This document shows, one piece after another, positions 1 to 64,000 of a DNA stretch of 64,000 nucleotides (its first letter is position 1; the number at the start of each line of letters is the position of its first letter). The stretch comes from Candidatus Saccharimonadales bacterium. Its GTDB lineage: Bacteria > Patescibacteriota > Saccharimonadia > QS-5-54-17. The stretch spans positions 518,038-582,037 of the forward strand of contig JBBDUI010000002.1 in the NCBI GenBank assembly GCA_040903985.1. The letters run 5' to 3'. The notes under the pieces were generated by a model. The model saw only the letters and a program-made list of their open reading frames with translations. It ran no database searches and was not told where the DNA came from. A program made the translations under genes and the position numbers.

Positions 1-863
1 CTGAAGTTGGCCTACTAAATGATAATATCAGTAACCATATCGAGTTTGCTGCTACCGTAATCGACCTGGCTGTACGGGGCTATCTACGGATAGAGTTCAA
101 GGAAACCGGACGGTGGATTAAGAAGCAGAAATACACTTTTCATCAAATCGAGAGTTCCGACAGTTCACTATTACGCAACTATGAGCGCGATATCATCACA
201 GTGCTATTTAAAGAGGGTGGCACAATAGAGCTCGAAGACGTAGACGCTAAAGACATGTACAAGAGTCTGCAGAATATGCACAAAACTCTGAAGCAGAGTC
301 TTACTGAAAAAGGCTTGTATCGAGCCCAACCCGGCTGGGCCAAATCATTGTTTAAGCGGAGCGGTTCTCTGCTAGCTGCAGTAGTGGTAGCCTTTTTCCT
401 GACGCCGATTGCGGGCTTAGCGGCTCTGGCGTTAGCGGCAGGAATAGCTTCTTGGATGGGAGTGGGTACTCTAGCCTCGCGCGTTACCCATGAGGGCTAC
501 ACTGGCTGGGCTAAGATCGAGGGATTCAAGCTGTTTTTAAGTCTGACCGAGAAAGAACGGATGGACTTTCATGAGGCGCCAGAACGTCAACCGGAAGAGT
601 TTAGTAAGTTTCTCCCTTACGCCGTAGCACTGGGCGTGGAGGGGAAGTGGGCCAAGCAGTTTAGTTCTATGACTTTACCGCCACAGGATTGGGCGAATGG
701 GGCTAGTTCAGCGCTCATCACTAATGTTGCCTTTATGAGCGGCCTCTCTAGCGGGCTTAATTCTTACGCTCGCAGTGCCTATAACGGCAGTTCCGGTGGT
801 TTCTCCGGTGGTGGCGGCTTCTCTGGTGGGGGTATCGGCGGAGGCGGTGGGGGTAGCTGGTAG
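1..863 (+). CDS. DUF2207-like predicted membrane protein, 5'-truncated by the window edge; Gly-rich C-terminal tail (GGFSGGGGFSGGGIGGGGGGSW)
   Basis: The reading frame is open from base 3 with no stop before 863. There is a hydrophobic segment and a poly-Gly/Ser C-terminus typical of DUF2207 proteins. Confidence 0.5.
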   Translation, partial: EVGLLNDNISNHIEFAATVIDLAVRGYLRIEFKETGRWIKKQKYTFHQIESSDSSLLRNYERDIITVLFKEGGTIELEDVDAKDMYKSLQNMHKTLKQSLTEKGLYRAQPGWAKSLFKRSGSLLAAVVVAFFLTPIAGLAALALAAGIASWMGVGTLASRVTHEGYTGWAKIEGFKLFLSLTEKERMDFHEAPERQPEEFSKFLPYAVALGVEGKWAKQFSSMTLPPQDWANGASSALITNVAFMSGLSSGLNSYARSAYNGSSGGFSGGGGFSGGGIGGGGGGSW

Positions 864-873
864 AAGTGCTACA

Positions 874-1209
874 ATGCCTAGTATGCAAAGACGCAAATCC
901 CCTTGGCTAGCCGCCCTACTCAATCTGTTTGTACCCGGCACAGGCTATGTATATGTCGGTACTCGTTTTCGATTTGGAGTGTTGCTCATCGCCGCTGTTA
1001 CGATAACGCTGCTAGCACCCCCAGCCGAAGATGCTACGACCATGAGTCGATCCGATATAGAGGCTCTGATCCAGGACCCTAACTTTATGACGATCATGGC
1101 AGCGGGACTACTTATCGCCGCTGCGTTTGCCTATGATGCCTGGAATGATGCTCAAGTACACAACAAGCTAATCGACCTGACGGAAGTGTTAGACGAGACC
1201 GAAGAGTAA
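874..1209 (+). CDS. small TM2-domain-like membrane protein (internal ATG of the 775..1209 ORF chosen as start)
   Basis: Motif KSPWLAALLNLFVPGTGYVYVG resembles the TM2 domain pattern. There is a second hydrophobic helix and an acidic C-terminus. Confidence 0.4.
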   Translation: MPSMQRRKSPWLAALLNLFVPGTGYVYVGTRFRFGVLLIAAVTITLLAPPAEDATTMSRSDIEALIQDPNFMTIMAAGLLIAAAFAYDAWNDAQVHNKLIDLTEVLDETEE

Positions 1210-1257
1210 TTTGGTATTTACATCTGTAGTTCGTATAATCAATAGGGTCTACTACAT

Positions 1258-1332
1258 GGCAGTGTAGCTCAGCGGTAGAGCAGCAGACTCATAAGCTGTT
1301 GGTCGGTGGTTCAAATCCACCCACTGCCACCA
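1258..1332 (+). tRNA. tRNA-Met (anticodon CAT; initiator/elongator/Ile2 not distinguished)
   Basis: Cloverleaf with acceptor ggcagtg/cactgcc, anticodon loop ctCATaa, T-arm ggtggttcaaatccacc, and an encoded CCA. Confidence 0.85.
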
Positions 1333-1435
1333 CGTCAGACTAAACCTTCAGCTTCCGCAAAATAGCGGAAGGTGTTTTACTTTCAGCTTTCGGTTTGTCT
1401 TTCTTCTCCAAACGAAACAGTGCGTTTCGTTTGGG
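1333..1435 (+). repeat. tRNA-linked structured repeat, copy A (terminator-like hairpin plus second conserved hairpin)
   Basis: Begins cgtcagactaaacc directly after the CCA. Hairpin cagcttccgc/gcggaagg is followed by tgttttacttt. A second hairpin is ccaaacgaaac-agtgc-gtttcgtttgg. Homologous copies lie at 24102 and 29057. Confidence 0.7.
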
Positions 1436-1495
1436 TACAATCTAGCTTGGTATTTCTATAGCTACTGAGGTGTCTGGCCTGAACCGTTTAGAGCA

Positions 1496-2086
1496 TTAGC
1501 TAGGATGATAGAACTCAGGGTGGGAGCTTAAGTATTCTTGGAGGGCCTCATAGTAAGGCATAACGTCACCGGAGATGGCTACCTTAGGCGCATCATAAGC
1601 TCCAGCTGCCTCAAAGGTGATTTCATTCTCAATCCAGCAGCGCCCGCCATCGAGACTGGAGAGGAAGGCCGGGGTCATCTTATCTAGAGCGTAGACGAAT
1701 TTGCTCTCCCGGTCTTGGCGTTGTTCATAGGCCTCAATCGCCTCAATCATGCCGGGAAAGTCACTAAAATTCTCCTTAATCTTTATTAGCGACTGGTGCT
1801 CCCGCTCTTTTTTGTCCGCTTGTGCCGCTACATCAAAAGCAAAGGTATCACCGGCGTAAGTTTCGACTAAATCATGAATGAGGGCGTATTTGATGATCTT
1901 ATTAGTGTCGAGCTCAGTATCGATTTGCGGAGCGATAAACCAGGCGAGCAGAGCTAAGAAGTAGGAGTGGTCAACATCGTTCTCAGCTTCATCAGTGCCC
2001 GGGATGTAGAGCGTCCGTTTCACGCCGCGAAAGGTGAGGAGGAACTTTTGAAACTCTAAGATTCGAGTGATATCCGGTTTGCTCAT
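1496..2086 (-). CDS. HD-domain phosphohydrolase (YfbR-like 5'-deoxynucleotidase family)
   Basis: HD motif (DHSYFLALLA ... IHDLVETYAGD). The ORF could alternatively start at 2101, but that would leave only 3 bp before divergent tilS. Confidence 0.6.
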   Translation of the reverse strand: MSKPDITRILEFQKFLLTFRGVKRTLYIPGTDEAENDVDHSYFLALLAWFIAPQIDTELDTNKIIKYALIHDLVETYAGDTFAFDVAAQADKKEREHQSLIKIKENFSDFPGMIEAIEAYEQRQDRESKFVYALDKMTPAFLSSLDGGRCWIENEITFEAAGAYDAPKVAISGDVMPYYEALQEYLSSHPEFYHPS

Positions 2087-2104
2087 GATTGGTACAATCA
2101 TTGT

Positions 2105-3025
2105 ATGGCAAATCGTTTACTAGACAAAGTCAAATTTCCTGCACCGGGGCGATATGTCCTGGCTGTGAGTGGTGGGGTGGACTCGATGAGCTTACTGGAT
2201 ATTATGGTTAAGCATGGCGGTTATGATCTTATCGTGGCGCACTTGGATCACGGTATGCGGATGGATTCGTTTCAAGATATGGAAATGGTACATGAAGTAA
2301 TAGTCGAGCTAGGACTGGAGTTCATCGGTGAGTCGCACCACCTCGGTGAGTTGGCTAGTGAAGCTATGGCTCGGGCGGCTCGCTACCGGCTGCTCGAGCA
2401 AGTTCGTGAGGAGTATAGCGCCGTGGCTATCATCACTGCGCATCATCTTGACGATCGGATCGAGACTATGTTGCTGAATCAGCAGCGGGGGGCGGACTGG
2501 CAGGGCTTAGCGCCGCTCCAGGAGACCGGACTGATTAAGCGTCCTTTGCTTAATATTTGGAAAGAAGAGCTATATGAGTATGCCCGGCAGCACAATCTGC
2601 GCTGGCGAGAAGATAGTACTAATCTAACGCTTAACACGCCACGCAATCATCTCCGAGCTGAACTGGCTAAGCACCCTGAACGTAAACTACAGCTAAAGCG
2701 AGAGCTGGAGCGTAATGACAAACAGCGCCAGCTGCGCGAGGTCGAGCTAGAACGTATCACATCTGAAGTGGCACAGTGTGGCGGGGAAGAGGTATTTATA
2801 AATCGTAGTAAATTTTTATGTTTGAGTACGACAGCCGCGCGAGACGTGTTACTTTGGGTACTGCGCCGTTATCCCGAGCTTGAAGTGTCGAGAGCGCAGA
2901 TTTTGCGCCTAGAGCACTTTATCAAGACAGCGCGAGTAGATAAGCAGTTGCCGCTTAGCGGGACTATTTGTGCCTGTGCTAAGCGCAATGGTATCGTTAT
3001 CTCTACGTCCTGTATACTTAAATAA
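2105..3025 (+). CDS. tilS: tRNA(Ile)-lysidine synthetase
   Basis: N-terminal PP-loop SGGVDSMSLL; length and architecture fit TilS. Confidence 0.8.
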   Translation: MANRLLDKVKFPAPGRYVLAVSGGVDSMSLLDIMVKHGGYDLIVAHLDHGMRMDSFQDMEMVHEVIVELGLEFIGESHHLGELASEAMARAARYRLLEQVREEYSAVAIITAHHLDDRIETMLLNQQRGADWQGLAPLQETGLIKRPLLNIWKEELYEYARQHNLRWREDSTNLTLNTPRNHLRAELAKHPERKLQLKRELERNDKQRQLREVELERITSEVAQCGGEEVFINRSKFLCLSTTAARDVLLWVLRRYPELEVSRAQILRLEHFIKTARVDKQLPLSGTICACAKRNGIVISTSCILK

Positions 3026-3048
3026 TGTAATGATTAGGTGCTAATTTT

Positions 3049-4890
3049 ATGAAACCACAACGAGTAAATATGAAGAAACAGAATCGCAACTTCGGTTTTC
3101 TGGCCGTAGTTATAGTCTTCGTCATGATAGTCTGGGCGCTATCTAATACGACTGAGAACACCGAGCAGGTTTCACTGTCCGAAGTGGTGCGTCAGGTCGA
3201 GGAGGGTAATATCGAGGAGATTATCGTTGAAGGCAGCCAGATTACAGCTGTACCGAACGATGAGAATGCCCCTCGCTTAGTGACATTTCGGGAGGATCCG
3301 GGGGTTAGCATCACTGAGTACGGCATCAATCCGACCGAGGTAGATATAACTACTAGTGACCCAGATGCTGGTGCTGGACGTTTTCTCGATATCTTCCTCA
3401 TCTCGTTCTTGCCTATTATGATCCTGGTTGGCTTCTTCTACTTTATGATGCGGCAGGCTCAGGGCCAGAATAACCAAGCCATGGGCTTTGGCAAGAGTAA
3501 GGCTAAAGTATACGGAAACGACAAAGAGAAGGTGACGTTCGGTGAGGTGGCTGGAGCGGAGGAATCGAAAGAGGAACTGGAAGAAATCGTCGAGTTTCTC
3601 AAAACGCCAAAGAAGTTTGCCGATGTCGGTGCTCGCATCCCTAAAGGCGTGCTGCTAATCGGAGCTCCAGGAACCGGAAAGACGATGTTAGCTCGAGCCG
3701 TTGCCGGTGAGGCCGGGGTGCCGTTTTTCAGTATCTCTGGAAGTGAGTTCGTCGAGATGTTTGTCGGTGTCGGTGCTTCCCGGGTACGCGATCTATTTAT
3801 GAAGGCCAAGAAGAATGCGCCTTGCATCATCTTCGTCGACGAGATCGATGCAGTCGGTCGCCGGCGGGGCTCTGGTCTTGGCGGTGGGCACGATGAGCGA
3901 GAGCAGACACTGAACCAGATATTAGTCGAAATGGATGGCTTCGAGCAGGGAACTAACGTGATCGTGATTGCGGCTACTAACCGGCCCGACGTACTAGATC
4001 CAGCGCTGCTACGCCCCGGCCGTTTCGACCGTCAGGTACGTATGGACCTACCCGATCGCAAAGATCGTGCCGCTATCTTAGATGTGCACCTGGAGAAGAA
4101 GCCGAAGGGCGATGATCTGCAGATCGACTCCCTAGCTGGTAAGACGGCCGGTATGAGTGGTGCCGATCTAGCTAACGTCGTTAATGAAGCTGCTATCTTG
4201 GCTGCTCGTAACAACCGGAAGAAAATCATTAACCAAGACCTAGACGATGCATTTGAGAAGGTCGCTATCGGGCCGGAGCGCAAGAGCAAGGTCATGAGCG
4301 ATGAGGAGAAGAAGCTGACCGCCTACCACGAAGGTGGACACGCCATCGTGGGGCACTTATTGGCTAATGCCGATCCGATTCACAAAGTAACTATTGTCAG
4401 TCGCGGTGGCGCTGGTGGAGTGACCTGGAGTTTGCCGACTGAGGACCGTAACTACCGCACTATCGCCGAGTTTAGAGATTCTATGGCAATGGCGATGGGT
4501 GGTCGAGTGGCCGAAGAGCTAGTCTTTGGACCAGATAAGGTGACGACCGGCGCTAGCAGTGACCTGCAGAACGCCACCGGTACGGCTCGTAGTATGGTAG
4601 TGAAGTATGGCATGAGTGATAAGCTGGCCAACCAGTATTTCGACTCTTCCGATCATTCAATCATCCTCGATCGTGAACTATCTCAGACCAAGGAGTATTC
4701 CGACGCTACGGCCGAGTTAATCGATGCTGAGATCACCCGCCTCCTCCAGGATGCTACCGAGCGCGCCCGTAAGGTAATCGAAGGCAACCGCAAAGCGCTT
4801 GATGCACTGGCCGCAGCACTGCTCGAGCAGGAGACTCTGAACGAAGACGAGGTTCGTGAAATCCTCAAAGACGCTCTCGCCCCTAAATAG
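3049..4890 (+). CDS. ftsH: ATP-dependent zinc metalloprotease FtsH
   Basis: N-terminal TM helix, Walker [12 protein letters not shown] second region, and HEGGH zinc motif. Confidence 0.95.
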
Positions 4891-4956
4891 TCGAGCCTTA
4901 AATCTATTTGTCCAAATGGGTCCAAGCTGACATAATCTATTCTCAGAGGAATAGAC

Positions 4957-6537
4957 ATGGCAAACAGCGTACTCAAACGTGCTAATAAATCACTAACTAT
5001 CGGTGTAGCTGCCTCGCTTTTAGCGGGCAGCTACTTCTTAAGCGGACTCTTCGGCTTACTTAGGGATCGTCTGCTGGCAGCGCGTTTCGGTCTCGAGGGC
5101 GAGCTCGATGCTTATTTCGCCGCCTTCTCATTACCTGATTTAATGTTTTTCATTCTCGTCTCCGGTGCCTTAACTGTCACTTTACTCCCAGTGTTAAACG
5201 AGCGGTTCGCTGGCGGGAATAAGAAGTCGGCCTGGGAGATATCATCTAGCATCACTAACCTCCTGGGGCTATTAACCTTAGTTGCTAGCGTCATCATCTT
5301 TGCCTTTGCTAATCAGCTGATGGGGCTAGTAGCACCGGGCTTCGATGCCGCGCAGCAGGAGGTGGCGGCTAACATCATGCGTATTTTAGCTCTTAACCCC
5401 TTCTTCTTCTCCCTCTCCAGCGTTTTCGGTACCATTCAGCAGGCTTATGGCCGGTTCTTTTTCTTCTCTCTAGCGCCGGTAATTTATAACCTCGGTATCA
5501 TCTTCGGTATCCTTTATTTGACCGACAGTTACGGTATCTACGGTGTAGCCTTTGGTGTTGTCATCGGTGCTATCGCTCAGTTAGGGATTCAGATTCTTGG
5601 GGTGGCCGGGCTGGGGTTCACCTACAAACCACAGATTTTCTGGAAGAATAAAGGTTTTCGAAAGGTACTACGCCTCATCATTCCCCGCTCAATCGATGAA
5701 GGCTTTGAGTATTTGATCGCTGTGATCGAGCGGGCCATCGCTTCTGGACTGGCGGTCGGTGCCATTGCAGCTTACCAGATTGCCTTTAACTTGAAGAACT
5801 ATCCGATCACGCTAATCGGTACCGCTATCGCGACGGCGGCCTTCCCGAAGATTTCCGAGCGAGCCCTGAGTAATCGGACCGACCTGCTAAAGAAGGAGAT
5901 CTTAGGTGTATTGCGAGCGATTCTCTGGTTTGCAGTCCCGGCTGCAGTGGTTGTGGTCTTCATGCGTGGCTACATCGTGCGTCTGCTTATCGGCTTTGGG
6001 GATATGACGGTTGCCAACGTGCTAGGTTGGTTTGCTGTGGCCATCATCTTCCAGTCGCTACTGCGGCTGGTCAACCGAGTCTTTTACGCTCAACAGGATA
6101 CTAAAACTCCGCTTTACGTCAGTGTGGTGGCCATCATCTTGAACGTTAGCCTAGCTATCTATCTAGCCAACATCTACGGTGTTAGCGGATTAGCCATGGC
6201 CCAGTCGATTGTCGCCATTGTCGAGGTGATAATTCTGATGACAATCCTCTCCCGCCGCCTCGGCAGCTTCATTACCCGTAAATTTATGCGACAGTTGAGC
6301 GGTATCATAGCAGCTTCGACCGTAATGGGTAGTGCGACTTACGGACTGGTCCGTTACGTCTTTCCACTACTAGCGGGAGAGACCGGCTTCTTCTCGCTAG
6401 TGCCGAAGTTTGCGACCATTAGTATCCTCAGTTTTGTCGTCTACATTCTCTGCGGTATCCAGCTGAAGCTGCCAGAAGCGCAGGCAGTAGCCAAACGGGT
6501 GCGCAGCTTCGTCCACCGTCGCGTACCGCTCGGTTAG
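4957..6537 (+). CDS. murJ: lipid II flippase MurJ (MviN family)
   Basis: About 14 TM segments and the characteristic MurJ N-terminus (RDRLLAARFGLEGELDAYFAAF). Confidence 0.85.
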   Translation: MANSVLKRANKSLTIGVAASLLAGSYFLSGLFGLLRDRLLAARFGLEGELDAYFAAFSLPDLMFFILVSGALTVTLLPVLNERFAGGNKKSAWEISSSITNLLGLLTLVASVIIFAFANQLMGLVAPGFDAAQQEVAANIMRILALNPFFFSLSSVFGTIQQAYGRFFFFSLAPVIYNLGIIFGILYLTDSYGIYGVAFGVVIGAIAQLGIQILGVAGLGFTYKPQIFWKNKGFRKVLRLIIPRSIDEGFEYLIAVIERAIASGLAVGAIAAYQIAFNLKNYPITLIGTAIATAAFPKISERALSNRTDLLKKEILGVLRAILWFAVPAAVVVVFMRGYIVRLLIGFGDMTVANVLGWFAVAIIFQSLLRLVNRVFYAQQDTKTPLYVSVVAIILNVSLAIYLANIYGVSGLAMAQSIVAIVEVIILMTILSRRLGSFITRKFMRQLSGIIAASTVMGSATYGLVRYVFPLLAGETGFFSLVPKFATISILSFVVYILCGIQLKLPEAQAVAKRVRSFVHRRVPLG

Positions 6538-6632
6538 TCGGCTGAGACTCGCGCACCTTTCACACCTTACCTGATTGATATAAAGTGGGTGAACAGAGAT
6601 ACGAGCTAATATTTTTTAGAAAGGCAGCTTAG

Positions 6633-8423
6633 ATGGCGAGTGGCGCAGGACCTAACATCCGCAACTTCTGTATCATAGCGCACATCGATCACGGCAAATC
6701 TACCTTAGCTGATCGGATGCTGGAGATTACCGGGACGGTCGAGCAGCGCAATATGCGGGCACAGTTGCTGGATCAGATGGATCTGGAGCGAGAGAAAGGG
6801 ATTACGATTAAACTCCAGCCGGTGCGAATGGAGTGGAAGGATTGCGAACTTAACTTAATCGATACCCCTGGACACGTCGACTTTAGTTATGAGGTGTCGC
6901 GTAGCCTGGCCGCCGTGGAGGGAGCAATTCTAGTGGTAGATGCAGCTCAAGGTATCGAGGCTCAGACGCTGGCTAACGTCTACCTGGCCATCGAGGCAGG
7001 CCTAGAGATAGTGCCGGTACTAAATAAGATCGACCTACCGGCGGCCCAGCCAGATAAGGTAGCCCGTGAGGTCAGTAATCTACTCGGCTGCCAGCCGGAA
7101 GACGTGCTGCGGGTATCGGCTAAGACCGGTGAAGGGGTGGCAGAAGTCTTAGATAAGCTAGTCGCGAGCGTACCGCCCCCGCAGGGCGATAGCGATGGTG
7201 ATTTACGTGCCCTAATTTTCGATTCAATCTATGATGAGTATCGTGGTGTCATTCTCTATGTTCGGATAGTCGACGGTACGCTTAGTTCCGGTGCTTCGAT
7301 CGCTCTGCTTGGCAGCGGTAAGGCTAGTGAGGCGATCGAGGTCGGTGCTTTCATGCCGGCACCGGTAGCCCGTGACCAGCTGTCTAGTGGTGAGATCGGC
7401 TATGTCACTACTAGCTACAAGTCGGTTCGGGAAGCCCGAGTGGGAGATACGCTTACCTTAGCGAAAGGTTCTCGAGCCAAGGCCTTGCCCGGGTATAAGA
7501 CTATCAAGCCATTTGTCTTCGCTGGTGTATTCCCCAGCTCCGGTGATCAGCATGCTCAGCTAAAGGATGCCCTCGATCGGCTGCAGCTCAATGATGCCGC
7601 ACTGCAGTATGATCCGGAGAATTCGCAAGTGCTGGGCTTCGGCTTTCGCATCGGCTTCTTAGGTTTATTACATCTAGAGATAGTTAAAGAGCGCCTAGAA
7701 CGGGAGTATGATCTCGATCTCATCATCACTAATCCTTCGACCGACTATCAGGTGAAGCTAAACAATGGAGAGGAGTTGATGATCCGGACCGCTATCGCCC
7801 TGCCCGACCCTTCGCGGGTGGCCAGTATCGCCGAGCCTTGGATTGGGGGCGAGGTGGTGGTCAAGAAAGAGTACCTGGGTAATGTTATCGGTTTAATTAA
7901 TGATATTCGTGGTGAACAGAAGCATCTCAGTTACCCAGAGACCGACACGGCTCTAATCCGTTTCGAGGCACCATTAGCTAACGTTCTAACCGACTTTTAC
8001 GATCGACTGAAGAGCACGACTAGTGGTTACGGCTCTTTCAGCTATGAGCCGATTGGCTATCGAGTGGAGAACTTAGTCCGGATCGACCTCCTGATTGGTG
8101 GTGAGCTGGTCGACTCGCTGAGTCAGATCGTTCATCGCAGCGAATCATATCGGGTCGGTAAATTGATCGTCGATAAACTTAAAGACGTCATCCCGCGTCA
8201 GCTGTATGAGGTAAGTTTGCAGGCCGCTATCGGCGGCAAGATTATCGCCCGGGAGAACATTAAGCCGATGGGGAAGAATGTGACGGCCAAGCTCTACGGC
8301 GGTGATGTAACTCGTAAGCAGAAGCTACTTAAGAAGCAGAAGGCAGGCAAGAAGCGTATGAAGATGATGGGTCAGGTCGAGATTCCGGCCGAGGCCTTTA
8401 CTGTACTGTTGAGTAAGGAGTAG
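6633..8423 (+). CDS. lepA: elongation factor 4 (LepA)
   Basis: GTPase G1 motif AHIDHGKST and DTPGHVDF; LepA-specific C-terminal domain. Confidence 0.95.
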   Translation: MASGAGPNIRNFCIIAHIDHGKSTLADRMLEITGTVEQRNMRAQLLDQMDLEREKGITIKLQPVRMEWKDCELNLIDTPGHVDFSYEVSRSLAAVEGAILVVDAAQGIEAQTLANVYLAIEAGLEIVPVLNKIDLPAAQPDKVAREVSNLLGCQPEDVLRVSAKTGEGVAEVLDKLVASVPPPQGDSDGDLRALIFDSIYDEYRGVILYVRIVDGTLSSGASIALLGSGKASEAIEVGAFMPAPVARDQLSSGEIGYVTTSYKSVREARVGDTLTLAKGSRAKALPGYKTIKPFVFAGVFPSSGDQHAQLKDALDRLQLNDAALQYDPENSQVLGFGFRIGFLGLLHLEIVKERLEREYDLDLIITNPSTDYQVKLNNGEELMIRTAIALPDPSRVASIAEPWIGGEVVVKKEYLGNVIGLINDIRGEQKHLSYPETDTALIRFEAPLANVLTDFYDRLKSTTSGYGSFSYEPIGYRVENLVRIDLLIGGELVDSLSQIVHRSESYRVGKLIVDKLKDVIPRQLYEVSLQAAIGGKIIARENIKPMGKNVTAKLYGGDVTRKQKLLKKQKAGKKRMKMMGQVEIPAEAFTVLLSKE

Positions 8424-8425
8424 AC

Positions 8426-9025
8426 ATGGCCGAAGAGCTCGAGGCGATCGATCAATACAAGCGAGAGATAGTGATCGATTATTGCCAGCCGATGCAGTTC
8501 GATCCTGAGGCGATGCAGTTTATAGTCGGCAGCGGAACGCCAGTAAGTATACCTCTGGACGGTTTCACTCGTAGTCCTGATCTCGATTTAACCTTAGCTA
8601 GTGAAGTGAGGTCAGATCCCGAAAAGGCGGACGAGCACTTAGTCTTAGATACTTTCGGAAACGTAGTGGTGTTGCCACCACTGCATGCCTGGCTGAGAGA
8701 ATTGAGTGCAGATGAGTCAAGAAAGGGGGCAGTTGAAAGAGATACCGCCAGCTTGATAGGCGAAGTTTACACTTTCTTAGTGCCAGACGATTCGGTTATT
8801 CCCGTGATGGGTTATGATCATATGTCGTTCGGGGCAGCTATTAATCAGCGCGCCAGCTTCTGTTTGATTACTTTAGGTGACTGCACCTGTCTCGGACCAG
8901 AAGGTAGCTCGAGGCCGGATGATGGTTATTATCAGGAGTACAGCTTTCATAATATATTTAATCAGGCGCAAATGATCAGTCTCTATGCTGGAGCCGGTTA
9001 TCTAAGTTGGCTGTCTCGACAATAA
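8426..9025 (+). CDS. hypothetical protein, start 3 nt after the lepA stop
   Basis: 199-aa ORF immediately downstream of lepA with no recognisable motif. Its coding status rests on length and its tight position in the operon. Confidence 0.45.
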   Translation: MAEELEAIDQYKREIVIDYCQPMQFDPEAMQFIVGSGTPVSIPLDGFTRSPDLDLTLASEVRSDPEKADEHLVLDTFGNVVVLPPLHAWLRELSADESRKGAVERDTASLIGEVYTFLVPDDSVIPVMGYDHMSFGAAINQRASFCLITLGDCTCLGPEGSSRPDDGYYQEYSFHNIFNQAQMISLYAGAGYLSWLSRQ

Positions 9026-9126
9026 CCTTGGTATAGTGAAAGCATGTATCCTACTACCCGCACTGAATCGCCAGCCTTCTCGATTAAAATGACGACACAT
9101 CACTCTAAATTAGTGGCGTTAAAAAC

Positions 9127-9684
9127 GTGAAAGGACAGCTATTTGTACTTTCCGGTCCTGGGGGGGTGGGCAAGACGACAGTGGCGTTAGCACTGCTCGA
9201 GCAGATACCGACTCTCGAGCGGGTAGTAACTATGACGACTAAGCAGCCACGCCCGAGTGAGGTAGATGAATCCGACTATTTCTTTGTTTCAGAGGCTGAG
9301 TTTAGGCGCCACGTCGCTAGCGGCGATTTTCTTGAGCATGCCGAAGTGTATGGTCAAGATTTCTACGGCACACCTAGAGCGGCCATCGATGCCGTGATCA
9401 ATGCGGGCAAGCAGGCACTGCTCGTCATCGATGTCCACGGTGGCGGGCAAGTTAAGGCCCACTATCCGAGCGCCCAACTCATCTTTCTTTTGCCGCCCTC
9501 ACTGGAGGAACTAAAACGTCGATTACTTACACGCGGAGAGGATGATGTAGCAGCTATTAATGCTCGGCTGCATGAAGCCACCCGGGAGATTGAGATCGGC
9601 CGAGTTAAATATGATCACTGTGTCGTTAACGATAAGCTCGAGAGGGCGGTAGCAGAGATAGAAGCGATAATTACTGCACTCTAG
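9127..9684 (+). CDS. gmk: guanylate kinase
   Basis: GTG start; P-loop SGPGGVGKTT; Gmk length and motifs. Confidence 0.85.
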   Translation: MKGQLFVLSGPGGVGKTTVALALLEQIPTLERVVTMTTKQPRPSEVDESDYFFVSEAEFRRHVASGDFLEHAEVYGQDFYGTPRAAIDAVINAGKQALLVIDVHGGGQVKAHYPSAQLIFLLPPSLEELKRRLLTRGEDDVAAINARLHEATREIEIGRVKYDHCVVNDKLERAVAEIEAIITAL

Positions 9685-9707
9685 CACTCTTGACTACCGA
9701 GTGCTAA
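9681..9707. promoter_or_regulatory. CIRCE operator (HrcA binding site) cTAGCACTC-N9-GAGTGCTAA, overlapping the gmk stop codon
   Basis: Near-perfect match to the CIRCE consensus TTAGCACTC-N9-GAGTGCTAA, located 59 bp upstream of hrcA. Confidence 0.85.
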
Positions 9708-9718
9708 ATTCGTATGAT
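9690..9718 (+). promoter_or_regulatory. sigma70-like promoter of the hrcA operon (TTGACT-17 bp-TATGAT), embedded in the CIRCE
   Basis: -35 TTGACT at 9690-9695, a 17-nt spacer, and -10 TATGAT at 9713-9718. Confidence 0.6.
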
Positions 9719-9726
9719 GAGAGTAT

Positions 9727-9753
9727 CAGCACTAATCATTAGCGAGTGCCAAA
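9727..9753. promoter_or_regulatory. second, degenerate CIRCE-like inverted repeat cAGCACTa-N9-GAGTGCcaa
   Basis: Partial CIRCE match between the -10 element and the hrcA GTG start. Confidence 0.45.
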
Positions 9754-9765
9754 GAGGTACCTATC

Positions 9766-10467
9766 GTGACAACGCGCCAAGCCGAAGTTCTCAAGACTAT
9801 TGTCGAGTATTATGTCCAGACCGCTAACCCGGTTGGCTCTAAATCGCTGGCGCAACAGTTTAGTGTCTCCTCAGCCACGATTCGAGCTGAGATGGCCGAA
9901 CTGGAGCGACTCGACCTCATTACGCACCCTCACACCAGTGCTGGGCGGATTCCTACTGATGCCGGCTATCGGCACTATGTAGAATCACTGGCTCGACCCA
10001 GCCAGAAACTTGACAGCACTAGTCGCTTGCGCCGGGCAATTGAACGTCGGGTTAAGAGTGCCGGCTCTCCCCAAGCCGCAATCAAGATAGCTGTCGATTC
10101 TCTCACTCAGACTACACACAATATCGCCTTTGCGACCATGGGGGTCGCTATCTATACTAAGGGCTTCTCACAGCTCTTTGCACGCCCTGAGTTCGACGAG
10201 AATGCAGCCGATATCGCCGGGCTGCTCGATAATCTCGAGTTGTGGTTAAGTGAGACCAATATCGAGGAAGGGATAGCGACCTATATCGGTGAGGAGAACG
10301 CTATCGGTAAATCGAGTGGCTGCTCTGTCATAGTTGCTCGGTACGATTCACCCTTTTCTGAAGAGAGCTATATCGGTGTCATCGGTCCGACGCGGCAAAG
10401 TTACGGCCAGGTCATGCGGGTCGTAGAGTATACAGCTAACACATTACAGGAGGTATTAAGTGAGTAA
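9766..10467 (+). CDS. hrcA: heat-inducible transcription repressor HrcA (short form, 233 aa)
   Basis: N-terminal wHTH region RQAEVLKTIVEYYVQTANPVGSKSLA...SSATIRAEMAELE typical of HrcA. Followed by grpE-dnaK-dnaJ. Confidence 0.8.
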   Translation: MTTRQAEVLKTIVEYYVQTANPVGSKSLAQQFSVSSATIRAEMAELERLDLITHPHTSAGRIPTDAGYRHYVESLARPSQKLDSTSRLRRAIERRVKSAGSPQAAIKIAVDSLTQTTHNIAFATMGVAIYTKGFSQLFARPEFDENAADIAGLLDNLELWLSETNIEEGIATYIGEENAIGKSSGCSVIVARYDSPFSEESYIGVIGPTRQSYGQVMRVVEYTANTLQEVLSE

Positions 10468-11059
10468 AGGTACGGTAGATAATCAGCGTCAGTCCGCAGC
10501 GGATAAATCGACTCGAACAGCACGTTCGGTTAAATCGAGTCCGCGAGGGGATAAGAAGTTGGCTCGCCGGATCAATGATCTCGAGCAGGAAGTGGCTACA
10601 TTAAGTAGTGACGTAAAGCGAGAGCGGGCCGATTTTATGAACTATAAGCGGCGTAGCGAGCTAGATCGGCTACAGATCATGCAGGTGGCCACGGAACAGG
10701 TAGTTGGCCAGCTACTGCCACTATTTGATGATCTCGAGCGGGCTTTAGCCGCTGTGCCTCGGGACTTAGCTGAACATCCTTGGGCGAAAGGGGTGAGCCA
10801 GATTCACCGTCAGGTTCAGGCTAAACTGGGTGAGCTCGGGGTGAATCGGATTAACTGTGTCGGTCAGCCTTTTGATCCCGGTCTGCATGAGGCCGTCGGG
10901 TTCGAAGACGGAGAGGGTGCGGACGACGTCGTGACCGAGGAGTTGCGGCCCGGCTATCGGCTGGGAGAAGCGGTTCTCCGCCCCAGTATGGTTAAGGTCG
11001 GCAAGGCAGATACGCCGGATGAAGTAGATAACGATAAGCAAATTAAGGAAGGAGCATAA
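10460..11059 (+). CDS. grpE: nucleotide exchange factor GrpE
   Basis: GTG start with an AGGAGG RBS; GrpE core (YKRR...FDP..HEA) and a coiled-coil N-terminus. Confidence 0.85.
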
Positions 11060-11061
11060 CA

Positions 11062-12969
11062 ATGGGAAAGATTTTAGGAATCGATTTAGGAACTACTAAC
11101 TCAGCGATGGCTATTATGGAGGGCGGTAACGCCACTATCGTAGCTAACTCGGAGGGTAATCGCACTACACCGAGTATAGTAGCGGTCAATAAGAACGGTG
11201 AACGCTTAGTCGGTCAGGTAGCCAAGCGACAGGCCGTGGTCAACTCCGCCAACACAATTCACGGAGTCAAGCGACTGATCGGTCGTAAGTTTGATGATGT
11301 AGAAGTGCAGCGTGACATTAAGCTGATGCCGTACGAGATTAAGCAGGCTAAAAATGGCGTAAAAGTTGTGATGGGAGATAAAGAGCACAGTCCAGAAGAA
11401 GTATCGGCGATGATCTTGAGTAAGCTCAAGGCCGATGCGGAGGAGTATACCGGAGAGAAGATCACCGAAGCTGTGATTACGGTGCCGGCTTACTTCGACG
11501 ACTCGCAGCGCCAGGCCACTAAGGATGCCGGCAAGATCGCCGGTCTCGAGGTCAAGCGCATCATTAACGAGCCGACCGCGGCGGCGTTAGCCTATGGGTT
11601 GGATAAGAAGAAAGAAGAGAAGATTGCTGTTTACGATCTAGGTGGTGGTACTTTCGACGTCTCCATCCTGGAGCTTGGTGATGGTGTGTTTGAGGTGAAA
11701 TCGACTAACGGTGATACTCACCTCGGTGGAGAGGACTTTGACCTAGTCATCGTTAATCACTTGGTGAGCGAGTTTAAGAGCCAGGAGGGCGTCGATCTGT
11801 CTAAGGACAAAGCGGCCGTGCAGCGCCTGCGTGAGGCAGCGGAGAAGGCCAAGATCGAGCTCTCTACTACTAATGAGACCGACATCAACCTCCCCTTCAT
11901 TACGGCTGATGCTGAGGGCCCGAAGCACTTCGAGTACAAACTTACTCGGGCTAAGCTAGACCAACTAGTGAGTGATCTCATCAATAAGACAGAGGGTCCG
12001 TGTAAGTCGGCCCTGAAGGACGCCGGACTATCGGCCTCCGATATCGATGAAGTTATTCTCGTCGGTGGTATGACTCGGATGCCGGCCGTAGCGGCTAAGG
12101 TGAAAGAGATATTCGGTAAGGATGCGCTCAAGGGCGTCAATCCGGATGAAGTTGTAGCACTCGGAGCCGCCATCCAGGGTGGTGTGCTCGCCGGTGACGT
12201 TAAGGACGTGCTACTGCTAGATGTGACTCCGCTGTCGCTCGGACTTGAGACTGAGGGTGGTATCACCACTAAGTTGATTGAGCGTAACACCACCATCCCG
12301 ACTAGTAAGACCCAGACCTTCTCTACCGCGGCCGATAATCAACCATCGGTTGAGATTAACGTACTGCAGGGTGAACGGGAGATGGCAGCTGACAATAAGT
12401 CACTCGGCCGCTTCATCCTAGACGGTATTCCCCCAGCTCCACGCGGTATTCCACAGGTTGAGGTCACCTTTAACCTTGATGCTAACGGGATCCTAAACGT
12501 TAAGGCGCAAGATAAGGCCAGCGGCAAGGAGCAGTCGATTACTATTCAGAACAGCGGTAACCTCGATGAAAAAGAGGTCGAGCAGATGCAGAAAGATGCC
12601 GAAGTCCATGCCGATGAGGACAAGCAGAAGCGGGCTCGGGCCGAAGCCAAGAACCAGCTCGATACAGCTATCTACACTGCTGAGAAGATGGTGAAAGATA
12701 ACGCCGATAAACTCGAGGATGAGGACAAGCAGACGGTCGAAGAAGCGGTTAAAGCCGCAAAAGAGAAGATCGAGTCTGACGATCGGGAAGAGCTGGAGAA
12801 GGCCGCTACCGAGCTACTAGAGAAGATTCAGCCGATCGGCACTAAGCTACACGAGAATGTGGCGGCCGAAGCGGCAGAGGAAGCGGAAAAAGCCGAGAGC
12901 GAGATAGATGCTGGCAAAGACGATGAGCCAGTTGAGGGTGAAGTCGTCGACGAAGATAAACAGGCGTAA
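11062..12969 (+). CDS. dnaK: chaperone DnaK (Hsp70)
   Basis: Hsp70 signatures [16 protein letters not shown] and [11 protein letters not shown]. Confidence 0.97.
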
Positions 12970-12971
12970 CT

Positions 12972-13364
12972 ATGCGGCTGGCCGGGTGTATTATACGTAA
13001 CGATGAAGGAGAGATTCTGCTCATTCATCGTAATACACCCGACTTAACCCAGTGGGAGCTACCCGGCGGTAAAGTGGAGACTGACGAAACCGAGGCCGCT
13101 GCCGCCCAGCGTGAGGTAGAGGAGGAGCTCGGGATTATAGCCACCGATCTTCACTCGGTCGGCACTACTACTTTTCGGGAAAACGGTGTTGCTTATGAGT
13201 ATGCATGGTTTACAGTGGGTAGAGTCACGGGTAGCCCGCTGCCTCGTGAGGAGAAGCACGATAAGATCGCCTACTTTGCAGTTAGTGATATTACCGGTGC
13301 AGAGTTCTCTCAAAATGTGAGACAGCTAGCGGCGGCAATTATAAATGGAGCAGTGAAGTTGTAG
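12972..13364 (+). CDS. NUDIX hydrolase inserted between dnaK and dnaJ
   Basis: Nudix box GGKVETDETEAAAAQREVEEELG. The start is 3 nt after the dnaK stop, and dnaJ starts at the next base after its own stop. Confidence 0.7.
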   Translation: MRLAGCIIRNDEGEILLIHRNTPDLTQWELPGGKVETDETEAAAAQREVEEELGIIATDLHSVGTTTFRENGVAYEYAWFTVGRVTGSPLPREEKHDKIAYFAVSDITGAEFSQNVRQLAAAIINGAVKL

Positions 13365-14462
13365 ATGGCAAAACGAGATTATTACGAAATTTTAGGAGTG
13401 GATAAGAATGCCTCGGGCGAGGAGATTAAACGCGCCTACCGCAAACAAGCCGTCAAACATCATCCGGATAAAGAAGGTGGAGATGAGGCTAAGTTTAAGG
13501 AAGCCGCAGAGGCTTATGAGGTGCTAAAAGATTCGACCAAACGCAAACAGTATGATCAGTTTGGCCATGCCGGGGCGCAGCAAGGTTTCGGTGGCGGCGG
13601 GGCCCACGGTCCCTTTGGCGGTGGACAGGGTGGATTTGAGGTGGACCTAGGTGATCTTGATCTGGGCGATATATTTGGTAGTTTCTTTGGCGGTGGCCGA
13701 CAACGAGCCGGAGCGCAAGCGCGACGCGGTCGTGATGTTGAAACGCGAGTAACCCTAGAGTTCAAAGAGGCGGTATTTGGTACTGAGAAAACGATCGAGC
13801 TCGATCTTGAAGATATTTGCACCCACTGTAAGGGTAAGATGGCGGAGCCAGGCAGTAGTTTAAAGACCTGTGACACTTGCAAAGGCCAAGGTCAGGTGGT
13901 GCAGGTGCAGAATACCATTCTCGGTAGTATCCAGCGGGCCACAACCTGTCCGACCTGTCATGGGGCAGGTAAGGTGCCGGAGAAGCCCTGCATTGAGTGT
14001 GGAGGCAAAGGCACGAAGCGGGCCAAACAGCAGATCAAGGTTAAGATTCCTAGCGGTGTCAGCGATGGTAATACCATTCGTTTGCGCGAGAGGGGCGAAG
14101 CGATCGGCGGCGGCGCTAAGGGCGACCTCTACGTCCATGTGCAGGTGCGTCCGAGCCGCGAGTTCGAGCGTCACGGTCACGATATCGTCTCCGCTGCCAC
14201 TATCGACATGATCGATGCAGCCCTAGGGACTGAGATCGAGGTTAATACCGTGGATGGCAAGACCAAGATGAAGATTCCGGCCGGCACTCAGAGCGGTCAG
14301 ACCTTTAAACTCAGTGGTAAAGGTGTGCCTTACGGTAGTGGTTCAACCCGTGGTAACCATTTAGTAGATGTCACGGTTATGATTCCGAAGAAACTAACAA
14401 CCAAGCAACGTTCGATGCTGGAAGAGTTTAATAAATCCAGTAAAAAGGGTTGGTTTAAATAG
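13365..14462 (+). CDS. dnaJ: chaperone DnaJ
   Basis: J-domain with HPD (KHHPDK), a G/F region, and four CxxCxGxG zinc-finger repeats. Confidence 0.95.
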
Positions 14463-14510
14463 GCCCCCATCGCACTTTTGGCTAAGGCGCTTGTGCTATA
14501 GTAAAAAATA

Positions 14511-16127
14511 ATGCAGCCGATCGCCTACTTCTCAGCCGAATACGCCTTTGATGACCTACCCATATTTGCCGGAGGGTTAGGGGTACTGGCGACCGACTAT
14601 CTTATGCGTGTAGCCGAGGATACACAGCCATTTGTGATGATCGGGCTGTTCTATCATTATGGATTTGAGAATGCCGACGGATCAGAGTCCGCTAAACTCG
14701 ATCCTTTGCGTTCAGGCTGGGAGCTAGTCACGCAAAATGATGAGCCGCTGCGAGCAGTCGTTACCATTAATGCTGAGAAAATAGCCTTTCAGGCTTGGAC
14801 TAAGTCGTTTGGCAATTCCCGGGTATATCTAATCGATTGTGATCTAGCTGATAACCCAGATAACGTGAAAGCGCTGACTAATCACTTATACGCCGCAGAT
14901 TTTGAGCAGAAAGTAGTGCAGGATGCCTTGCTGGGCTTAGGCGGGGTTGAACTACTCGATAGATTAGGTATCACACCCCAGCTATACCATCTAAATGAAG
15001 GCCACAGTGCGCTGGCTATATTAGCGCTGTTGAAGCTGCACCGGCGACAGAAGAAGCATGCTACCCTGCAAGAACTTTGTCAGGGGGTACAGGAGAGTGT
15101 GGTCGCTACGAAGCATACCGTTCTTTCCGCTGCCGGACTGTATATCACGCATAATCTATTCCTGCAGATTTTCTCTACCTATCTAGCTGAGGCTGAGCTA
15201 CCGCTGGAGGAGGTGTTTGCTATCGCCCAGGATCCTTTGCGTAAAGATGAGTTCTCCACTACTAGGTTGATGCTGGAGCTGAGCCGGGATGTTAATGCCG
15301 TCAGTCGCTTGCACGCGGTCTATGAGAAGAAGAATCATCCGAACAGTCCTTATACCATCAGCTCCATAACTAATGGCATCCATCTGCCTCGTTGGCAGGA
15401 CGAGGCTATTGCTCAAGCCGATACCCCGGATGCTCTGTGGCAGGCCCACTCGGCTGCTCGTCGGCGTCTGATAGATTTTGTTAACGACCGGACTAAAAGC
15501 CAGCTTGATCCTGAGGTATTAACTGTGGTCTGGGCACGGCGCATCACCGCTTACAAGCGTCCGCTCGAACTTTTTAACGACATCAACGCCTTGCAGCACC
15601 TGATGAACTCAACCGAGCGACCGGTGCAGATCATCATCGCCGGCAAGCCTAATAGTGAAGATGAAGCTGGTGTCGACATGGCCCGCCGTTTGGGCGAGCA
15701 CGCTCTGAATACTGACTTCCAGGGTAAGCTGGTTTATTTGCAGAGTTATGATTTAGAGATCGCCCGCTACTTAGTTCAGGGAGCCGATGTTTGGTTAAAC
15801 ACCCCGGATCGTGGCTACGAAGCCAGTGGTACTAGCGGTATGAAAGCCGGTAGTAACGGCGTCCTGCAATGTTCGGTTAGCGACGGATGGGTAGACGAGG
15901 TTAAGCTGGAGATGATCGGTTGGAAACTACCGGATGTAAACGCGGCCGATGCGATTTACGGGCACATTGAGCACGAGATCGCATCGTTATTTTACGAACG
16001 TAATGAATCAGGAATACCGGAAGCGTGGTGTAAATTGATGGAGCAAACGATCAAAGTTATCGAGAAAGACTACACCACCACGCGTATGCTGGAGGAGTAT
16101 AAACAGCAGCTCTACCGGCTAGGCTGA
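14511..16127 (+). CDS. alpha-glucan (glycogen/maltodextrin) phosphorylase, short GT35 type
   Basis: PLP-lysine motif EASGTSGMK, and GT35-like N-terminus FSAEYAF...GGLGVLA. Confidence 0.7.
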   Translation: MQPIAYFSAEYAFDDLPIFAGGLGVLATDYLMRVAEDTQPFVMIGLFYHYGFENADGSESAKLDPLRSGWELVTQNDEPLRAVVTINAEKIAFQAWTKSFGNSRVYLIDCDLADNPDNVKALTNHLYAADFEQKVVQDALLGLGGVELLDRLGITPQLYHLNEGHSALAILALLKLHRRQKKHATLQELCQGVQESVVATKHTVLSAAGLYITHNLFLQIFSTYLAEAELPLEEVFAIAQDPLRKDEFSTTRLMLELSRDVNAVSRLHAVYEKKNHPNSPYTISSITNGIHLPRWQDEAIAQADTPDALWQAHSAARRRLIDFVNDRTKSQLDPEVLTVVWARRITAYKRPLELFNDINALQHLMNSTERPVQIIIAGKPNSEDEAGVDMARRLGEHALNTDFQGKLVYLQSYDLEIARYLVQGADVWLNTPDRGYEASGTSGMKAGSNGVLQCSVSDGWVDEVKLEMIGWKLPDVNAADAIYGHIEHEIASLFYERNESGIPEAWCKLMEQTIKVIEKDYTTTRMLEEYKQQLYRLG

Positions 16128-16183
16128 GCGAAGCCGCTTATGCTATACTTGGGTTAATATATTCGGCAGATGAGGAGGGGTAA

Positions 16184-17731
16184 ATGGCTAAGTCACGGCG
16201 CGACTTAAAGGTGTTATTCGTGACGGCCGAGGTAGCCCCTTTCTCTAAGCAGGGTGGCTTAAGTCAAGTAGCCTACTTTCTACCTCGATCCCTACGTAAG
16301 CTTGGTGTCGATGTGCGGATCTTCACTCCCAAGTATGGCAAGATCATAGATGAGAAGTACCATCTCAAGGAAGTTATATCAGGTCTAGAGATACCTACGG
16401 GACATGAGGAAAAGAGTGAGCAAGTGTCAAAGCTCTCATGTAACGTAAAGCTATATGAAGAGCCAGAGGACCCCTTTGAACCACCGGTTTATTTTCTAGA
16501 AAACGAAGAGTATTTTGAGAAGCGGGCTAATGTTTACGGTTATAGTGATGACCATATCCGCTTCGGACTACTTAGCCGAGGGGCACTGGAATTCATTATC
16601 CAAAAAGAATTCGTGCCTGATGTGGTTCACTGTAACGACTGGCATACGGGCTATCTCGTAAATGATCTCTACTACGTGCGACAAGAGGATGAGGATCTGA
16701 AAGATATTGCCAGTCTGCTTTCTATCCACAACACTTATCAGGGTAATTTTAATTTCGGCCGGGCTAGTGAGATGGATTATGATGACGGCAAAAGTCCTCT
16801 AGCCCCGTTTTACTCAGACCGTTTCATCAAACAGAATGCCCTAAAACGCGGTGTTATGCGAGCTGATAGGATGAATACGGTATCTGAGACCTATGCTCGT
16901 GAGCTACTCCTAGAGCAGTATGGAGCTGGGATGCATAAGCTCTTTCGGGAGCTACGAGGCAAGATGTCGGGTGTCTTAAATGGGTTGGACTATAATGATT
17001 TCGATCCAGCTACTGATAAGATTATTGCTGAGAATTTCACCCATCGCAGCATCAACCGTCGAGTGAACAATAAGCTTGACTTGCAGAAAGAGTTTGGCTT
17101 AGAGCAAGATCCACATGTACCGATTATTGCGATATCTGGTCGACTTGATGGACAGAAGGGGCTCAATCTGATTTTAGAGACTATGGATTTTGTTCTTAAA
17201 GAACTCGACGTTCAGTTTATTGTTCTAGGTTCGGGCGATAATCGTTATATCGAGTACTTCGAAGAGCTTGAGCGTAAGTATCCCGATCGGGTCGGGACAC
17301 ATTTGCTGCCGGACTTTATCTTGCCGCGGAAGATCTTTGCTGGGTCCGACATTATGATGATGCCGAGCTTCTATGAACCAGGCGGTATCGTAGCCATTGA
17401 AGCTATGCGCTATGGAGCGGTTCCCTTAGTGCGTGCTACCGGCGGGCTGGCTGACATTGTGAAGAACTATAACACCCAGACTAAGGAAGGTACGGGTTTT
17501 AGCTTTCGAGACTTCTCTAGTCAGAGCTTCCTCGTCGCTCTCGTGCGTGCGCTGGAATCCTACAAGGACAAAGAAGCGTGGGATGAGCTAGTAAAGCGAG
17601 TGATGCTCCAAGACTTCTCTTGGGATAAGGTAGCGACAAAATACGCCGATCTCTATGAGCGTACTTACGACTATCGCCAGGAGGCTCTCCAGCCTAATCC
17701 ACCAATGGCTTATCAGCAGAAGATCGAATAA
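16184..17731 (+). CDS. glgA: glycogen synthase (GT5, ADP/UDP-glucose type)
   Basis: N-terminal KVLFVTAEVAPFSKQGGL motif typical of GlgA; C-terminal GT-B fold. Confidence 0.8.
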   Translation: MAKSRRDLKVLFVTAEVAPFSKQGGLSQVAYFLPRSLRKLGVDVRIFTPKYGKIIDEKYHLKEVISGLEIPTGHEEKSEQVSKLSCNVKLYEEPEDPFEPPVYFLENEEYFEKRANVYGYSDDHIRFGLLSRGALEFIIQKEFVPDVVHCNDWHTGYLVNDLYYVRQEDEDLKDIASLLSIHNTYQGNFNFGRASEMDYDDGKSPLAPFYSDRFIKQNALKRGVMRADRMNTVSETYARELLLEQYGAGMHKLFRELRGKMSGVLNGLDYNDFDPATDKIIAENFTHRSINRRVNNKLDLQKEFGLEQDPHVPIIAISGRLDGQKGLNLILETMDFVLKELDVQFIVLGSGDNRYIEYFEELERKYPDRVGTHLLPDFILPRKIFAGSDIMMMPSFYEPGGIVAIEAMRYGAVPLVRATGGLADIVKNYNTQTKEGTGFSFRDFSSQSFLVALVRALESYKDKEAWDELVKRVMLQDFSWDKVATKYADLYERTYDYRQEALQPNPPMAYQQKIE

Positions 17732-17786
17732 CCTCTAAGACCAATTTATTAAGCCCCATGTAGCTGGTTCTGTTATAATCCTGTTT

Positions 17787-19190
17787 ATGCTGTGGGTAAA
17801 TTTCATGCACATATACCAACCGTTGACCCAGAAACCGTACTGGGTGAACAGGGTGACGGAAGAGAGCTATAGACCGCTCTTTCAAGGGTTTCTGAAAAAC
17901 CCCGACCTCAAGAGCACTATCAATATAAACTCTGTTCTAGTCGAGTTACTGGAAGAGAACGGTCACCAGGATGTGATAGAAGCTATCCATGAGCTGTTAA
18001 AGCGAGGACAGATAGAACTGACCGGCAGTGCTAAATTCCATCCGTTAATGGTCTATACACCAGATTATGAACGACGTCGACAGATAGAGCTTAATGACGT
18101 GTCTCTACGTAAATATTTCGGTGATTACTATCAGCCGCGTGGCTTCTTTCCCCCTGAAATGGCTTTCGATATGGATGTGGCCAAAACCGCCAAAGAGTGT
18201 GGCTTTGAATGGATTATCGTCGACGAACTATCATTCCCAGGCCAGGCTCAGCCCGATCACAAGCAGAGGTATAGTGTTGAGGGAGTGGATGGTTTAGATA
18301 TTTATTTTCGTGAACGAAGTAGTAGCTGGAATATCCTCTCAGGTCAGATCGGGACGCCAGACCTGCTCCGTAAAATGCTTGGTGCCAGGACAGCTGACGG
18401 CTCCTACCTCTTGACTGCTATGGATGGGGAGACATTTGGCCACCATCGCCCAGGGCTTCAGAGTCTTATATTTGACCTTAACCAAGCTGATGAGCTCCAG
18501 ACCGTATTACTTTCTGACCTAAAAGACTACTTCCCCGATACCAAGAAGGTGGTTCCACAAGCTTCTACGTGGGCACTCATGGAGAAGGACCTTGAACGTA
18601 AGGTGCCCTTTTCGCGCTGGAAAGACCCAGATAATGAGATACATGATATTCAATGGGAGTTAACCAATCATCTCATTAAATTGTATGAGCCTGTACACAT
18701 AGACCAAACCCCTGTAAAAGAAGACGCACTTGATCGGGCGCTGCAGTCAGATCAGTTTTGGTGGGCGAGTGCGCGGCCATGGTGGAGTATCGAGATGATG
18801 GAGCGTGCAGCAAAGAACCTTTACGAAGCTGCCAAGATGGCGCCCGAGGTAAAGGATGCAGATATATCTAAGGCAGAGGCGCTCTACCATAAAATAATCT
18901 TCACCGCATTTGACTGGCAGCGTAGCGGCAAGGTAGACGAGATGGCAAGGCAGGAAGATGAGGATATACGCCAACGGACTGATCAAGATATCCCCAAGCT
19001 TCCTAAGGAAGAAGTGGATAAAATGATAGCTAATCTGCGTAAAGAGATGGCGCAAGTGGCAGGTAAGGAGGAGTTCGAGCGGGCGGCACAGATACGTGAC
19101 CGGATTCGTGAGCTGAAAGAGTATGCTGACGAGAACATAGACATCCCTCGTGCCAGTCAAGAGGGCAGCCAAGAGTGGGATGTTGTCTGA
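17787..19190 (+). CDS. glycoside hydrolase family 57 enzyme (alpha-amylase/4-alpha-glucanotransferase-like) with C-terminal UVR-like coiled-coil motif
   Basis: N-terminal HxYQP block aligns to GH57 enzymes (MHIYQP...VELLEENGHQ...KRGQIELTGSAKFHPLMVY...WIIVDE). The C-terminus has a UvrB/C-like motif EEFERAAQIRDRIRELKE. Confidence 0.7.
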   Translation: MLWVNFMHIYQPLTQKPYWVNRVTEESYRPLFQGFLKNPDLKSTININSVLVELLEENGHQDVIEAIHELLKRGQIELTGSAKFHPLMVYTPDYERRRQIELNDVSLRKYFGDYYQPRGFFPPEMAFDMDVAKTAKECGFEWIIVDELSFPGQAQPDHKQRYSVEGVDGLDIYFRERSSSWNILSGQIGTPDLLRKMLGARTADGSYLLTAMDGETFGHHRPGLQSLIFDLNQADELQTVLLSDLKDYFPDTKKVVPQASTWALMEKDLERKVPFSRWKDPDNEIHDIQWELTNHLIKLYEPVHIDQTPVKEDALDRALQSDQFWWASARPWWSIEMMERAAKNLYEAAKMAPEVKDADISKAEALYHKIIFTAFDWQRSGKVDEMARQEDEDIRQRTDQDIPKLPKEEVDKMIANLRKEMAQVAGKEEFERAAQIRDRIRELKEYADENIDIPRASQEGSQEWDVV

Positions 19191-19196
19191 GTTGCC

Positions 19197-20102
19197 ATGA
19201 ATAGCTTAGAGTCTGCTTCGGCTATTCTTTCAAGGGACCTTCCTGATCTTGATATAGCAAGCATCAAAAACATAGGCGAAGGCTGGGATAGCTTAGTCTA
19301 TCTAGTGAATGAGGAGATAGTCTTTCGTTTGCCTAAAGCGGACAATGCGTTAGGTGATCCTGCGCGTCAACGGGGCAATAAATCAGAGATTGGACTATTG
19401 AAGCATGTATTCAACCGCCTGCCGGTGAAGACGCCAGAGCCATTACTTGTTCCAGAGCACTACGGCTACTTTGGTTACCGGCATATTCCAGGCAGTTCAC
19501 TGAAAGACTACCCCGAACTTTTTAAGAGTTCGGAGCAGTATCCCGAGATACTAGATCTATGGGTGAGGGTAGCTACCGTCATTGAGCAGATTATTACTCT
19601 GGAAGACGCTGAGCGCCTCGGATTGAGAGCGTTTGACGGAGTCAACCCAAGAGTCAAGCTGGCAAAAGTAGTACTAAATAGCGATTTACTAGACAGTGAG
19701 TTCACCCCTATCATCGGCGTGATTCTAGATAAGTATGGTGAGAGCTATAAAGCCTTAGCTAAGAAGCGCAGTGTGACATTACATGGAGATTTAGGCTTCG
19801 GCAACTGGTTAGTCGATGCGCATAAGCGTCCATATGCCGTTATAGACTGGTCAGAAGCGACTATAGCCCCTCCCGAGCACCAGATGGAATTCATGTGGGA
19901 TATGCCGCCTGAGATGCTTCGACATATGACAAATACCTATGAAGACATTACTGACTGTAAACTCGATACAGAATTCATATTCGTCAGCGGCTGTACAGGT
20001 TTTCTAGGCGATATAGGCGCTTTATTAAATGCTGGATATGATGTCAGCTCTCATATAGAACATCTGCTACAGTGCCTAAAGTCATACCGACCTGAGCATT
20101 GA
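19197..20102 (+). CDS. APH-fold phosphotransferase (aminoglycoside/sugar kinase-like)
   Basis: GEGWDSLVY nucleotide-binding loop, and the Brenner motif HGDLGFGNWLVD followed by IDWSEA. Confidence 0.65.
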   Translation: MNSLESASAILSRDLPDLDIASIKNIGEGWDSLVYLVNEEIVFRLPKADNALGDPARQRGNKSEIGLLKHVFNRLPVKTPEPLLVPEHYGYFGYRHIPGSSLKDYPELFKSSEQYPEILDLWVRVATVIEQIITLEDAERLGLRAFDGVNPRVKLAKVVLNSDLLDSEFTPIIGVILDKYGESYKALAKKRSVTLHGDLGFGNWLVDAHKRPYAVIDWSEATIAPPEHQMEFMWDMPPEMLRHMTNTYEDITDCKLDTEFIFVSGCTGFLGDIGALLNAGYDVSSHIEHLLQCLKSYRPEH

Positions 20103-20182
20103 CTTTTATTCGCTAATGTTTAAAATAGGCATTCAGATAAGAGGGGCTACAAAAGAGACGCATAAACGTCTCGGTCACTGAC

Positions 20183-20611
20183 ATGGATAAAGTCACAATC
20201 GGCCGCTGGGTATTTATAGATCTCCCGGCCCTGGATTTAGAAAACGTACGAGCTAAAGTTGATACCGGTGCCTACCGGAGTAGTTTGCACTGTGAATTTA
20301 TCGAGGAGTTTGAGCGTAATGGCGAGATTTTCCTTGCTATCCAGACTACTGATATGAGAGGTGCACCAATTGGTGACCACCCGGTAGCACTGAAGCAAGA
20401 AGGTATTGTGGCGGTACGTAGCTCAAACGGTGAGGTACAAAGGCGACCGGTAGTACTACTCCCGGTGGAGCTCGGTGGACGAGAGTATGTGACGGAATTT
20501 ACCTTAACTAATAGACAAGATATGAAATTCCCGATACTCTTAGGAAGGAAGTTCCTCAAGGAGTCCTTTGTGGTAGATGTATCACTCGATGACCCAACTG
20601 AAGAAGAGTAA
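20183..20611 (+). CDS. retropepsin-like aspartic protease, RimK-associated (COG4067 / DUF785 type)
   Basis: DTGA active-site motif (VDTGAYRSSLH), a 142-aa size, and a position directly upstream of rimK. Confidence 0.7.
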   Translation: MDKVTIGRWVFIDLPALDLENVRAKVDTGAYRSSLHCEFIEEFERNGEIFLAIQTTDMRGAPIGDHPVALKQEGIVAVRSSNGEVQRRPVVLLPVELGGREYVTEFTLTNRQDMKFPILLGRKFLKESFVVDVSLDDPTEEE

Positions 20612-20654
20612 CTCTGAATTAACCGTATAACCAACACTGTAAGGAGATACCATA

Positions 20655-21560
20655 GTGCGTATTGCAATCCTGTCGCGGGGCGCCGCGAACTATTCTACTC
20701 GAGTCCTGGTAAGTGCCGCTGAGAAAGCCGGCCATGAAGCCGTGGTGCTCGACTACTTGAAATGTTACATGGAGGTGCAGCAGAATCGTCCCAGTGTCCA
20801 CTTTAACGGTGAGCGCCTGGGCAAAATCGACGCCATCATACCGCGTATCGGTCACTCGCATACCGGATATGGCTCGGCTGTAGTGCGACAGTTCGAGATG
20901 ATGAACGTCTACACCACTGCAAAATCGATTGCGATCGTGCGTTCTCGCGATAAGCTACGCAGTTTGCAGCTGCTGGGACGATCTGATATCGACATCCCGA
21001 AGACTGCTTTTGCCTCTCAGACTACCGATATCGCCGATCTGATCGAATTAGTAGGTGGAGCGCCCTTGATTGTGAAGCTGATTGAGAGTACCCATGGCGA
21101 AGGAGTAGTGCTGGCTCCCACCAAAAAGGAAGCTAAATCGATCGTGCAGGCCTTCTACAGTATCGGTCAGCCAATCTTAGTCCAAGAATTTATTGAAGAA
21201 GCCGGCGGAGCCGATATTCGCGCCTTTGTTGTCGGTGGACGCGTGGTCGGAGCGATGAAGCGCCAAGGCCTAGATGAAGAATTTCGTTCGAATCTACACC
21301 TCGGTGGTACTGGCGAAAAAGTTCTTCTGACCGATGCCGAGAAGAAAATTGCCGTTAAATCCGCTAAGAAGCTCGGCCTCGATATCGCCGGTGTGGATAT
21401 TCTACAGTCTGCGCGTGGACCTCTCGTTATCGAAGTTAACTCCTCCCCGGGACTGGAAGGAATCGAAGGTGCTACCGAACGGGATATAGCGAGTAAGATC
21501 ATCAAGTATGTTGAGATAAATGCCGGCCGCAAACCGAAGAAAGATAAGGTCGGAGCATAG
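20655..21560 (+). CDS. rimK: ribosomal protein S6 glutamate ligase RimK (ATP-grasp)
   Basis: GTG start 8 nt after an AAGGAG RBS; RimK N-terminus MRIAILSR...; ATP-grasp motifs. Confidence 0.85.
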   Translation: MRIAILSRGAANYSTRVLVSAAEKAGHEAVVLDYLKCYMEVQQNRPSVHFNGERLGKIDAIIPRIGHSHTGYGSAVVRQFEMMNVYTTAKSIAIVRSRDKLRSLQLLGRSDIDIPKTAFASQTTDIADLIELVGGAPLIVKLIESTHGEGVVLAPTKKEAKSIVQAFYSIGQPILVQEFIEEAGGADIRAFVVGGRVVGAMKRQGLDEEFRSNLHLGGTGEKVLLTDAEKKIAVKSAKKLGLDIAGVDILQSARGPLVIEVNSSPGLEGIEGATERDIASKIIKYVEINAGRKPKKDKVGA

Positions 21561-21565
21561 GGCTG

Positions 21566-22012
21566 ATGTGGCGGCGCTTCACTATTCCGCTACTTATTCT
21601 CGGGTGCATCGCACTACTCGCATTAATCCTGACCCGTATTGAGGCGGATGACAGAGTACGAGTTGATTTCGACGCCGTATCCGTAGCGGTCGATGTAGCC
21701 GATACGCCAGAACTGCGTCAACAAGGCCTATCTGGCAGTGAGGCTTTAGATGAAGACGAGGGGATGCTGTTTGTATTTAACGAACCGAATAAGGTTTCTT
21801 TCCACATGCTAGATATGAACTTTGCTCTAGATATCATCTGGCTGGATGAAGAGCTCAAAGTAGTCGATATCGCTGCTGGCATCACACCTGAAACCTACCC
21901 TGAATCCTTTAAACCTATCACCCCGGCTAAGTATGTGCTGGAAGTGCACTCCGGCTTTGCCGCGCAGCATGGTATTAGTCTCGGTAGTCAGGCCACAATA
22001 GCTGGGCTGTAG
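21566..22012 (+). CDS. DUF192 (COG1430) domain protein with N-terminal TM anchor
   Basis: GMLFVF...HMLDMNFALDIIWLD pattern of DUF192. Confidence 0.6.
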   Translation: MWRRFTIPLLILGCIALLALILTRIEADDRVRVDFDAVSVAVDVADTPELRQQGLSGSEALDEDEGMLFVFNEPNKVSFHMLDMNFALDIIWLDEELKVVDIAAGITPETYPESFKPITPAKYVLEVHSGFAAQHGISLGSQATIAGL

Positions 22013-22051
22013 TGGCGCGCCGCAAAACATAAGTGCTATGATAAGCACATC

Positions 22052-22543
22052 ATGAATGTCGACTTTCTCATCGCCGCCGCCGTAATCGGTATCAGTGCTT
22101 TAGCACTACATTTCAAAAGTCACGTTAAGTTCGTCGCTATGGGTGTGTTTATCGGTTTGGCCTTACTGCAGATCGTCTCCCTCGAAGGGCGCTTCGAGTC
22201 TGAGTTGGTAGAGAGCGCCGTAGCGGCTGTGCTCTTAGTAGTGCCAGCTTTGATATTAGGGGTTAACCACAGTGTGGACAAGCGTAAAAAGGGCAGTGTG
22301 GTTTGGAAGATAGTGTTTATACTGGTGTTTACTCTTTTCTTTCTCTCGAGCGTGGTCCAGGTGTTGCCTCCTGAGACTCAGCAGGCGATTATGGACCGTT
22401 CGATTATCGGTTGGCAGATCTTAGATAACTACGTATGGTTTACTTTTGCCGCCGCCATTTTGATTCTCATAGATAGCATCCAGCATCGCAGTTATGCCGA
22501 AAAAGCTAAAAAACGTAAGTCGAAGCTCAAATCCAGCCGCTAG
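22052..22543 (+). CDS. hypothetical integral membrane protein (4 predicted TM helices, basic C-terminus)
   Basis: ORF length, hydrophobic periodicity, and a KKRKSKLK tail. Confidence 0.5.
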   Translation: MNVDFLIAAAVIGISALALHFKSHVKFVAMGVFIGLALLQIVSLEGRFESELVESAVAAVLLVVPALILGVNHSVDKRKKGSVVWKIVFILVFTLFFLSSVVQVLPPETQQAIMDRSIIGWQILDNYVWFTFAAAILILIDSIQHRSYAEKAKKRKSKLKSSR

Positions 22544-22583
22544 CAGTTGCTATGTTTTAGTATAAATACTACAATTTAGCAAG

Positions 22584-23168
22584 ATGCAGATTGTGAGTTT
22601 TACCCCAGCGAAAAGGTTAGTGCAGCGAATGGCTGTTGAGGTGTGCGAACCTTACAGGGTACGGCCTGAAGCGGAGTTAGCTGCCGCAGCAGAAGAGGTA
22701 AAGAACCGATGGGTTATACGTAACCAAGAGTTATGGGAGTGTGAGATAGCTGCGCTTCAAAGGGTGATAGCTTATAAAAAATGGCTCATCGATGATAGGC
22801 CTGTGGTGCCCATCGATAATGCCCACCACGGAGTTAGGCTTACCGAACTACGGGGTGATGCGATCGTAACTTTTGCTCAACAAGTAGGCAGTAACGAGGC
22901 GCGCCTCTACGTGACTGAAGATATGCGCTATCCTATGTATACTCAAGTATTCGCACTGCGATCACATAGTGGTCGAATCCTCAGCCGCCCAGTTTGGGCC
23001 GGTGCTCGCCCTATCGAGGAAAACGATGTTAGAGCTGCCGTATTGGGAGTTTCAGTAGATACTCATGTGCAGAGTAAGGGTCAGTCCGGAGAGGGTAGGA
23101 CGACCCCGTCATATGTCTCGGAGTTGGCCGATGTTCTCGAGACTCACTTCGGTCCTTTGCCCGAATAG
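22584..23168 (+). CDS. hypothetical protein
   Basis: 194-aa ORF with coding-like composition and no recognisable motif. Confidence 0.45.
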   Translation: MQIVSFTPAKRLVQRMAVEVCEPYRVRPEAELAAAAEEVKNRWVIRNQELWECEIAALQRVIAYKKWLIDDRPVVPIDNAHHGVRLTELRGDAIVTFAQQVGSNEARLYVTEDMRYPMYTQVFALRSHSGRILSRPVWAGARPIEENDVRAAVLGVSVDTHVQSKGQSGEGRTTPSYVSELADVLETHFGPLPE

Positions 23169-23238
23169 TAGCCTCATATGAGCGTTGCTATCGCTAACTT
23201 TACAGTTTAGAATAGACAATGTTCTAACTATTTTTTAG

Positions 23239-23315
23239 GGGCCTGTAGCTCAGTCGGTTAGAGCAGCGGCCTTTTAAGCCGCGTGTCGTGGGTTCGAATC
23301 CCACCAGGCCCTCCA
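23239..23315 (+). tRNA. tRNA-Lys (anticodon TTT)
   Basis: Acceptor gggcctg/caggccc, anticodon loop ctTTTaa, T-arm gtgggttcgaatcccac, and an encoded CCA. A TTGCTA-17-TAGAAT promoter lies upstream. Confidence 0.85.
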
Positions 23316-23321
23316 TATAAA
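23295..23321 (+). repeat. 27-bp direct repeat, copy 1 (tRNA-Lys 3' end plus 6 downstream nt)
   Basis: cgaatcccaccaggccctccatataaa is repeated exactly at 23458-23484. Confidence 0.8.
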
Positions 23322-23355
23322 TACCTCGGCCATCGTGCCGGGGTATTTGTATGGA
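23312..23355 (+). terminator. long hairpin starting inside the tRNA-Lys 3' CCA end (tccatataaatacctcgg / ccggggtatttgtatgga)
   Basis: About 18-bp stem with loop ccatcgtg and no U-tract. A paralogous hairpin follows tRNA-Lys(CTT) at 31035. Confidence 0.4.
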
Positions 23356-23457
23356 ATGAGTTTGATGCCGGGATTCGAACCCGAAAGGGCATAAACTACC
23401 AGTGGTAGTTTATGGATACATTGCTTGGCCGAGCGAGAAACGTATTTCGAGCGAGCA

Positions 23458-23484
23458 TAATAACACACGAATCCCACCAGGCCC
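23458..23484 (+). repeat. 27-bp direct repeat, copy 2 (duplicated tRNA-Lys 3' end)
   Basis: Exact copy of 23295-23321. The intervening 136 bp contain an inverted tRNA-like T-arm (cgggattcgaacccg) and an 11-bp palindrome (cataaactacca g tggtagtttatg). Confidence 0.8.
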
Positions 23485-23506
23485 TCCATATAAACATGGG
23501 TCAGAA

Positions 23507-23965
23507 CTATGCTTTTTGATAAGTACCCACTAGCTCGGTTCGAGTTAATACGTGACCACTTAGTGCATCTTCGACATCTTCTTTGTCTGCATCTTCGGGC
23601 AAGTCGAGTTTTGAGTCTAGTGCATACAGACGGAAGAAATAGCGATGTTCACCAGTTGGCGGGCAGGGACCGGTGTAGGCTTTCTCGCCTCGGCCATTTA
23701 GACCTTGGACGGCGAACGGCGGAACGGAACCCTCGGCAATTTCAGTGGTTGTTGGTGGGATGTTCCAAACTACCCAATGATCGAAGGTGTGCCCTGGTCC
23801 ATTTGGATCGGTAGCGGCATCAGGGTCATCACAGATTAGTACCAGACTTTGCGCTTCAGTAGGCGCATCGCTAATTTGAAGGGGAGGATTATGATTGCTA
23901 CCTTCACAGGTGTAGAGCTTATCGATAGTCTCGCCATCGTTAAAAACTGGGCTAGAAAGCTTCAT
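23507..23965 (-). CDS. PEBP family protein (YbhB/YbcL, Raf-kinase-inhibitor-like)
   Basis: Motifs DDPDAATDPNGPGHTFDHWVVWNIP and GPCPPTGEHRYFFRLYALD are typical of bacterial PEBP. Confidence 0.75.
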   Translation of the reverse strand: MKLSSPVFNDGETIDKLYTCEGSNHNPPLQISDAPTEAQSLVLICDDPDAATDPNGPGHTFDHWVVWNIPPTTTEIAEGSVPPFAVQGLNGRGEKAYTGPCPPTGEHRYFFRLYALDSKLDLPEDADKEDVEDALSGHVLTRTELVGTYQKA

Positions 23966-24026
23966 GCTTTCTCCTCTCGCATTACCGTTCTATTATAACA
24001 GTTACCTCTGCTATAATAGGGCGGAT

Positions 24027-24101
24027 GCGGGTATAGTACAGTGGCTAGTATGCCAGCCTTCCAAGCTGGAGACGAGAGTTCGACTCTCTCTACCCGCACC
24101 A
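24027..24101 (+). tRNA. tRNA-Gly (anticodon TCC)
   Basis: Acceptor gcgggta/tacccgc, anticodon loop ctTCCaa, T-arm gagagttcgactctc, and an encoded CCA. Confidence 0.85.
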
Positions 24102-24205
24102 CGTCAGACTAAACCTTCAGCTTCCGTAAAACAGCGGAAGCTGTTTTACTTTCAGCTTACGGTTTGTCTTCCTTATCCAAACGAAACAGTAACGTTTCGT
24201 TTGGG
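24102..24205 (+). repeat. tRNA-linked structured repeat, copy B
   Basis: Begins cgtcagactaaacc. Hairpin cagcttccg/cggaagctg is followed by ttttacttt. A second hairpin is ccaaacgaaac-agtaac-gtttcgtttgg. Confidence 0.75.
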
Positions 24206-24253
24206 GGTGCGGCTTTATACTTTATACTGAATACGTAATACTAATTACCATGT

Positions 24254-24330
24254 GCCCCGGTAGCTCAGCTGGATAGAGCAATGGAGTTCTAACCCATAGG
24301 TCGTAGGTTCGAATCCTACCCGGGGCACCA
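24254..24330 (+). tRNA. tRNA-Arg (anticodon TCT; anticodon stem has one A-C mismatch)
   Basis: Arg-type D-arm tagctcagctggatagagc, loop gtTCTaa, T-arm gtaggttcgaatcctac, acceptor gccccgg/ccggggc, and an encoded CCA. Confidence 0.7.
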
Positions 24331-24344
24331 ATAGGTTGTTTAAT

Positions 24345-25304
24345 TTATGTGGTTCTTAGCTCCCACTTCGGTGGGTAAAAATAGTCGATAGGTTCGGCAT
24401 TAGGCTTGTGGCGCGCTTTAATCCGAATTCTGTTACTGGATAATTTGGGGACTGCTTCGCGGCAGTATTTGTCTAGCTCACAAAATAGTCCCTGGCAGTC
24501 TATGGCATGGAGCTTCCGACCATGAAGGCCATCAAATTCAAGTCCGAGTCGACTAAACTCATCGTCCTGTCTCTCTACCATTTGCAGAATGATTTCTTCT
24601 GGCGAGAGGTCGCCACGAGACTTGAATGCTTTGTTAATTCCCCGTAGTGCGCCAGGCCCGGCTCGTGTAAATGAGTTTTCGCTGAAATTAATGTAAGGCG
24701 TATAGTTGAGATCTATTGTGAGCTGATAGGCCATGAAATCTCCGATTAAAGGGTAGCTGCGCAAGAGCTGGTAGACGTCCCCTAAGCTAATAGCAGCAAG
24801 AAGTTTCTTATCTAGATGATCGAGAATGAACATGTGCCTGAAGAGAGCGATATGATTCAGATACTTTTCGCTATGCCCGTAGGCCGTATTAGCGCAGAGG
24901 ATAAAAGCGCCAGTATAGAGTTTACCGTTTATCTCTTTAACGTGGGCTAGCGCTCGGGTGAGAATATCATCTTCTAGGTCGGTAATGAGCGGCTGACGAC
25001 CAAGGTAGTTTGTGATCTCATCCCAAGTCTCGGGTCGGCTAAAGAACCGAAAAGCTATCACTCGAAACAGTACATCTGATGGGTCCGCCTGCGGGTCTAT
25101 GTAGGCTATATTACGAATTAGATATTGCGACACGCGGTCGCTGGCTCGGAAGACGTTGCAGAACTTATAGGTAGCTAGGATAGGGTCATCGGTCCAGGGA
25201 CCGGGTTCTCCGCGGGCGCGCCGCTGGAAGATAGCTTGACGCTCGGCAGCATAGTACCAGTAGAGGTCGTAGATTTCGGTCCGAGGTATGGGTGTTTGAA
25301 TCAT
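24345..25304 (-). CDS. conserved hypothetical protein (319 aa), Trp/Tyr-rich N-terminus; family not confidently recognised
   Basis: Long ORF with good coding composition and no P-loop. N-terminal block IYDLYWYYAAERQAIFQRR..GEPGPWTDDPIL..YKFCNVFRASDRVSQ. See findings. Confidence 0.6.
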   Translation of the reverse strand: MIQTPIPRTEIYDLYWYYAAERQAIFQRRARGEPGPWTDDPILATYKFCNVFRASDRVSQYLIRNIAYIDPQADPSDVLFRVIAFRFFSRPETWDEITNYLGRQPLITDLEDDILTRALAHVKEINGKLYTGAFILCANTAYGHSEKYLNHIALFRHMFILDHLDKKLLAAISLGDVYQLLRSYPLIGDFMAYQLTIDLNYTPYINFSENSFTRAGPGALRGINKAFKSRGDLSPEEIILQMVERQDDEFSRLGLEFDGLHGRKLHAIDCQGLFCELDKYCREAVPKLSSNRIRIKARHKPNAEPIDYFYPPKWELRTT

Positions 25305-25391
25305 GCTTGATATTATAGCGGGTCGTTGTTGCGTACTATTACCGTCTAGTTTTAGTGCGGTTGAGCGCGTACTAGTGGTAATTGCACAAAA

Positions 25392-25433
25392 TCTTCAAAA
25401 AGTGTCCGATCGGACACTTTTTGAAGATAGTTG
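25392..25433. repeat. 36-bp perfect palindrome tcttcaaaaagtgtccgatcggacactttttgaaga (+tagttg), copy 1
   Basis: The sequence is its own reverse complement. The same 42 nt recur at 58525-58566. Confidence 0.85.
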
Positions 25434-25508
25434 GGTCGGTACGATATCTGAGACTGGCACTAGATATGATCGATGCAGACGTGTTAAGCCGGTCAGCCGC
25501 TTGTGAGG

Positions 25509-25946
25509 TTACGCTCCGTGATGCTCAGCTTCGGCCGCTTCGGCTTCAGCGAAAGTGTTATGGATCGTACCGTGTGCATGTTCGCCAGGAGCGTAGATTG
25601 AGTAGAGTTTGAGCGGGATATCACCAGTATTGATGATGTTGTGCCAGGTACCGGCCGGAACGAAGATAGCGAAGTCGTCCTCGACTGCCCACTCTTGATC
25701 AAGGTTGTCTTCGCTTGGTCCCATTACGACCTTAGCTTCACCTTCTTCAATGCGGAGAAACTGGTCGTGGTCGTTGTGCACTTCTAAACCAACCTCACCA
25801 CCAGCTGGAATCGCCATCACGGTCATCTGTAGGTTAGCTCCAGTCCACTTAGCGACGCGGAAAAGCTCGTTTTCTTTAGTCAGTTCTTCGATGTCTATCA
25901 CGTATGGTTGCGGTCCATAATCGTTCATGTCCATTGTTCCCTCCAT
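25509..25946 (-). CDS. cupin domain protein
   Basis: Small beta-barrel cupin pattern (GGEVGLEVHNDHDQFLRIEEGEA...AGTWHNIIN). Confidence 0.65.
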   Translation of the reverse strand: MEGTMDMNDYGPQPYVIDIEELTKENELFRVAKWTGANLQMTVMAIPAGGEVGLEVHNDHDQFLRIEEGEAKVVMGPSEDNLDQEWAVEDDFAIFVPAGTWHNIINTGDIPLKLYSIYAPGEHAHGTIHNTFAEAEAAEAEHHGA

Positions 25947-26056
25947 TCATTTATAACTAATCACTTATCTTATTGTATAGGTAAAATCGAGCTTTATAAA
26001 ATCAAGCGGATGTTATAATAAAAGATAGTATGTAAGTAAGGCAGGGAGGGATATTT

Positions 26057-26302
26057 ATGGCTAAACGTGAAGTCGTACGCGAGGTACCGGAAGAGACCCT
26101 AGACCGAGAGACGGTAGTACTGGACAAACGGGAAGGTGGGGGTCCGGGCGGAATCATCGCACTCATCGTCGGCTTGATAGTTTTATCTTTGCTTATCTGG
26201 TTAGTAGTGGGTATGTTCGATACCACTGAAGACACAACTCCGGAGACTACAACTCCGAACAGCATCGAGGCCGATATTAACGCAGGTACGGACGCTCAGT
26301 AG
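26057..26302 (+). CDS. small membrane protein (single TM, acidic flanks)
   Basis: Strong RBS GGGAGGG 7 nt upstream of the ATG; a hydrophobic core IIALIVGLIVLSLLIWLVVGMF. Confidence 0.5.
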   Translation: MAKREVVREVPEETLDRETVVLDKREGGGPGGIIALIVGLIVLSLLIWLVVGMFDTTEDTTPETTTPNSIEADINAGTDAQ

Positions 26303-26416
26303 TCCCCATATCGCTCAGTTAGTGAATTTGCCGTGACCGTGGTGCAGCTTGCTCCTCATAGCTTGAGCTTTAGGCTTTATGGCAGATACTTTATACTCTA
26401 TACTTTGTAGCGGTAT

Positions 26417-26494
26417 GGCGGGTGTAGCTCAGTTGGTTAGAGCGCCTGGTTGTGGTCTAGGAGGCCGTGGGTTCAAGTCCCATCACTCGCCCCA
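26417..26494 (+). tRNA. tRNA-His (anticodon GTG) with genome-encoded G-1
   Basis: Extra 5' G pairs with the C73 discriminator. Anticodon loop ttGTGgt; T-arm gtgggttcaagtcccat; encoded CCA. Confidence 0.85.
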
Positions 26495-26605
26495 AGAAAA
26501 GTGTCCTCGTGCAAGCGGGGGCATTTTTCTTGGGATCTACTCAGACGTTTTGAATGTAGTGGTGCTAATTGCTCATTATTACCTTAGGCCTGTATAGTTT
26601 AGATC

Positions 26606-27616
26606 ATGAATCAGCCTGAATTAACGGTTATCAAGAGCACTAAAGAGTGGGATAAGTTCGTCGATAGTAGTCCCTTCGGTCACCCCCAGCAGCTTTCGGC
26701 CTGGGCCAAGTTAAAGCAGCGTAATGGTTGGGAGAGTGTCCGGGTGGGGGTAGTAAATGGCGGCTCTATCGTGGCTGGAGCTCAGATTTTGCTCCTGAAG
26801 GCGCCGGTCATCGGCTATACCATTGCCTACATCCCCCGCGGTCCACTATTTGCTACCGATAAATCGGTCTCAGAGTCCGACTTACTGAATAGCTTAGGTG
26901 AGATTGCTCGAGCGCACGGGGCGACGCTACTTAAGATCGAACCGGCTCTACAGCAGCTCGATCTACCTGTCGGTTGGCGAGTTGCAAAGCGCCAGATTCT
27001 GCACCCTAAGACATCGGTGATCCAGCTTAAGTCCAGTTCAGAGGAAGAGATTTTAAACTCCTTTCATAAGGATGCTCGCTATTCGATTCGCCGCGCTACT
27101 CGTAACGGTGTTGAGATCAGGGAGGTTAAGTCGGTCGAAGAAATAGCGGTGATGTGGGAGGTGTATCAAAGCACTTCGGATCGCGCCGGTTTTAATCTCT
27201 ACAGTTTCGATTACTATAAAAAAGTTTTTACCTATCTCGGTGAGCATACTAAGGTTTGGTTGGCGTATCACGAAGGCAAACCGGCCGGGTTTGCCTGGAC
27301 GGCTCACGTTAACAATGTGGCTGTATACCTCTACGGTGGCTCAAATGAACTGGGTCGGAAGCAGCTGGCTAACTATCTGTTGCAATGGGAGGTCATTCGC
27401 TACTACAAGCAAGCGGGCGTCGAATATTATGATTTGAATGGTCACATCAACGATGGAGTAGGCTCATTTAAAACTAAGTTTGCTCAAGAGCAGGTAGAGT
27501 ATGTTGGTACATATGATTTGCCGCTGCATCCAGTGATGTATGCCTTGGGGGAGTCAGTCCTGCCACGCCTAGCTCCGTTGTTGCGTCAAGCCAAAAGCAT
27601 ACTGCGGCGCGGCTAG
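26606..27616 (+). CDS. FemAB-family peptidoglycan bridge aminoacyltransferase (FemX/MurM-like)
   Basis: FemAB family architecture and size (336 aa); conserved segments SAWAKLK...YIPRGP and FKTKF. Confidence 0.7.
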   Translation: MNQPELTVIKSTKEWDKFVDSSPFGHPQQLSAWAKLKQRNGWESVRVGVVNGGSIVAGAQILLLKAPVIGYTIAYIPRGPLFATDKSVSESDLLNSLGEIARAHGATLLKIEPALQQLDLPVGWRVAKRQILHPKTSVIQLKSSSEEEILNSFHKDARYSIRRATRNGVEIREVKSVEEIAVMWEVYQSTSDRAGFNLYSFDYYKKVFTYLGEHTKVWLAYHEGKPAGFAWTAHVNNVAVYLYGGSNELGRKQLANYLLQWEVIRYYKQAGVEYYDLNGHINDGVGSFKTKFAQEQVEYVGTYDLPLHPVMYALGESVLPRLAPLLRQAKSILRRG

Positions 27617-28908
27617 TTAGTTTTGAACTTAGCGCCGATACTCTCAAGTTTGTCTAAGAACTGGTCGTAACCACGCAGTAGGTGCTCTACACCCGTCAAG
27701 GTCGAGGTGCCGTCTGCGACCAGCGCGGCTATTACGTGAGCCATGCCAGCACGAATGTCGGGAATCTCGATTTTAGCTCCACGTAAGCGGCTCGGTCCTT
27801 GGATAATAGCGCTGTGTTTATGCGATTCACCTTTGAAACGGCATTCTAGCTCGCCTAAGCATTTAGTGAAGACGGCGATATTTGCCCCCATTTGATTTAG
27901 TACCTCGGTATAGCCGAAGCGATCTTCATAGACCGTTTCGTGTACTACGGAGAGTCCGTCAGCTTGAGTAAGGACTACGATGAGCGGCTGCTGCCAGTCA
28001 GTACTGAAGCCGGGCCAGGTATCGGTCTCTAGCTCGGCCCCGCGTAGACCCTCCGGCCCGCGCTTAAAAGTGATGTCGCTGTCATTTACCTGGTAGTCCC
28101 CACCGATTCTGCGAATAGTGTTGAGGAAAGTGCTGAGATCGCCCTGATAGGCTCCTTTTACGGTGATTTTGCCGTTCGTAGCGATGGCGGCTGCGGCGTA
28201 GGAGGCGGCTTCGAGCCGATCGGGCATGACGCGGTAGGATGCGCCATGTAAACGCTCTACCCCGTCGATGATGATGACACGGTTAGCACGAAACTCGATG
28301 ATAGCCCCCATTTGCTGGAGGAGCTTAATCAGATCTAATATCTCTGGCTCGGTCGCAGCGTTGTAGATGCTGGTGCGCCCTTCGGCTAGTACGGCTGCTA
28401 GTAGGATGTTCTCAGTAGCTCCAACACTGGGATAGGGCAAGCGGATAGTGGTGCCTTGCAGGCGAGAAGCCCGGGCATGATAGCCGGTGGCATCGGCTGA
28501 TATCTGAGCCCCCATTTGTTCTAGGGCTTGGATGTGAAAATTCACCGGTCGAGGGCCGATGTGGTCGCCATCTACGACAGGTACTTCGGCTTCACCGAGT
28601 CGGTGGAGCAGAGGGCTGAGGGCGAGAATCGAGATGCGGTTTTTGCGCGACAGCTGCTTCACGCCCGCACCGGTAAGACTCTCGGCATGGATACGGATGG
28701 TGTGATCCTCGCGCTCAACGCTAGCGCCAGTTGCCTTGATGATGTCAGTTGTGATGTCGATTTCCGAGATTTTAGGAATGTTATAGAGAACAACCGGCTC
28801 GTCAGTCAGGAGAGCCGCAATCATCATTTTAGTAGCAGCATTTTTAGCACCACTGATCGTGACCTCTCCATGGAGTGGTTTACCGCCGGTAATTTTGAGT
28901 GCCTGCAT
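27613..28908 (-). CDS. murA: UDP-N-acetylglucosamine 1-carboxyvinyltransferase MurA
   Basis: MurA N-terminus KITGGKPLHGEVTISGAKNAA and full-length EPT fold. Confidence 0.95.
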   Translation of the reverse strand: MQALKITGGKPLHGEVTISGAKNAATKMMIAALLTDEPVVLYNIPKISEIDITTDIIKATGASVEREDHTIRIHAESLTGAGVKQLSRKNRISILALSPLLHRLGEAEVPVVDGDHIGPRPVNFHIQALEQMGAQISADATGYHARASRLQGTTIRLPYPSVGATENILLAAVLAEGRTSIYNAATEPEILDLIKLLQQMGAIIEFRANRVIIIDGVERLHGASYRVMPDRLEAASYAAAAIATNGKITVKGAYQGDLSTFLNTIRRIGGDYQVNDSDITFKRGPEGLRGAELETDTWPGFSTDWQQPLIVVLTQADGLSVVHETVYEDRFGYTEVLNQMGANIAVFTKCLGELECRFKGESHKHSAIIQGPSRLRGAKIEIPDIRAGMAHVIAALVADGTSTLTGVEHLLRGYDQFLDKLESIGAKFKTN

Positions 28909-28979
28909 AGTCTTGATTGTACCAAGCTATCTGGCTTTATGCTCATTTGCTTTGCTGGTAGAGTAGGTAGTGCCTGTAT

Positions 28980-29056
28980 GCCCCCGTAGCTCAGCTGGAT
29001 AGAGCGTCAGTTTCCGGAACTGAAGGCCATAGGTTCGAATCCTGTCGGGGGCACCA
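28980..29056 (+). tRNA. tRNA-Arg (anticodon CCG)
   Basis: Acceptor gcccccg/cgggggc, anticodon loop ttCCGga, Arg-type D-arm, and an encoded CCA. Confidence 0.85.
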
Positions 29057-29160
29057 CGTCAGACTAAACCTACAGCTTCCTCTAAAACAGCGGAAGCTGT
29101 TTTACTTTCAGCTTCCGGTTTGTCTTCCTTTTCCAGCTAAAACAGTATCGTTTTAGCTGG
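29057..29160 (+). repeat. tRNA-linked structured repeat, copy C (second hairpin with fully compensatory stem changes)
   Basis: Begins cgtcagactaaacc. Hairpin cagcttcc/ggaagctg is followed by ttttacttt. The second hairpin ccagctaaaac-agtat-cgttttagctgg keeps the pairing with a different sequence. Confidence 0.75.
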
Positions 29161-29311
29161 TTAACAGCCTGCCCCGCTCTTTTCCTGAGCGGAGCAGGCT
29201 ATAACTAGGTTGCGTAGCGTCAAGAAAAGGTGCGTGGGTAACGTTTCGTTCGGGTGGATAGCCAGGTGCTCTTAATTATATAACCATCTCTTCTCATGTT
29301 ATTATGGCAAC

Positions 29312-29542
29312 ATGAAGACATTAAAGGAATCACTCTATATTGCTTTCGGAGCTTTACTTTTCATTCTAGGTATCGCGGGGGTGGTTGTTTTTCTTTTAGT
29401 TAATAATTTTGCAGGTGGGGTTAAGACGACAGGTATCGTAGGTAGCTTAATGGTAGCTATCTTCGGCTGGTGGCTGCTGCGCCGCGGATCTGATAGTACG
29501 GCAGATGCCATCGGCTGGATTATTGTACATTTTTGGTCGTAA
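29312..29542 (+). CDS. small membrane protein (2 TM)
   Basis: 76-aa hydrophobic ORF; coding status uncertain. Confidence 0.35.
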   Translation: MKTLKESLYIAFGALLFILGIAGVVVFLLVNNFAGGVKTTGIVGSLMVAIFGWWLLRRGSDSTADAIGWIIVHFWS

Positions 29543-29605
29543 TCCTAGCCTAGGTGCCTTATTCTACCCAAGGTGCAATGCCTCTTGTCCGTGTATACTT
29601 AGCCC

Positions 29606-30292
29606 ATGAGTATCAGCCTCAGTAAACTGCCACTTATGGCTTGGAGCGTGACTAGTGGAGCATGTCTATTGGCACTGATAGTGTGGTGGCAGGGGCTGAA
29701 CAATGGACTAGCAAGCATCAATTCATATACCCTTTTCCCTCTGCTCGGCATTCTCGCTTTTAGTATCATGTGGGCGCACTATATTATGAGCGCTGTACGC
29801 CAGATTATGCGAGCAGAGACGGAGGTACTTAAGACCTATTTCGAAATTACCAGCTGGCTAGCACTTATAGCTCTACTACTCCATCCGGGACTACTTGTGT
29901 GGCAGCTATGGCGGGATGGTTTCGGTTTACCCCCAGGTAGTGTGCTAGAGAGCTACGTTGCGCCGACTTTGCGGGGGGTGGTCATTCTCGGAACACTCAG
30001 CCTAGCGGCTTTCTTACTTTATGAGCTGCGACGTATATTTCAGACTATCGGCTGGTGGAGGTGGATACAGTATTTGTCTGATGGTGCGATGCTAGCGGTC
30101 TTATACCATGGCTGGCAGCTCGGTCGGCATCTTCAAAGTGGCTGGTATCGAATGGTATGGATAATGTATGCCATAACGCTTATCGCAGCACTGGGGTATC
30201 GATACAGGGGACTCGTAAAAGAGAAACGGGAGAGTACCCGGAATGACAAGACAGATGATTTGACACATAATAGGCAAAGGAGGCAAGGATGA
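29606..30292 (+). CDS. hypothetical polytopic membrane protein (Trp/His-rich)
   Basis: 228-aa ORF with about 6 hydrophobic segments. It overlaps the next gene by 4 nt (ATGA), suggesting an operon. Confidence 0.5.
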   Translation: MSISLSKLPLMAWSVTSGACLLALIVWWQGLNNGLASINSYTLFPLLGILAFSIMWAHYIMSAVRQIMRAETEVLKTYFEITSWLALIALLLHPGLLVWQLWRDGFGLPPGSVLESYVAPTLRGVVILGTLSLAAFLLYELRRIFQTIGWWRWIQYLSDGAMLAVLYHGWQLGRHLQSGWYRMVWIMYAITLIAALGYRYRGLVKEKRESTRNDKTDDLTHNRQRRQG

Positions 30293-30741
30293 GAGCTAAT
30301 CGTTCATTTATAGTTATCGGACTTATCATATTAATCGCAGTTATAGGGACAGGTTGGTATATCGTATCCCGGGAGTCAGTTGAGACTGAAACTCAAGAGA
30401 ACCGCAGTAGCGAAGAGACCACTCAGCCCACTGAAGGAGCGGCCGATGCAGCGGCGGAGCCAGAGGAGGGAGCTGTAGCGCCAATTGTCTATAGGAATGA
30501 GGGCTTCTCGCCCGCTCAGCTCAGTGCATCGACAGGAACAGAGCTTCTGATACGTAACGAGTCATCTATTAGCTTGCAGTTTAGCTCTGATCCGCATCCT
30601 GCTCATACTGATAATAGGGAGTTGAATGCTAGAGCTATTCAGCCAGGCGAATCAGTGACTATCACAGTTGAAGAAATCGGCCGGTGGGGTTTTCATAATC
30701 ATTTTAGGGAGACACATCGCGGCACGCTCACTGTAGAGTAG
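30289..30741 (+). CDS. membrane-anchored secreted protein, possible cupredoxin-like metal-binding domain
   Basis: N-terminal TM anchor and an acidic linker. C-terminal beta-rich domain with His cluster HPAHTDN...WGFHNHFRETH. Confidence 0.4.
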   Translation: MRANRSFIVIGLIILIAVIGTGWYIVSRESVETETQENRSSEETTQPTEGAADAAAEPEEGAVAPIVYRNEGFSPAQLSASTGTELLIRNESSISLQFSSDPHPAHTDNRELNARAIQPGESVTITVEEIGRWGFHNHFRETHRGTLTVE

Positions 30742-30806
30742 GGTAATGTCCCTATGTAGCGTGGGCTCGCTTCGGGCTAATCTGATATAATTGCCTCTGT
30801 ATTCGT

Positions 30807-30883
30807 GCACCCGTAGCTCAGTGGATTAGAGCACTGGTCTTCGGAACCAGGTGTCGTAGGTTCGAATCCTACCGGGTGCACCA
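30807..30883 (+). tRNA. tRNA-Arg (anticodon TCG)
   Basis: Acceptor gcacccg/cgggtgc, anticodon loop ctTCGga, encoded CCA, and a TATAAT box upstream. Confidence 0.85.
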
Positions 30884-30963
30884 TATAATTCGCTATTGCG
30901 GAGTGGTTAGCTTAACTGTTTTACAATTATATTCTACCTCTGTAAGATAGTAGCGGGTTACAC

Positions 30964-31040
30964 GGGCCATTAGCTCAGTTGGTTAGAGCATCTGCCTCTT
31001 AAGCAGAGTGTCCCGGGTTCGAGTCCCGGATGGCCCTCCA
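30964..31040 (+). tRNA. tRNA-Lys (anticodon CTT)
   Basis: Acceptor gggccat/atggccc, anticodon loop ctCTTaa, T-arm ccgggttcgagtcccgg, and an encoded CCA. Confidence 0.85.
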
Positions 31041-31082
31041 TACAAATACCCCGACACAAAAGCCGGGGTATTTGTATGGAGG
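31035..31082 (+). terminator. 19-bp perfect hairpin incorporating the tRNA-Lys(CTT) 3' CCA end (cctccatacaaataccccg / cggggtatttgtatggagg)
   Basis: Arms are nearly identical to the hairpin after tRNA-Lys(TTT) at 23312; the loop differs (acacaaaagc). Confidence 0.45.
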
Positions 31083-31109
31083 TGGAATCTCTAATGCTAT
31101 ACTAATCGC

Positions 31110-31382
31110 ATGAAAAGATTTAGCTTTAGTAATAAGATTTCGAGAATCGGACTAGCAATGTTCATTTTGGCTAACCCGCTGGTGTATTTGCTGGTTGGGA
31201 GTCTGGTTGTCGATATTCGAAATCTATTTGGAGCTGATATTGTTAGGCAGTCTGTCAGTTATAGTACGGAAGATCCTTTTATCATCGGAATGTATGTGGT
31301 CGCCGCAGCTGGATTCTTATTTATGATCATCGGTGCATTACGACAAGATCGCATGCCTAGAGTGCGCAGTTCAAGCAACTAG
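31110..31382 (+). CDS. small membrane protein (2 TM)
   Basis: 90-aa hydrophobic ORF; uncertain. Confidence 0.35.
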   Translation: MKRFSFSNKISRIGLAMFILANPLVYLLVGSLVVDIRNLFGADIVRQSVSYSTEDPFIIGMYVVAAAGFLFMIIGALRQDRMPRVRSSSN

Positions 31383-32140
31383 CGGGTTAACAATCCTAAG
31401 CCAGCTCCAAACGTAGTTCGAATGATACGAGCAGTGTCTGGAGCTATGAGCTTGATAGTCCTCTCCACATCGAGCGGTGGGAATATAGCTGTCGATTTAC
31501 GTACTAGCTTCTCATCATCGAGTGTTATCACGCCCTCTCTAACTGAGAGTAGACCACCCTCGCCGGCCGGTATAGTCCAATTTAGCGTCGTGTTTGCGTC
31601 AAAGCTTGTATCGTTGAAGCTACGGATATCGCAGTGAATAGGAAGAGGGGCGTCGCCACCGACCATATGTCGCGTACTAACCCCAGGTGCCTCTTTAGTA
31701 ATAGGCATATCTTTTTGCTCAAGCACTTCGAAGCTAGTATCTTCTGGAACTGGATCGGTGGTAGCGACGAGGATGAATAGTTCGCTATCGACATCACCGT
31801 TATTCCACTCTTTATGAATCATGCCGCGCTGACCTTCGGTAAAGCGAGCCATGGCGCCTTCGGGTATATGACCCTTAATGCCATTCAAGGCGTCATCGTG
31901 GTCGAAAGTGCCTTTCTCGGAATAAAATAACCGTTCGTTGTAACGGTGCGGGTGGTGGCCGATGCCCTGGCCGGCATAGATAACTGAGTCGTGAACAGTG
32001 ATGATGGGTCCGACGTATTGTATGTGGGTGAAGGGCCCGACTGATTCGATGGCTATCAGCCCCTCCATGCCAAACTCTTTCGCTGTTAGGGTGTAGTGAT
32101 CTTCGGGTGCGAGAATAATGCGATCTGGCAATTGCTTCAC
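31379..32140 (-). CDS. pirin family protein (bicupin)
   Basis: Pirin N-terminal metal motif GIGHHPHRYNERLFY and a two-cupin length. Confidence 0.8.
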   Translation of the reverse strand: MKQLPDRIILAPEDHYTLTAKEFGMEGLIAIESVGPFTHIQYVGPIITVHDSVIYAGQGIGHHPHRYNERLFYSEKGTFDHDDALNGIKGHIPEGAMARFTEGQRGMIHKEWNNGDVDSELFILVATTDPVPEDTSFEVLEQKDMPITKEAPGVSTRHMVGGDAPLPIHCDIRSFNDTSFDANTTLNWTIPAGEGGLLSVREGVITLDDEKLVRKSTAIFPPLDVERTIKLIAPDTARIIRTTFGAGLGLLTR

Positions 32141-32241
32141 GTCTGACTCCTTCTCTACTTAAGTGTAGCAACGATTCAAGTTGTTCGCAGTAACGCAGGT
32201 CAACATAAATTGACTAGTTTTTTTCGTGAGCAATCGGCATA

Positions 32242-33087
32242 GTGGTAGGTATGAGGCAACCATTTACCGCCACCGTAGGAGTTGAGAATCGGGGTCAATA
32301 CCTCGAAATTGCACATGCCGATGTCGACCGACGTTTAGGTGAGATTGCAGTCGGGATACTGATGAGCGAGAAGACAGGACTAGAGAACATATCTAATCGT
32401 CATGGCCTCACGTACCCATTATTTGATGAGGTCGATGAAATTGTAGCGGCTCAGCATGAATACGGAGTGCCAGCGGTGCCACTAATCATTCATTACAACA
32501 CTGACCGACCCGATCAAGCGGGACAACAGTTAGTGGCTGCACTGCACCGACATGAGACGATTGCGGCTGTGCAGGTCAACGGCTTGCAACCTGAGCATTA
32601 CGGAAATCTTGAATTCCTGAAGGCTGCTCGGCCGAAGTTAGATGTTATCGTGCAGATTGATAACTATATGTTACGCAAGTATCGACACCAACCCGACCGT
32701 TTCTATGCGGCCGGTCCTGAATTGCTGGTCGAGGAAGTAACAAAACATGGGGTGATCGATGGTGTATGGCTGGATGGGTCCGGCGGCTGCGGTAAAGAGC
32801 TAGACGTAGATGTCCTTATCCCCTATATCGATGCATTTGCTCGGAAAGGTATCAGTGTCGGTGTGGCGGGTGGTTTGCACGCAGGTAGCGTACATGATCT
32901 ATTACTACCACTACTTAGACGGTACGCAAGTCTAGATAATACACAACCAGCTTCTATCAGCTGGGATGCCCAAAGTGGTGTTATGGATGAGACTAGGAGC
33001 GGGCATCGGTTTAATACTCAAAAAGCTGTTGACTTCCTGTGCAGTTCAAATGCCCTGCGGCGAGAGGTGGATAGTCTGATACAGTAA
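32242..33087 (+). CDS. TrpF-like (phosphoribosylanthranilate isomerase family) TIM-barrel protein with ~80-aa N-terminal extension
   Basis: C-terminal blocks VWLDGSGGCGKELDVDVL and VGVAGGLHAGSV resemble the TrpF signatures (GGtGktfDW / GGLnpeNV). Start GTG 32242 or ATG 32251. Confidence 0.45.
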   Translation: MVGMRQPFTATVGVENRGQYLEIAHADVDRRLGEIAVGILMSEKTGLENISNRHGLTYPLFDEVDEIVAAQHEYGVPAVPLIIHYNTDRPDQAGQQLVAALHRHETIAAVQVNGLQPEHYGNLEFLKAARPKLDVIVQIDNYMLRKYRHQPDRFYAAGPELLVEEVTKHGVIDGVWLDGSGGCGKELDVDVLIPYIDAFARKGISVGVAGGLHAGSVHDLLLPLLRRYASLDNTQPASISWDAQSGVMDETRSGHRFNTQKAVDFLCSSNALRREVDSLIQ

Positions 33088-33091
33088 GAGC

Positions 33092-33895
33092 ATGTTACTC
33101 AAAAGTTCTGAACTAGCGGATTATATTAAAGCTCAGCAGGTTCAAGCCGTGCGTAGCCTGCAGCATACCGGTATCAAGCCTAAGCTCGCTATCGTTCAGG
33201 CGGGTACTATGGTAGTGAGTGATACTTACGTGCGGTTGAAGCAAGCTTATGGCCAAGATATCGGCGTTGAAGTAGAGCGATACGATACGGATACCAGCAA
33301 CCTTGTGGATACGATTCAACGCTTAAACGGCACGGATAGCATTCACGGTATCATCGTGCAGCTACCGCTCCCTGAGAGTATTGATACCGGAGAAGTGTTG
33401 AACCGGATAGACTCGGTAAAAGATGTTGATGGACTCGGTGCAGAAAGTGCGTTTGATCCGGCCACTCCGACGGCGATTCTATGGCTATTGAGTGAGGGTA
33501 ATGTCGAGCTAGATAGTAAAACTATCGGCGTGATTGGTCACGGTCGACTGGTAGGAGCACCTCTAGTACGCATACTAAAGGCATCAGGTCATGAACCCTT
33601 AATTGCTGATAAAGAAACAGGAGATGTGGCTGAGCTGATGAGGGAATGTGATGTTGTCATTACCGCTACCGGGCGGCCCGGGCTGATTACACCTGATATG
33701 GTCCACAGTGGACAGGTTATCATCGATGCCGGCACTAGTAGTGAGGACGGTAGTTTGGTGGGCGATGTCGACTCATCGTTGTATGAGCGTAGCGACTTAA
33801 AAATCAGTCCTGTTCCGGGTGGAGTGGGACCGTTGACGGTGGCGGCACTGTTTGCAAACGTGATTGAGGCGTTTAAGCGGCAAGGGCGCGGCTAA
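33092..33895 (+). CDS. folD: bifunctional methylenetetrahydrofolate dehydrogenase/cyclohydrolase
   Basis: FolD motifs (KPKLAIVQAG..., GIIVQLPLP, VIGHGRLVGAPL, DAGT). Confidence 0.9.
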   Translation: MLLKSSELADYIKAQQVQAVRSLQHTGIKPKLAIVQAGTMVVSDTYVRLKQAYGQDIGVEVERYDTDTSNLVDTIQRLNGTDSIHGIIVQLPLPESIDTGEVLNRIDSVKDVDGLGAESAFDPATPTAILWLLSEGNVELDSKTIGVIGHGRLVGAPLVRILKASGHEPLIADKETGDVAELMRECDVVITATGRPGLITPDMVHSGQVIIDAGTSSEDGSLVGDVDSSLYERSDLKISPVPGGVGPLTVAALFANVIEAFKRQGRG

Positions 33896-34247
33896 CCCGC
33901 TCCGCCACCTGCTTAGGGGTGAGGTCGGCCTTGACGATGAAAGAATCGACACCGAGCTCCCGGATGGCTTTCGGTGCTTCGGCTTCACCCATGTTGGTTA
34001 GGATGATCACCTTGACATCCTTGCCCCAGGACTCAGCGCGCATTTTAGCTAACATCTCAGCCCCATCCATCACCGGCATCATGAGATCGAGGAGTACTAT
34101 ATCTGGCTTGAACTCGCGTACCATCTCGAGCCCCTGTTCGCCATCACCGGCATAGGCAACATCGAAGCCTTCGGCTTCGAACTTCATACGATACATTTGG
34201 ACTATAGCTAAGTCATCTTCGATAAGTGCTATTTTAGTTTTTGCCAT
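33873..34247 (-). CDS. single-domain response regulator (CheY-like receiver)
   Basis: Receiver motifs IALIEDD, phosphoacceptor DLMMP, and a conserved Lys region; no output domain. Confidence 0.8.
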   Translation of the reverse strand: MAKTKIALIEDDLAIVQMYRMKFEAEGFDVAYAGDGEQGLEMVREFKPDIVLLDLMMPVMDGAEMLAKMRAESWGKDVKVIILTNMGEAEAPKAIRELGVDSFIVKADLTPKQVAERVSRALAA

Positions 34248-34404
34248 CGATGCTTATCCTTACTTAAAGCTGTTACTGATTATATCATCAATTATTAATG
34301 GTATTCAGTTAGGGGTTAGTAGCTGTCGACGTTAGATGGTATTTTTGGTATCATCGGTAGTAATAGATCATAATTTTGCCATAATGAAAATTTAATAAAT
34401 AAAT

Positions 34405-35931
34405 ATGTTTTCGTCCCAAAACTCAGGCATCGATATCGATGTACCAAAACTCCAGCGTCGACTTAAAACTAAGCCAGAAGCCTACTGGATGCGCAGGGGG
34501 GAGAGGATGGCATTAGAGCTTTTCCAGGCAATGGCAAAGCGGGTTCCAGCTTATAAAGATTTCTTAGCTAAGAATAATATTGATCCGCGGAAAGTGAAAC
34601 AGGCGGCGGATCTATCAGAAGTAACTCCAGTTGATAAGGATAACTATCTGCGGCAGTATGATCGCGCTCTGTTGTGTTGGGACGGTAGGTTTAAGGAAGA
34701 GAACTGGGTTATATCCTCGACATCAGGTTCGACTGGCCAGCCGTTCTATTTTCCGCGACAGTATGCGCAGGATAAACAATATGCTGATATGGCCGAGCTT
34801 TATTTGCGCGAGAACTTTAAGCTGCAGGATAAAAGTACACTCTACATCGTAGCTTTTCCAATGGGTGCATGGATTGGCGGGGTCTTTACCTATCAAGCGC
34901 TTCAGATAGTGGCGAGTAGAGGCTATGAGTTGAGCATCATTACTCCGGGCGTTCATAAGGGTGAGATAATCAATGCCATTAAAAACCTAGCTGATGATTT
35001 CGATCAAATTATTATCGGTTCATATGGCCCATTTCTCAAAGATATTCTTGATGATGGTGTTCGAGCTGGTATAGATTGGAAGCGATATAATCTCGGTTTT
35101 ATCCTTTCCGCCGAGGTAATCTCTGAGACATTTCGCGATTATATTGCTAAAAAAACCGGTATAGATATCTTGACCGGTAGCCTGAATCACTATGGAACGG
35201 TCGATTTAGGTACGATGGCGCACGAGACCCCAATCTCGATTCTCATGCGCCGACGTGCTGTTGAAAACTCGACACTCTATAACGATATCTTCGGCGATAT
35301 TACTAAGCTCCCGACTTTGGCTCAGTACCTTCCTGAGCTATTCTATTTTGAAACAGCGGGCGGCAATCTCTATTGCTCAGCCAATAGTGGTATACCTTTA
35401 GTACGTTACGACCTCAAAGATCATGGCGGGTTGCTTACTCTGACTGAGATTGACGACCTCTCTCGGCGTTACGATCTCGGCGTTGAGCAGGTGCTTCAAA
35501 CTAGCGGTGCGGCCGACTCGATCTGGAATCTGCCATTTGTGTACGTTTATGAGCGGAGCGATTTTTCTGTCAGTTTCTTCGGTTTTCAGATCTATCCAGA
35601 GACTATCAGACGAGCCCTGCAGAGTGAGGTTTTTGAGTCAGATATTACAGGAAAGTTCACTATGGAGGTGGCCTATAGTGAGGAGGGCCGTCAGCAGCTA
35701 ACTATTCATATCGAACTCATGGCTGAGCGTAGTCCTAGTACAGCGTTGAGACGAGCACTGGAACAAGTACTTGTTAGGCAACTACTAGAAGAAAGCTCTG
35801 AGTATCGGGAGACCCATAAACACTACAAATCAGATGTACGACCGCATGTTAAGTTATGGAACTACGAGCATGACACTTACTTTAAGTCTGGTACGAAACA
35901 GCAATGGATTAAGCGTGAGCCGAAACCGTAG
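34405..35931 (+). CDS. PaaK/F390-synthetase/LuxE-like adenylate-forming enzyme (ANL superfamily)
   Basis: AMP-binding P-loop-like motif ISSTSGSTGQPFYFPR (compare SSGTTGKP of PaaK); 508 aa; AT-rich upstream region. Confidence 0.65.
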   Translation: MFSSQNSGIDIDVPKLQRRLKTKPEAYWMRRGERMALELFQAMAKRVPAYKDFLAKNNIDPRKVKQAADLSEVTPVDKDNYLRQYDRALLCWDGRFKEENWVISSTSGSTGQPFYFPRQYAQDKQYADMAELYLRENFKLQDKSTLYIVAFPMGAWIGGVFTYQALQIVASRGYELSIITPGVHKGEIINAIKNLADDFDQIIIGSYGPFLKDILDDGVRAGIDWKRYNLGFILSAEVISETFRDYIAKKTGIDILTGSLNHYGTVDLGTMAHETPISILMRRRAVENSTLYNDIFGDITKLPTLAQYLPELFYFETAGGNLYCSANSGIPLVRYDLKDHGGLLTLTEIDDLSRRYDLGVEQVLQTSGAADSIWNLPFVYVYERSDFSVSFFGFQIYPETIRRALQSEVFESDITGKFTMEVAYSEEGRQQLTIHIELMAERSPSTALRRALEQVLVRQLLEESSEYRETHKHYKSDVRPHVKLWNYEHDTYFKSGTKQQWIKREPKP

Positions 35932-35994
35932 TATTGAAATTTATATGAAAATACAGTATAATATACATAATATTGCAGGGGTAATAAAAGATCG

Positions 35995-37206
35995 ATGAGT
36001 GATAAAGCGTTTACATTTAGCCATGCAGGAGAACAGATATCTCAGACACTGAAGCGATCGAAATGGAGTCAACCCGACCGGTTTAATCTAGAGAATAAGA
36101 AGGATAAAACTCGGCTACAAGCACTAATCACTTCAGGTGATACCGTGGATATACATGATCAGGTGCAGCTCATTGCTGAGGACCTGTATGATCTAGCGCA
36201 CCCAGAACAAAAAGACAGCAAAGATCCAAATACATACGCTGACTTTATCGCGAATATTACCGCTCAAGGGATGGAGTACGGCGAGTGGTTCTTTTTCCCT
36301 TGGTCGCGGGCACTAGTTCGCTATCCGGAGCGGGAAGATCTTCGCCGTATCCGTACTTCTCGTAATCGTAATTTGATTACGAGCAGCGAACAGGAGCGAC
36401 TTTATGAGGCCACCGTAGCCGTTTTCGGCCTGAGTGTTGGCAGTAATGTAGTTGAGGCGCTGCTCTCGTCTGGTATTGGCGGCAAATTGATTATCGCGGA
36501 CATGGATACCATCGAGCCCTCAAACCTAAATCGTATTCGGGCCGATTTTACCCAGGTAGGTGTGAAAAAACTAGACTATGTGGCTAAGCGCATCAGCATG
36601 ATTGATCCTTATATCGAGCAGGTACATTTACCTGCTGGGTTAACAGCTGAAAATCTCGAAACGGTTGTTACTAATCACCGACCCGATGTCATTATCGACG
36701 AAGTCGATAACTTACCGATAAAAATTCAACTTCGTAAGGTAGCGCAAAAAGAAGGTTTGCCGATCGTTATGGCTACGGATGATGGCGATAATGCCTTGCT
36801 CGATATCGAACGTTATGATCTGGAGAGTATTGAACCTTTTAACGGCCGTATCCCAGCGGAAATCATCGACTCAGTTATAAGTGGTGAGTTTCCGCGAGAG
36901 AAACTGGGTCTAGTAATTGGGAAGTATTTTGTTGGGGTGGAGAACATCCCTCTTAGAATGTTTCAATCACTGCAAGAGGTGGGCAAGACGTTACCTAGTT
37001 GGCCCCAGCTGGGTAATGCTGCTGCTACTGGCGGTACGGCGGCAGCCTTTGCGACTCGTCAGATTATTCTAGATCGCAATTTACCGACCCAGAGGGTGAT
37101 GGTGGACTTCGATAAGCTCATGAATAGTGAGATTCATACCAAAGAGTATCGAAGAGATCTGGCTATGTATCGGGCAATGTTGGAGGATATACCGGTCGTC
37201 TCTTAG
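35995..37206 (+). CDS. E1-like ThiF/MoeB-family adenylyltransferase with ~130-aa N-terminal extension
   Basis: Rossmann nucleotide loop VAVFGLSVGSNVVEALLSSGIGGKLIIADMDTIEPSNLNRI (GxGxxG ... D.D.IE.SNLNR). It has its own TGnTATAAT-like -10 element upstream. Confidence 0.75.
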   Translation: MSDKAFTFSHAGEQISQTLKRSKWSQPDRFNLENKKDKTRLQALITSGDTVDIHDQVQLIAEDLYDLAHPEQKDSKDPNTYADFIANITAQGMEYGEWFFFPWSRALVRYPEREDLRRIRTSRNRNLITSSEQERLYEATVAVFGLSVGSNVVEALLSSGIGGKLIIADMDTIEPSNLNRIRADFTQVGVKKLDYVAKRISMIDPYIEQVHLPAGLTAENLETVVTNHRPDVIIDEVDNLPIKIQLRKVAQKEGLPIVMATDDGDNALLDIERYDLESIEPFNGRIPAEIIDSVISGEFPREKLGLVIGKYFVGVENIPLRMFQSLQEVGKTLPSWPQLGNAAATGGTAAAFATRQIILDRNLPTQRVMVDFDKLMNSEIHTKEYRRDLAMYRAMLEDIPVVS

Positions 37207-37249
37207 CCTGCCTGTGGTAGTATAGTTACAAAAAGGTAGCGTTTATATC

Positions 37250-39370
37250 ATGATACTGTCTATCGTAATTGCCGCTGTACTCGTCCAATGTCTGATTGTA
37301 GCCTTTGTATTGTCGAAAAAAGACAAGGACGGTAGTCACGTCTTGTTTGCTTGCGCGGCGTTTTCCCTGGCGGCATGGGCATTCGCTAACTACCTCTCTA
37401 CCATACTAGTCGGAGATGCCTTGCTTTATGCCATGCGCTCAGTGATGGCTTTAGTGGTAGTGCAAAATACTTTCCTGACTTTATTCTGCTACTTCTATCC
37501 GATAGCTAGAGTTAGACGAATGGGGTGGCGACTCTATATTTACCTAGCATTCTCTCTCATTACTGTTGCCTTAACATTAACTCCTCTGGTTTTTATCGAC
37601 ACGACTTTAGTGAACGGTACACCATATCCTGAGGCTGGACCGGGAATATTAATATTTTTAATCCACGCTGTAAGCTCGGTAATAATTGGTATGGCACAGC
37701 TAGTTAAGCGTCGCCGTCGTTCTGTCGGCTCGGCTCGAGCTCAATTAGCGTTTATTATCTTGGGCGTTGCTTTACTCTGGACTATCGTACCGGTTACTAA
37801 CCTAGTGGTGACCTTGGTGCTTCAAACCACCCTCTTCATCCGGTTGAGCGCAGTATATGTTTTGATTTTCTCCTCAATTATCGCCTATACCATAGTGCGT
37901 CATCGGATGTTCGATATTCGCCTCGTAGTAGCTCGTTCCGTAGCTTATTCATTAGTGATAATCACTATGGGCTTACTGTATGGCTTTGTCGTGTTTGGGG
38001 TGGCAGAACGGCTGTTTCCTTCCTCAAATGCTACCGGACTCCAGCAAGTTTTCTATACACTTGCTGCCGTATTTCTCGCTCTAACTTTCCAGCCGATTAA
38101 ACGTTTATTCGATCGGGTTTCTGATCGAATATTCTATCGTAATCGTTACAGTTCCGAAGATGTACTGAATCGTCTCGGTAAAGTCTTTGTAACCAAAGGT
38201 AATAGCTTCGAGCTGCTCGATGATACACTACAGATTATCGTTTCTGCTCTCCGGGTTGAGTCCGGTCGTTTAATAGTGGTCGATAATAATGAGATATATG
38301 CTACGGCCCATACAGGTGATGGTATCGAAGTAGAAACGACAGCAGCTACACTCTCTCGTTTTCCCCAGCAAATAAATATCCTTGATGAAGCACATAGTTC
38401 TGATGAACAGACGCTCTTGCGTAGCTTGAAGTCCTACACCGTAGTGAGGCTGACGACGCAGAATGATCTTGTCGGCTACCTCCTGTTAGGAGCTAAGCAG
38501 TCCGGCACTATTTATACTCAGCAGGACATTAATTTGCTCGAGATTCTCGCCCAGGAACTGGCCGTGGCCGTGCAGAATGCCAAGAGTTACGAGGAGATTC
38601 AGGCTTTTTCTGAAACCCTGAAGAATGAAGTGGACGAGGCGACTGCCCAGCTCCGCGAGACTAATCAGCGGCTGATAAAACTCGATGAGGCTAAGGACGA
38701 GTTTATCTCGATGGCTTCGCACCAGCTGCGGACACCACTAACTACGATTAAGGGCTATCTATCAATGCTACTGGAAGGTGATGCCGGTAAGCTGACGAAA
38801 AAGCAGACCGACTTTATCGACTTGGCTTTCGTCAGTTCGGAGAGGATGGTGCATCTAATAGCCGACATGCTGAATGTCTCGCGCATCTCCACTGGTCGCT
38901 TAACTATCGATACTATGACGTTCGATCTAGCGGAGGTAGTAAGTAGCGAGATCGATCAGCTTCGCCGTCAGGCCGAAGCTCGAGACGTTAAACTTACTCT
39001 GCATAAATCAGATAAGTCGATTATGGTCAGGCTGGATGAGACCAAGTTACGCCAGGTTATTATGAACTTTACCGATAATGCCATCTATTACGCTCCGGAA
39101 GGGCAGGTTGATATCTACATCGAGCAGCACGACCAGACAGTTGAGTTCCGGGTTAAGGATAACGGCATCGGTGTCTCCGTTGAGGCGCAGAAGCGGCTAT
39201 TTTCGAAGTTTTTCCGAGCCGAAAATGCCCAACACGTCCGTCCCGACGGGACCGGACTGGGCCTCTATATGGCCAAGCAGGTTATTGAAGCTCAGGATGG
39301 GGAGCTGATCTTTGAAAGCACGGAGGGCAAGGGCTCGACCTTCGGCTTTCGCTTTAAGCTAAAAGATTAG
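37250..39370 (+). CDS. sensor histidine kinase with polytopic N-terminal membrane domain
   Basis: About 7 TM helices. H-box SMASHQLRTPLTTIKGY. HATPase N/G boxes (DNGIGV, GTGLGLYMAKQVIEAQDGEL). Confidence 0.85.
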   Translation: MILSIVIAAVLVQCLIVAFVLSKKDKDGSHVLFACAAFSLAAWAFANYLSTILVGDALLYAMRSVMALVVVQNTFLTLFCYFYPIARVRRMGWRLYIYLAFSLITVALTLTPLVFIDTTLVNGTPYPEAGPGILIFLIHAVSSVIIGMAQLVKRRRRSVGSARAQLAFIILGVALLWTIVPVTNLVVTLVLQTTLFIRLSAVYVLIFSSIIAYTIVRHRMFDIRLVVARSVAYSLVIITMGLLYGFVVFGVAERLFPSSNATGLQQVFYTLAAVFLALTFQPIKRLFDRVSDRIFYRNRYSSEDVLNRLGKVFVTKGNSFELLDDTLQIIVSALRVESGRLIVVDNNEIYATAHTGDGIEVETTAATLSRFPQQINILDEAHSSDEQTLLRSLKSYTVVRLTTQNDLVGYLLLGAKQSGTIYTQQDINLLEILAQELAVAVQNAKSYEEIQAFSETLKNEVDEATAQLRETNQRLIKLDEAKDEFISMASHQLRTPLTTIKGYLSMLLEGDAGKLTKKQTDFIDLAFVSSERMVHLIADMLNVSRISTGRLTIDTMTFDLAEVVSSEIDQLRRQAEARDVKLTLHKSDKSIMVRLDETKLRQVIMNFTDNAIYYAPEGQVDIYIEQHDQTVEFRVKDNGIGVSVEAQKRLFSKFFRAENAQHVRPDGTGLGLYMAKQVIEAQDGELIFESTEGKGSTFGFRFKLKD

Positions 39371-39559
39371 CATACCTATTACGGTGGCGATTGCAGCCGC
39401 AATCGTGGCTGCAATACCGCGAATTTTCAGCTTGCGACGAGAGTCTTTTCTATCCTCGTCTTCAGCGCTGTAGCGGTGAACCGTGACGGGCTGGCTATTC
39501 TGAGGCCGTGATTTGCTACGTTTCTTACGAGTTTTTGTCATAACTATATTGTACAGCAC
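39359..39559 (-). CDS. possible small tail-anchored basic protein, divergent from umuDC
   Basis: 66-aa ORF with Lys/Arg-rich N-terminus and hydrophobic C-terminus; weak evidence. Confidence 0.2.
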   Translation of the reverse strand: MLYNIVMTKTRKKRSKSRPQNSQPVTVHRYSAEDEDRKDSRRKLKIRGIAATIAAAIATVIGMLIF

Positions 39560-39573
39560 AGTGGCAGTGTGCT
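39555..39573. promoter_or_regulatory. inverted repeat AGCACA-N7-TGTGCT upstream of umuDC, candidate SOS (LexA-type) operator
   Basis: Perfect 6-bp arms, 32 bp upstream of the umuD start, between divergent genes. Confidence 0.3.
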
Positions 39574-39604
39574 AAATTTAAAATACCAAACAAAGAGCGA
39601 ACAT

Positions 39605-39916
39605 ATGAGCCATCTACCTTTTATGCCCAGTAGCGAAGACGGACTAGCCGAAGTCGCCGAGTCGGTAGCGGACTGGAAGTATCCACTGGATCTGAACCGG
39701 GCGCTATTGCCGCGGCCAGCTAGTACCTTCTTATTGCAGGCCGACAGCAACCGCTACGGTGTGCGCGCTGGAGATACGCTGGTTGTCGACCGGAGCTTGA
39801 TGCCGGCTAAAGGTGACTTAGTGATCGCTATTGAGGAGAGCGAGTTACGGTTGACGAAGTTTCCGGCGGTAGAAGTATGGGGTGTGGTTACTTATATTAT
39901 CCGAGGTTTGCGATGA
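39605..39916 (+). CDS. umuD: UmuD-like S24 peptidase (translesion polymerase V accessory subunit)
   Basis: Aligns to the UmuD C-terminal domain with the Ser/Lys dyad (ADSNRYGVRAGDTLVVD...RLTKF). Overlaps umuC by 4 nt. Confidence 0.7.
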   Translation: MSHLPFMPSSEDGLAEVAESVADWKYPLDLNRALLPRPASTFLLQADSNRYGVRAGDTLVVDRSLMPAKGDLVIAIEESELRLTKFPAVEVWGVVTYIIRGLR

Positions 39917-41142
39917 TAGCTTTGGTTGACTGTAATAACTTTTTCGTGAGTTGTGAGCGAGTCTTCGATCCTGGTCTAGTGTCTCGTCCGGTAGCGGTGC
40001 TATCCAGTAACGATGGCTGTATCGTAGCTCGATCGAACGAGGTGAAGGATCTCGGGGTGACTATGGGCGCACCGGCTTTTAAGTACAAGGAGCTGCTGGT
40101 TCGACACCGGGTGGTACTAAAGTCGTCCAACTTCGCGCTTTATAGCGATATGTCACGCCGGGTGATGGCTACTCTGCGTGAGTACACGCCAGAAGTAGAG
40201 ATATACTCGGTCGACGAGGCCTTTTTGCCTTTAGCGGGTGAGCAGGGTTATTTAGAGTGGGCTCAGGAGCTGAGAGACAAGGTAGGGCGCGATACTGGTA
40301 TCCCGGTCAGTGTCGGAGTAGCTAGCACCCGAACACTGGCTAAGGCGGCGGCTACTTTATCAAAACGTCGGAGTGGGGTATTAAGTTTCGCTGATTTGTC
40401 CGAGTCGGAGGTGGATGACTATTTGCGCGACCTACCGGTCGGGGATGTCTGGGGCATCGGACGCAAACTCAATCGGACGCTGCAGGCTTATCAGGTCCGT
40501 ACGGCCTACGGCTTGCGCGAGCTACCAGAAGGTGTTCTAAGCCAGCTCAGTGTATCCGTGCGCCGCACAGTTCAAGAGTTACGTGGGGAGGCAGCAGCGG
40601 CTCATAAAGCCGCTCGACCTAAGAGTATGGTTAGCACCCGCTCCTTCAGTAGTCCGATTGTGGAGTTAGCGGAGGTACGAGAAGCGCTCAGCTCCCATGC
40701 CGCTACACTGGCAGCTAAACTGCGCCGTGAGGACATGACCACCCGTACGTTATCTGCCTTCATCGCTACCGGTGCGTATGAGGGCTACCGGAAAGCTAGT
40801 TTAAATCTAGCCATCCCGACAAGTAGCACAAGTGAGCTAGTCCGCGCGGCTGGTGAGTTGGCCGAGCAGGTTTATCGCTCGGGTTTGCGTTATAAGAAGG
40901 CTGGTGTGATGGCGTATGAGTTGGTACCGATAGAAGCGCGGCAGCTAGCTCTAGACAGTGCGTTAGATGAGATCAAGGCGGGGGAGAAAATAGATAGCGC
41001 TCTAGATACTATCAACCGACGTTGGGGTCCACATGCCTTACAAGTAGCGGCCGAGGGTTGGAATCAAAGCTGGCAGCCCAGACACGCTCTACGTTCACCA
41101 CGCTACACCACGGAGTGGGATGAGCTGAAGTTAGTAGGTTAG
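39913..41142 (+). CDS. umuC: Y-family DNA polymerase UmuC (Pol V catalytic subunit)
   Basis: N-terminus MIALVDCNNFFVSCERVFDP and motif SVDEAFL typical of UmuC/DinB. Confidence 0.85.
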   Translation: MIALVDCNNFFVSCERVFDPGLVSRPVAVLSSNDGCIVARSNEVKDLGVTMGAPAFKYKELLVRHRVVLKSSNFALYSDMSRRVMATLREYTPEVEIYSVDEAFLPLAGEQGYLEWAQELRDKVGRDTGIPVSVGVASTRTLAKAAATLSKRRSGVLSFADLSESEVDDYLRDLPVGDVWGIGRKLNRTLQAYQVRTAYGLRELPEGVLSQLSVSVRRTVQELRGEAAAAHKAARPKSMVSTRSFSSPIVELAEVREALSSHAATLAAKLRREDMTTRTLSAFIATGAYEGYRKASLNLAIPTSSTSELVRAAGELAEQVYRSGLRYKKAGVMAYELVPIEARQLALDSALDEIKAGEKIDSALDTINRRWGPHALQVAAEGWNQSWQPRHALRSPRYTTEWDELKLVG

Positions 41143-41218
41143 TCAAACTGTTGCCCAATCGGTAAATATTTGTACAATGTATGAGTAGTGTTGGAGCGAG
41201 CTCAAATGAAGGCCCCGT

Positions 41219-41296
41219 CGTCTAGCCCGGTCTAGGACGCCAGGTTTTCATCCTGGTAACGCGGGTTCAAATCCCGCCGGGGTCACCATTTGAGTT
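41219..41296 (+). tRNA. tRNA-Glu (anticodon TTC)
   Basis: Glu-type D-arm gtctagcccggtctaggac, anticodon loop ttTTCat, and an encoded CCA. Confidence 0.85.
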
Positions 41297-41354
41297 TATA
41301 CACCGTAAGCTGAGGCTTACACTGGGGCGGATAGCTTGCTACACTAGGTAAGAA

Positions 41355-42758
41355 ATGGCAGTAAAATTCAAACGCACCAAAATCATCGCTAGTTTCGGTC
41401 CGTCTTCTGATGAGCCAGAGATTGTTAAGCGGCTCCTTAAGGCCGGAGTCAACGGCGTTCGACTTAACTTTTCACATGGTACTCACGAAAGTCATGGTCA
41501 ACACATTAAGCGGGCCCGTGATGCAGCTAAAGAGATAGGTAAGCCGATCGCTATCATTGCTGATCTGCAGGGACCGAAGATACGTATCGGAGAACTACCT
41601 AGCGGCGGCATCGATCTAGAGGTTGGCGATGAGGTGGCGTTTGCTCATCAAGCAGACTATGGCGCCAGTGGCATCATTCCTGTCCAGTACGATTTAAGCA
41701 GCAAGGTAAAGCCGGGCGAGATCATCTTTCTCTTCGACGGGAATCTTCAGGTCGAAGTAACAGCCGTGAAAAAAGAGGTTATCCACACTAAGGTTTTAGC
41801 TGGTGGCCACTTAACTTCGCGTAAAGGCATTAATCTACCTGATACTGATCTCGGTGGCGATATCCTAACTACTAAAGATTACGCCGATATCGCCTTTGCG
41901 GTCGAGAACGATATCGACTATATCGCTATGTCGTTTGTGCAGCGCGCTAGTGATATCGAAGGTTTACGCGATCACCTGAAGCAACTTAAAAGTGATATTA
42001 AGATAATTGCTAAGGTTGAGACTAAGGCGGCGGTCGAGAATATCGAGTCAATCGTAGCGGTTAGTGACGGCGTGATGGTAGCTCGGGGGGATCTGGCTAT
42101 CGAGGTCGGTCCAGAGGTAGTCCCAATCGTTCAACGTCAGATCATCGGTCTAGCCCAACAGTACGGAGTGATAGCGATCGTAGCTACTCAAATGCTAGCC
42201 AGTATGACTTCTTCCCCGCAACCGACTCGAGCTGAAGTATCCGATATTGCTACAGCTGTCATCTGTGGCGCAGATTGTTTGATGTTGAGCGACGAGACAG
42301 CTGCCGGTGATTTCCCGGTCGAGGCAGTTCGGTTAATGAAGCGAGTTAGCCTCTATGCTGAGGATAACTCACCGGTTGAGCCGCTCTATATAAATATGGA
42401 GGACCATACCCGCGGTAGCGCTATAGCTTCGGCCGCTATCACCCTAGCTCACCAGGTTCAGGCCAAAGCAATCATTGCTGAGACCGCTACCGGTCGGACG
42501 GCCTTAAACATTGCCGCCCACCGTCCGCAAATGCCGATCATCATGGCTACTAACAACCGTCGGGTAGCCCAGCAGTTAGCTATCGTTTACGGTGGCAAGT
42601 CGTACTTCTTTAAGAGTCCTCGTAATGCCGGCGAGAGAGCCATCGAACATTTCAAGCAGCATGGTTACTTCGTCCCAGGCGACGTAGCTGTATTAACGTA
42701 TGGTGAACATCCCGGTGTAACTGGCGGGACAGACACTATTAAGGTGCGGCAGTTATAA
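41355..42758 (+). CDS. pyk: pyruvate kinase
   Basis: TKIIASFGP, NFSHG and MVARGDLAIE motifs. Confidence 0.9.
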   Translation: MAVKFKRTKIIASFGPSSDEPEIVKRLLKAGVNGVRLNFSHGTHESHGQHIKRARDAAKEIGKPIAIIADLQGPKIRIGELPSGGIDLEVGDEVAFAHQADYGASGIIPVQYDLSSKVKPGEIIFLFDGNLQVEVTAVKKEVIHTKVLAGGHLTSRKGINLPDTDLGGDILTTKDYADIAFAVENDIDYIAMSFVQRASDIEGLRDHLKQLKSDIKIIAKVETKAAVENIESIVAVSDGVMVARGDLAIEVGPEVVPIVQRQIIGLAQQYGVIAIVATQMLASMTSSPQPTRAEVSDIATAVICGADCLMLSDETAAGDFPVEAVRLMKRVSLYAEDNSPVEPLYINMEDHTRGSAIASAAITLAHQVQAKAIIAETATGRTALNIAAHRPQMPIIMATNNRRVAQQLAIVYGGKSYFFKSPRNAGERAIEHFKQHGYFVPGDVAVLTYGEHPGVTGGTDTIKVRQL

Positions 42759-43981
42759 TGAGAACCTTGCACGACATCGACCTCCAGGGCAAGACTGTTC
42801 TGCTACGGGCCGACTACAACGTGCCGCTCGAGAACGGTAAAATTACCGACGACTATCGTGTGCTGCAGTCATTACCGACCATAGAGTATTTACTTAAGCA
42901 GCAGTGCCGGATAGTTATCCTTAGCCACTTAGGGCGTCCCGAAGGACAGCGAAATGATAAATACTCTTTGCGACCTGTGGCGATTCATTTGGCACAATTA
43001 CTTAAGCGAGCGGTGGTTTTAGCTGATTCTCCTGCGGACGTCGATACCGCGGCCAACCAAGTGACTTTACTGGAAAACTTACGCTTTTGGCCAGGAGAAG
43101 AGGCTAATGATGTCGGATTTGCACAGGAGCTGGCCGAACTGGGTGAAGTGTTCGTGCAGGATGGTTTTGGCGTGGTGCACCGGGCTCATGCCTCAACGGC
43201 TGCGATTGCACAGTATTTACCTAGTGTGGCTGGGCTACTGCTAGATAAAGAAGTAGCCTTCATCACCGATGCGATGGAAAGTCCTAAGCGCCCCTTAGTG
43301 GTGATATTTGGCGGAGCAAAAATCTCAGATAAGATTCAGGTTATCGAACGTTTTATCGATCGTGCCGATTCGATTTTAATTGGCGGTGCGATGGCAAACA
43401 CCTTCCTAGCTTATGCTGGTTTACCGATAGGTAAGAGCATCTACGAGCCTGGACAGGAGGAGATGATTGAGGGGTTATTACATAAGGTGCTCGAGAAAGA
43501 GGAGACCGACTGTAGTGCTTGTCGAGACCTTACGGACCATAACGAGTTACTGGCGGCTCAACACACCATCGATATACCGACCGATGTCGCGGTTGCTCCG
43601 GCTATCGAGGAATCGGCTCGCCGCAGGATCGTAACTACTGATGCGGTAGGGGAGGATGAGTATATCCTCGATCTCGGCCCAGAAACGATCCGTCATTATC
43701 AGGAAATATTAGCTGCGGCCGGTACGGTCGTCTGGAATGGTCCGGTCGGTTATACCGAGTTGAGTCAGTTCAGGGAGGGGTCAAATCTGTTAGCGACTAC
43801 TTTAAAGGAGCACAAAGATTACTTGCAGAGCATCATCGGGGGAGGCGACACGGCTGGTTTCGTCCTCAGCTGGGACGTTGATGCAGGCGGTAGCTTTAGT
43901 CATGTCTCAACCGGAGGTGGGGCAGCGCTAGATCTTATGGCCGGCAAGGAACTACCCGGTATCGCTGCTTTATCCGACTGA
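42758..43981 (+). CDS. pgk: phosphoglycerate kinase
   Basis: RADYNVP N-terminus and the GGGDTAG hinge region. The ATG overlaps the pyk stop by 1 nt. Confidence 0.95.
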   Translation: MRTLHDIDLQGKTVLLRADYNVPLENGKITDDYRVLQSLPTIEYLLKQQCRIVILSHLGRPEGQRNDKYSLRPVAIHLAQLLKRAVVLADSPADVDTAANQVTLLENLRFWPGEEANDVGFAQELAELGEVFVQDGFGVVHRAHASTAAIAQYLPSVAGLLLDKEVAFITDAMESPKRPLVVIFGGAKISDKIQVIERFIDRADSILIGGAMANTFLAYAGLPIGKSIYEPGQEEMIEGLLHKVLEKEETDCSACRDLTDHNELLAAQHTIDIPTDVAVAPAIEESARRRIVTTDAVGEDEYILDLGPETIRHYQEILAAAGTVVWNGPVGYTELSQFREGSNLLATTLKEHKDYLQSIIGGGDTAGFVLSWDVDAGGSFSHVSTGGGAALDLMAGKELPGIAALSD

Positions 43982-44041
43982 TATTTCGATCTGTTTCGTT
44001 TGCTCTCCTGGGCACGGCGCAGTACACTAAGGTTAAGCACT

Positions 44042-44800
44042 ATGAGTAAGACGTTAATTGCTGGGAACTGGAAGATGCATCTCACCGCTGAGCAATCGCG
44101 GGGCTTAGCTGAACGGGTCGAGAAAACTGCTGTTAAGTATTCTAAGGCGGTAGATGTAGTAGTCTGTCCTACCCACGTCTGCCTTCCCGCTGTTGCCGCA
44201 GTAACTAAGAAGCTCTCGGTCGGGGCACAGAACATCTACTTCGCTGATGAAGGAGCATTTACTGGGGAAGTATCGGCCAACCAAGTTAAAGAGTTCGTTC
44301 GCTATGTTATCGTTGGCCATTCGGAACGACGTCACGTTTTTGGTGAGCTGAATGAGATGGTAGCTCGAAAAGCGGCCGCCTGTCTGCGTCATAACTTAAC
44401 TCCGATTATCTGTGTCGGCGAGATTGGCTACGAGCGAGATCACGGTGAGACGGTGCAGGTCTTAAACGACCAGATTGCTACCGGCTTAACCATGCTGACA
44501 GCAGCAGAAATCGAGCAGATAGTTATCGCATATGAGCCGGTCTGGGCGATTGGTACCGGTGAGAATGCTAAGCCGGAGGATGTAGCAGCTGCTGCCCGAA
44601 CTATTAATCAGGCTATCCAGGAGATGTTCGGGGCCGCAGCCGCCAGTAAGTGCCGTATACTCTATGGCGGTAGTGTGACCGCCGCCACCGCCGCCAGCTA
44701 CTTGGCACTAGAAGAGATTAGTGGTCTTTTAGTCGGCGGAGCTAGTTTAAATGAACATGAATTTAATGACATAGTGGAGCAAGCCAGCCATGACAAATAA
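44042..44800 (+). CDS. tpiA: triosephosphate isomerase
   Basis: AGNWKMH, VGHSERR and AYEPVWAIGTG motifs. Internal ATG chosen over the ORF-track start at 44000. Confidence 0.9.
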   Translation: MSKTLIAGNWKMHLTAEQSRGLAERVEKTAVKYSKAVDVVVCPTHVCLPAVAAVTKKLSVGAQNIYFADEGAFTGEVSANQVKEFVRYVIVGHSERRHVFGELNEMVARKAAACLRHNLTPIICVGEIGYERDHGETVQVLNDQIATGLTMLTAAEIEQIVIAYEPVWAIGTGENAKPEDVAAAARTINQAIQEMFGAAAASKCRILYGGSVTAATAASYLALEEISGLLVGGASLNEHEFNDIVEQASHDK

Positions 44801-45422
44801 AGCTAACAAAGTTAATATCTCGATTGGTGGTTCGTCTTCGACCACTGCCGCCGCAAATACGCCGCAAATCAGTAGTTTCCGTAAGCAGTCATCAGTAACG
44901 CCACCTCCCCCTTCTGATAAAGCTAAATCGGTCACCACTCCCGCCCGTGCCGCCAGCACAGCTAAGAAGGTCAGCCCACCGCATCCCATCCTGCATCATC
45001 CCGACGCGAAAGATCTAGACGGCGGCTTCACCGCTGACATGTATAAGCCGGGTCAGAAGATCGATCCGACTAGTGCCAAGCAGGCCGTGCCAAAGCAGGC
45101 TAGGACTTTAGATGGAACTGTTTTCTCTAAACCTACTGCCGCCGCTCCTAATGCAGCCGAGACCGACTCCCTCTATGACTCCGACGAAGACTTCTACACG
45201 AGTAAGCTCGATCCGAAGCGGCGACACCAGACGCCTAGCTTAGAGAAAACAATTGATAGCGCCCGAGTCAATCCATTCACATTGGTACGTTTCTGGGTTA
45301 TTTTGGCTATATTCTTACTGACAGCTACGACCGGCCTAGTGATGCTATACCAGCTGGAACAGGTTAACGCCGGTTCAGGCATCATCTTCGAATGGACTGC
45401 TTGGTTCCAGCGGATTTTATAA
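44790..45422 (+). CDS. hypothetical low-complexity (Pro/Ala/Thr/Ser-rich) protein with C-terminal TM anchor
   Basis: ORF with a C-terminal hydrophobic helix. It is not SecG-like despite its position after tpiA. Confidence 0.4.
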   Translation: MTNKANKVNISIGGSSSTTAAANTPQISSFRKQSSVTPPPPSDKAKSVTTPARAASTAKKVSPPHPILHHPDAKDLDGGFTADMYKPGQKIDPTSAKQAVPKQARTLDGTVFSKPTAAAPNAAETDSLYDSDEDFYTSKLDPKRRHQTPSLEKTIDSARVNPFTLVRFWVILAIFLLTATTGLVMLYQLEQVNAGSGIIFEWTAWFQRIL

Positions 45423-45443
45423 GTGGTATAAGGCGGGACATTA

Positions 45444-46424
45444 ATGAGTAAGGAAGAGCCGAAGCAAGCCGCGGAAGTTATAGTGCAGTCAAAGCGCAGC
45501 CGTAAATGGTGGCTGGTAGGCGCCTCGATTCTGCTGGCAGCGGTATTCGGGGCCGTGGTCGCTTTTGGTGCCTACCTTCAATACATCACCCCTCAACAGG
45601 CACCGCACTCCTACTTTGAGCGCCTGGCGGATGCTAATTCGGCCGAGTACGAGCTGGAGCTAGTAGTCGGTGAGAGTGAGGGTGAATTTAATCTCACGGG
45701 CAGCGGTGAATTTGCCGATCTAACGACAGATGAGACACAGCTTTCTTTCTATGGCGGGCTGACGGCTACGGAGCTGCCTTTTAGTTTGGCTCTCGACTTT
45801 CGCCTCATAGCCGACAATCTGTATCTGCGCAGTTCCGAGATCGATATTTTTAAGGTTTTTCTGCCCACTCTAGAGGCCGATACTTGGTATAGTTGGCAGT
45901 TTGAACCTGAGGATACTAGCGAGCTATCTGGCCGTAGTTGCTCAGTGGCAGACACTACAGCCATAAAACGTTATGCAGCAGAGGATTTGAGCGATCGCGT
46001 GGAGCTAGAGGATGCCCGCCGGCATAACTGGCTCCCTATTGAGCGTAATGGTCACCAGATTATTCACTACAGCGGCATCGTTCCCGGTAGGGTATTTGCA
46101 GCCATCGCAGCTGACCTGCGCGACGTGACGAGTGACGACTGCATTACTCTAGGGGACAGTGATGAGCTCGATGCCGCTCAAATGCAGCTGGGCTACGATA
46201 TCTACACTGGCCAAGACTATGATGAGGCAGTGGTTAAGATATTAGACAAAGGTAAGCAGGTAGCCAGCTTCAGTCTAACCACCCGAGGCTATGCCTATGA
46301 CGTGGAGCTGGAAATCCCGGAGAACTCTAAGTCATTAGAATCGTTATGGGAGGATCTCTCTGCCAGTTATAACTTTACTGGTCAGCTAGAAAGTAGTTCT
46401 AGCGACGGCTTCTTAGGGTTATAA
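45444..46424 (+). CDS. hypothetical membrane-anchored protein
   Basis: 326-aa ORF with an N-terminal TM helix and no recognisable motif. Confidence 0.45.
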   Translation: MSKEEPKQAAEVIVQSKRSRKWWLVGASILLAAVFGAVVAFGAYLQYITPQQAPHSYFERLADANSAEYELELVVGESEGEFNLTGSGEFADLTTDETQLSFYGGLTATELPFSLALDFRLIADNLYLRSSEIDIFKVFLPTLEADTWYSWQFEPEDTSELSGRSCSVADTTAIKRYAAEDLSDRVELEDARRHNWLPIERNGHQIIHYSGIVPGRVFAAIAADLRDVTSDDCITLGDSDELDAAQMQLGYDIYTGQDYDEAVVKILDKGKQVASFSLTTRGYAYDVELEIPENSKSLESLWEDLSASYNFTGQLESSSSDGFLGL

Positions 46425-46495
46425 TCGCGCCTATTATTAGTAGATAGTGGATAACTCGCTAGATTGAGCTCAAGCTACGGGTTACACTTAAATAT

Positions 46496-48562
46496 GTGAA
46501 TTTAATTGACGATTTAAACCCAAACCAGCGTGCTGCGGTGGAGCACATTGACGGTCCGTTGCTAATTCTAGCCGGGGCGGGTAGTGGCAAGACTAAGACC
46601 CTGACGCACCGTATCGCTCATATGATCGAGACCAAGGCGGCTACTCAGTGGGAGATTCTAGCCGTGACCTTTACTAATAAGGCAGCGGGCGAGATGCGCG
46701 CTCGGGTAGCTGGACTCTGCAGTGAAAATCCTAACAACCGTTCATTCATGCCTTTTTTGGGTACCTTCCACAGTATCTGCGTCCGTATCCTGCGCGAAGA
46801 GGCCGAGAACATCGGTTTGGCGCGCCAGTTCGTCATCTTCGACGCCGGAGATAGTCTGCAAGCGGTGAAGCAGGCGATGCGTCAACGGCAGGTTGATGAA
46901 AAGCGGTACAACCCTCGGGCTATTCGCGGACTAATATCTTCGGCCAAGAATGAGCTAGTAGATAGCGAACAGTACAAGGCGCTTACCTCAGGCGATCTCC
47001 AGAGCGTGGCGGCTGAGGTCTATCCTATTTATCAGCGTCTGCTCAACGAGGCTGAGGCGCTCGACTTCGATGACCTGCTAGCTCGGACGGTACGGATGTT
47101 TGAGTCTAAGCCAGAGATATTAAAACGGTGGCAGCAGAAGTTTCGCTACATTATGATCGATGAGTACCAGGACACTAATCATGCCCAGTATCGTTTCGCT
47201 AAACTTTTAGCGGACAAGCACCATAACTTATGTGTAGTGGGGGATGATTGGCAATCGATTTACTCTTGGCGCGGCGCCAATTTTCGCAACATACTTGATT
47301 TCGAGCGGGACTATCCACAGGCCAAAGTAGTTAAACTGGAGCAGAACTACCGTTCAACTCAGGCGATTCTAACCGCCGCTCAAGCTGTCATCGCTAAGAA
47401 CCAGACCCGCTCGAAGAAAGAGCTTTGGACCGAAGGTAATAGTGGGATCCCAGTCCAGGTGGAGCAGGCACCTAACGAACTGGCTGAGGCTGAAATCGTG
47501 ATGCGCTATGCTAAATCGACCACCCGTCCTTTATCCGATATCGCCGTTTTGTATCGCACTAATGCTCAGTCGCGTGCGTTAGAGGAGGTCTGTATTCGCT
47601 ACGGTGTACCATACCAGATCGTCGGTGGCGTCCGCTTCTATGAACGGAGAGAGATTAAGGACATCTTGGCTTATTTGCGACTGATTTATCAGCCGAACGA
47701 TCGGGTCAGTTTCGAACGTGTGATTAATCTGCCGCCTCGCGGTATCGGTGCTCGCAGTCTGGAGCAGTTCTTTGCCTGGCAGAGTGAGCAGGGCTTCCCA
47801 CTTCAGGTGGCTCTCAGCCGGATCGATGAGTGTGAGGTCCTGACCGCGCGTGCCGCTAACGCTTTCGCTAAATTCCGCGATTTATTGGAGGTGGTACGGG
47901 CGACTGAGCTAGTTCCGGCCGAGCTAATCGAGCTGGTATTAAATAAGAGTGGTTACATCGACTATATAAATGACGATACTATTCAAGCCGCTGAACGAAT
48001 CGAAAACGTGCAAGAGCTAGTCAGTGTGGCCCGTGAATTTCCCGATCTCGATCATTTCCTAGAGGAGGTGGCCTTAATCGCCGACATCGATGGCCTTGAT
48101 GATGAGCGGAGCGGTATTACCCTGATGACTCTGCACGCTGCTAAGGGCCTAGAATTCCCTGTCGTCTTCATCGTCGGTCTAGAGGAGGGTGTTTTTCCGC
48201 ATTCTCGTAGCATCTTCGATGCCGAGCAGATGGAGGAGGAGCGTCGTCTGATGTATGTCGGTATGACCAGGGCGATGGAGGAACTACATTTGCTGCATTC
48301 ACGTACGCGGATGCTGTTCGGTCAGACCAGTAGCAACCCCCCAGCTCGTTTCTTAGCTGAGATCGATGCAGAAAACGTAGTTCATGATGCAGCTCCTAAG
48401 ATGAGTAGTGCCGATATCGATGTCGATGTCGGCGTTCGTCATCCGGTATTCGGCGAGGGCCTAGTGGTGGCAATCGAGGGCGACGAAGTTATAGTGGCTT
48501 TCGCGCGCATTGGGAATAAGAAGTTATCACTGACTTACGCTCCACTCGAAAAGTTAGAGTAG
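46496..48562 (+). CDS. pcrA: ATP-dependent DNA helicase PcrA/UvrD
   Basis: GTG start; motifs GAGSGKTKTLTHR, the TFTNKAA region and DEYQDTN. Confidence 0.9.
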   Translation: MNLIDDLNPNQRAAVEHIDGPLLILAGAGSGKTKTLTHRIAHMIETKAATQWEILAVTFTNKAAGEMRARVAGLCSENPNNRSFMPFLGTFHSICVRILREEAENIGLARQFVIFDAGDSLQAVKQAMRQRQVDEKRYNPRAIRGLISSAKNELVDSEQYKALTSGDLQSVAAEVYPIYQRLLNEAEALDFDDLLARTVRMFESKPEILKRWQQKFRYIMIDEYQDTNHAQYRFAKLLADKHHNLCVVGDDWQSIYSWRGANFRNILDFERDYPQAKVVKLEQNYRSTQAILTAAQAVIAKNQTRSKKELWTEGNSGIPVQVEQAPNELAEAEIVMRYAKSTTRPLSDIAVLYRTNAQSRALEEVCIRYGVPYQIVGGVRFYERREIKDILAYLRLIYQPNDRVSFERVINLPPRGIGARSLEQFFAWQSEQGFPLQVALSRIDECEVLTARAANAFAKFRDLLEVVRATELVPAELIELVLNKSGYIDYINDDTIQAAERIENVQELVSVAREFPDLDHFLEEVALIADIDGLDDERSGITLMTLHAAKGLEFPVVFIVGLEEGVFPHSRSIFDAEQMEEERRLMYVGMTRAMEELHLLHSRTRMLFGQTSSNPPARFLAEIDAENVVHDAAPKMSSADIDVDVGVRHPVFGEGLVVAIEGDEVIVAFARIGNKKLSLTYAPLEKLE

Positions 48563-48997
48563 ATGGGGGTCTATCATCGGCTAGTACGGATCGGTTTTTT
48601 GCTACATAATTTTTTGCGGCGACCTCAGTTGTATCGAGTCCGATGCGCTATTTTCTACCAAGGCGAGATATTGCTAGTACGCCATGTGGGTGGGGCTAAC
48701 GAATGGTCTCTACCTGGTGGTGGTATCCACCGGAATGAAACTCCAATCATCGCGGCCGAACGGGAAGTATGGGAGGAACTAAAGCTGACGGTGTCTAATT
48801 TGCGTGAACTAGAGCACATGCGCGTTACCCACAAGTATGTTACGACCGATAACGTCCTAGTTCGTGGCGAGGCTACTATGCGGAAGCTGAGGCGGCGTAA
48901 GTGGGAGCTGCAAGCGGCGGAATGGTTTACCTTGGACGATCTGCCAACGCCACTTTCTCCCACTGCTAAGCGCGTGATCGACATCACAAAAAGTTAA
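48563..48997 (+). CDS. NUDIX hydrolase
   Basis: Nudix box LPGGGIHRNETPIIAAEREVWEELKL. Confidence 0.6.
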   Translation: MGVYHRLVRIGFLLHNFLRRPQLYRVRCAIFYQGEILLVRHVGGANEWSLPGGGIHRNETPIIAAEREVWEELKLTVSNLRELEHMRVTHKYVTTDNVLVRGEATMRKLRRRKWELQAAEWFTLDDLPTPLSPTAKRVIDITKS

Positions 48998-49111
48998 GTT
49001 GCATTCGACCCTACACCCCTGTAAAATTAAGCTTGACTTAACGTCAGTACTTGCTAGAATTAGTCCTGTTTGTTTATTCATGTGAGGTGGGTAAATAGCA
49101 TATAGTAAGGG

Positions 49112-50356
49112 GTGGAGCCCCAGGAGAAATTTATTTTAAGGCGACACTATACTAAGGTGATTGATAAGTATCACATTAGTAAATTTGAGCTTAAGCTAGC
49201 TGTAAGTACAGTCGGCGTTCTGCTACTAATTGTTGCAGGATTAATGCCAGGTCAGATCAATGCCGGCACTAACTCAGTAGTAAGTATTTATGTAGATAAT
49301 GAGAAACAAGTGGTCCGTACCGATGCTGAGACTGTTGGCGAGGCACTAGAACGGGCCGAGATTAAAGTTGATGAGCACGACTTGGTAGAGCCGAGCCCGA
49401 CGGCTGAGATTACCAACCAGGTCTTTAATATCAACGTCTACCGGGCTGTACCAGTCCTGCTGGTAGATGGGGAGAACCAACACCGTATCGAGAGTGCCTA
49501 TGGTAGTCCCCGTTTGATGGCAGAGAATTCCGGAGTAGTAGATTTATATGAAGAAGACCGGGTGGAAGCGGAGTTGATTCAGGATTTTCTCAGTGAAGGT
49601 CATGTCGGGTATAAGGTTACGATTGATCGGGCCGTGCCATTCAGTCTGCAAATTGGGGATAAGACTACTACTATGCGTACCCACGGGGCAACCGTCGGAG
49701 AGATGTTCGCGGAGGCAGGAATTGAGATTAGCGAACATGACATAGTGCAACCAAAGCTAGAGACTGCGATTACCGCCGGTATGGAGGTTGCTCTAACTCA
49801 GGTGGGGTTTGAGACTGTCACAGAGGAAATCGAAGTCGCCCCGGAGACTAAGACCGTAAGAGATAACAACCGACCGTTGGGCTATGAAAAAATCGAAGAA
49901 GAAGGTAGGTTAGGCGTGGCACTCGCCACCTACCGGATAGAACTGCGTAATGGCAAAGAGGTAGGTCGTGAGGAGATCCGTCGAGTTGTCGAGCGTGATG
50001 CTGAACCGCGAGTTGTGGTTGTGGGTAATAAGCTTAACTATAGTGCGAGCGAGAACCGTGAGATAGGTAGACTGATGGCGGCTGAGCGGGGGTGGACCGG
50101 TTCGCAGTGGACTTGCTTAGACACGTTATGGGGAGGTGAATCTGAGTGGAGACATACGGTTTCTAACTATCAAGGTTCGGGCGCCTATGGTATCGCCCAA
50201 GCTCTACCGGGTAGTAAGATGGCATCCCATGGTAGCGACTGGGCCACTAACCCTAGAACTCAAATTGCGTGGGGTCTCGATTATATTACTAATCGGTATA
50301 CCAATCCGTGTGGCGCTTACAACTTTTGGCTAAGCAAAAGCCCGCACTGGTACTAG
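49112..50356 (+). CDS. RpfB-like protein: DUF348 repeats, G5 domain and C-terminal transglycosylase-like domain
   Basis: N-terminal TM and repeated ~45-aa ubiquitin-like DUF348 modules. C-terminus WGGESEW...AYGIAQALP...NPCGAYNFW resembles the Rpf/transglycosylase-like domain. Confidence 0.55.
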   Translation: MEPQEKFILRRHYTKVIDKYHISKFELKLAVSTVGVLLLIVAGLMPGQINAGTNSVVSIYVDNEKQVVRTDAETVGEALERAEIKVDEHDLVEPSPTAEITNQVFNINVYRAVPVLLVDGENQHRIESAYGSPRLMAENSGVVDLYEEDRVEAELIQDFLSEGHVGYKVTIDRAVPFSLQIGDKTTTMRTHGATVGEMFAEAGIEISEHDIVQPKLETAITAGMEVALTQVGFETVTEEIEVAPETKTVRDNNRPLGYEKIEEEGRLGVALATYRIELRNGKEVGREEIRRVVERDAEPRVVVVGNKLNYSASENREIGRLMAAERGWTGSQWTCLDTLWGGESEWRHTVSNYQGSGAYGIAQALPGSKMASHGSDWATNPRTQIAWGLDYITNRYTNPCGAYNFWLSKSPHWY

Positions 50357-50482
50357 TAAGTTAGGCCGATATATAAGGACCTCTTCGGGTATCTCCTCTA
50401 CTATTCCGACTCAGAGATTACAATTAGAGAACCGAACTACTTAGACGCCCCTGATTGTGTTGACCATGCTAAGATAAACACT

Positions 50483-50914
50483 ATGAAACACTATAAATCT
50501 GGTGACAGTTGGACTCTAATCTTTAATAAGGGCGAGCCATTCATCGCCACTATGACTGAATTTTGTCATAAGCAGCGAATTAAGGCGGGCTTCTTCCACG
50601 GCCTAGGTGGTGTCTTAAGTGCAGAAATCGGCTACTACCATCTCGATCGTAAGGAGTACGAATTTCGTAAACTGGATGAGGTGCTAGAAATAGCTAGTCT
50701 GCACGGCAGTGTAGCGCTAAAAGATGATGAACTGTTCATCCATGCTCACGGGGTGTTTAGTGACACTGATTTATGCACTTATGGGGGACACATCAGAGAG
50801 ATGGTTGTAGGTGGCACCCTCGAGCTACAACTGCAGTCCTTGGAAGGAAGTTGGGCCAGACAGCTAGATGAAGATACGGGACTGAGCCTAATTAATTTCG
50901 ATGAATCCGCCTAA
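50483..50914 (+). CDS. PPC (DUF296) domain protein
   Basis: Pattern GLGGVLSAEIGYY...LHGSVALKDDELFIHAHGVFSD typical of the PCC/DUF296 fold. Confidence 0.55.
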   Translation: MKHYKSGDSWTLIFNKGEPFIATMTEFCHKQRIKAGFFHGLGGVLSAEIGYYHLDRKEYEFRKLDEVLEIASLHGSVALKDDELFIHAHGVFSDTDLCTYGGHIREMVVGGTLELQLQSLEGSWARQLDEDTGLSLINFDESA

Positions 50915-51683
50915 GAAATCTCTCGGACAGCACTGGTTGTTTGATGATGCAGCGCTAGACGCAGTGGTAGCAGCAGGGGAGGTTACGGCTCAAGATACGG
51001 TGCTAGAGATTGGCCCTGGGCTCGGCACTTTAACGGCTAAATTGGTGAGTCAGGCCGCTGGAGTAGTAGCGGTCGAGACGGATCGAGAGTTAGCGGCTGG
51101 ACTGGCTGCGCGGGTCCCGGCTACCAACCTAGAGGTCGTTAGAGCAGATATTCTGCAGTTTGATTTGACCCAGCTACCAACTGGTTATAAAGCAGTGGCT
51201 AACATCCCGTATTATCTAACCTCTAAAATATTGCAGTACCTAATTGAGGCCGATAACTCCCCTACGCTACTAGCTTTACTGATGCAGAAAGAGGTGGCCG
51301 AGCGTGTAACCGCTAGCCCGGGGGCGATGTCGGTTTTAGCCTTTAGTGTGCAGTACTACGGTGTCGCAACTATCATGGGGGAGATACCGAAAGAGCTATT
51401 CGAGCCAGTGCCAAAAGTCGACTCGGCCATCCTTCAGGTGAAGCCTTATCCTGAACCATACTTTCCGGCCGAACGGAAAATACTTTTTCGTCTGGTCAAA
51501 GCTGGCTTCGGGGAACGGCGGAAAAAACTCATTAACTCTCTGGCCGGTGGACTACAGATTAGTAAAGCGGCTAGTCTAGAACTGGTAGAATCGGCCGGCT
51601 TACCAGTGACCGTTCGTGCTCAGGAGCTCTCATTGGGCGATTGGGGACGGTTGTATCACTCCTACATCACTTACCTGCGCTAA
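50901..51683 (+). CDS. rsmA: 16S rRNA (adenine1518/1519-N6)-dimethyltransferase RsmA/KsgA
   Basis: KSLGQHWL N-terminus, SAM-binding motif VLEIGPGLGTLT, and NIPY. Confidence 0.9.
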   Translation: MNPPKKSLGQHWLFDDAALDAVVAAGEVTAQDTVLEIGPGLGTLTAKLVSQAAGVVAVETDRELAAGLAARVPATNLEVVRADILQFDLTQLPTGYKAVANIPYYLTSKILQYLIEADNSPTLLALLMQKEVAERVTASPGAMSVLAFSVQYYGVATIMGEIPKELFEPVPKVDSAILQVKPYPEPYFPAERKILFRLVKAGFGERRKKLINSLAGGLQISKAASLELVESAGLPVTVRAQELSLGDWGRLYHSYITYLR

Positions 51684-51724
51684 CTGTCCTTAGCATCACT
51701 CTAGACTTTTAAACCACAAGCATA

Positions 51725-53536
51725 GTGGCGTATTATCTATATAAGATGAAAATAAAACTTACAGCCCTAATCGGTGCACTCGTGTTTATTGTCGGGCTAG
51801 CCGCGCCAGTTACAGTCGTGGCGGCTAGTGAGGATTTCGATTTTAGTATAAATCATCAGTTTGAGGTGAGTGATAGTACTGTCGGCGTGCGCCATGATAT
51901 CGAGGTTAACAATAAGAGCCAGACTGGTCTAGAGACTGTTGAGTTCGCTCTACCGGTCGGGGTGGCTAGTGACATCACGGTACGCTATGGCGACGGAGCT
52001 AATATACCGTTCAGTTCGGTACTAAAGAGCTCCAGCTCCGGCGGTGTCGAGTTTGAACACACCAGCCTAGTGTTAGATTTCCCTCGGACTAATGATGGTC
52101 TGAATAAAAGTTGGAATTTCACGGTGGCCTATAGCACCAGCGAAGGCCGGCACATCAACGGCGAGAGCCGCGTCCTACTTTGGCCGTTTCTCGATGGACG
52201 ATTGCAGGCGGAATGGAGCGCTACCGTGGATGTGCCCCAGGAGTGGCCGTTACTCAACTACCAGCCGGAGCTGGATATAACTACGGTGGGCTCAGACACC
52301 CAGTTTCGCTTTAACGGTAGCGACTACCCCGGGGATGTACTAGGGCTGTCGTTCGGAGCGGATATGCTACATACGCTCAGCTACTCCCAGCGTCTAAGCA
52401 ACCGCTCACTGCTACCGCGTGTAATGTCTGTGATATTGCCACTTGATCTGCATAGCCAGTCAGTGCAGCTGGAGGATCTGAGCCCGCGCCCGAACCGGAT
52501 GCGGGTTGATGGGGACGGAAATGTTATCGCTTACTATCGGCTCTGGCCTTTTCAGTCAAAGACGGTCTCCTATAGCGCTCAAGTCAGCTCCCGTCAGCTT
52601 CGCTACGACACTACTAAGGCCGGTGACATCACGACTACTCCAGATGATCTTAGAGACTATACGCTAGGGGGTAAGTACTGGTCGACTCAGGGTACGGCCG
52701 GTGAGCAGGCGACTCAGCTTATCGATACTGAGACTAATGCCTGGAATAATATTCTGCGCATAGTGACTTACGTGCAGGATGAAGTGCGGTATAACCCGGA
52801 GTTAACAGCACGCTTATCGGCCGACAAGGTACTGGAGGCCGGTGAGGGTAATGCCGAGAATTTAGCGGATACGTTACTGACCATGCTACGGAGCCAAGGC
52901 ATCGCCGCGCGCCTAATCTATGGCCCGGTCTTGCCTAGTACGGGCCTAAGTGATGAAGCTAAATTTCATACCTGGGTCGAGGCTTATGTGCCCGAAGCTG
53001 GTTGGGTGCACTTGGATCCGATCTGGGCGCGACTGTTTGGCAGCAGCGGCTCCATCAGCTCTGATCGGATCGGTTTTTTGAGTGTAAGCCATGACGATCA
53101 ATCTGGGCTGTATCACTCACTGGCGGATACGATTCGGATAGCTCCGGCCGAAACGGCGCTGGAGGAAACAGCTCCGGCCGATTTACTCGACTTATCTGCG
53201 GAGCGCTATGTGGTCTTACCGGGATTAATGTTCGATACCCAAAGAGTCGAGAATAGGAGCGGTCGGATAGTCGACGACGTGACGCTAGAAGATACCGCAC
53301 TTGGTTCCCTAGCTCCGCTTCAGAGCTTGAGTGTACGTAGCTGGCAGCTGGGCGGCTGGAGTCCGCAGACGATAACCGCTACGGTTGGAGAGCTGGAGTT
53401 TAGCTCGCAAGCAGGCGTCAACTGGTGGCCCTTTGGTGTCCTCTGCCTCACAGCCATACTAGCTGCTGCCGTTTGGTATCACTTATTACGGCGTAAGCAG
53501 TACTTGCATCGACGTCTGGGTCACCATAGTTTCTAG
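51725..53536 (+). CDS. secreted transglutaminase-like domain protein with C-terminal TM anchor
   Basis: Signal/TM at N-terminus. Transglutaminase-like core around GNAENLADTLLTMLRSQGIAARLIYG...FHTWVEAYVPEAGWVHLDP (His and Asp present, Cys position occupied by Asn). C-terminal TM. Confidence 0.55.
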   Translation: MAYYLYKMKIKLTALIGALVFIVGLAAPVTVVAASEDFDFSINHQFEVSDSTVGVRHDIEVNNKSQTGLETVEFALPVGVASDITVRYGDGANIPFSSVLKSSSSGGVEFEHTSLVLDFPRTNDGLNKSWNFTVAYSTSEGRHINGESRVLLWPFLDGRLQAEWSATVDVPQEWPLLNYQPELDITTVGSDTQFRFNGSDYPGDVLGLSFGADMLHTLSYSQRLSNRSLLPRVMSVILPLDLHSQSVQLEDLSPRPNRMRVDGDGNVIAYYRLWPFQSKTVSYSAQVSSRQLRYDTTKAGDITTTPDDLRDYTLGGKYWSTQGTAGEQATQLIDTETNAWNNILRIVTYVQDEVRYNPELTARLSADKVLEAGEGNAENLADTLLTMLRSQGIAARLIYGPVLPSTGLSDEAKFHTWVEAYVPEAGWVHLDPIWARLFGSSGSISSDRIGFLSVSHDDQSGLYHSLADTIRIAPAETALEETAPADLLDLSAERYVVLPGLMFDTQRVENRSGRIVDDVTLEDTALGSLAPLQSLSVRSWQLGGWSPQTITATVGELEFSSQAGVNWWPFGVLCLTAILAAAVWYHLLRRKQYLHRRLGHHSF

Positions 53537-53628
53537 GCCGATCTTTGCCAGTAGGGTGGTCTGAAGTATATTATGGTGGTTGTACGCTTGGTACGTGACA
53601 GAGTGAAGATTAAATAGTTTAGGTTAGA

Positions 53629-55071
53629 ATGGCAAAGTTTTACGTTAGCACCCCAATTTATTACATCAACGCTCCGGCCCATATCGGGAACGCCTATACT
53701 ACCGTAGCGGCCGATGTACTGGCTCGCTACTATCGGCAGCAGAATGACGAGGTGTTTTTCAGCGTCGGTACCGATGAGAATAGTCAGAAAACAGTAAAGG
53801 CAGCCGAGCAGCAGGGTCTACCGGTGGGCGAGTATGCGGATGCGCTAGCCGCTCAGTGGAAACTGGTCTGGGATCGGCTGAATATCAGCTACGATCGATT
53901 CGTCCGCACCACGGAGCAGGATCATCAAACGGCTGTTTATGCTATGTTCGAGCGCTTGCAAGCTAGTGGCGACATCTACAAAGATACTTATCGTGGCTTG
54001 TATTGTGAGGGTTGCGAGGGCTTCGTACGTCCCGGCGATTTAAAGAATGGACTTTGCCCGGACCATCAGGTCGCCCCGCAGGAGATCGAAGAAGAAAACT
54101 ATTTCTTTAAACTCAGCCGTTACCAGCAAGCACTGCTTGATCACATCACTGCTAATCCGGAGTTCATCCAACCTGAGAGCCGGCGTAACGAAGTAGTCGC
54201 CTTTATCACGCGCGGGCTGGATGATTTTAGTATCAGTCGCGAGGGCAAGGAATGGGGTATCCCGTACCCCGGTGATCCAGCACATAAGATCTATGTCTGG
54301 GTCGAAGCCTTGATGAACTATCTGACTGTTACCGGTTATCCAGCGGCAGGTTATGAGTCCATCTGGCCGGCCGATGTGCACCTAGTCGGGAAGGATATCA
54401 TTAAGTTTCACTGTGTTTACTGGCCGGCTTTACTAATGAGTGCTGAGCTGCCTCTGCCTCGAACTGTGATGGCTAATGGATTTCTCAACATAGGTGGGAC
54501 GAAGATCTCTAAGTCGCTCGGGAATGCTATCGATCCGTTGCAGCTAGTAGAGACCTATGGGGTGGATGCACTGCGCTATATTTTGCTGCGTTCCACACCG
54601 TTCGGTCAAGATGGAGACTTCACTATGGAGCGTTTTGAGGCCGTTTATAACAGTGACCTAGCTAATGATCTCGGTAATCTAGTCAGTCGTGTGGCAGCTA
54701 TGATTACTAAATATCAAGAGGGTACAATCGGTCCGGCGGCCGATCCAGCTCACGATACCAGCCCCTATCATAGCGCTATAAAAAACTTCCGTTTCGACCT
54801 GGCACTGGAGCAGGTAGCTAACTTCACTAAGGACCTCAACCTCTATATCGAAGAAGAAAAGCCGTGGCAGGTTGCCCGTGAGGACCCGGAGCATCTGCAA
54901 GAGATACTAGCCTACCTCGCTAGCAATCTAGTGCGTGTGGGGCAGATGTTGCAGCCATTCATGCCGGAAACCGGAGAGAAAATCGCTACTATGTTTGGCG
55001 GTACTCAGTTAATCCCGATCGAGGGGACTCTCTTTCCTAAGTCTGAATCACACCCTACCGATACTGAGTAG
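53629..55071 (+). CDS. metG: methionyl-tRNA synthetase (short form)
   Basis: HIGH-type motif APAHIGNAYT, Zn-knuckle region, and KISKS motif (KISKSLGN). Confidence 0.9.
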   Translation: MAKFYVSTPIYYINAPAHIGNAYTTVAADVLARYYRQQNDEVFFSVGTDENSQKTVKAAEQQGLPVGEYADALAAQWKLVWDRLNISYDRFVRTTEQDHQTAVYAMFERLQASGDIYKDTYRGLYCEGCEGFVRPGDLKNGLCPDHQVAPQEIEEENYFFKLSRYQQALLDHITANPEFIQPESRRNEVVAFITRGLDDFSISREGKEWGIPYPGDPAHKIYVWVEALMNYLTVTGYPAAGYESIWPADVHLVGKDIIKFHCVYWPALLMSAELPLPRTVMANGFLNIGGTKISKSLGNAIDPLQLVETYGVDALRYILLRSTPFGQDGDFTMERFEAVYNSDLANDLGNLVSRVAAMITKYQEGTIGPAADPAHDTSPYHSAIKNFRFDLALEQVANFTKDLNLYIEEEKPWQVAREDPEHLQEILAYLASNLVRVGQMLQPFMPETGEKIATMFGGTQLIPIEGTLFPKSESHPTDTE

Positions 55072-55890
55072 GTGAGTATGGCGGTTGAGCAGCATACCCT
55101 AATCGACACCCATACCCATCCGCACATGGCCGGCTATAAATTGCCGCCATCGGAGTTTTGGCAGTTAACTGAAGCGGCAGGAGTGGAGCAGGTCATCTGT
55201 GTTGGCACCGATGCGGCCGATTCTCAGCGGGCGATCGAGTTCACCCGGCAGTATAGGTCAGCCCGAGCTAGTGTCGGCCTGCATCCACATGAGGCTAGCA
55301 GGTGGGAAGAACAGCGCTCACCCCTAGCGGAGTTAGCTGCTAGCCCAGAGGTAGTGGCGATTGGGGAGTGTGGGCTGGACTACTACTATGCCCACTCGAC
55401 GGTTGCTGAGCAGCAGGTGGCACTACAGGGACAGTTGGAGCTAGCCTATAAACACGATCTGCCCCTGATATTTCATGTACGCCGTAGTAGCGATCAGGCC
55501 GCCGCGTCAGATGCCTTCACCGATCTGTTTGAGCTAATCGACGAGTACGCCGATCGAGCAGGTCGTATCCGAGGTGTGGTGCACTCATTTACGGCCGAAC
55601 CGGCCACGCTCAAGGCGTGCGTAGATCGTGGGCTGTATATCGGGCTTAACGGCATCATGACTTTTACTCGCGACGCGCCCCAATTAGCCGCCGCCAAGGC
55701 AGTACCACTGGCTAATTTAGTGTTGGAAACAGATGCTCCATTCTTGACTCCTGACCCCTATCGTGGTACGGTAAATCATTCTGGACACGTGAGGACAGTG
55801 GCCGAATTTTTAAGCCAACTACGTGGCGAGCCGCTAGTTGATGTAGCTAGCGCAACTACCAAGAATGCTAAGGAGCTTTTCAGATTATGA
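55072..55890 (+). CDS. tatD: TatD-family metal-dependent DNase/hydrolase
   Basis: GTG start immediately after metG. Motifs IDTHTHPH, GECGLDYY and HSF. Confidence 0.8.
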   Translation: MSMAVEQHTLIDTHTHPHMAGYKLPPSEFWQLTEAAGVEQVICVGTDAADSQRAIEFTRQYRSARASVGLHPHEASRWEEQRSPLAELAASPEVVAIGECGLDYYYAHSTVAEQQVALQGQLELAYKHDLPLIFHVRRSSDQAAASDAFTDLFELIDEYADRAGRIRGVVHSFTAEPATLKACVDRGLYIGLNGIMTFTRDAPQLAAAKAVPLANLVLETDAPFLTPDPYRGTVNHSGHVRTVAEFLSQLRGEPLVDVASATTKNAKELFRL

Positions 55891-56555
55891 TCGACCCAGG
55901 TACATTTCAGATACCAAATCAGTCACAGCCTCGGCCTGAGGCTGCGACTGCTGCCAGCTTAGAAAATGATTATGCCGCTGCCTTATCAATAGAGGATGTG
56001 AAACGGGGCATAGGTGCAGCTGAGATTTATGCCAACCAAGCCAGTGTGGGGCCGATGCAGGCCGCTCGGGCTGAAGCTAAGCCAGAAGCCAGTACTACGA
56101 GTGAGACCATACAGCTGATTAATAACATCGGTGAGTGTGGAGATTGGGTAGCTTACCAGCGGGAGCAGTACCTGCAGAGCGTTAATCCGGTTCGAGGCGT
56201 TTGGCAGTGGTTGGGTGGTGTCCCGACTGACCTACCTAGTCTGATGCGTCAAGAGGCTAAGCTTAGCAGCCAGTTGTTTGCCGATCGGCGCAGCACATTG
56301 TTTCTCTATGATCGAGCTGGTGCCGGTCATGCCGAATGGGTCTTGCAGGTGGCCGCTCAAAGTCCGAATCAGTTACCGACTACCGTTTACTACGAGGTTA
56401 ATTCCGGGGCTAACGCTGCCGAGGTTCGTCTACTGGCTAAGTGGCCAGAGTCAGAGCACCGTCACGCTACAGCCGAAGAGGTAGTGCGCCTAAATCTAGC
56501 TGCTGCCGCTTACTATAAATTGGTGACCAGTCGAATTTATAACAGCACTAACTAG
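55887..56555 (+). CDS. hypothetical protein
   Basis: 222-aa ORF overlapping the tatD end by 4 nt; no motif recognised. Confidence 0.45.
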   Translation: MIDPGTFQIPNQSQPRPEAATAASLENDYAAALSIEDVKRGIGAAEIYANQASVGPMQAARAEAKPEASTTSETIQLINNIGECGDWVAYQREQYLQSVNPVRGVWQWLGGVPTDLPSLMRQEAKLSSQLFADRRSTLFLYDRAGAGHAEWVLQVAAQSPNQLPTTVYYEVNSGANAAEVRLLAKWPESEHRHATAEEVVRLNLAAAAYYKLVTSRIYNSTN

Positions 56556-56563
56556 GGACATCG

Positions 56564-57715
56564 ATGATTTACCTCGATCATGCCGCCGCCACTCCACTGG
56601 ACGACAGGGTACGAGCGGCCATGCAGCCTTTCGAGCAAGCTAGGTTCTTTAACCCGTCGGCTATTTATACGGCTGCCCGACAGGTGCGGGAAGAGGTCGA
56701 CGGTTTCCGGCGCCAAATTGCCGGACAGTTAGGCGCTAAACCAAGTGAGGTTATCTTCACTGCTGGGGCAACAGAGAGTATTAACCTAGCGGTAGCCGGA
56801 ACGACTCGCGCCCATCCAGGCTCTACGGTGGCGGTGAGCGCTATCGAGCATAAAGCGGTACGAGTGAGTGGGACCGGCTATGCAGAGAAAGTGATCGCAC
56901 TGCCCGTACGAAGTGACGGCCGCTTGCAGTTGGAAGAGATAGCTACTGGTATCACAGATGAAGTAGTGCTAATTAGTGTAGCGCTAGTTAACGGCGAAGT
57001 CGGGGTCATCCAGTCGTTAAGCAAGATAGCGGCGCTCCTGCAGGATATTCGGCTCGAGCGACAGCAGCGAGGGGTATCTCGACCGTTATTTCTCCACAGC
57101 GATGCCTCTCAGGCACCAGAGTATATCGATATCCAGGTACAAAAACTTGGAGTGGATCTGCTGACACTCAACGGAGGAAAAATCTACGGACCTAAGCAGT
57201 CGGGGATTCTCTACGTGCGGCACGGTATTGAGCTAGCGCCGCTTATCTACGGCGGCGGCCAGGAACGAGGCTTAAGGGGTGGTACTGAGAGTGTAGCTGC
57301 GCTGGCTGGTTTTGCTACTGCTCTAGAGATTGCCCAGGCCGGGCAGCGCTCGGAAGCGCAGCGGCAGACGGCCCTACAGCGACAGTTATTGCAAGGACTC
57401 AGCACTATTGCAGATACCGAAGTCAATGGTAGCCTGAAGCATCGTATCCCGGGTAATGTAAATGTCAGCTTCCGCGGGGTTAATGGAGAGATGTTAGTGC
57501 ACCATCTCGATACACACGGAATCCTGGCCGCGACGGGTGCTGCCTGTAATGCCGGTGGCACCGAACCCAGTGCTACGCTCATGGCTCTCGGTTGTGACAA
57601 GGATCGACTTACCGGCTCTTTACGGTTTAGCCTCGGCCGCAGCACAACTACGGCAGACATAAATACGCTACTGACCGTACTGCATGAGCTAGTGCCCAAA
57701 CTTCGCCAGCGGTAG
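56564..57715 (+). CDS. cysteine desulfurase (class V aminotransferase, NifS/IscS-like)
   Basis: PLP-lysine region LNGGKIYGPKQSGILYV and catalytic Cys loop ATGAACNAGGTEPS. Confidence 0.8.
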   Translation: MIYLDHAAATPLDDRVRAAMQPFEQARFFNPSAIYTAARQVREEVDGFRRQIAGQLGAKPSEVIFTAGATESINLAVAGTTRAHPGSTVAVSAIEHKAVRVSGTGYAEKVIALPVRSDGRLQLEEIATGITDEVVLISVALVNGEVGVIQSLSKIAALLQDIRLERQQRGVSRPLFLHSDASQAPEYIDIQVQKLGVDLLTLNGGKIYGPKQSGILYVRHGIELAPLIYGGGQERGLRGGTESVAALAGFATALEIAQAGQRSEAQRQTALQRQLLQGLSTIADTEVNGSLKHRIPGNVNVSFRGVNGEMLVHHLDTHGILAATGAACNAGGTEPSATLMALGCDKDRLTGSLRFSLGRSTTTADINTLLTVLHELVPKLRQR

Positions 57716-57737
57716 TTCGGTTGCTATACTTAGGCTT

Positions 57738-58310
57738 ATGCATTGGCTTTTATACGTAGCAGGAATTTTCCTCTGTCTCTTAGGTTTACTTATCGGGGTC
57801 GGAGTCTACATCTCACCGAAAGACGATCTGCGTCAGAGCGACTTAATCGTGGTGGTCAGCGGTGGCGATACTAAGGCTCGGACCGACGAGGCGATTAAAC
57901 TCTATCATGCCGGCTGGGCGCCGCGATTACTCTTTTCTGGAGCCGCTCTAGATCCGAGTAGCCGTTCGAATGCTGCCGAGATGCGGGAAATCGCGATTGA
58001 GGCCGAGGTGCCACCAGATGCGATCTTAGTAGAAGAAGATTCGGATAATACTCGCGAGAATGCCATTATGTCATCTCGGCTGATTGCAGCGTTGGAAGAT
58101 GAAATGGTGATACTGGTAACCTCTCCGTATCACCAGCGCCGGACTTTTATCGAATTTCGGAACCAGCTAGGGGAGACAGTAGAGATTATCAATCATCCGG
58201 CACCGGATGAGCGTTGGAGTCGTCGTTTCTGGTGGCGCACTCCTTATGGCTGGTATCTCACTACTAGTGAGCTACCAAAAGTGCTCTACGCCCTCTCCCA
58301 AAGTCGCTGA
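57738..58310 (+). CDS. DUF218 (YdcF/ElyC) family protein
   Basis: N-terminal TM, then LIVVVSGGD...RLLFSG and HQRR motifs of the DUF218 family. Confidence 0.6.
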   Translation: MHWLLYVAGIFLCLLGLLIGVGVYISPKDDLRQSDLIVVVSGGDTKARTDEAIKLYHAGWAPRLLFSGAALDPSSRSNAAEMREIAIEAEVPPDAILVEEDSDNTRENAIMSSRLIAALEDEMVILVTSPYHQRRTFIEFRNQLGETVEIINHPAPDERWSRRFWWRTPYGWYLTTSELPKVLYALSQSR

Positions 58311-58524
58311 TCGTCAACGGCCATAAAGCGTTAGAGCGGCTCAGAAGTGGAGACTACCTACTCTATTTTTAAACAATGGGTGTCCCTGCAGGCAGTGGCA
58401 AGATGACTCAAATAGTGCTGGTGGAAAAAGGGATAGAGGTATACTCGCCAGGTAGACTTGCAAATCTGTGATGACGTTGTAAAACTCCTTACCCCTTCTT
58501 GAAGCCCAGAACATCACCAAATCG

Positions 58525-58566
58525 TCTTCAAAAAGTGTCCGATCGGACACTTTTTGAAGATAGTTG
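58525..58566. repeat. 36-bp perfect palindrome (+tagttg), copy 2
   Basis: Identical to 25392-25433. Confidence 0.85.
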
Positions 58567-58586
58567 AGTGTAGCCAGGATAAGCCT

Positions 58587-58644
58587 GGGGATAAGTCTGT
58601 GGGGGTGTGGTGGGGCGTGGGGTGGCTTGAGAGGTAGGGAAGGG
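58587..58644 (+). other. G-tract cluster (GGGG, GGGGG, GGGG, GGGG, GGG runs) - potential G-quadruplex-forming sequence upstream of mnmA
   Basis: Sequence ggggataagtctgtgggggtgtggtggggcgtggggtggcttgagaggtagggaaggg lies within a 350-bp non-coding gap. Confidence 0.35.
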
Positions 58645-58661
58645 CTACAATAGAGGTCGTT

Positions 58662-59747
58662 ATGAAGAAGATATTTGTCGGTATGAGTGGCGGGGTGGAC
58701 AGTTCGGTAGCTGCTGCATTGCTGCAGCGCGACGGGTACGAGGTGACAGGTGTTTATATGAAGAACTGGACTCAGGATGTCGGCGGGATCGAGTGCTCAT
58801 GGCAGCAGGATCTATCCGACGCTCAGAGCGTGGCCGCTCGTCTCGACATTCCGTTCGAAATTTTCGATTTTGAAACCGAGTATCGCGAGCGGGTGGTCGA
58901 GTATATGGTGGCCGAGTATGAGGCCGGCCTTACCCCGAATCCGGATATCATGTGTAATCAAGAGGTGAAGTTCAAGCTGTTCTTGGAGACGGCTCTCGCG
59001 CGGGGAGCCGACGGCATCGCCACTGGCCACTACGCCCGCACCCGTAACGGTCAGCTCTATGCCGGAGTAGACGAGAGTAAGGACCAGAGTTACTTTCTCT
59101 ACCGAGTCAGTATGGCTGCACTCAGACAAAGTCTATTCCCTCTAGGCGAGATGCAGAAGTCAGAAGTACGCCGCCTGGCGGCGGAGCTAGAGCTGGCGAC
59201 AGCGGCGAAGCCGGACTCTCAGGGTATCTGTTTTATCGGCGAGGTTAGTATCAAGGAATTCCTGCAGCAGTACATCGACACCACCCCGGGTCCGATTAAA
59301 CATATCGATGGGCGTGTCCTTGGTCAGCACGAAGGAGCCGCGCTCTACACTATCGGGCAGCGCCACGGTCTAGATGTGGGCGGAGCGCTGCTGGACGCTA
59401 AACTAGGCGGCGGTTTACCGCTGTATGTTGTGAGCAAGGATATGGCTAGTAACACCGTATACGTGACGGAGAATCTAACCGCGCTAATGCAAGATGAACT
59501 AACAATCGATAACCTACACTGGATCGACACTATCCCCCAGCCCGATCATCCCTATCTGGTTCGTACCCGTCACCGCGGTCAATTAATCCCGTCCCACTTT
59601 ACCGATTTAGCCAAAGCACGGGCTCAACTTAAGCTGTCTGAGCCTGAGCGAGCATTAACTGCTGGGCAGTCAGCTGTAATCTATACTGAAACAGATCAGG
59701 GCCTAAAGGTAATCGGCGGCGGAGTAATAGCTGCTCTATCGGGGTAG
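58662..59747 (+). CDS. mnmA: tRNA-specific 2-thiouridylase MnmA
   Basis: PP-loop SGGVDSSVAA and Cys motifs typical of MnmA. Confidence 0.9.
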   Translation: MKKIFVGMSGGVDSSVAAALLQRDGYEVTGVYMKNWTQDVGGIECSWQQDLSDAQSVAARLDIPFEIFDFETEYRERVVEYMVAEYEAGLTPNPDIMCNQEVKFKLFLETALARGADGIATGHYARTRNGQLYAGVDESKDQSYFLYRVSMAALRQSLFPLGEMQKSEVRRLAAELELATAAKPDSQGICFIGEVSIKEFLQQYIDTTPGPIKHIDGRVLGQHEGAALYTIGQRHGLDVGGALLDAKLGGGLPLYVVSKDMASNTVYVTENLTALMQDELTIDNLHWIDTIPQPDHPYLVRTRHRGQLIPSHFTDLAKARAQLKLSEPERALTAGQSAVIYTETDQGLKVIGGGVIAALSG

Positions 59748-59905
59748 GCTAGCCCTTCTGTCTCGTCTCACTGTAGTTCGACTAAGTAAATACCTAGTAG
59801 CTGAGAGTTGTGCTGTATCGTTTATACTCACGATCGTGAGATAAACGATACAGCTTCCTACGAGTGGTTTTGCGCCAGGAGTAAAACAACGCTACAATTA
59901 CAGGG

Positions 59906-61789
59906 ATGAATACTCAGGAAATCCGGCGTAAATATTTAGATTTTTTTGCTGCTAGCCAGCACACCGTTATCCCGCGGGCTAATCTAGTGCCGCAGGATGA
60001 TGCCACTACGCTTTTCACCGGTTCCGGGATGCAGCCACTACTACCTTATCTATTAGGTGCGGAGCATCCGGCGGGCAGTCGTCTGGTCAATTCCCAGACT
60101 TGTCTGCGCGCCGAGGACATCGAGGAGGTAGGGGACAATCGCCACACCACCTTTTTCGAGATGTTGGGTAATTGGAGTTTAGGCGATTACTTTAAGCCGG
60201 AACAGCTACCGTGGTTTTTCGAATTTTTAGTGGATGTGGTCGGTCTAGATCCGGAGCGACTCTACGTTACTGCCTTTATCGGGGACACTACGTATGATAT
60301 ACCCCGAGATACTGAGGCAGCTGAGATCTGGCAACAGCTCTTTGCGAGCAAAGACATCGAAGCGAAGGTAGCAGATATCGGTTCTGAGGCCGACGGGGCT
60401 AAGCGCGGTATACAGACCGGCGAACGGATTTTCTATTATGATGGCAGTAAGAACTGGTGGACTCGAGCTGGAAATATCGCCTCAATGCCTGAAGGTGAGC
60501 CGGGCGGTCCTGATTCGGAAGTGTTTTACGAGTTCGTTGATATCGAACATGATGAGACTTTTGGTCAGCACTGCCACCCTAACTGCGACTGTGGGCGCTT
60601 TTTAGAGATCGGTAACTCCGTCTTTATGCAGTATGTGAAGACGGCCGATGGATTTGCTGAACTACCGAAACGCAATGTCGATTTCGGTGGTGGGCTGGAG
60701 CGAATTGCTGCTGCTAGCATGGATAATCCCGACGTCTTTAGCATTAGTTTGCTTAAACCCATCATCACCGGTCTAGAAGAGATAAGTGGCAAAAAATATA
60801 CAGAAGCCACCACAGCGATGCGTGTGATTGCCGATCACCTGCGAGCCTCGGTTTTTCTCGCTTTAGATGGCGTGGCACCGAGCAATAAAGAGCAGGGTTA
60901 CGTGATGCGACGGCTGATGCGGCGGGCGATTCGCTTCGCTTTCGATCTCGAGATCGACAATGATCTTATATCTCGAACGGTCCCCCTTATTATCACTGCT
61001 TATGAAGCTGATTTTTCAGAGTTAGCTGAGCGCAAACAGCAGATTATCGAGTTAATGATGAATGAAGAACGAGTATTTCGCCAAACGTTGCGTAAAGGGA
61101 TTAGAGAGTTTGATAAATTAGCTACGACTGCACTTAATGGCGAACTAATCTTTAAACTTTACGATACTTATGGCTTTCCACCTGAGCTCTCAACCGAGGA
61201 AGCCAAGCAGCGTGGTGTTAAGTTGTCGCCTAATTGGTCGGCTGAGTTTGAGACCAGTCTCGAGGAGCAACGCCAGCGGTCCCGGACTGCGACTAAAGGC
61301 CAGTTTAAGGGTGGCTTAGGTGGCGAAGACGAGATGCACAAGCAGTACCACACCGCTACCCACCTGATGTACCGCGCTCTACGTGAAGTATTAGGCGATC
61401 ATGTAGTACAGAAAGGCTCGAACATCACTGATGAGCGACTGCGGTTCGACTTCACTCATCCAGAGAAGCTGACGGATGATGAGCGGCAGCGCATCGAGGA
61501 GATCGTTAACCAGCGTATCGAGATGGATCTAAACGTGACATGGGAAGAGTTGCCGACCGATCAAGCACTAGGGCAGGGGGCGTATGGCGCTTTCGGCGAT
61601 ACCTATGGGGATAAAGTGAAGGTTTATTCGATGCAGGATGAAGATGGCGAAAAGTATAGTTTTGAAATTTGTGGTGGGCCACACGTCGATCGTACTAGTG
61701 AGCTCGCTAAGGGTGGTAAGCGGTTTAAGATTACTAAGGAAGAGTCGTCTTCCGCCGGTGTACGCCGGATTAAGGCCGTACTAAGCTAA
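59906..61789 (+). CDS. alaS: alanyl-tRNA synthetase (short form lacking C-terminal C-Ala domain)
   Basis: Class II catalytic core FTGSGMQP...TCLRAEDIEEVG, editing-domain motif HTATHLM...H, and CGGPHV. Confidence 0.85.
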   Translation: MNTQEIRRKYLDFFAASQHTVIPRANLVPQDDATTLFTGSGMQPLLPYLLGAEHPAGSRLVNSQTCLRAEDIEEVGDNRHTTFFEMLGNWSLGDYFKPEQLPWFFEFLVDVVGLDPERLYVTAFIGDTTYDIPRDTEAAEIWQQLFASKDIEAKVADIGSEADGAKRGIQTGERIFYYDGSKNWWTRAGNIASMPEGEPGGPDSEVFYEFVDIEHDETFGQHCHPNCDCGRFLEIGNSVFMQYVKTADGFAELPKRNVDFGGGLERIAAASMDNPDVFSISLLKPIITGLEEISGKKYTEATTAMRVIADHLRASVFLALDGVAPSNKEQGYVMRRLMRRAIRFAFDLEIDNDLISRTVPLIITAYEADFSELAERKQQIIELMMNEERVFRQTLRKGIREFDKLATTALNGELIFKLYDTYGFPPELSTEEAKQRGVKLSPNWSAEFETSLEEQRQRSRTATKGQFKGGLGGEDEMHKQYHTATHLMYRALREVLGDHVVQKGSNITDERLRFDFTHPEKLTDDERQRIEEIVNQRIEMDLNVTWEELPTDQALGQGAYGAFGDTYGDKVKVYSMQDEDGEKYSFEICGGPHVDRTSELAKGGKRFKITKEESSSAGVRRIKAVLS

Positions 61790-62310
61790 GTATCAAGCTG
61801 GGAGCGAAGGGCGGCGGCTACTAGGTCTTTAAACCCTTTGGCCTGTGGATCGGTGTCGACATTCCAGCGCTGATTTAGATCGTACATGTGGCCAAACTGG
61901 GGGTCCGCAAATTCATGACCAGCGAATTCAACACTGCGCTCGTAGCGCGGACGCATATGGTAGTGCAGGTGTGGCTTGGGCTCTTTCGCCTGGAAGGCGT
62001 CATTACCCAGTTCGGTCCAGTTGCACATTCGAGCTCCGAAGACCTGAAGCACAGCCGATTCCAGATCGACTTTTAGGTAGTGGAAGGCTAGAACTTCAGC
62101 CTCACTTAGATCCGCCTCACTATCTATATGTCGAGTAGGCATGACTAGACAGCGACCTAAGTAGCCTTGGTCACGCGAAACTAATATTTGCCACCCAGCT
62201 CGTCGACAGATTAAGCCATCGGTCTGGTCGAGCACTTCTTCGCAAATAATACAGCCCGGCTCCCGCTCAGGCGGTAGTGGTTGGTTGTGTAATGATTCTT
62301 TTGCCTGCAT
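61786..62310 (-). CDS. HIT family protein
   Basis: Histidine triad HLHYHMRP; Cys-rich N-terminus CIICE. Confidence 0.7.
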   Translation of the reverse strand: MQAKESLHNQPLPPEREPGCIICEEVLDQTDGLICRRAGWQILVSRDQGYLGRCLVMPTRHIDSEADLSEAEVLAFHYLKVDLESAVLQVFGARMCNWTELGNDAFQAKEPKPHLHYHMRPRYERSVEFAGHEFADPQFGHMYDLNQRWNVDTDPQAKGFKDLVAAALRSQLDT

Positions 62311-62377
62311 ATTTTAGTTAGTCTATCATGTCGGCCGGCTACATAACTCTAGTGGTTATGCTAAAATAGCCGTAGCT

Positions 62378-63643
62378 ATGCTTGCCAAACTGAAACAACG
62401 ATTTAATAAAAAACCGACCGATCGCCACATTGTGGCACTCGACATCGGTACCGAGTACGTTAAGGCGCTGATTGCCCGTGTCGTAACCGATGCTGAAAGC
62501 GGCGAAACTAAGGCGGAGATCATCGGTGTCGGGCGTAAACACCAGGGTTTGAGCGATATGCACTCTGGAGCTATCGCTGATATTGCCGGCGTGGTTAGTA
62601 ATTGTGACACTGCCCTCACTGAGGCGGAGAAGATGGCTGGGGTCAGCGTCGAGGATGCCGTCGTCGGCATCGCCGGTGAATTGGTCAAAGGCAACACTAC
62701 GACGATCAAGTACCGACGCTCGGATGCGAAGAAAGATATCGACAACCGTGAACTGAAAGAGATTATCGAGCAGGTACAACGGCGAGCCCTAGAGCGAGCC
62801 CGGGCTGAACTGGCTTGGGAATCGGGCGTAGAGAATATCGAGATTACGATGGTGAATGCCGCGGTAGTTAACGTTTCGATCGACGGCTACAAAGTGACTA
62901 ATCCGATCGGTTTTCAGGGTAAGGACGTCTCAGTTCAGCTTTTCTGTGCCTTCGCCCCAATGGTGCATATCAGTGCTATCGAGCGGGTAGCCTTAGACCT
63001 CAACCTCAATCTGATAGGGGTGACAGCCGAACCGTTCGCGGTGGCTAAATCGGTTGGAGCCGATGTGAGCGAGAGCTTTAGCGCCATCTTTATCGATGTC
63101 GGTGGAGGTACGACCGATATCGCTCTGGTTAACGATGGCGGCGTGGAAGGGACTAAGATGTTTGGTATCGGTGGAAGGAGTTTCACTACAGCGGTAGCAA
63201 AGGCTCTAGATATCGATTTTGCGGCTGCGGAGAAGCGCAAGTGTGACCTCACTACTGAGTCGAAAGACGAATCGGTTCGCAAATCCCTAGTACCCACCGT
63301 CAAGGTCTGGCTGAGCGGGGTGGAGCTGGCGCTGAGTGAGTTTACCAACATCGATCAGTTGCCGAGCAAGATTCTCCTCTGCGGTGGTGGTTCCGGTCTG
63401 CCTTATGTCCCTCGGGCGTTGATGAGTAAGGCTTGGCGTGAGCAAGTGCCGATAGCTCATGATATTGTAGTGGAGCACATCGATCCGGCTCAGGTTGATC
63501 GGGTAGTAGATACTACCGGCAAGGTTACGGATTATGCCTACATCACTCCGATGGGCCTGTTAAATGTCGGTTTAGATGCTATCACGGCCGAGCCACCGAG
63601 CCAGAAATTTATCAATAAACTTAATCAAGCGATGCAGAGCTAA
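62378..63643 (+). CDS. ftsA: cell division protein FtsA (actin-like ATPase)
   Basis: Actin-fold phosphate motifs VALDIGTEYVK and FIDVGGGTTDIAL, plus LCGGGS. Confidence 0.8.
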   Translation: MLAKLKQRFNKKPTDRHIVALDIGTEYVKALIARVVTDAESGETKAEIIGVGRKHQGLSDMHSGAIADIAGVVSNCDTALTEAEKMAGVSVEDAVVGIAGELVKGNTTTIKYRRSDAKKDIDNRELKEIIEQVQRRALERARAELAWESGVENIEITMVNAAVVNVSIDGYKVTNPIGFQGKDVSVQLFCAFAPMVHISAIERVALDLNLNLIGVTAEPFAVAKSVGADVSESFSAIFIDVGGGTTDIALVNDGGVEGTKMFGIGGRSFTTAVAKALDIDFAAAEKRKCDLTTESKDESVRKSLVPTVKVWLSGVELALSEFTNIDQLPSKILLCGGGSGLPYVPRALMSKAWREQVPIAHDIVVEHIDPAQVDRVVDTTGKVTDYAYITPMGLLNVGLDAITAEPPSQKFINKLNQAMQS

Positions 63644-64000
63644 TGAAGCAGATATATCTCGACAGTGATGACGAAATCACTGAAATCATCTCAAAACTAG
63701 AAGAGCTGAGTGATGAGACTGTGGCTCTAGTACCACCCAAACGTTCGACCGTACTGCAGAGCGTAGTTAATCTCAAGCTACTCAATAAAGCCGCTGCGGC
63801 CGCTGATGTCAGTCTAGTACTGATTACGCGCGATCCAGCTATCTTGAATGTAGCCGCTCAGCTTAAACTGTTGACAGCGCCTAATCTTGAGACCGAACCG
63901 ATTGTGCCCGAGCCAGCTACCTCAGCTCAAGAGATACCGAGCGATACCATCGATGGCACTATCCCTACCGAGTCTGATCTTAACAGTGCCGATAAGGCAG
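63643..64000 (+). CDS. hypothetical protein, 3'-truncated by the window edge (not FtsZ-like)
   Basis: The ATG overlaps the ftsA stop (taATG). The frame is open to the window end, has an acidic N-terminus and lacks the FtsZ GGGTG motif. Confidence 0.4.
   Translation, partial: MKQIYLDSDDEITEIISKLEELSDETVALVPPKRSTVLQSVVNLKLLNKAAAAADVSLVLITRDPAILNVAAQLKLLTAPNLETEPIVPEPATSAQEIPSDTIDGTIPTESDLNSADKA

Follow-up and report, generated by a model that had tools for sequence, protein, structure and literature searches.

The last part of a lysine tRNA gene in this Saccharimonadales chromosome recurs a short distance downstream, and the question raised by the locus was whether the DNA between the two copies is the footprint of an element that integrated at the tRNA. 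Repeats of tRNA ends are known from integrated DNA, and Saccharibacteria have tiny genomes with few recognised mobile elements. A search of the literature on tRNA-Lys integration in Saccharibacteria returned nothing specific. The locus was explored in the window, i.e., the whole 64-kb stretch of DNA that was analysed, and in related genomes, the loci of which are denoted by L and a number.

The tRNA-Lys(UUU) locus of the window

The tRNA-Lys(UUU) gene was intact, with an encoded CCA, at 23239–23315 on the plus strand (ARAGORN; Rfam tRNA model, 76.2 bits). Repeat and pattern searches located the exact 27-nt direct repeat CGAATCCCACCAGGCCCTCCATATAAA at 23295–23321 and at 23468–23494, both on the plus strand. 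The first copy comprised tRNA positions 56–76, from C56 of the T-loop to the CCA, together with a 6-nt flank (TATAAA). The second copy was an orphan with the same tRNA positions and the same flank, and ATAATAACACA stood just before it. Hence, a complete tRNA-Lys(UUU) was found at one end, and a copy of its 3' part from the T-loop, in the same orientation, was found at the other. The identity of the copies broke sharply between T55 and C56 of the T-loop. The repeat had two matches in the window even when three mismatches were allowed, and none in 100 dinucleotide-preserving shuffles, which confirmed the predicted duplication of the last 21 nt of the tRNA plus 6 nt of flank. The dimensions given in the original prediction required correction. 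The start-to-start distance was 173 bp and not 163 bp, the enclosed segment was 146 bp (23322–23467) and not 136 bp, each value having been 10 too small, and the proposed end at 23484 fell inside the second copy, which ends at 23494.

The enclosed segment (plus strand) had no credible ORF, in agreement with the earlier statement that it is too small for an integrase. It began with a terminator-type hairpin at 23312–23355 on the plus strand, which was identified by folding and had a 19-bp stem that starts within the tRNA, where TCCA pairs with TGGA. This hairpin matched the terminator parts of Rfam sRNA models (PsrR1, E = 0.005) and was homologous to the terminator of tRNA-Lys(CUU) at 31037–31080 in the same window, with a BLAST match of 19/19 to 31062–31080. 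The body after the terminator was 112 nt in length (23356–23467, plus strand). An inverted T-arm-like sequence had been predicted there and was present as the 15-mer CGGGATTCGAACCCG at 23369–23383 (plus strand; inverted-repeat search, BLAST and local alignment). Its 13-nt core (23370–23382) was perfectly complementary to the tRNA T-arm at 23290–23302, its first 8 nt were also complementary to the start of the second copy, and it was identical at 15 of 16 positions to the antisense T-arm of tRNA-Lys(CUU). When the body was compared with the antisense tRNA by local alignment, the T-arm piece was the only match (p = 0.013). The palindrome reported as 11 bp was also present, and the inverted-repeat search gave it a larger size, namely a hairpin of 12 + 1 + 12 nt at 23390–23414 (no strand assigned) with the cap CCAGTGG at 23399–23405. 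Further downstream, at 23431–23455 on the plus strand, the direct repeat GAGCGAG (23431–23437 and 23449–23455) flanked a small hairpin, GAAA-CGTA-TTTC (23437–23448). The ends of the body were the 8-nt inverted sequences GGGATTCG and CGAATCCC. The region folded far better than its shuffles (z = -7.2). The terminator ended in GTATTTGTATGGA; an empty-site junction would join the terminator or the tRNA end to CATGGGTCAGAAC, and a circle or tandem junction would join CATAATAACACA to CGAATCCC…TATAAATACCTCGG.

BLAST found no second copy of the body in the 64-kb window. No Rfam 15 family was assigned to the window insert or to those of L018, L046 and L047; the matches were the tRNA itself and sub-threshold terminator-like models. 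The recombinase that had been proposed as a search target was not found with Pfam in the window, where 54 of the 56 non-overlapping ORFs of at least 140 aa were scanned and precomputed domains for further window genes were also used; a serine integrase was found in a relative (L017/L064, see below). The segment was followed by a convergent gene for a PEBP-family protein (23507–23965, minus strand; Pfam PF01161, 3e-41), the stop codon of which lay 12 nt from the second copy. The GC content was even across the locus. The neighbours in the window were housekeeping genes for glycogen metabolism, RimK, a MurA/AroA-family enzyme, FemAB, DnaK/DnaJ, glycolysis and tRNA synthetases. A phage or plasmid origin of the window was considered and rejected, given a megablast search against phage records without a match, these housekeeping neighbours and the assignment to a Saccharimonadales chromosome. 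In viral contigs, a candidate attP was sought with the 21-mer, which had no match, and with the 18-mer, which had one chance match in a coding region.

Inserts behind tRNA genes of other Saccharibacteria

The 21-nt tRNA end was scanned in one genome per species. The scan gave 19 loci, all of them in Saccharibacteria and mostly true tRNA-Lys(UUU) or tRNA-Lys(CUU) genes, and further loci were added from a metagenome scan and from FolD neighbours. A common layout was observed at at least 14 Saccharibacteria tRNA-Lys loci and at one tRNA-Arg locus. The tRNA was followed by a terminator hairpin that starts from the NCCA, then by a gene-less and hairpin-rich body of 93–151 nt, and finally by a cognate copy of the 3' end that starts in the T-loop. 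The window had the layout of this group, as judged against L012, L018, L019 (Lys and Arg), L022, L046, L047, L079 and the decayed cases. The orientation of the insert was constant, and inserts were found at both tRNA-Lys isoacceptors and at one tRNA-Arg. A blind test was carried out on the 83 tRNAs of the fetched loci. Seven tRNA-Lys loci, the window among them, and one tRNA-Arg(UCG) had a copy downstream, at offsets of +136 to +169 from the CCA; the two other matches were adjacent genuine tRNA-Arg genes. L079 was fetched after the blind test and added one more intact copy. Intact terminal copies (at least 15/15 nt) thus stood 136–169 nt past the CCA in the window, L012, L018, L019, L022, L046, L047 and L079 and behind the tRNA-Arg(UCG). 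In the metagenomes, no two 18-mers were found 145–175 nt apart, the real spacings there being 132 and 139 nt, and 29 of the 32 loci from a plain 18-mer scan were chance matches within ORFs.

In every instance, the copy began within one and the same 5-nt stretch of the T-loop. The copy started at T55/C56 in the window, L018, L073 and L079, and at A59/T60 in L012, L019, L022, L046, L047, L015 and the Arg case. The 3' end of the repeat was located at the CCA in several instances, 2–3 nt beyond it in L012 and L022, 6 nt beyond it in the window and 40 nt beyond it in L018, where the extension took in the whole terminator. The copy was always cognate to the adjacent tRNA, and the tRNA-Arg locus carried the Arg-type copy TCCCTCCGGGCGTACCA. 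The terminal copy was intact in most instances, although the bodies had diverged beyond alignability.

Empty, decayed and tandem states of the site were also found. The empty sites recommended as a check of the original prediction exist as single-copy tRNA-Lys 3' ends in seven relatives' loci (L006, L008, L009, L014, L020, L033 and L072) and at the tRNA-Lys(CUU) of the window genome itself. The latter gene (30964–31040) and its homologous terminator occupy 30964–31080 on the plus strand, without an insert or a second copy, and provide an empty comparison site. Decayed terminal copies were observed in L015 (14/17), L023 (10 nt), L073 (11 nt), L064 (9 nt), L024 and L011. L021 indicates a tandem array, because it opens with an orphan copy, preceded by ATAATAGA (in the window, ATAATAACACA), after which come a terminator and a further body. 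The gene order tRNA-Lys(UUU) … PEBP–tRNA-Gly–tRNA-Arg(UCU) was kept in the relatives L008 and L013. The DNA between tRNA-Lys(UUU) and the PEBP gene was 0.15 kb in the window, 1.3 kb in L013 and 3.3 kb in L008, and the cargo in L013 and L008 was unrelated and without an integrase. In L012, the whole module of tRNA, insert and copy was inverted relative to the RimK cluster when compared with the window. A purely structural role as a terminator had been named as the alternative to integration. It may hold for part of the segment, the first hairpin of which looks like an ordinary intrinsic terminator.

The inserts are best described as several sequence families that appear mutually unalignable, because leave-one-out profiles recovered one set only and the L018 and L073 bodies, clearly related to each other, stood apart. 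Leave-one-out nhmmer recovered the bodies of L019K, L046, L023, L015, L064, L012 and the Arg-linked L019R (E values of 2e-10 to 5e-4), and it missed those of the window, L018, L022, L024, L047, L073 and L079. An apparent membership of the window insert in one family (nhmmer, 7e-16) was rejected because the window had been in the training alignment, and the match was removed by the leave-one-out procedure. The only sequence feature that linked the window body to other bodies was the hairpin capped by CCAGTGG, a 7-mer with a background rate of 0.055 per kb. This hairpin was common to the window, L018, L073 and L079, at a similar position and with different stems, and these are the same four in which the copy starts at T55/C56. 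The first body family had a bulged hairpin, CTC-RCA-GRAR…YUYC-GAG. Its 4-bp inner helix was 95% paired, with AU/GC swaps at two pairs, and this level of covariation was reached by just 17–18 of 500 shuffles in an alignment of 10 sequences, for which the statistics are modest. The outer stem of the same hairpin was rejected, as it was merely 55% paired in the alignment used. The region 23431–23455 of the window aligned with this conserved bulged hairpin but without the outer stem of the other inserts. An antisense T-arm piece was present near the left end of most bodies, and the sense sequence GGGTTCG was present in many. Pairing of the internal GTGGG with the terminal CCCAC into a long-range T-stem was also rejected, as no co-variation was observed in the tRNA-Arg case. 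Local alignment detected no resemblance to tRNA positions 1–40 beyond chance in any body.

An integrase island at tRNA-Lys(CUU) of a relative

In L017, an ORF on the opposite strand ran antisense through the 3' end of a tRNA-Lys(CUU) that carries the identical 21-mer. The last codons of the ORF were …DIWRAWWDSNPRHAD before the stop, and it had the zinc-ribbon motif of large serine recombinases. Homologues of the L017 recombinase carried the Resolvase, Recombinase and Zn_ribbon_recom domains, and homologous recombinases overlapped tRNA-Lys, tRNA-Pro or tRNA-Gln in other contigs of the CPR (candidate phyla radiation). The same species on longer contigs, L064, was reached via the FolD protein. 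The gene was complete there and encoded a 540-aa large serine integrase (phrog_95, 3.5e-67). It was followed by a replication-initiator-like gene and small ORFs, and the island was approximately 5.6 kb in length. The far end of the island was CTCCACTATGGCCCTCCAAAA, which has GGCCCTCCAAA in common with the tRNA end, and after it came a terminator hairpin, a typical body and then ATCCCACCA. In L064, the tRNA-Lys was thus followed by the integrase island, a displaced short tRNA end, the terminator, the insert and a decayed copy. Because a serine-integrase island occupies the tRNA-Lys end in L017/L064, this tRNA 3' end is shown to be a live attachment site in the Saccharibacteria group.

The occupied site that had been called for was thus found at the same tRNA end, but with a repeat of its own and with the insert next to it. 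The island repeat GGCCCTCCAAA was shorter and located at the acceptor/CCA end, and the insert was distal to the island and not enclosed by it. The L064 serine integrase was rejected as the maker of the inserts, since no long tRNA repeat was found within 10 kb and the insert lay outside the island. No body-like sequence was detected inside the L064 island, and no relatives of the L064 integrase were detected in viral contigs.

Origin of the inserts

The sharp boundary in the T-loop, the cognate copy, the empty, occupied, decayed and tandem states of the site and the integrase island at the same tRNA all point to an integration footprint. That the segment is the att-type footprint of a site-specific insertion, now a non-autonomous mini-element or a remnant, is the reading we adopt, with the chances for and against it evenly balanced. 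The duplication is inferred to have been made by a site-specific recombinase. The intact end of tRNA-Lys(UUU) would play an attL-like role and the orphan copy of positions 56–76 an attR-like role. The segment would be immobile by itself, either as the leftover of an integrative element or as a non-autonomous mini-element, and the latter would resemble a very small cis-mobilizable element in needing a recombinase provided in trans. The first hairpin would now work as the terminator of the tRNA, and a former attachment region is the probable source of the remaining hairpins and T-arm-derived pieces, as its recombinase-binding or structural parts.

The original prediction of a scar or a miniature element at tRNA-Lys was partly supported, as regards the footprint, given the empty sites, the integrase island and the T-loop boundary. 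A one-off scar is probably not correct, as the layout recurs in many Saccharibacteria, the integrase island has a repeat of its own and stands beside an insert, and no recombinase was found among the window ORFs scanned. Because similar small inserts recur behind the lysine tRNA genes of relatives, the insert is most likely a miniature remnant or hitch-hiker of tRNA-integrating DNA and not a one-off accident. Moreover, a defined miniature element or module explains the recurrent gene-less layout better than debris of random deletions would, since the same 93–151 nt layout, a single orientation and conserved hairpins recur. Narrow sizes, constant orientation and hairpins with compensatory changes would not be expected from the random decay of integrated elements. 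A more specific proposal is that the inserts are an undescribed class of gene-less, hairpin-rich elements of approximately 110–150 nt that home to the 3' flank of tRNA-Lys, and now and then of tRNA-Arg, in Saccharibacteria, with each insertion ending in a fresh copy from the T-loop to the CCA. Rather than passive scars, such inserts would be tRNA-linked structured RNAs or active, non-autonomous elements that target tRNAs; this proposal is tentative, and we regard it as doubtful rather than probable.

Confidence in the att-type footprint goes no further than an even balance for several reasons. No recombinase is tied to the repeats, and none was found in the insert or among the window ORFs scanned. 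The units, besides being very small, have a uniform size and a conserved structure, and the terminator after the first copy looks native. A circle of approximately 173 bp is a poor recombination substrate, which counts against integration. The failure of the profiles from other bodies to detect the window body also counts against the footprint reading. Furthermore, the addition of a body plus copy behind a native terminator fits at least as well as a tRNA end borne by an element, because the terminator after the first copy is homologous to that of the insert-free tRNA-Lys(CUU).

The T-loop is a canonical position for integration at tRNA and tmRNA genes (PMC3146451), and C56, at which the window repeat starts, is the position reported for the Dehalococcoides islands at tmRNA. 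The ssrA islands of Dehalococcoides have a 20-bp repeat of the tmRNA 3' end, tandem arrays and integrase-less units (PMC3146451), and by analogy they appear to be the closest described case that was found. The likeness extends to an intact RNA gene at one end with an orphan 3'-end copy of approximately 20 nt at the other, to the tandem arrays and to units without integration genes, and the 540-aa serine integrase of L064 lies beside the RNA gene on the opposite strand, as DsiB does. In contrast to those islands, the window segment is 146 bp, gene-less and without an integrase nearby, the inserts vary little in size and have hairpins that are conserved, and the L064 island has a shorter repeat at the acceptor/CCA end that does not enclose the insert. 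Cis-mobilizable elements (CIMEs) belong to streptococcal ICE families (PMC3146451, PMC5704250). Like them, the window segment is att-flanked and encodes neither integration nor transfer, and the arrangement in L064 resembles their tandem accretion with an autonomous element at the same site. However, CIMEs span kilobases and can be recognised as having arisen by deletion from a known ICE, whereas the unit described here is approximately 150 bp, no parent element with the same ends was found and its mobilisation is putative. The insert also resembles MITE and REP-like repeats, being small, gene-less, hairpin-rich, downstream of a gene and bounded by 8-nt inverted ends. Unlike a MITE, it was present in a single copy in the 64-kb window and had no short target-site duplication; its flanking repeat is 27 nt and contains a specific tRNA 3' end, and the inverted ends are themselves T-arm sequence. 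The first 44 nt (23312–23355) are a long GC-rich hairpin of the intrinsic-terminator type, and other tRNAs in these genomes have such hairpins, but a terminator does not explain the remaining 112 nt and the second copy of the tRNA end.

For the window itself the meaning is modest, as the tRNA is intact and the insert encodes nothing. The recurrent gene-less insert and the serine-integrase island beside one of them mark tRNA-Lys as an insertion hot spot in Saccharibacteria, and what is unusual is the recurrence of a gene-less, hairpin-rich unit of approximately 150 bp. Proof of mobility would make the inserts the smallest att-flanked units described and offer a way into gene flow in these uncultured episymbionts. 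Should they turn out to be a conserved RNA or DNA structure, a new tRNA-linked non-coding element would have been found.

The latter case, a functional structured module tied to tRNA-Lys, is unlikely in our estimate, but it accounts for several of the observations. The module would be a small RNA, transcribed with the tRNA or separately in the direction of the tRNA, or a DNA structure, and selection would act on its hairpins and tRNA-like 3' end, e.g., through a role in processing, stability or base pairing to the T-arm of the tRNA. The retention of the layout across diverged Saccharibacteria, the narrow size range and the constant orientation argue for such a module, as does a terminal copy that stays mostly intact despite unalignable bodies. 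The paired inner helix of the first family, with its swaps and few equally high shuffles, is in line with this, and two G-U pairs fall on the tRNA strand. In addition, the antisense T-arm piece tracks the local T-loop variant (ATTCGAA in the window and CTCGAA in L073), and the 3' end of L018 can form an acceptor/T-arm minihelix. However, the module is missing in many relatives and at the paralogous tRNA-Lys of the same genome, is decayed in several loci and sits behind a strong terminator. No Rfam family was found beyond the terminator-like matches, the bodies belong to families that are not alignable with each other, and the covariation statistics on 10 sequences are modest. In the tRNA-Arg case, the internal GTGGG stays Lys-like, whereas the terminal copy is Arg-like, without co-variation of a helix.

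Local duplication without a dedicated recombinase, or spread driven by homology, was judged quite unlikely. The copy could have been made by template switching during replication or by fold-back synthesis at the palindromic T-arm and terminator hairpins. Alternatively, homologous or short-homology recombination, e.g., after natural transformation, could have used the tRNA and the copy as homology arms, with the insert as a passenger. A terminal copy that is always cognate to the adjacent tRNA, Arg included, would follow from either route, and repeats that run 0, 2–3, 6 and 40 nt past the CCA are expected if homology, and not a fixed cut, sets the limits. The native look of the terminator after the first copy and the inverted module of L012 relative to its RimK cluster are also consistent with this origin, and the bodies hold inverted and direct T-arm pieces, as fold-back synthesis would give. 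However, the 5' limit of the copy lies within the same 5 nt of the T-loop everywhere, the bodies are not built from nearby sequence, and hairpins conserved within a family suggest a defined element rather than filler DNA.

The structured module and the local duplication fit the observations better than the two remaining origins. It is very improbable that the copy descends from a second tRNA-Lys gene, an old tandem duplicate that decayed to a pseudogene and kept its 3' end. Several bodies have GGGTTCG, the 5' half of the T-stem, upstream of the copy, L024 keeps 14 of 14 nt of tRNA positions 44–57, and L018 and L073 keep the acceptor-like strand GGGCCTG. However, no body resembles tRNA positions 1–40, and the window body holds only the antisense T-arm piece, with p = 0.44 for its local alignment to sense positions 1–61. 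The Rfam tRNA model detected none of the bodies tested (window, L018, L046 and L047), and the sharp boundary in the T-loop with perfect identity downstream is unlike the decay of a pseudogene.

In retroviral minus-strand DNA synthesis, 18 nt of the tRNA primer are copied, up to position 58. An origin of the inserts as cDNA of a small structured RNA, reverse-transcribed with a tRNA primer and leaving the order of tRNA, cDNA and an 18-nt copy of positions 59–76, would suit the start at A59 in seven instances and the end exactly at the CCA in four to five, but it is hardly credible. A mature tRNA could not template the gene flank, and yet the repeat extends beyond the CCA into that flank in the window, L012, L018 and L022; moreover, the copies of the window, L018, L073 and L079 begin at T55/C56. 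No reverse transcriptase was seen in any locus examined, and a native-looking terminator separates the tRNA from the body.

Terminator hairpins and the insert behind tRNA-Lys

The terminator hairpins of tRNAs in these genomes began within the tRNA itself (window 23312-23355, 26491-26535 and 31037-31080; comparison locus L019, 4209-4253). The discriminator base and CCA were paired with a downstream TGGN, as TCCA/TGGA for Lys, ACCA/TGGT for Arg and CCCA/TGGG for His; hence, the hairpin tracked the discriminator base.

An insert linked to tRNA-Arg(UCG) was found at L019 4136-4377, where the tRNA was followed by the terminator, the body (the part of the insert after the terminator hairpin) and a copy, 17 nt long, of the end of this tRNA-Arg. 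The bulged hairpin of the Lys-linked inserts also occurred in this body, and the internal GTGGG piece remained Lys-like. The orientation of the module formed by tRNA-Lys(UUU), the insert and the copy of the tRNA 3' end was compared between comparison locus L012 (2052-4776) and the window (20183-23494), with the conserved RimB-like/RimK/DUF192 gene cluster as the reference. Relative to this cluster, the module was in the opposite orientation in L012. Furthermore, a contig from an independent assembly (L003, run SRR27977661) ended within tRNA-Lys at window position 23285, 10 nt short of the repeat start. This break may reflect a tRNA common to co-occurring strains or heterogeneity at the tRNA-Lys site.

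A second repeat module on tRNA 3' flanks

Immediately behind the CCA of tRNA-Met, tRNA-Gly and tRNA-Arg(CCG), the window carried copies of a repeat (1333-1440, 24102-24208 and 29057-29160) that was rich in hairpins and about 105 nt long (CGTCAGACTAAACCTTCAGCTTCCG…), with a column identity of 89% among the copies. A copy of the tRNA 3' end was absent from the end of all three window copies. Besides the insert behind tRNA-Lys, the repeat represents another type of small repeated module located on tRNA 3' flanks of this genome.

Serine recombinases reading into tRNA genes

Large serine recombinases whose last codons overlapped a tRNA gene in antisense at its 3' end were observed in CPR bacteria (L017 7178-7918, minus strand; L064 8335-9957, plus strand; L060 64-1392; L058 359-1420; L061 93-1055), so that the attachment site lay within the integrase reading frame. 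The overlapped tRNAs were of the types Lys, Lys, Pro and Gln. In L064, an island of about 5.6 kb (about 4340-9992) adjoined tRNA-Lys(CUU). It encoded a serine integrase of 540 aa and a replication-initiator-like protein (phrog_9773, 8e-29), together with small ORFs of unknown function. Its distal boundary was GGCCCTCCAAA, and the island was absent from the related genomes L072, L073 and L079. Moreover, a T-arm-like sequence (GGTCGTGGGTTCGAATCCCACCCCCGGAGCA) adjoined the end of a truncated recombinase homologue in L062 (10140-10200, minus strand). ARAGORN called no tRNA at this sequence, which may represent a fragment of a tRNA or tmRNA at the end of an island.

A phage-type gene in the window

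The 5-hmdU DNA kinase enzyme type is known from phage DNA hypermodification. The window gene at 24345-25304 (minus strand) matched PF18723, the helical domain of this kinase, over its full length (1.9e-97) and also matched the phage family phrog_2396. The gene was located on the Saccharimonadales chromosome between tRNA-Arg(UCU) on one side and a cupin gene on the other.

Follow-up and report, generated by a model that had tools for sequence, protein, structure and literature searches.

A structured element directly 3' of three tRNA genes in a Saccharimonadales genome: a candidate tRNA trailer and terminator module

The DNA described here is a stretch of 64,000 nucleotides from the genome of a Candidatus Saccharimonadales bacterium; by the window we mean this whole stretch. 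According to ARAGORN it contains nine tRNA genes, all on the + strand, and three of them, encoding tRNA-Met, tRNA-Gly(UCC) and tRNA-Arg(CCG), are each followed by a copy of the same non-coding element of ~104 nt (copies A, B and C, ~90% identical; Table 1). The first base of every copy is the base directly 3' of the encoded CCA. A preliminary description of this DNA had reported three copies placed in this way, and indeed the ARAGORN tRNA ends adjoin the 14-mer CGTCAGACTAAACC in all three cases, the 14-mer being found at 1333, 24102 and 29057. With up to two mismatches allowed, there are no further sites of this 14-mer in the window (0.36 would be expected, and three matches were seen in none of 100 shuffles). 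Copies A and B are 92% identical and copies B and C are 94% identical over their first 79 nt; the alignment spans ~104 nt, and the likeness among the three does not extend past the foot of the second hairpin (P3, see below). None of the reading frames stays open in every copy, and hence they share no coding capacity.

When ~10 kb more were read on either flank of the window, one more tRNA gene (an initiator tRNA-Met with its own terminator) and no additional copies were found. The 84 kb thus covered, out of a genome of at least 739 kb, contain ten tRNAs, of which three are followed by the element and seven are not. Scattered copies unlinked to tRNAs, which the preliminary description would have taken as the mark of a plain repeat, do not occur in these 84 kb. 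All three host tRNAs end in CACCA. Other tRNAs of the genome have their own unrelated terminators directly after CCA, so that the element occupies the position where a terminator is expected. Copy A separates tRNA-Met from the 3' end of a convergent HD-domain gene (1496-2101, minus strand).

Table 1. Features of the element and its surroundings in the window, and the tRNA-Gly to tRNA-Arg(UCU) (Gly-Arg) spacers of the window and of related loci (designated L)
Feature	Position or length	Strand	Basis or remark
tRNA-Met (CAU, elongator type), host of copy A	1258..1332	+	ARAGORN
Copy A	1333..1435	+	P1 1337-1346 with 1392-1400; P2 1349-1374; U-tract 1375-1383; P3 1408-1434
tRNA-Gly(UCC), encoded CCA, host of copy B, probable ancestral locus	24027..24101	+	ARAGORN
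Copy B	24102..24205	+	CGTC box, P1, P2 and U-tract, linker, P3
P1 5' strand of copy B, AGACTAAACC	24106..24115	+	folds, covariation
P2 of copy B, terminator-like hairpin, CAGCTTCCG / CGGAAGCTG	24118..24143	+	folds, terminator scan
U-tract of copy B, TTTTACTTT	24144..24152	+	sequence, terminator scan
P1 3' strand of copy B, GGTTTGTCT	24161..24169	+	folds, covariation
P3 (hairpin 2) of copy B, CCAAACGAAAC-AGTAAC-GTTTCGTTTGG	24177..24204	+	folds, covariation
Spacer with promoter-like region of tRNA-Arg(UCU), CTTTATACTT...ATACTAAT	24206..24253	+	kept in L189 and L194; outside copies A and C
tRNA-Arg(CCG), host of copy C	28980..29056	+	ARAGORN
Copy C	29057..29160	+	P1 29061-29070 with 29117-29125; P2 29073-29099; U-tract 29100-29108; P3 29133-29160
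Probable remnant of older P3 3' arm, GTAACGTTTCGTTCGGG	29238..29254	+	16 of 17 bases match copy B
Gly-Arg spacer, window	152 nt		copy B
Gly-Arg spacer, L194	175 nt	minus	diverged element at 161-277
Gly-Arg spacer, L189	191 nt	minus	diverged element at 489-604
Gly-Arg spacer, L188	430 nt		GIY-YIG ORF, without element
Gly-Arg spacer, L125	62 nt		without element
Gly-Arg spacer, L122	35 nt		without element

Read 5' to 3', the element consists of a CGTC box, an outer stem (P1) enclosing an inner hairpin (P2) and a U-tract, a pyrimidine-rich linker and the hairpin P3. In P1, bases 5-14 of the element (AGACUAAACC) pair with bases 60-68 (GGUUUGUCU), and the first 68 nt form a single long imperfect palindrome with the terminator hairpin inside the outer stem. 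P2 of the window copies is formed by CAGCUUCCG/CGGAAGCUG and is followed by the U-tract UUUUACUUU; P3 is an 11-bp hairpin, CCAAACGAAAC-AGURNC-GUUUCGUUUGG, for which copy C has the variant stem CCAGCTAAAAC/GTTTTAGCTGG. The folding check that had been proposed earlier found copies A, B and C far more stable than their shuffles (z from -5.3 to -6.7, with none of 200 shuffles as stable) and brought to light the outer stem P1, which had not been noticed before.

The element has the form of an intrinsic terminator, i.e., a stable GC-containing stem-loop followed by a U-rich tract, and in this respect the preliminary description was right. In RNA cut at the U-tract, P2 is predicted to form with -14.8 to -17 kcal/mol (-17 in copy B) and to leave free a 5' leader of 15-16 nt, the 5' strand of P1 being single-stranded in this predicted RNA. 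The hairpin earlier ascribed to each copy (cagcttccg/cggaagctg) is present in all three but its stem is mismatch-free in copy B alone, copy A having a G-G and copy C a U-C mismatch; a simple terminator scan flagged copy B and not A or C. It had also been proposed that a third segment, cagcttNcgg, could compete for the right arm of this hairpin and give rise to mutually exclusive folds of the attenuator type. The segment (CAGCUUNCGG) is real but the proposal does not hold: N varies U/A/C (T/A/C in the DNA) among the copies without compensation, and the diverged elements of L189 and L194 have no equivalent. Moreover, the segment lies 3' of the U-tract and would thus be made after the termination decision.

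Orthologous loci of related genomes were fetched via neighbour genes encoding MurA, a PBP-family protein and the HD-domain protein. The arrangement of tRNA-Gly followed by tRNA-Arg(UCU) is also present in L122, L125, L188, L189 and L194, the spacers between the two genes being different (Table 1). Judged by identity of the PBP-family protein, the window, L194, L188 and L189 form one clade (74-82%), to which L122 and L125 (62-70%) do not belong; the PBP neighbour proteins of L194 and L189 are 74-76% identical to that of the window. A covariance model (R1) trained on window copies A, B and C only scores 45.3 bits (E 1e-8) in L194 and 34.5 bits (E 6e-6) in L189 and has no match beyond these two in the 186 kb of Saccharimonadales DNA that was scanned. 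Both matches lie at the 3' side of tRNA-Gly. The alignment of copy B with L189 reaches a score of 56, the maximum among shuffles being 39. In L194 the cca is directly followed by CGTCGGAATACATTCAGCTT... and, further on, by a different terminator (GCTCTTAG...CTAAGAGC and TTTTTT) and by TCCTCCTTTTCTGATTGAAACAGTATCGTTTCAATCAGG; after the element comes the promoter-like block of tRNA-Arg (CTTTATA...ATACTAAT), the same as in the window. In L189, three extra bases separate CCA from the element.

Copy B and its orthologues are alignable in blocks only and are ~60-70% identical there. Both orthologues have kept the CGUC box and UUCAGCUU. P2 sequences of the window type and the L189/L194 type cannot be aligned with each other, and yet both are a hairpin with a U-tract, the terminator hairpins of L189 and L194 having -19 to -21 kcal/mol and the U-tract UUUUU(U). 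Only one of the five sequences (A, B, C, L189 and L194) has a U-tract 3' of P3. At the site of the tRNA-Met gene the relatives contain no element: in L191 the tRNA ends 21 nt from the stop codon of the HD gene, and in L190 the tRNA itself is absent. Two further candidates were rejected. The L188 spacer was considered as a homologue of the element, but its match to CGACAGTTAAAC-TGTCTTAC is not significant and R1 gives no hit, and the 228-aa ORF after copy C was considered as a relocated homologue of the 204-aa ORF adjacent to MurA in the relatives.

Covariation was evaluated with five sequences (A, B, C, L189 and L194) from three genomes. When L194 and L189 are folded independently, the same layout of a 4-nt box, P1 enclosing P2 and the U-tract, linker and P3 is obtained. 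In P3, 54 of 55 cells are paired and 6 of the 11 pairs are changed on both sides, values reached by none of 500 shuffles; the middle of the stem has three different sequences and one half-changed intermediate (in L189), and its top, AAAC-AGUNNC-GUUU, is invariant across the five sequences. In P1, 4 of 8 pairs are changed on both sides, one of them being A-U versus G-C between L189 and L194; these P1 counts come from a model-guided alignment and lean to the model, and the independent folds agree with them. For the whole element, 93% of cells are paired and 10 pairs are changed on both sides, with P1 and P3 covarying, and the pairing signal of this whole-element alignment is lost when the partners are slid by 1-3 columns. 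The compensatory changes indicate that pairing of both P1 and P3 is under selection. The preliminary description had inferred selection on RNA pairing from copy C, where both arms of P3 differ; the four compensatory pairs of copy C are real but adjacent and may be the result of one event, and it is the two orthologues that put the argument on a broader footing. Substitutions in P2 among the window copies, on the other hand, give mismatches without compensation.

Sequence retention points in the same direction. At ~75% protein identity, neutral intergenic DNA would no longer be expected to align, and the other spacers do not; the retention of the box, P1, the linker and P3 therefore indicates selection. 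Likewise, that a hairpin with a U-tract is retained despite the turnover of the P2 sequence indicates selection for termination.

Since a diverged element is present at the orthologous Gly-Arg spacer of L194 and L189, the tRNA-Gly copy is probably the ancestral one, structurally constrained and older than the present genome. The simplest history would be that the element was gained at tRNA-Gly in the ancestor of the clade and was lost or replaced in L188. Given that copies A, B and C are ~90% alike and copy B can be aligned with its orthologues in blocks only, copies A and C are recent, made either from B or from a common master, or else the trio was homogenised by conversion. The copied unit has exact limits, namely the base next to CCA on one side and the foot of P3 on the other, and excludes the tRNA-Arg promoter behind copy B. 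The segment at 29238-29254, 77 nt after copy C, may be what remains of an older copy displaced downstream: it shares a T-to-C change with L189, and as an ungapped 17-mer with one mismatch it has an estimated E of ~2e-4, its alignment score being reached in 7 of 300 shuffles under lenient gap costs. Such a remnant fits repeated insertion better than a static module. The window contains 151 CACCA sites, 15 of them outside ORFs, and 6 of these 15 are tRNA ends; three hits at tRNA ends have p ~0.04 if a CACCA-targeting element is tolerated at non-coding sites only. As to the route of copying, we guess that it uses the shared CACCA, by template switching or recombination, or else is a non-autonomous transposition.

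The preliminary description regarded the element as a tRNA-3'-linked structured non-coding module outside described families, and our searches are in accord with this. At the gathering threshold of Rfam 15, only the tRNAs of the window pass, with no family for the element; below the threshold, the best E values on the element are 3.8 in the window and 0.26 in L194, i.e., no match. The bare 14-mer gives only chance matches in a genome collection of 596 Gb, for which 14 bases are too few, and a check with longer patterns found none that is real. Patterns with 23-25 specified bases gave no matches in JGI metagenome collections, viral collections gave either no hits or seed-only chance hits, and blastn found nothing among phages and a lone 25-nt chance match among plasmids. 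No transposase, integrase or HUH protein was found in the 84 kb by Pfam annotation. We found no description in the literature of such a tRNA-linked element in Saccharibacteria.

Both tRNA terminators and palindromic intergenic repeats are well known separately. Like the intrinsic terminators that follow bacterial tRNAs, the element has a GC-containing hairpin and a U-tract within ~50 nt of CCA on the tRNA strand. An ordinary terminator, however, is ~30-40 nt long and gene-specific, whereas in the element a covarying outer stem surrounds the hairpin and another conserved hairpin comes after it, and the whole 104 nt are common to three unrelated tRNAs and kept across genomes. With small intergenic repeats such as REP/BIME-REPIN, ERIC, Correia and RUP repeats and the PATEs of IS200/IS605, the element shares being short, non-coding, palindromic, repeated and located at gene 3' ends; these repeats, too, may terminate transcription and keep their hairpins by compensatory change, and, as with IS200/IS605, there is no target duplication. 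Unlike REP, REPIN, ERIC, Correia, RUP and PATE sequences, the element has just three copies in 84 kb, all at a tRNA CCA and in one orientation. It is also devoid of a GTAG-type REP head and of terminal inverted repeats at its true ends, no cognate transposase was found in the 84 kb, and one of its copies is orthologous across genomes and constrained.

A precedent for a small RNA derived from a tRNA trailer is the 3'ETS of the Escherichia coli glyW-cysT-leuZ transcript (3'ETS-leuZ). As there, the RNA here would lie between a tRNA 3' end and an operon terminator and could be released by tRNA processing; but 3'ETS-leuZ is a single-locus trailer with no conserved structure beyond its terminator, whereas the element is repeated behind several tRNAs. 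In the archaeon Methanopyrus kandleri, about half of the tRNA genes have a palindrome ~10 bp downstream, which was proposed to be a 3' maturation signal (PMC5217627). Like the element, that motif is a palindrome specific to its genome and associated with the 3' side of a variety of tRNAs, but it is archaeal, is 18-20 nt long (CGTTA-N9-TAACG), has neither a terminator nor a second hairpin and shows no sequence similarity to the element. What is unusual about the Saccharimonadales element is the combination of features: a covarying architecture of nested P1/P2 and P3, a position strictly tied to the CCA of unrelated tRNAs, retention at an orthologous site together with recent spread within one genome, and the lack of a match in Rfam or in the collections searched.

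The interpretation that we favour, with moderate confidence, is that the element is a structure-constrained trailer module of stand-alone tRNA genes, whose main task is transcription termination together with processing of the 3' end, and which can be copied to further tRNA ends. Each tRNA would be transcribed from its own promoter. P2 and the U-tract would end most transcripts ~50 nt past the tRNA, and the unpaired leader of 15-16 nt directly after CCA (CGUCAGACUAAACCUU) would offer a cutting place for a nuclease, after which the 3' end would be trimmed back to CCA. In a read-through transcript, the 3' strand of P1 would close the long P1/P2 helix and P3 would form; the helix and P3 would then probably make a second barrier or a double-strand cleavage site and thus insulate the downstream tRNA-Arg promoter or the convergent gene. 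The module would have been present behind tRNA-Gly(UCC) in the ancestor of a small Saccharimonadales clade and, in the present genome, would have been copied behind tRNA-Met and tRNA-Arg(CCG). We infer the roles of P1 and P3 and the mechanism of copying as well as termination and processing, the latter two from the form of the element alone. A role in termination would explain the position and strand of the element, its U-tract, the swap of P2 for another terminator and the presence of private terminators behind the other tRNAs. Termination alone leaves unexplained why the P1 3' strand and P3 are conserved, both being situated past the U-tract and rarely transcribed if the terminator is efficient. 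We infer that they act on read-through transcripts; their conservation could also reflect a function in DNA.

The main rival explanation, which we consider possible though distinctly less probable, is that the element is a non-autonomous, hairpin-dependent single-stranded DNA mobile element, an IS200/IS605-derived PATE or of the REPIN type, which inserts 3' of CACCA. The hairpins would then stay paired through recognition by a transposase, and the terminator would be a side effect; the left end of IS200 also bears a terminator hairpin. Hence the opposition drawn in the preliminary description between compensatory change and a selfish repeat holds in part only: selection is supported, but hairpin-dependent mobile DNA such as REPINs and the ends of IS200/IS605 also keeps its pairing, and the copies do show copying. 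Mobility would account for three ~90% identical copies that all follow CACCA in a single orientation with no target duplication, for a hairpin near either end of the element, for the absence of the element from tRNAs that end in CUCCA or CCCCA (Lys and His), for the uncompensated changes in P2 and for the probable P3 remnant past copy C, which repeated insertion at the same target would leave behind. The spacers near the host tRNAs also look like insertion hot spots, given the GIY-YIG ORF of L188 and an att-like scar after tRNA-Lys. Yet neither a transposase nor an integrase nor an HUH protein turned up in the 84 kb, and the phage, plasmid, viral and JGI metagenome collections contain no similar sequence; the spacing between hairpins and ends is unlike that of IS608. 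The preference for CACCA as a target reaches a p of only ~0.04, and in L189 the element does not adjoin CCA. The tRNA-Gly copy is common to three genomes at the same site with saturated divergence, and the blocks flanking it are about as diverged as the promoter next to it, which fits constrained vertical descent and not a decaying copy. The element does not have the form of a MITE, its ends (CGTC.../...TTTGG) not being inverted repeats, the P1 strands being internal and flanking duplications being absent. P3 as a dif/lox-like recombinase core (11 + 6 + 11) was rejected, for the copy C locus has none of the hybrid arms expected from integration, and so were group II intron domain V, attC sites and uptake sequences, whose defining motifs or copy numbers are missing. 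The trailer-module and mobile-element explanations can both be partly true, the element being a mobile cassette that is kept because it terminates. A specific version of this, which we regard as unlikely, is a cassette that homes onto the CCA of tRNA ends, either via the tRNA or its precursor (by CCA-3'OH priming or template switching) or via an unseen hairpin-recognising enzyme, and is kept by the host for termination and processing; it would be a domesticated mobile terminator of CPR tRNAs and a new family of RNA/DNA structures.

Rather more improbable to us is that the trailer is a small regulatory RNA of the 3'ETS type made from the tRNA precursor, with a terminated form of ~50 nt or a two-domain form of ~105 nt that is released by tRNA 3' processing and acts via its invariant single-stranded 5' segment. 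The element does start at the tRNA processing site, its terminated form would have the usual build of a small RNA (16 nt left free at the 5' end and a stable hairpin at the 3' end), and production of the same RNA from three genes would raise its dose. The first 15 bases are identical in copies A, B and C, and the orthologues share the CGUC box and UUCAGCUU; but by our own estimate the invariance of the 5' end is insignificant, as it would arise by chance in ~9% of cases (20 columns including the five tRNA bases CACCA, copies 90% identical). Furthermore, the 5' segment differs between the window type (AGACUAAACC) and the L189/L194 type (RGAAUACAU), and it changes along with its P1 partner, which argues that its pairing partner belongs to the element itself and is not a target, and the conservation of the P1 3' strand and P3 beyond the terminator would be left unaccounted for. 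We think it very improbable that the copies are att-site or island-end scars of related integrative elements that entered three tRNA genes via a tyrosine integrase. Integration does classically occur at tRNA 3' ends, the window contains an att-like duplication of 27 nt from the 3' end of tRNA-Lys, and gene content near the host tRNAs varies between relatives, but none of copies A, B and C is flanked by a duplicated tRNA 3' end, the sequence identity begins after the tRNA and not within it, and no integrase was found nearby. The DNA added amounts to just 104 nt, with no island, both upstream of the conserved tRNA-Arg promoter that follows tRNA-Gly and in the interval from tRNA-Met to the conserved HD gene.

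To our knowledge, almost no non-coding elements have been described in small CPR genomes. The element is a candidate for a new structured family with covariation, as judged from five sequences only. It brings together two findings that are usually seen apart, one copy kept across genomes under constraint and two recent duplicates on unrelated tRNAs. The R1 model, extended with L189 and L194, can be used on all Saccharimonadales genomes, and the predicted 3' ends are easily tested. If copying targets the CCA end, the element would provide a bacterial example of a useful cassette inserted in a tRNA-directed manner and would show how terminators spread in compact genomes.

The DNA of this genome carries, besides the structured module that directly follows the CCA of three tRNA genes, several features resembling terminators, repeats or traces of insertion (Table). 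tRNA-Lys(UUU) and tRNA-Lys(CUU) have a terminator in common, and its extended stem takes in the tRNA's own CCA (TCCATAYAAATACC...GGTATTTGTATGGA), which means that in this genome terminators, as a rule, adjoin the tRNA end. A perfect palindrome, whose two copies lie 33 kb apart and have common flanks, is built like a bidirectional terminator; it is a further small repeat family of this genome. The GC-rich hairpin that follows copy C of the module, found after tRNA-Arg(CCG), has no U-tract beside it on either strand.

Coordinates of the features (window positions unless a related or adjoining locus is named)
Feature	Position	Strand	Remark
tRNA-Lys terminator	23310-23355; 31037-31082		at the ends of tRNA-Lys(UUU) and tRNA-Lys(CUU)
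27-nt direct repeat	23295-23321; 23468-23494		identical copies
T-arm-like motif GATGCCGGGATTCGAACCCG	about 23364-23385	reverse	between the 27-nt repeat copies
319-aa protein gene	24345-25304	minus	PF18723 match
36-nt perfect palindrome TCTTCAAAAAGTGTCCGATCGGACACTTTTTGAAGA	25391-25436; 58516-58569		two copies
14-bp GC-rich hairpin AGCCTGCCCCGCTC / GAGCGGAGCAGGCT	29166-29200		between copy C and the probable 17-nt remnant of the module's second hairpin
Possible island	L129 3482-9105		immediately left of the window, reaching window position about 1209
Initiator tRNA-Met	L129 6877-6951	minus	
GIY-YIG ORF, 90 aa	L188 1331-1603	minus	within tRNA-Gly to tRNA-Arg spacer
GIY-YIG-like fragment	L191 about 4370-4440		upstream of tRNA-Met

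The direct repeat at tRNA-Lys(UUU) consists of the 3'-most 21 nt of this tRNA plus TATAAA, and with its copies separated by 146 nt it looks like an att scar left by an integrated element, either small or decayed. Motifs similar to the T-arm-like one inside this interval were found 3' of tRNAs in three related Saccharimonadales loci (L125, L188 and L189), and no match to the repeat region with this motif was found in Rfam. The 319-aa protein, encoded directly after tRNA-Arg(UCU), is matched with E 1.9e-97 by PF18723, the helical domain of 5-hmdU DNA kinase. The 5-hmdU DNA kinase is an enzyme of phage-type thymidine hypermodification, and here the gene resides in a Saccharimonadales chromosome; it is not present at the corresponding position of the relative L122.

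The interval from MurA to the FolD-like gene (THF_DHG_CYH) spans about 4.2 kb in the window genome (28909-33091) and contains tRNA-Arg(CCG) with copy C, a 228-aa ORF, a cupredoxin-like ORF, two tRNAs, pirin and a 281-aa ORF, whereas in L122 (9660-10001) it is 340 nt long and contains two tRNAs only. The tRNA-Arg(CCG) itself and its L125 counterpart share only 76% identity. To the left of the window, a possible mobile island adjoins the tRNA-Met behind which copy A lies. It comprises genes for an ImmA/IrrE-type M78 peptidase and its HTH_3 partner and for a DUF2188 protein, along with several unknown ORFs; after these come the initiator tRNA-Met and a DUF2207 membrane protein, and ORF lengths here differ in a strain variant. 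In relatives, GIY-YIG or GIY-YIG-like sequences are located near tRNAs, the 90-aa ORF having two 14-nt inverted repeats (ttcgatgcgacagt / actgtcgcatcgaa) upstream of it, and there seem to be insertion hot spots around tRNAs in this clade.

Follow-up and report, generated by a model that had tools for sequence, protein, structure and literature searches.

A PaaK-like ligase and a ThiF-like cyclase form a kinase-linked gene module of a candidate oxazolone-type pathway in CPR bacteria

Results

The window, i.e. the whole 64-kb stretch of DNA that was analysed, comes from a Candidatus Saccharimonadales genome. Two adjacent genes, A and B, lie between a receiver-only response regulator (RR) and a sensor histidine kinase (HK) in the order RR-A-B-HK (Table 1), the minimal form of the module described below, without an oxidase. 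An earlier sequence-only reading of this DNA had called the two open reading frames and both flanks. The frames are indeed found where it placed them, with the motifs listed in Table 1, and Pfam domains bear out the receiver-only RR on the opposite strand and the 7-TM histidine kinase, the combination of a HisKA and HATPase_c kinase with a receiver-domain partner being that of two-component genes.

Table 1 Features of the locus, with positions counted from the first letter of the window.
Feature	Coordinates	Strand	Remarks
Receiver-only response regulator (RR), 124 aa	33873..34247	-	PF00072 at 5.4e-22, output domain absent; divergent from gene A
RR-A spacer, AT-rich divergent promoter region, 157 nt	34248..34404	.	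29% GC
Gene A, divergent PaaK-family (ANL) adenylate-forming ligase, 508 aa	34405..35931	+	Contains SSTSGSTGQP
A-B spacer, 63 nt	35932..35994	+	22% GC; promoter-like TTGAAA-17-TATAAT at 35934-35962
Gene B, TrzS/Rv1355c-type ThiF-like cyclase, 403 aa	35995..37206	+	Contains GLSVGS...DMDTIEPSNLNRI; without FMN oxidase half
Sensor histidine kinase (HK), 706 aa	37250..39370	+	HisKA_7TM + GAF + HisKA + HATPase_c (Pfam); 43 nt after B

The regions upstream of A and B had been described as strikingly AT-rich, and they are: among 31 intergenic regions the A-B spacer ranks first and the RR-A spacer third in AT-richness (22% and 29% GC, compared to an intergenic median of 43% and 50% for the whole window). 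The accompanying claim of strong -10 boxes before each gene holds for the A-B spacer, where the promoter-like site is near-consensus and sigma-70-type (11/12); the RR-A spacer has weak sites at 34326-34354 and 34345-34374 (9/12 each). The region contains seven promoter-like sites in total, not in excess of shuffles (9.3 +/- 2.9), so that only the individual site in the A-B spacer is notable. Since several relatives (e.g. L054, L086 and L096) show an overlap of about 4 nt between the two genes in tblastn coordinates, this internal site is not conserved and is specific to the present lineage. No credible small ORF is present in the RR-A spacer; the two antisense ORFs seen there (22 and 43 aa) run into the start of A.

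Gene A has no Pfam hit, including to the AMP-binding, LuxE and GH3 families, and for this reason its earlier label 'LuxE-like' is not supported. NCBIfam gives weak N-terminal matches to FlxY, F390 synthetase and PaaK (E 4e-6 to 3e-4), all far under the cutoffs; for example, TIGR02155 reaches 19.7 bits (E 2.6e-4) over the N-terminal part only, with an equivalog cutoff of 646 bits. Given that score and the absence of a paa catabolic context (the neighbours being RR, B and HK), we rejected A as an equivalog PaaK phenylacetate-CoA ligase. An AlphaFold model of A (pLDDT 84.2) has PaaK1 as its top Foldseek match (2y27/2y4n; E 2.5e-20, TM 0.67-0.81), with BT_0428, NatL2, AjiA1 and ClxA among the further top matches. 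Residues invariant in the family are T106-S-G-S-T-G111-x-P113, Y263-G-T265, D339 and G496/K498; from general knowledge of ANL enzymes, we take the first of these to be the P-loop and K498 to be the C-terminal catalytic lysine. As modelled, A adopts the two-domain ANL fold of PaaK and keeps its adenylation motifs intact in a very divergent sequence. NatL2 and AjiA1 from benzoxazole pathways and ClxA from the closoxazole pathway are PaaK-family ligases that condense without CoA (PMC7204872, PMC12519233). These structural neighbours (Foldseek E 9e-16 to 2e-13) demonstrate that on a PaaK scaffold a hydroxyl or amine nucleophile can attack the acyl-adenylate directly, the chemistry that we propose for A. 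They are, however, only 14-15% identical to A, their substrates are aminohydroxybenzoates, and they work in polyketide-like clusters without a ThiF-like partner. Structurally, A resembles the CoA ligase PaaK1 slightly more closely, and the fold therefore cannot tell CoA ligation from CoA-free condensation.

For gene B, the best-matching NCBIfam family by a wide margin is NF005901, the 'Rv1355c family' (3e-80, 270 bits, residues 22-380 vs. profile positions 8-343 of 722). The score lies under the equivalog cutoff of 476 bits and the match covers only the cyclase half of this two-domain model; judged from these comparisons, B belongs to a sister group of the Rv1355c family and is not an equivalog. 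It is 36% identical over 287 aa (E 7e-51) to a plasmid-encoded Rv1355c-family protein that scores 840 bits on NF005901, and the adenylation motifs of the two proteins align. PF00899 (ThiF) is found at residues 122-260 (3.4e-23), with only the first 141 of the 238 model positions matched. Foldseek matches of the B model (pLDDT 89.9) include AclA, ThiF, MoeB, TcdA and MccB, with ~260 residues aligned to ThiF and MoeB at target TM values of 0.74-0.80. The long extensions on both sides of the Rossmann core that had been described for B are therefore only partly extensions: there is an N-terminal domain of ~115 aa, while the C-terminal ~150 aa are mostly the second half of a normal E1 adenylation fold. 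The N-terminal domain, with the helix-strand order H-E-H-E-H-H-E-E in the model, is common to the Rv1355c family, the alignment starting at residue 22 and profile position 8. Invariant in the family are R123, N124, R125, G145, S147, G149, S150, D169, D171, N177, R180, K192, D235, E236 and D238, the last of which presumably corresponds to the catalytic Asp of MoeB/ThiF (D217-type in TrzS), and the alignment has no conserved Cys and no CxxC. B is an E1/ThiF adenylation fold with intact ATP/Mg-binding motifs. The PaaK and E1 folds and their intact motifs agree with the proposal that A and B are both adenylate-forming enzymes, and homolog searches return >1,700 hits for the A family and >1,700 for the B family.

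Several E1-fold enzymes have well-known functions that B might share. By sequence profile, the solved structure nearest to B is that of TcdA (4.4e-16), an RNA-modifying dehydratase (cyclic t6A) that, according to the literature, also forms an oxazolone-type ring, and some JGI homologs of B are named 'tRNA threonylcarbamoyladenosine dehydratase' or 'molybdopterin/thiamine biosynthesis adenylyltransferase'. The MoeB, ThiF and TcdA models, however, reach only 44-70 bits (cutoffs 152-377) over residues ~128-264, compared to 270 bits over residues 22-380 for the Rv1355c model. B lacks the CxxC zinc motifs, the loci have no ThiS/MoaD-like small gene, and B is consistently linked to A or to a protein Z and to an FMN oxidase (see below). 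A TcdA-like role or sulfur-carrier activation of the MoeB/ThiF type is thus extremely improbable, and the earlier doubt about a housekeeping role was justified.

Ubl- or RiPP-type conjugation, in which B would adenylate a protein or peptide C-terminus (E1/Cap2/Bil, MccB/PaaA) and A would add a second modification, draws on the E1 fold of B, on PADLOC E1-E2 models that match it (best 9.6e-13), on MccB and PaaA among its Foldseek matches (E about 1e-9) and on the extra N-terminal domain, as in MccB. That domain is, however, common to Rv1355c/TrzS, a small-molecule enzyme, the PADLOC matches cover the Rossmann core only, and no cysteine or CxxC is conserved. E2, JAB and Ubl genes are absent from the window and from 124 related loci, no small ORF is conserved across 123 related loci, and the window spacers (157, 63 and 43 nt) contain none that would qualify. 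Fusion partners of B are an FMN oxidase or Z and never E2-like or peptide-processing domains. That an E2, a Ubl and a precursor peptide are missing had been correctly noted from the sequence; the Ubl/Bil/Cap2- and MccB-type readings of B offered alongside are not supported. We rejected B as a component of E1-E2/Ubl systems (Bil, CBASS Cap2, 6A-MBL), given the missing catalytic Cys and E2, JAB and Ubl partners, and as an MccB/PaaA-type RiPP adenylating enzyme, given the missing conserved small ORF, and we regard conjugation of this kind as very improbable.

Co-occurrence was assessed in 80 A-centred metagenomic loci. B is present in 75 of them and the remaining five are limited by a contig end, i.e. 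A is never without B wherever this is evaluable, in line with the suggestion that the two are a functional pair. The order is AB in 61 pairs and BA in 14, and 65 pairs lie within 350 nt. Within CPR bacteria, B is paired either with A or with the unannotated protein Z, never with both and never with neither. Z is often fused to B, and the Z-type B proteins from CPR and Actinomycetes cluster together in the tree. A third gene, Y, encodes an FMN oxidase (188-229 bits on an Acg-family FMN oxidoreductase model) that also matches Rv1355c profile positions 369-650. Y is present in 52 of the 80 A-type loci, in 41 of these on the strand of A and usually after B. In L051, L052, L059 and L089 Y is fused to B, giving the TrzS architecture (aligned to positions 13-645 of 722); these fusions score 351-382 bits on NF005901, under the cutoff of 476, compared to 840 for the plasmid Rv1355c proteins. 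No FMN oxidase of the nitroreductase superfamily is found in the 64-kb window (tblastn; HMM at E<=10), and the oxidase is absent in all 11 Z-type CPR loci. Next to gene B there is no FeeM/LuxI-like N-acyl amino acid synthase (OxzA/TyzA/TrzA). In relatives, gene X for an aminotransferase or gene V for an amino acid dehydrogenase of the ELFV type is also present, and five loci have an alpha/beta-hydrolase between Y and HK.

The sequence-only reading had further tied the pair to the flanking two-component genes, and the comparison bears this out. In all 44 evaluable CPR loci the module has a kinase at a distance of up to 4 kb, with 40 matching the 7TM N-terminus, and this linkage spans three gene orders and two CPR classes (Saccharibacteria, Roizmanbacteria); the four kinase-free loci are the Actinomycetes ones. 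An RR is near the module in 34 of the 48 loci with long flanks. Most Saccharibacteria loci have an RR homolog (58-68% identity) at the equivalent position; across the loci the RR is either a minus-strand gene upstream or a plus-strand gene downstream. The order FolD..RR..HK is strongly syntenic in Saccharibacteria, and in Roizmanbacteria the module linkage is also found outside the FolD synteny.

Such synteny could mean that separate functions are merely neighbours: A would be an aryl- or acyl-CoA ligase that, like BT_0428-type enzymes, serves amino acid catabolism or energy conservation together with the aminotransferase or dehydrogenase, the role of B (alone or with Y) would be unrelated, and the A-B adjacency and kinase flank would reflect conserved gene order in small genomes. 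The closest structures of A are indeed the acyl-CoA ligases PaaK1 and BT_0428, X and V are ordinary amino acid/2-oxo acid enzymes, and the FolD-associated gene order fits as well. The linkage nevertheless survives gene-order shuffling (AB or BA, Y on either strand, RR on either side) and extends to Roizmanbacteria outside that synteny. In addition, the genes overlap in several loci, A does not occur alone where this can be judged, 2-oxoacid:ferredoxin oxidoreductase and paa catabolic genes are not among the recurring neighbours, and the strict alternation of A or Z beside B would be unexpected for unrelated genes. Overall, we consider separate functions improbable.

Discussion

Enzymatic oxazolone synthesis by ThiF-like enzymes was first found in 2021. 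In TrzAS (Rv1356c-Rv1355c), which makes N-acyl tryptazolones in M. tuberculosis, M. smegmatis and Rhodococcus jostii, TrzS is a ThiF-like cyclase/FMN oxidase (JBC 2025; PMC12856293). TyzABC (Rv2336-Rv2338c; PMC10404671) and OxzAB from Pseudoalteromonas rubra (bioRxiv 10.1101/2020.06.11.147165) are the corresponding systems for N-acyl tyrazolone and phenazolone synthesis, and ATP-dependent cyclisation of an N-acyl amino acid has been shown biochemically for TrzS, TyzB and OxzB in the same three studies. The pair in the window had been thought to match no system that could be named; the best match of B is in fact the family of this characterised TrzS (PMC12856293), and of the options put forward earlier it is a small-molecule conjugation module that the evidence favours. 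On balance, A and B probably form the core of a kinase-coupled small-molecule pathway of the oxazolone (azlactone) type that is akin to OxzAB, TyzABC and TrzAS.

TrzAS is the closest of these systems. B is the nearest relative of the TrzS cyclase half, N-terminal domain included (NF005901 3e-80; 36% identity), in CPR relatives the FMN oxidase half is a neighbouring gene or a fused domain and keeps the order of TrzS, a same-strand upstream gene supplies the substrate (a role we assign to A by inference), and there are signal-transduction neighbours in both cases: trzAS in Mtb adjoins c-di-GMP turnover genes (PMC12856293), the window has the kinase and RR, and Rv1355c-family genes on Rhodococcus plasmids adjoin GGDEF genes. 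On the other hand, B has no oxidase half, nor do the 64 kb encode one, it scores below the family's equivalog cutoff, its host is a CPR bacterium, and its partner is a PaaK-family ATP-dependent ligase instead of TrzA, an acyl-CoA-dependent N-acyltransferase. TyzABC and OxzAB share the logic of an N-acyl amino acid, ATP-dependent cyclisation by a ThiF-like enzyme and desaturation by a nitroreductase-superfamily FMN oxidase, and split (Tyz) and fused (Oxz) arrangements are both known, as both occur in CPR loci; they differ in that TyzB and OxzB fall into a separate ThiF subcluster from TrzS in the authors' network, and that their acyltransferases are FeeM/LuxI-like and use acyl-CoA. Three features are new here: a PaaK-like ligase takes the place of the acyltransferase, the hosts are CPR bacteria, and the linkage to a kinase has no exception among the evaluable CPR loci. 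The TrzAS (PMC12856293) and stieleriacine papers do not mention a ligase, aminotransferase, amino acid dehydrogenase or two-component system, and the Tyz paper (PMC10404671) does not mention 'ligase'.

In the pathway that we propose, A would adenylate a carboxylic acid and condense it with an amino acid at the amino group, a step for which the known systems use a GNAT acyltransferase that depends on acyl-CoA/ACP. B, by homology to the characterised enzymes, would then adenylate the alpha-carboxylate of the resulting N-acyl amino acid, and attack of the amide oxygen on this adenylate would expel AMP and form the 5(4H)-oxazolone ring. In relatives with an Acg/TyzC-type FMN oxidase Y adjacent or fused to B, this enzyme would desaturate the ring substituent, and X or V may feed the pathway by interconversion of amino acids and 2-oxo acids. 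Finally, gene linkage suggests that the product is coupled to the flanking 7TM-GAF kinase and receiver-only RR, most likely as a self-made signal sensed by the kinase. Because the window holds the minimal form without the oxidase, its product would be a saturated oxazolone prone to hydrolysis or the N-acyl amino acid precursor, unless an oxidase is encoded elsewhere in the genome.

The same enzymes could also serve another end: a saturated oxazolone might act as a reactive acyl donor in the modification of a target in the cell or its host, such as an envelope amine, lipid or protein, or the pathway might end at an N-acyl amino acid lipid, with the kinase merely regulating it. The oxidase is absent from the window and from all Z-type CPR loci, and saturated 5(4H)-oxazolones are electrophilic and labile; the reported hydrolysis and alcoholysis concerned tryptazolones and tyrazolones. 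In planctomycetes, according to the literature, ThiF/nitroreductase clusters yield N-acyl dehydrotyrosines, the oxazolone not being observed there, and the alpha/beta-hydrolase of some loci would suit such an outcome. The loci, however, contain no candidate acceptor or transferase, and the constant presence of a 7TM receptor-type kinase beside the module agrees with sensing at least equally well, making this end use, in our view, unlikely.

The kinase linkage hints that the compounds act as signals. N-acyl oxazolones resemble acyl-homoserine lactones, as pointed out by the TrzAS authors, who in 2025 called the role of the product 'a major unresolved question' (PMC12856293). More speculatively, and at somewhat long odds, the module may be a CPR-wide autoinducer-like cassette, in which the product of A and B (with Y in many lineages) is sensed by the 7TM-GAF kinase and relayed via the RR. 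As in LuxI/LuxR and Agr systems, synthase genes stand beside the genes of their presumed sensing machinery, here a membrane sensor kinase and RR with sensing deduced from linkage; unlike in those systems, no protein is homologous to LuxI/LuxR or AgrBDCA, and the RR has no output domain. If this is true, oxazolones would gain their first defined function and receptor. Actinomycetota are known hosts of Saccharibacteria. Since Actinomycetota make tryptazolones with the closest homologs of B, and since Z-type B proteins of CPR and Actinomycetes group together, the same chemistry could carry epibiont-host signalling or eavesdropping.

The analysis assigns a probable function to two families, each with >1,700 hits, now annotated as 'hypothetical', 'phenylacetate-CoA ligase' or 'ThiF family', and describes a pathway variant whose acyl-CoA-dependent acyltransferase has apparently given way to an ATP-dependent PaaK-family ligase. 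To our knowledge, CPR bacteria generally lack fatty-acid metabolism, which makes this replacement a plausible adaptation. Through the invariable coupling to a 7TM kinase, the idea that oxazolones may be signals becomes a testable synthase-receptor hypothesis. CPR bacteria have very little biosynthetic capacity; that an oxazolone-type pathway would be present and strongly conserved in Saccharibacteria and Roizmanbacteria, with genomes of ~1 Mb, suggests that the small molecule likely matters for the CPR lifestyle.

Architecture of the module in the window

The window belongs to a genome of Candidatus Saccharimonadales (Saccharibacteria/TM7, CPR). Gene A, encoding a 508-aa PaaK-type protein, and gene B, encoding a 403-aa E1/ThiF-like protein, are adjacent, with a receiver-only response regulator (RR) on the opposite strand and a 7TM histidine kinase (HK) at the other end (Table). 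ORFs and Pfam domains thus bear out the arrangement described in the sequence-only reading. That reading also described AT-rich upstream regions as unlike the rest of the window. Among the window's 31 intergenic regions (median 43% GC), the A–B spacer ranks first in AT-richness (22% GC) and the RR–A spacer third (29% GC), and the strong promoter-like box claimed for the former is present as TTGAAA-17-TATAAT, matching the consensus at 11 of 12 positions. AT-rich putative promoter spacers are, however, not peculiar to A and B, because a similar stretch lies elsewhere in the window (Table). Several neighbouring ORFs are also listed; one of them, overlapping a UmuC-type polymerase gene, is by its position probably a truncated UmuD/LexA-like partner.

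Table. Features of the module and its surroundings, and of selected loci of relatives.
Feature	Coordinates	Strand	Description
AT-rich stretch	25947..26056		26–30% GC (100-nt windows); in and beside the gap 25947–26001 separating two minus-strand ORFs; overlaps ORFs 26002..26265 (-) and 26057..26302 (+)
Membrane ORF and cupredoxin-like ORF	29606..30741	+	228 aa, multi-pass, no family; 4-nt overlap with a 150-aa cupredoxin-like protein (PF13473)
ORF upstream of folD	32242..33087	+	281 aa, directly upstream; no Pfam family
RR	upstream of A	opposite to A	124 aa, receiver-only
Gene A	34405..35931	+	intact ORF, 508 aa
Gene B	35995..37206	+	intact ORF, 403 aa
HK	43 nt 3' of B		706 aa; HisKA_7TM, GAF, HisKA, HATPase_c
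Putative UmuD/LexA-like ORF	39569..39916	+	115 aa, no Pfam match; 40-nt overlap with the start of the next gene
UmuC-type Y-family polymerase	39877..41142	+	IMS, IMS_C, DUF4113
Z	directly beside B, Type II loci		unannotated, 260–380 aa
Z-family member, Mycobacterium ulcerans BS123 plasmid unnamed2	L045:4995-5846		annotated hypothetical; hhalign probability 100%, E 1.9e-41
622-aa protein, Streptomyces sp. NBC_01431 plasmid	L047:5164-8078		C-terminal half B-type

B is closest to oxazolone cyclases

The ThiF domain of B (PF00899) spans residues 122–260, yet the protein scores only 44–70 bits against the ThiF, MoeB and TcdA models, versus 270 bits (3e-80) against NF005901, 'Rv1355c family protein', where residues 22–380 align with the profile up to position 343 of 722. 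A plasmid-borne member of the Rv1355c family, which scores 840 bits against the model, has a cyclase half that shares 36% identity with B (E 7e-51). On these sequence comparisons, B is a new sister group, below threshold, of a known enzyme family. Rv1355c is TrzS, the partner of the N-acyltransferase TrzA (Rv1356c); the two enzymes make N-acyl tryptazolones from tryptophan and short acyl-CoAs. An O2-dependent desaturation follows the cyclisation, for which ATP and a conserved Asp in the adenylation motif are required (PMC12856293). The sister systems TyzABC (PMC10404671) and OxzAB (bioRxiv 10.1101/2020.06.11.147165) make tyrazolones and phenazolones.

In a 26-sequence alignment of B, the residues of the adenylation motifs, R123/N124/R125, G145-x-S-x-G-S150, D169-x-D171, N177-x-x-R180, K192 and D235-E-x-D238, are invariant, and no cysteine is conserved. 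AlphaFold models B with confidence (pLDDT 89.9), and the closest PDB neighbours of this model in Foldseek are AclA (9egb), ThiF, MoeB, TcdA and MccB. With ~260 residues aligned to ThiF/MoeB, the ~150-aa C-terminal extension initially ascribed to B turns out to be mostly the second half of an ordinary E1 adenylation fold. AclA from Tenacibaculum discolor (PDB 9egb/9egc/9egd), the top structural neighbour (E 8.9e-14, target TM 0.80), is a ThiF-type protein with a 2025 structure described as 'in complex with substrate', and our literature searches found no account of its function. Should its substrate be a small molecule, AclA may offer the best template for B.

B could also be a housekeeping MoeB, ThiF or TcdA, but the model scores and the gene context disfavour this. 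Pfam, NCBIfam and PADLOC scans for membership of Ubl/E2, defence, MoeB/ThiF or TcdA families returned core-domain or sub-threshold matches only. Conjugation of a Ubl or RiPP by B, both among the options first entertained, is likewise disfavoured: besides the missing conserved cysteine, neither the window nor 124 related loci hold an E2, JAB or Ubl gene, and a search of 123 loci for conserved small ORFs yielded only antisense shadows of coding sequence, consistent with the original remark that no E2, Ubl or precursor peptide was obvious.

A is a PaaK-type enzyme

A has no Pfam match, and its NCBIfam matches are weak and confined to the N-terminus (FlxY, F390 synthetase and PaaK; E 4e-6 to 3e-4). 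Since a sequence search of the PDB gave nothing significant (PaaK at E 0.47), the fold was established through a model (pLDDT 84.2), for which Foldseek returned PaaK1 on top (E 2.5e-20, TM 0.67–0.81) together with BT_0428, and then NatL2, AjiA1 and ClxA. The modelled fold clearly places A among PaaK-family ANL enzymes. With no Pfam match, the label 'LuxE-like' is unsupported. The family-invariant residues are the P-loop T106-S-G-S-T-G-x-P113, Y263-G-T265, D339 and the C-terminal G496/K498, which together with the PaaK-type model predict acyl-adenylate formation. NatL2 and ClxA are PaaK-family ligases that hand the adenylate straight to a hydroxyl or amine, CoA-free (PMC7204872, PMC12519233).

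A and B travel together in two types of module

A comparison of 44 loci centred on B, from species-representative genomes, gave the order FolD .. RR(-) .. module .. HK(+) in CPR and two module types. Type I (25–26 loci) has A and B in either order, usually with X, a class I/II aminotransferase (PF00155) on the RR strand, and often with Y, an Acg/Rv3131-type FMN oxidoreductase (188 bits). Because Y also matches positions 369–650 of the Rv1355c model, B plus Y corresponds to a split TrzS. Type II (11 loci) is without A, X and Y, and has the unannotated protein Z directly adjoining B; every CPR locus in this set contains either A or Z, never the two together. The window itself contains none of X, Y, Z or V, an amino acid dehydrogenase (tblastn and family HMMs, 64 kb).

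Among 80 metagenomic loci centred on A, the window's pairing of A with B recurs in 75, and the other five are cut by contig ends. The two genes lie at most 350 nt apart in 65 pairs, in the order A–B in 61 loci and B–A in 14, and several pairs overlap by ~4 nt (tblastn coordinates). An incidental adjacency of A and B is disfavoured by this shuffled gene order, by the overlaps and by the alternation of A with Z, which is found in 0/80 of these loci. Y is present in 52/80, 41 times on the strand of A and usually directly following B, and in four loci (L051, L052, L059, L089) B and Y form a single ORF of ~720–770 aa that matches the Rv1355c model over positions 13–645 (351–382 bits). Where X is missing, V (Glu/Leu/Phe/Val-type, PF00208/PF02812) is often directly upstream of A and takes its place in 17 loci, suggesting that a transaminase or dehydrogenase feeds the pathway via amino acid/2-oxo acid interconversion. 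In five loci (L056 (10613-11509), L089, L107, L112, L113) an alpha/beta-hydrolase (PF00561) separates Y from HK; by analogy with lactonases, it could turn over or hydrolyse an oxazolone or N-acyl product. L089 belongs to Candidatus Roizmanbacteria, and the module thus extends beyond Saccharibacteria.

The module is linked to a histidine kinase

Of the 48 loci whose flanks reach 4.5 kb or more on each side of the module, 44 have a histidine kinase within 4 kb; in 40 of these 44, the N-terminus of the kinase matches that of the 7TM kinase in the window. Only the loci from Actinomycetes, four in all, are without one. The linkage is kept across three arrangements, RR(-) X(-) / A B [Y(-)] HK(+), the single-strand [V] A B Y [hydrolase] HK RR, and RR(-) Z B HK, making plain inherited synteny unlikely. 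A parallel tie to signalling genes exists in Actinomycetota, there to GGDEF and c-di-GMP turnover genes rather than a kinase and RR: Rv1355c-family genes adjoin GGDEF genes on Rhodococcus plasmids, and trzAS adjoins c-di-GMP turnover genes in Mtb (PMC12856293).

Z and B-type cyclases outside CPR

Z and B make up a single fusion protein of 690 aa in both L033 and L035, and Z is also a neighbour of B in MAGs from Actinomycetes and Acidobacteria (L032, L037, L039). A word-indexed homolog search with a Z profile retrieved 9 proteins only, all unannotated. An exhaustive search gave 356 family representatives; among the best 150 of these, 14 are fused to a B-type domain (12 Z–B, 2 B–Z) and none to A, Y, X or V. 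The clear Z-family member on the M. ulcerans plasmid lies next to integrase fragments, with no B-type gene as a neighbour; it may represent a decayed cluster or an orphan. In the Streptomyces plasmid protein, the B-type half scores 260 bits with the B HMM and 397 bits with NF005901, and the N-terminal half has weak matches to GNAT (E 0.004) and FeeM (E 0.036). The gene that follows, overlapping by 4 nt, encodes a beta-ketoacyl-ACP synthase III (KAS III), and the arrangement looks like a further uncharacterised architecture of oxazolone-type cluster.

Actinomycetota, too, have Z proteins and stand-alone B-type cyclases of ~400 aa that lack the oxidase half. The Actinomycetes loci L032, L034, L039 and L040 include the isolates Hoyosella rhizosphaerae and Nocardioides malaquae, and L037 is from Acidobacteria; in a neighbour-joining tree without support values, the B-type cyclases of these five loci nest in the clade of Z-type B proteins from CPR (CPR loci L019–L041). 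As Actinomycetota are known hosts of Saccharibacteria, transfer of B and Z between host and epibiont is possible.

A candidate oxazolone pathway in CPR

The ThiF-like enzymes TrzS, TyzB and OxzB use ATP to convert N-acyl amino acids to oxazolones, which an FMN oxidase desaturates (PMC12856293, PMC10404671, bioRxiv 10.1101/2020.06.11.147165). From the folds and motifs of A and B, the closest family of B and the linkages described above, we propose that A would form an N-acyl amino acid by ATP-dependent ligation, in the stead of the acyltransferase, and that B would close the oxazolone ring. The product would be tied to the linked kinase, in the simplest case by serving as the kinase's ligand. 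That it is no signal but a lipid or a reactive acyl donor is a real alternative. Our literature searches returned no report tying Saccharibacteria, Patescibacteria or CPR to oxazolone biosynthesis, and none connecting oxz, tyz or trz clusters with a kinase, a two-component system or a PaaK-type ligase. Compared with the known oxazolone pathway, the proposed one would be new in its substitution of a ligase, in its CPR host range and in its coupling to a kinase.
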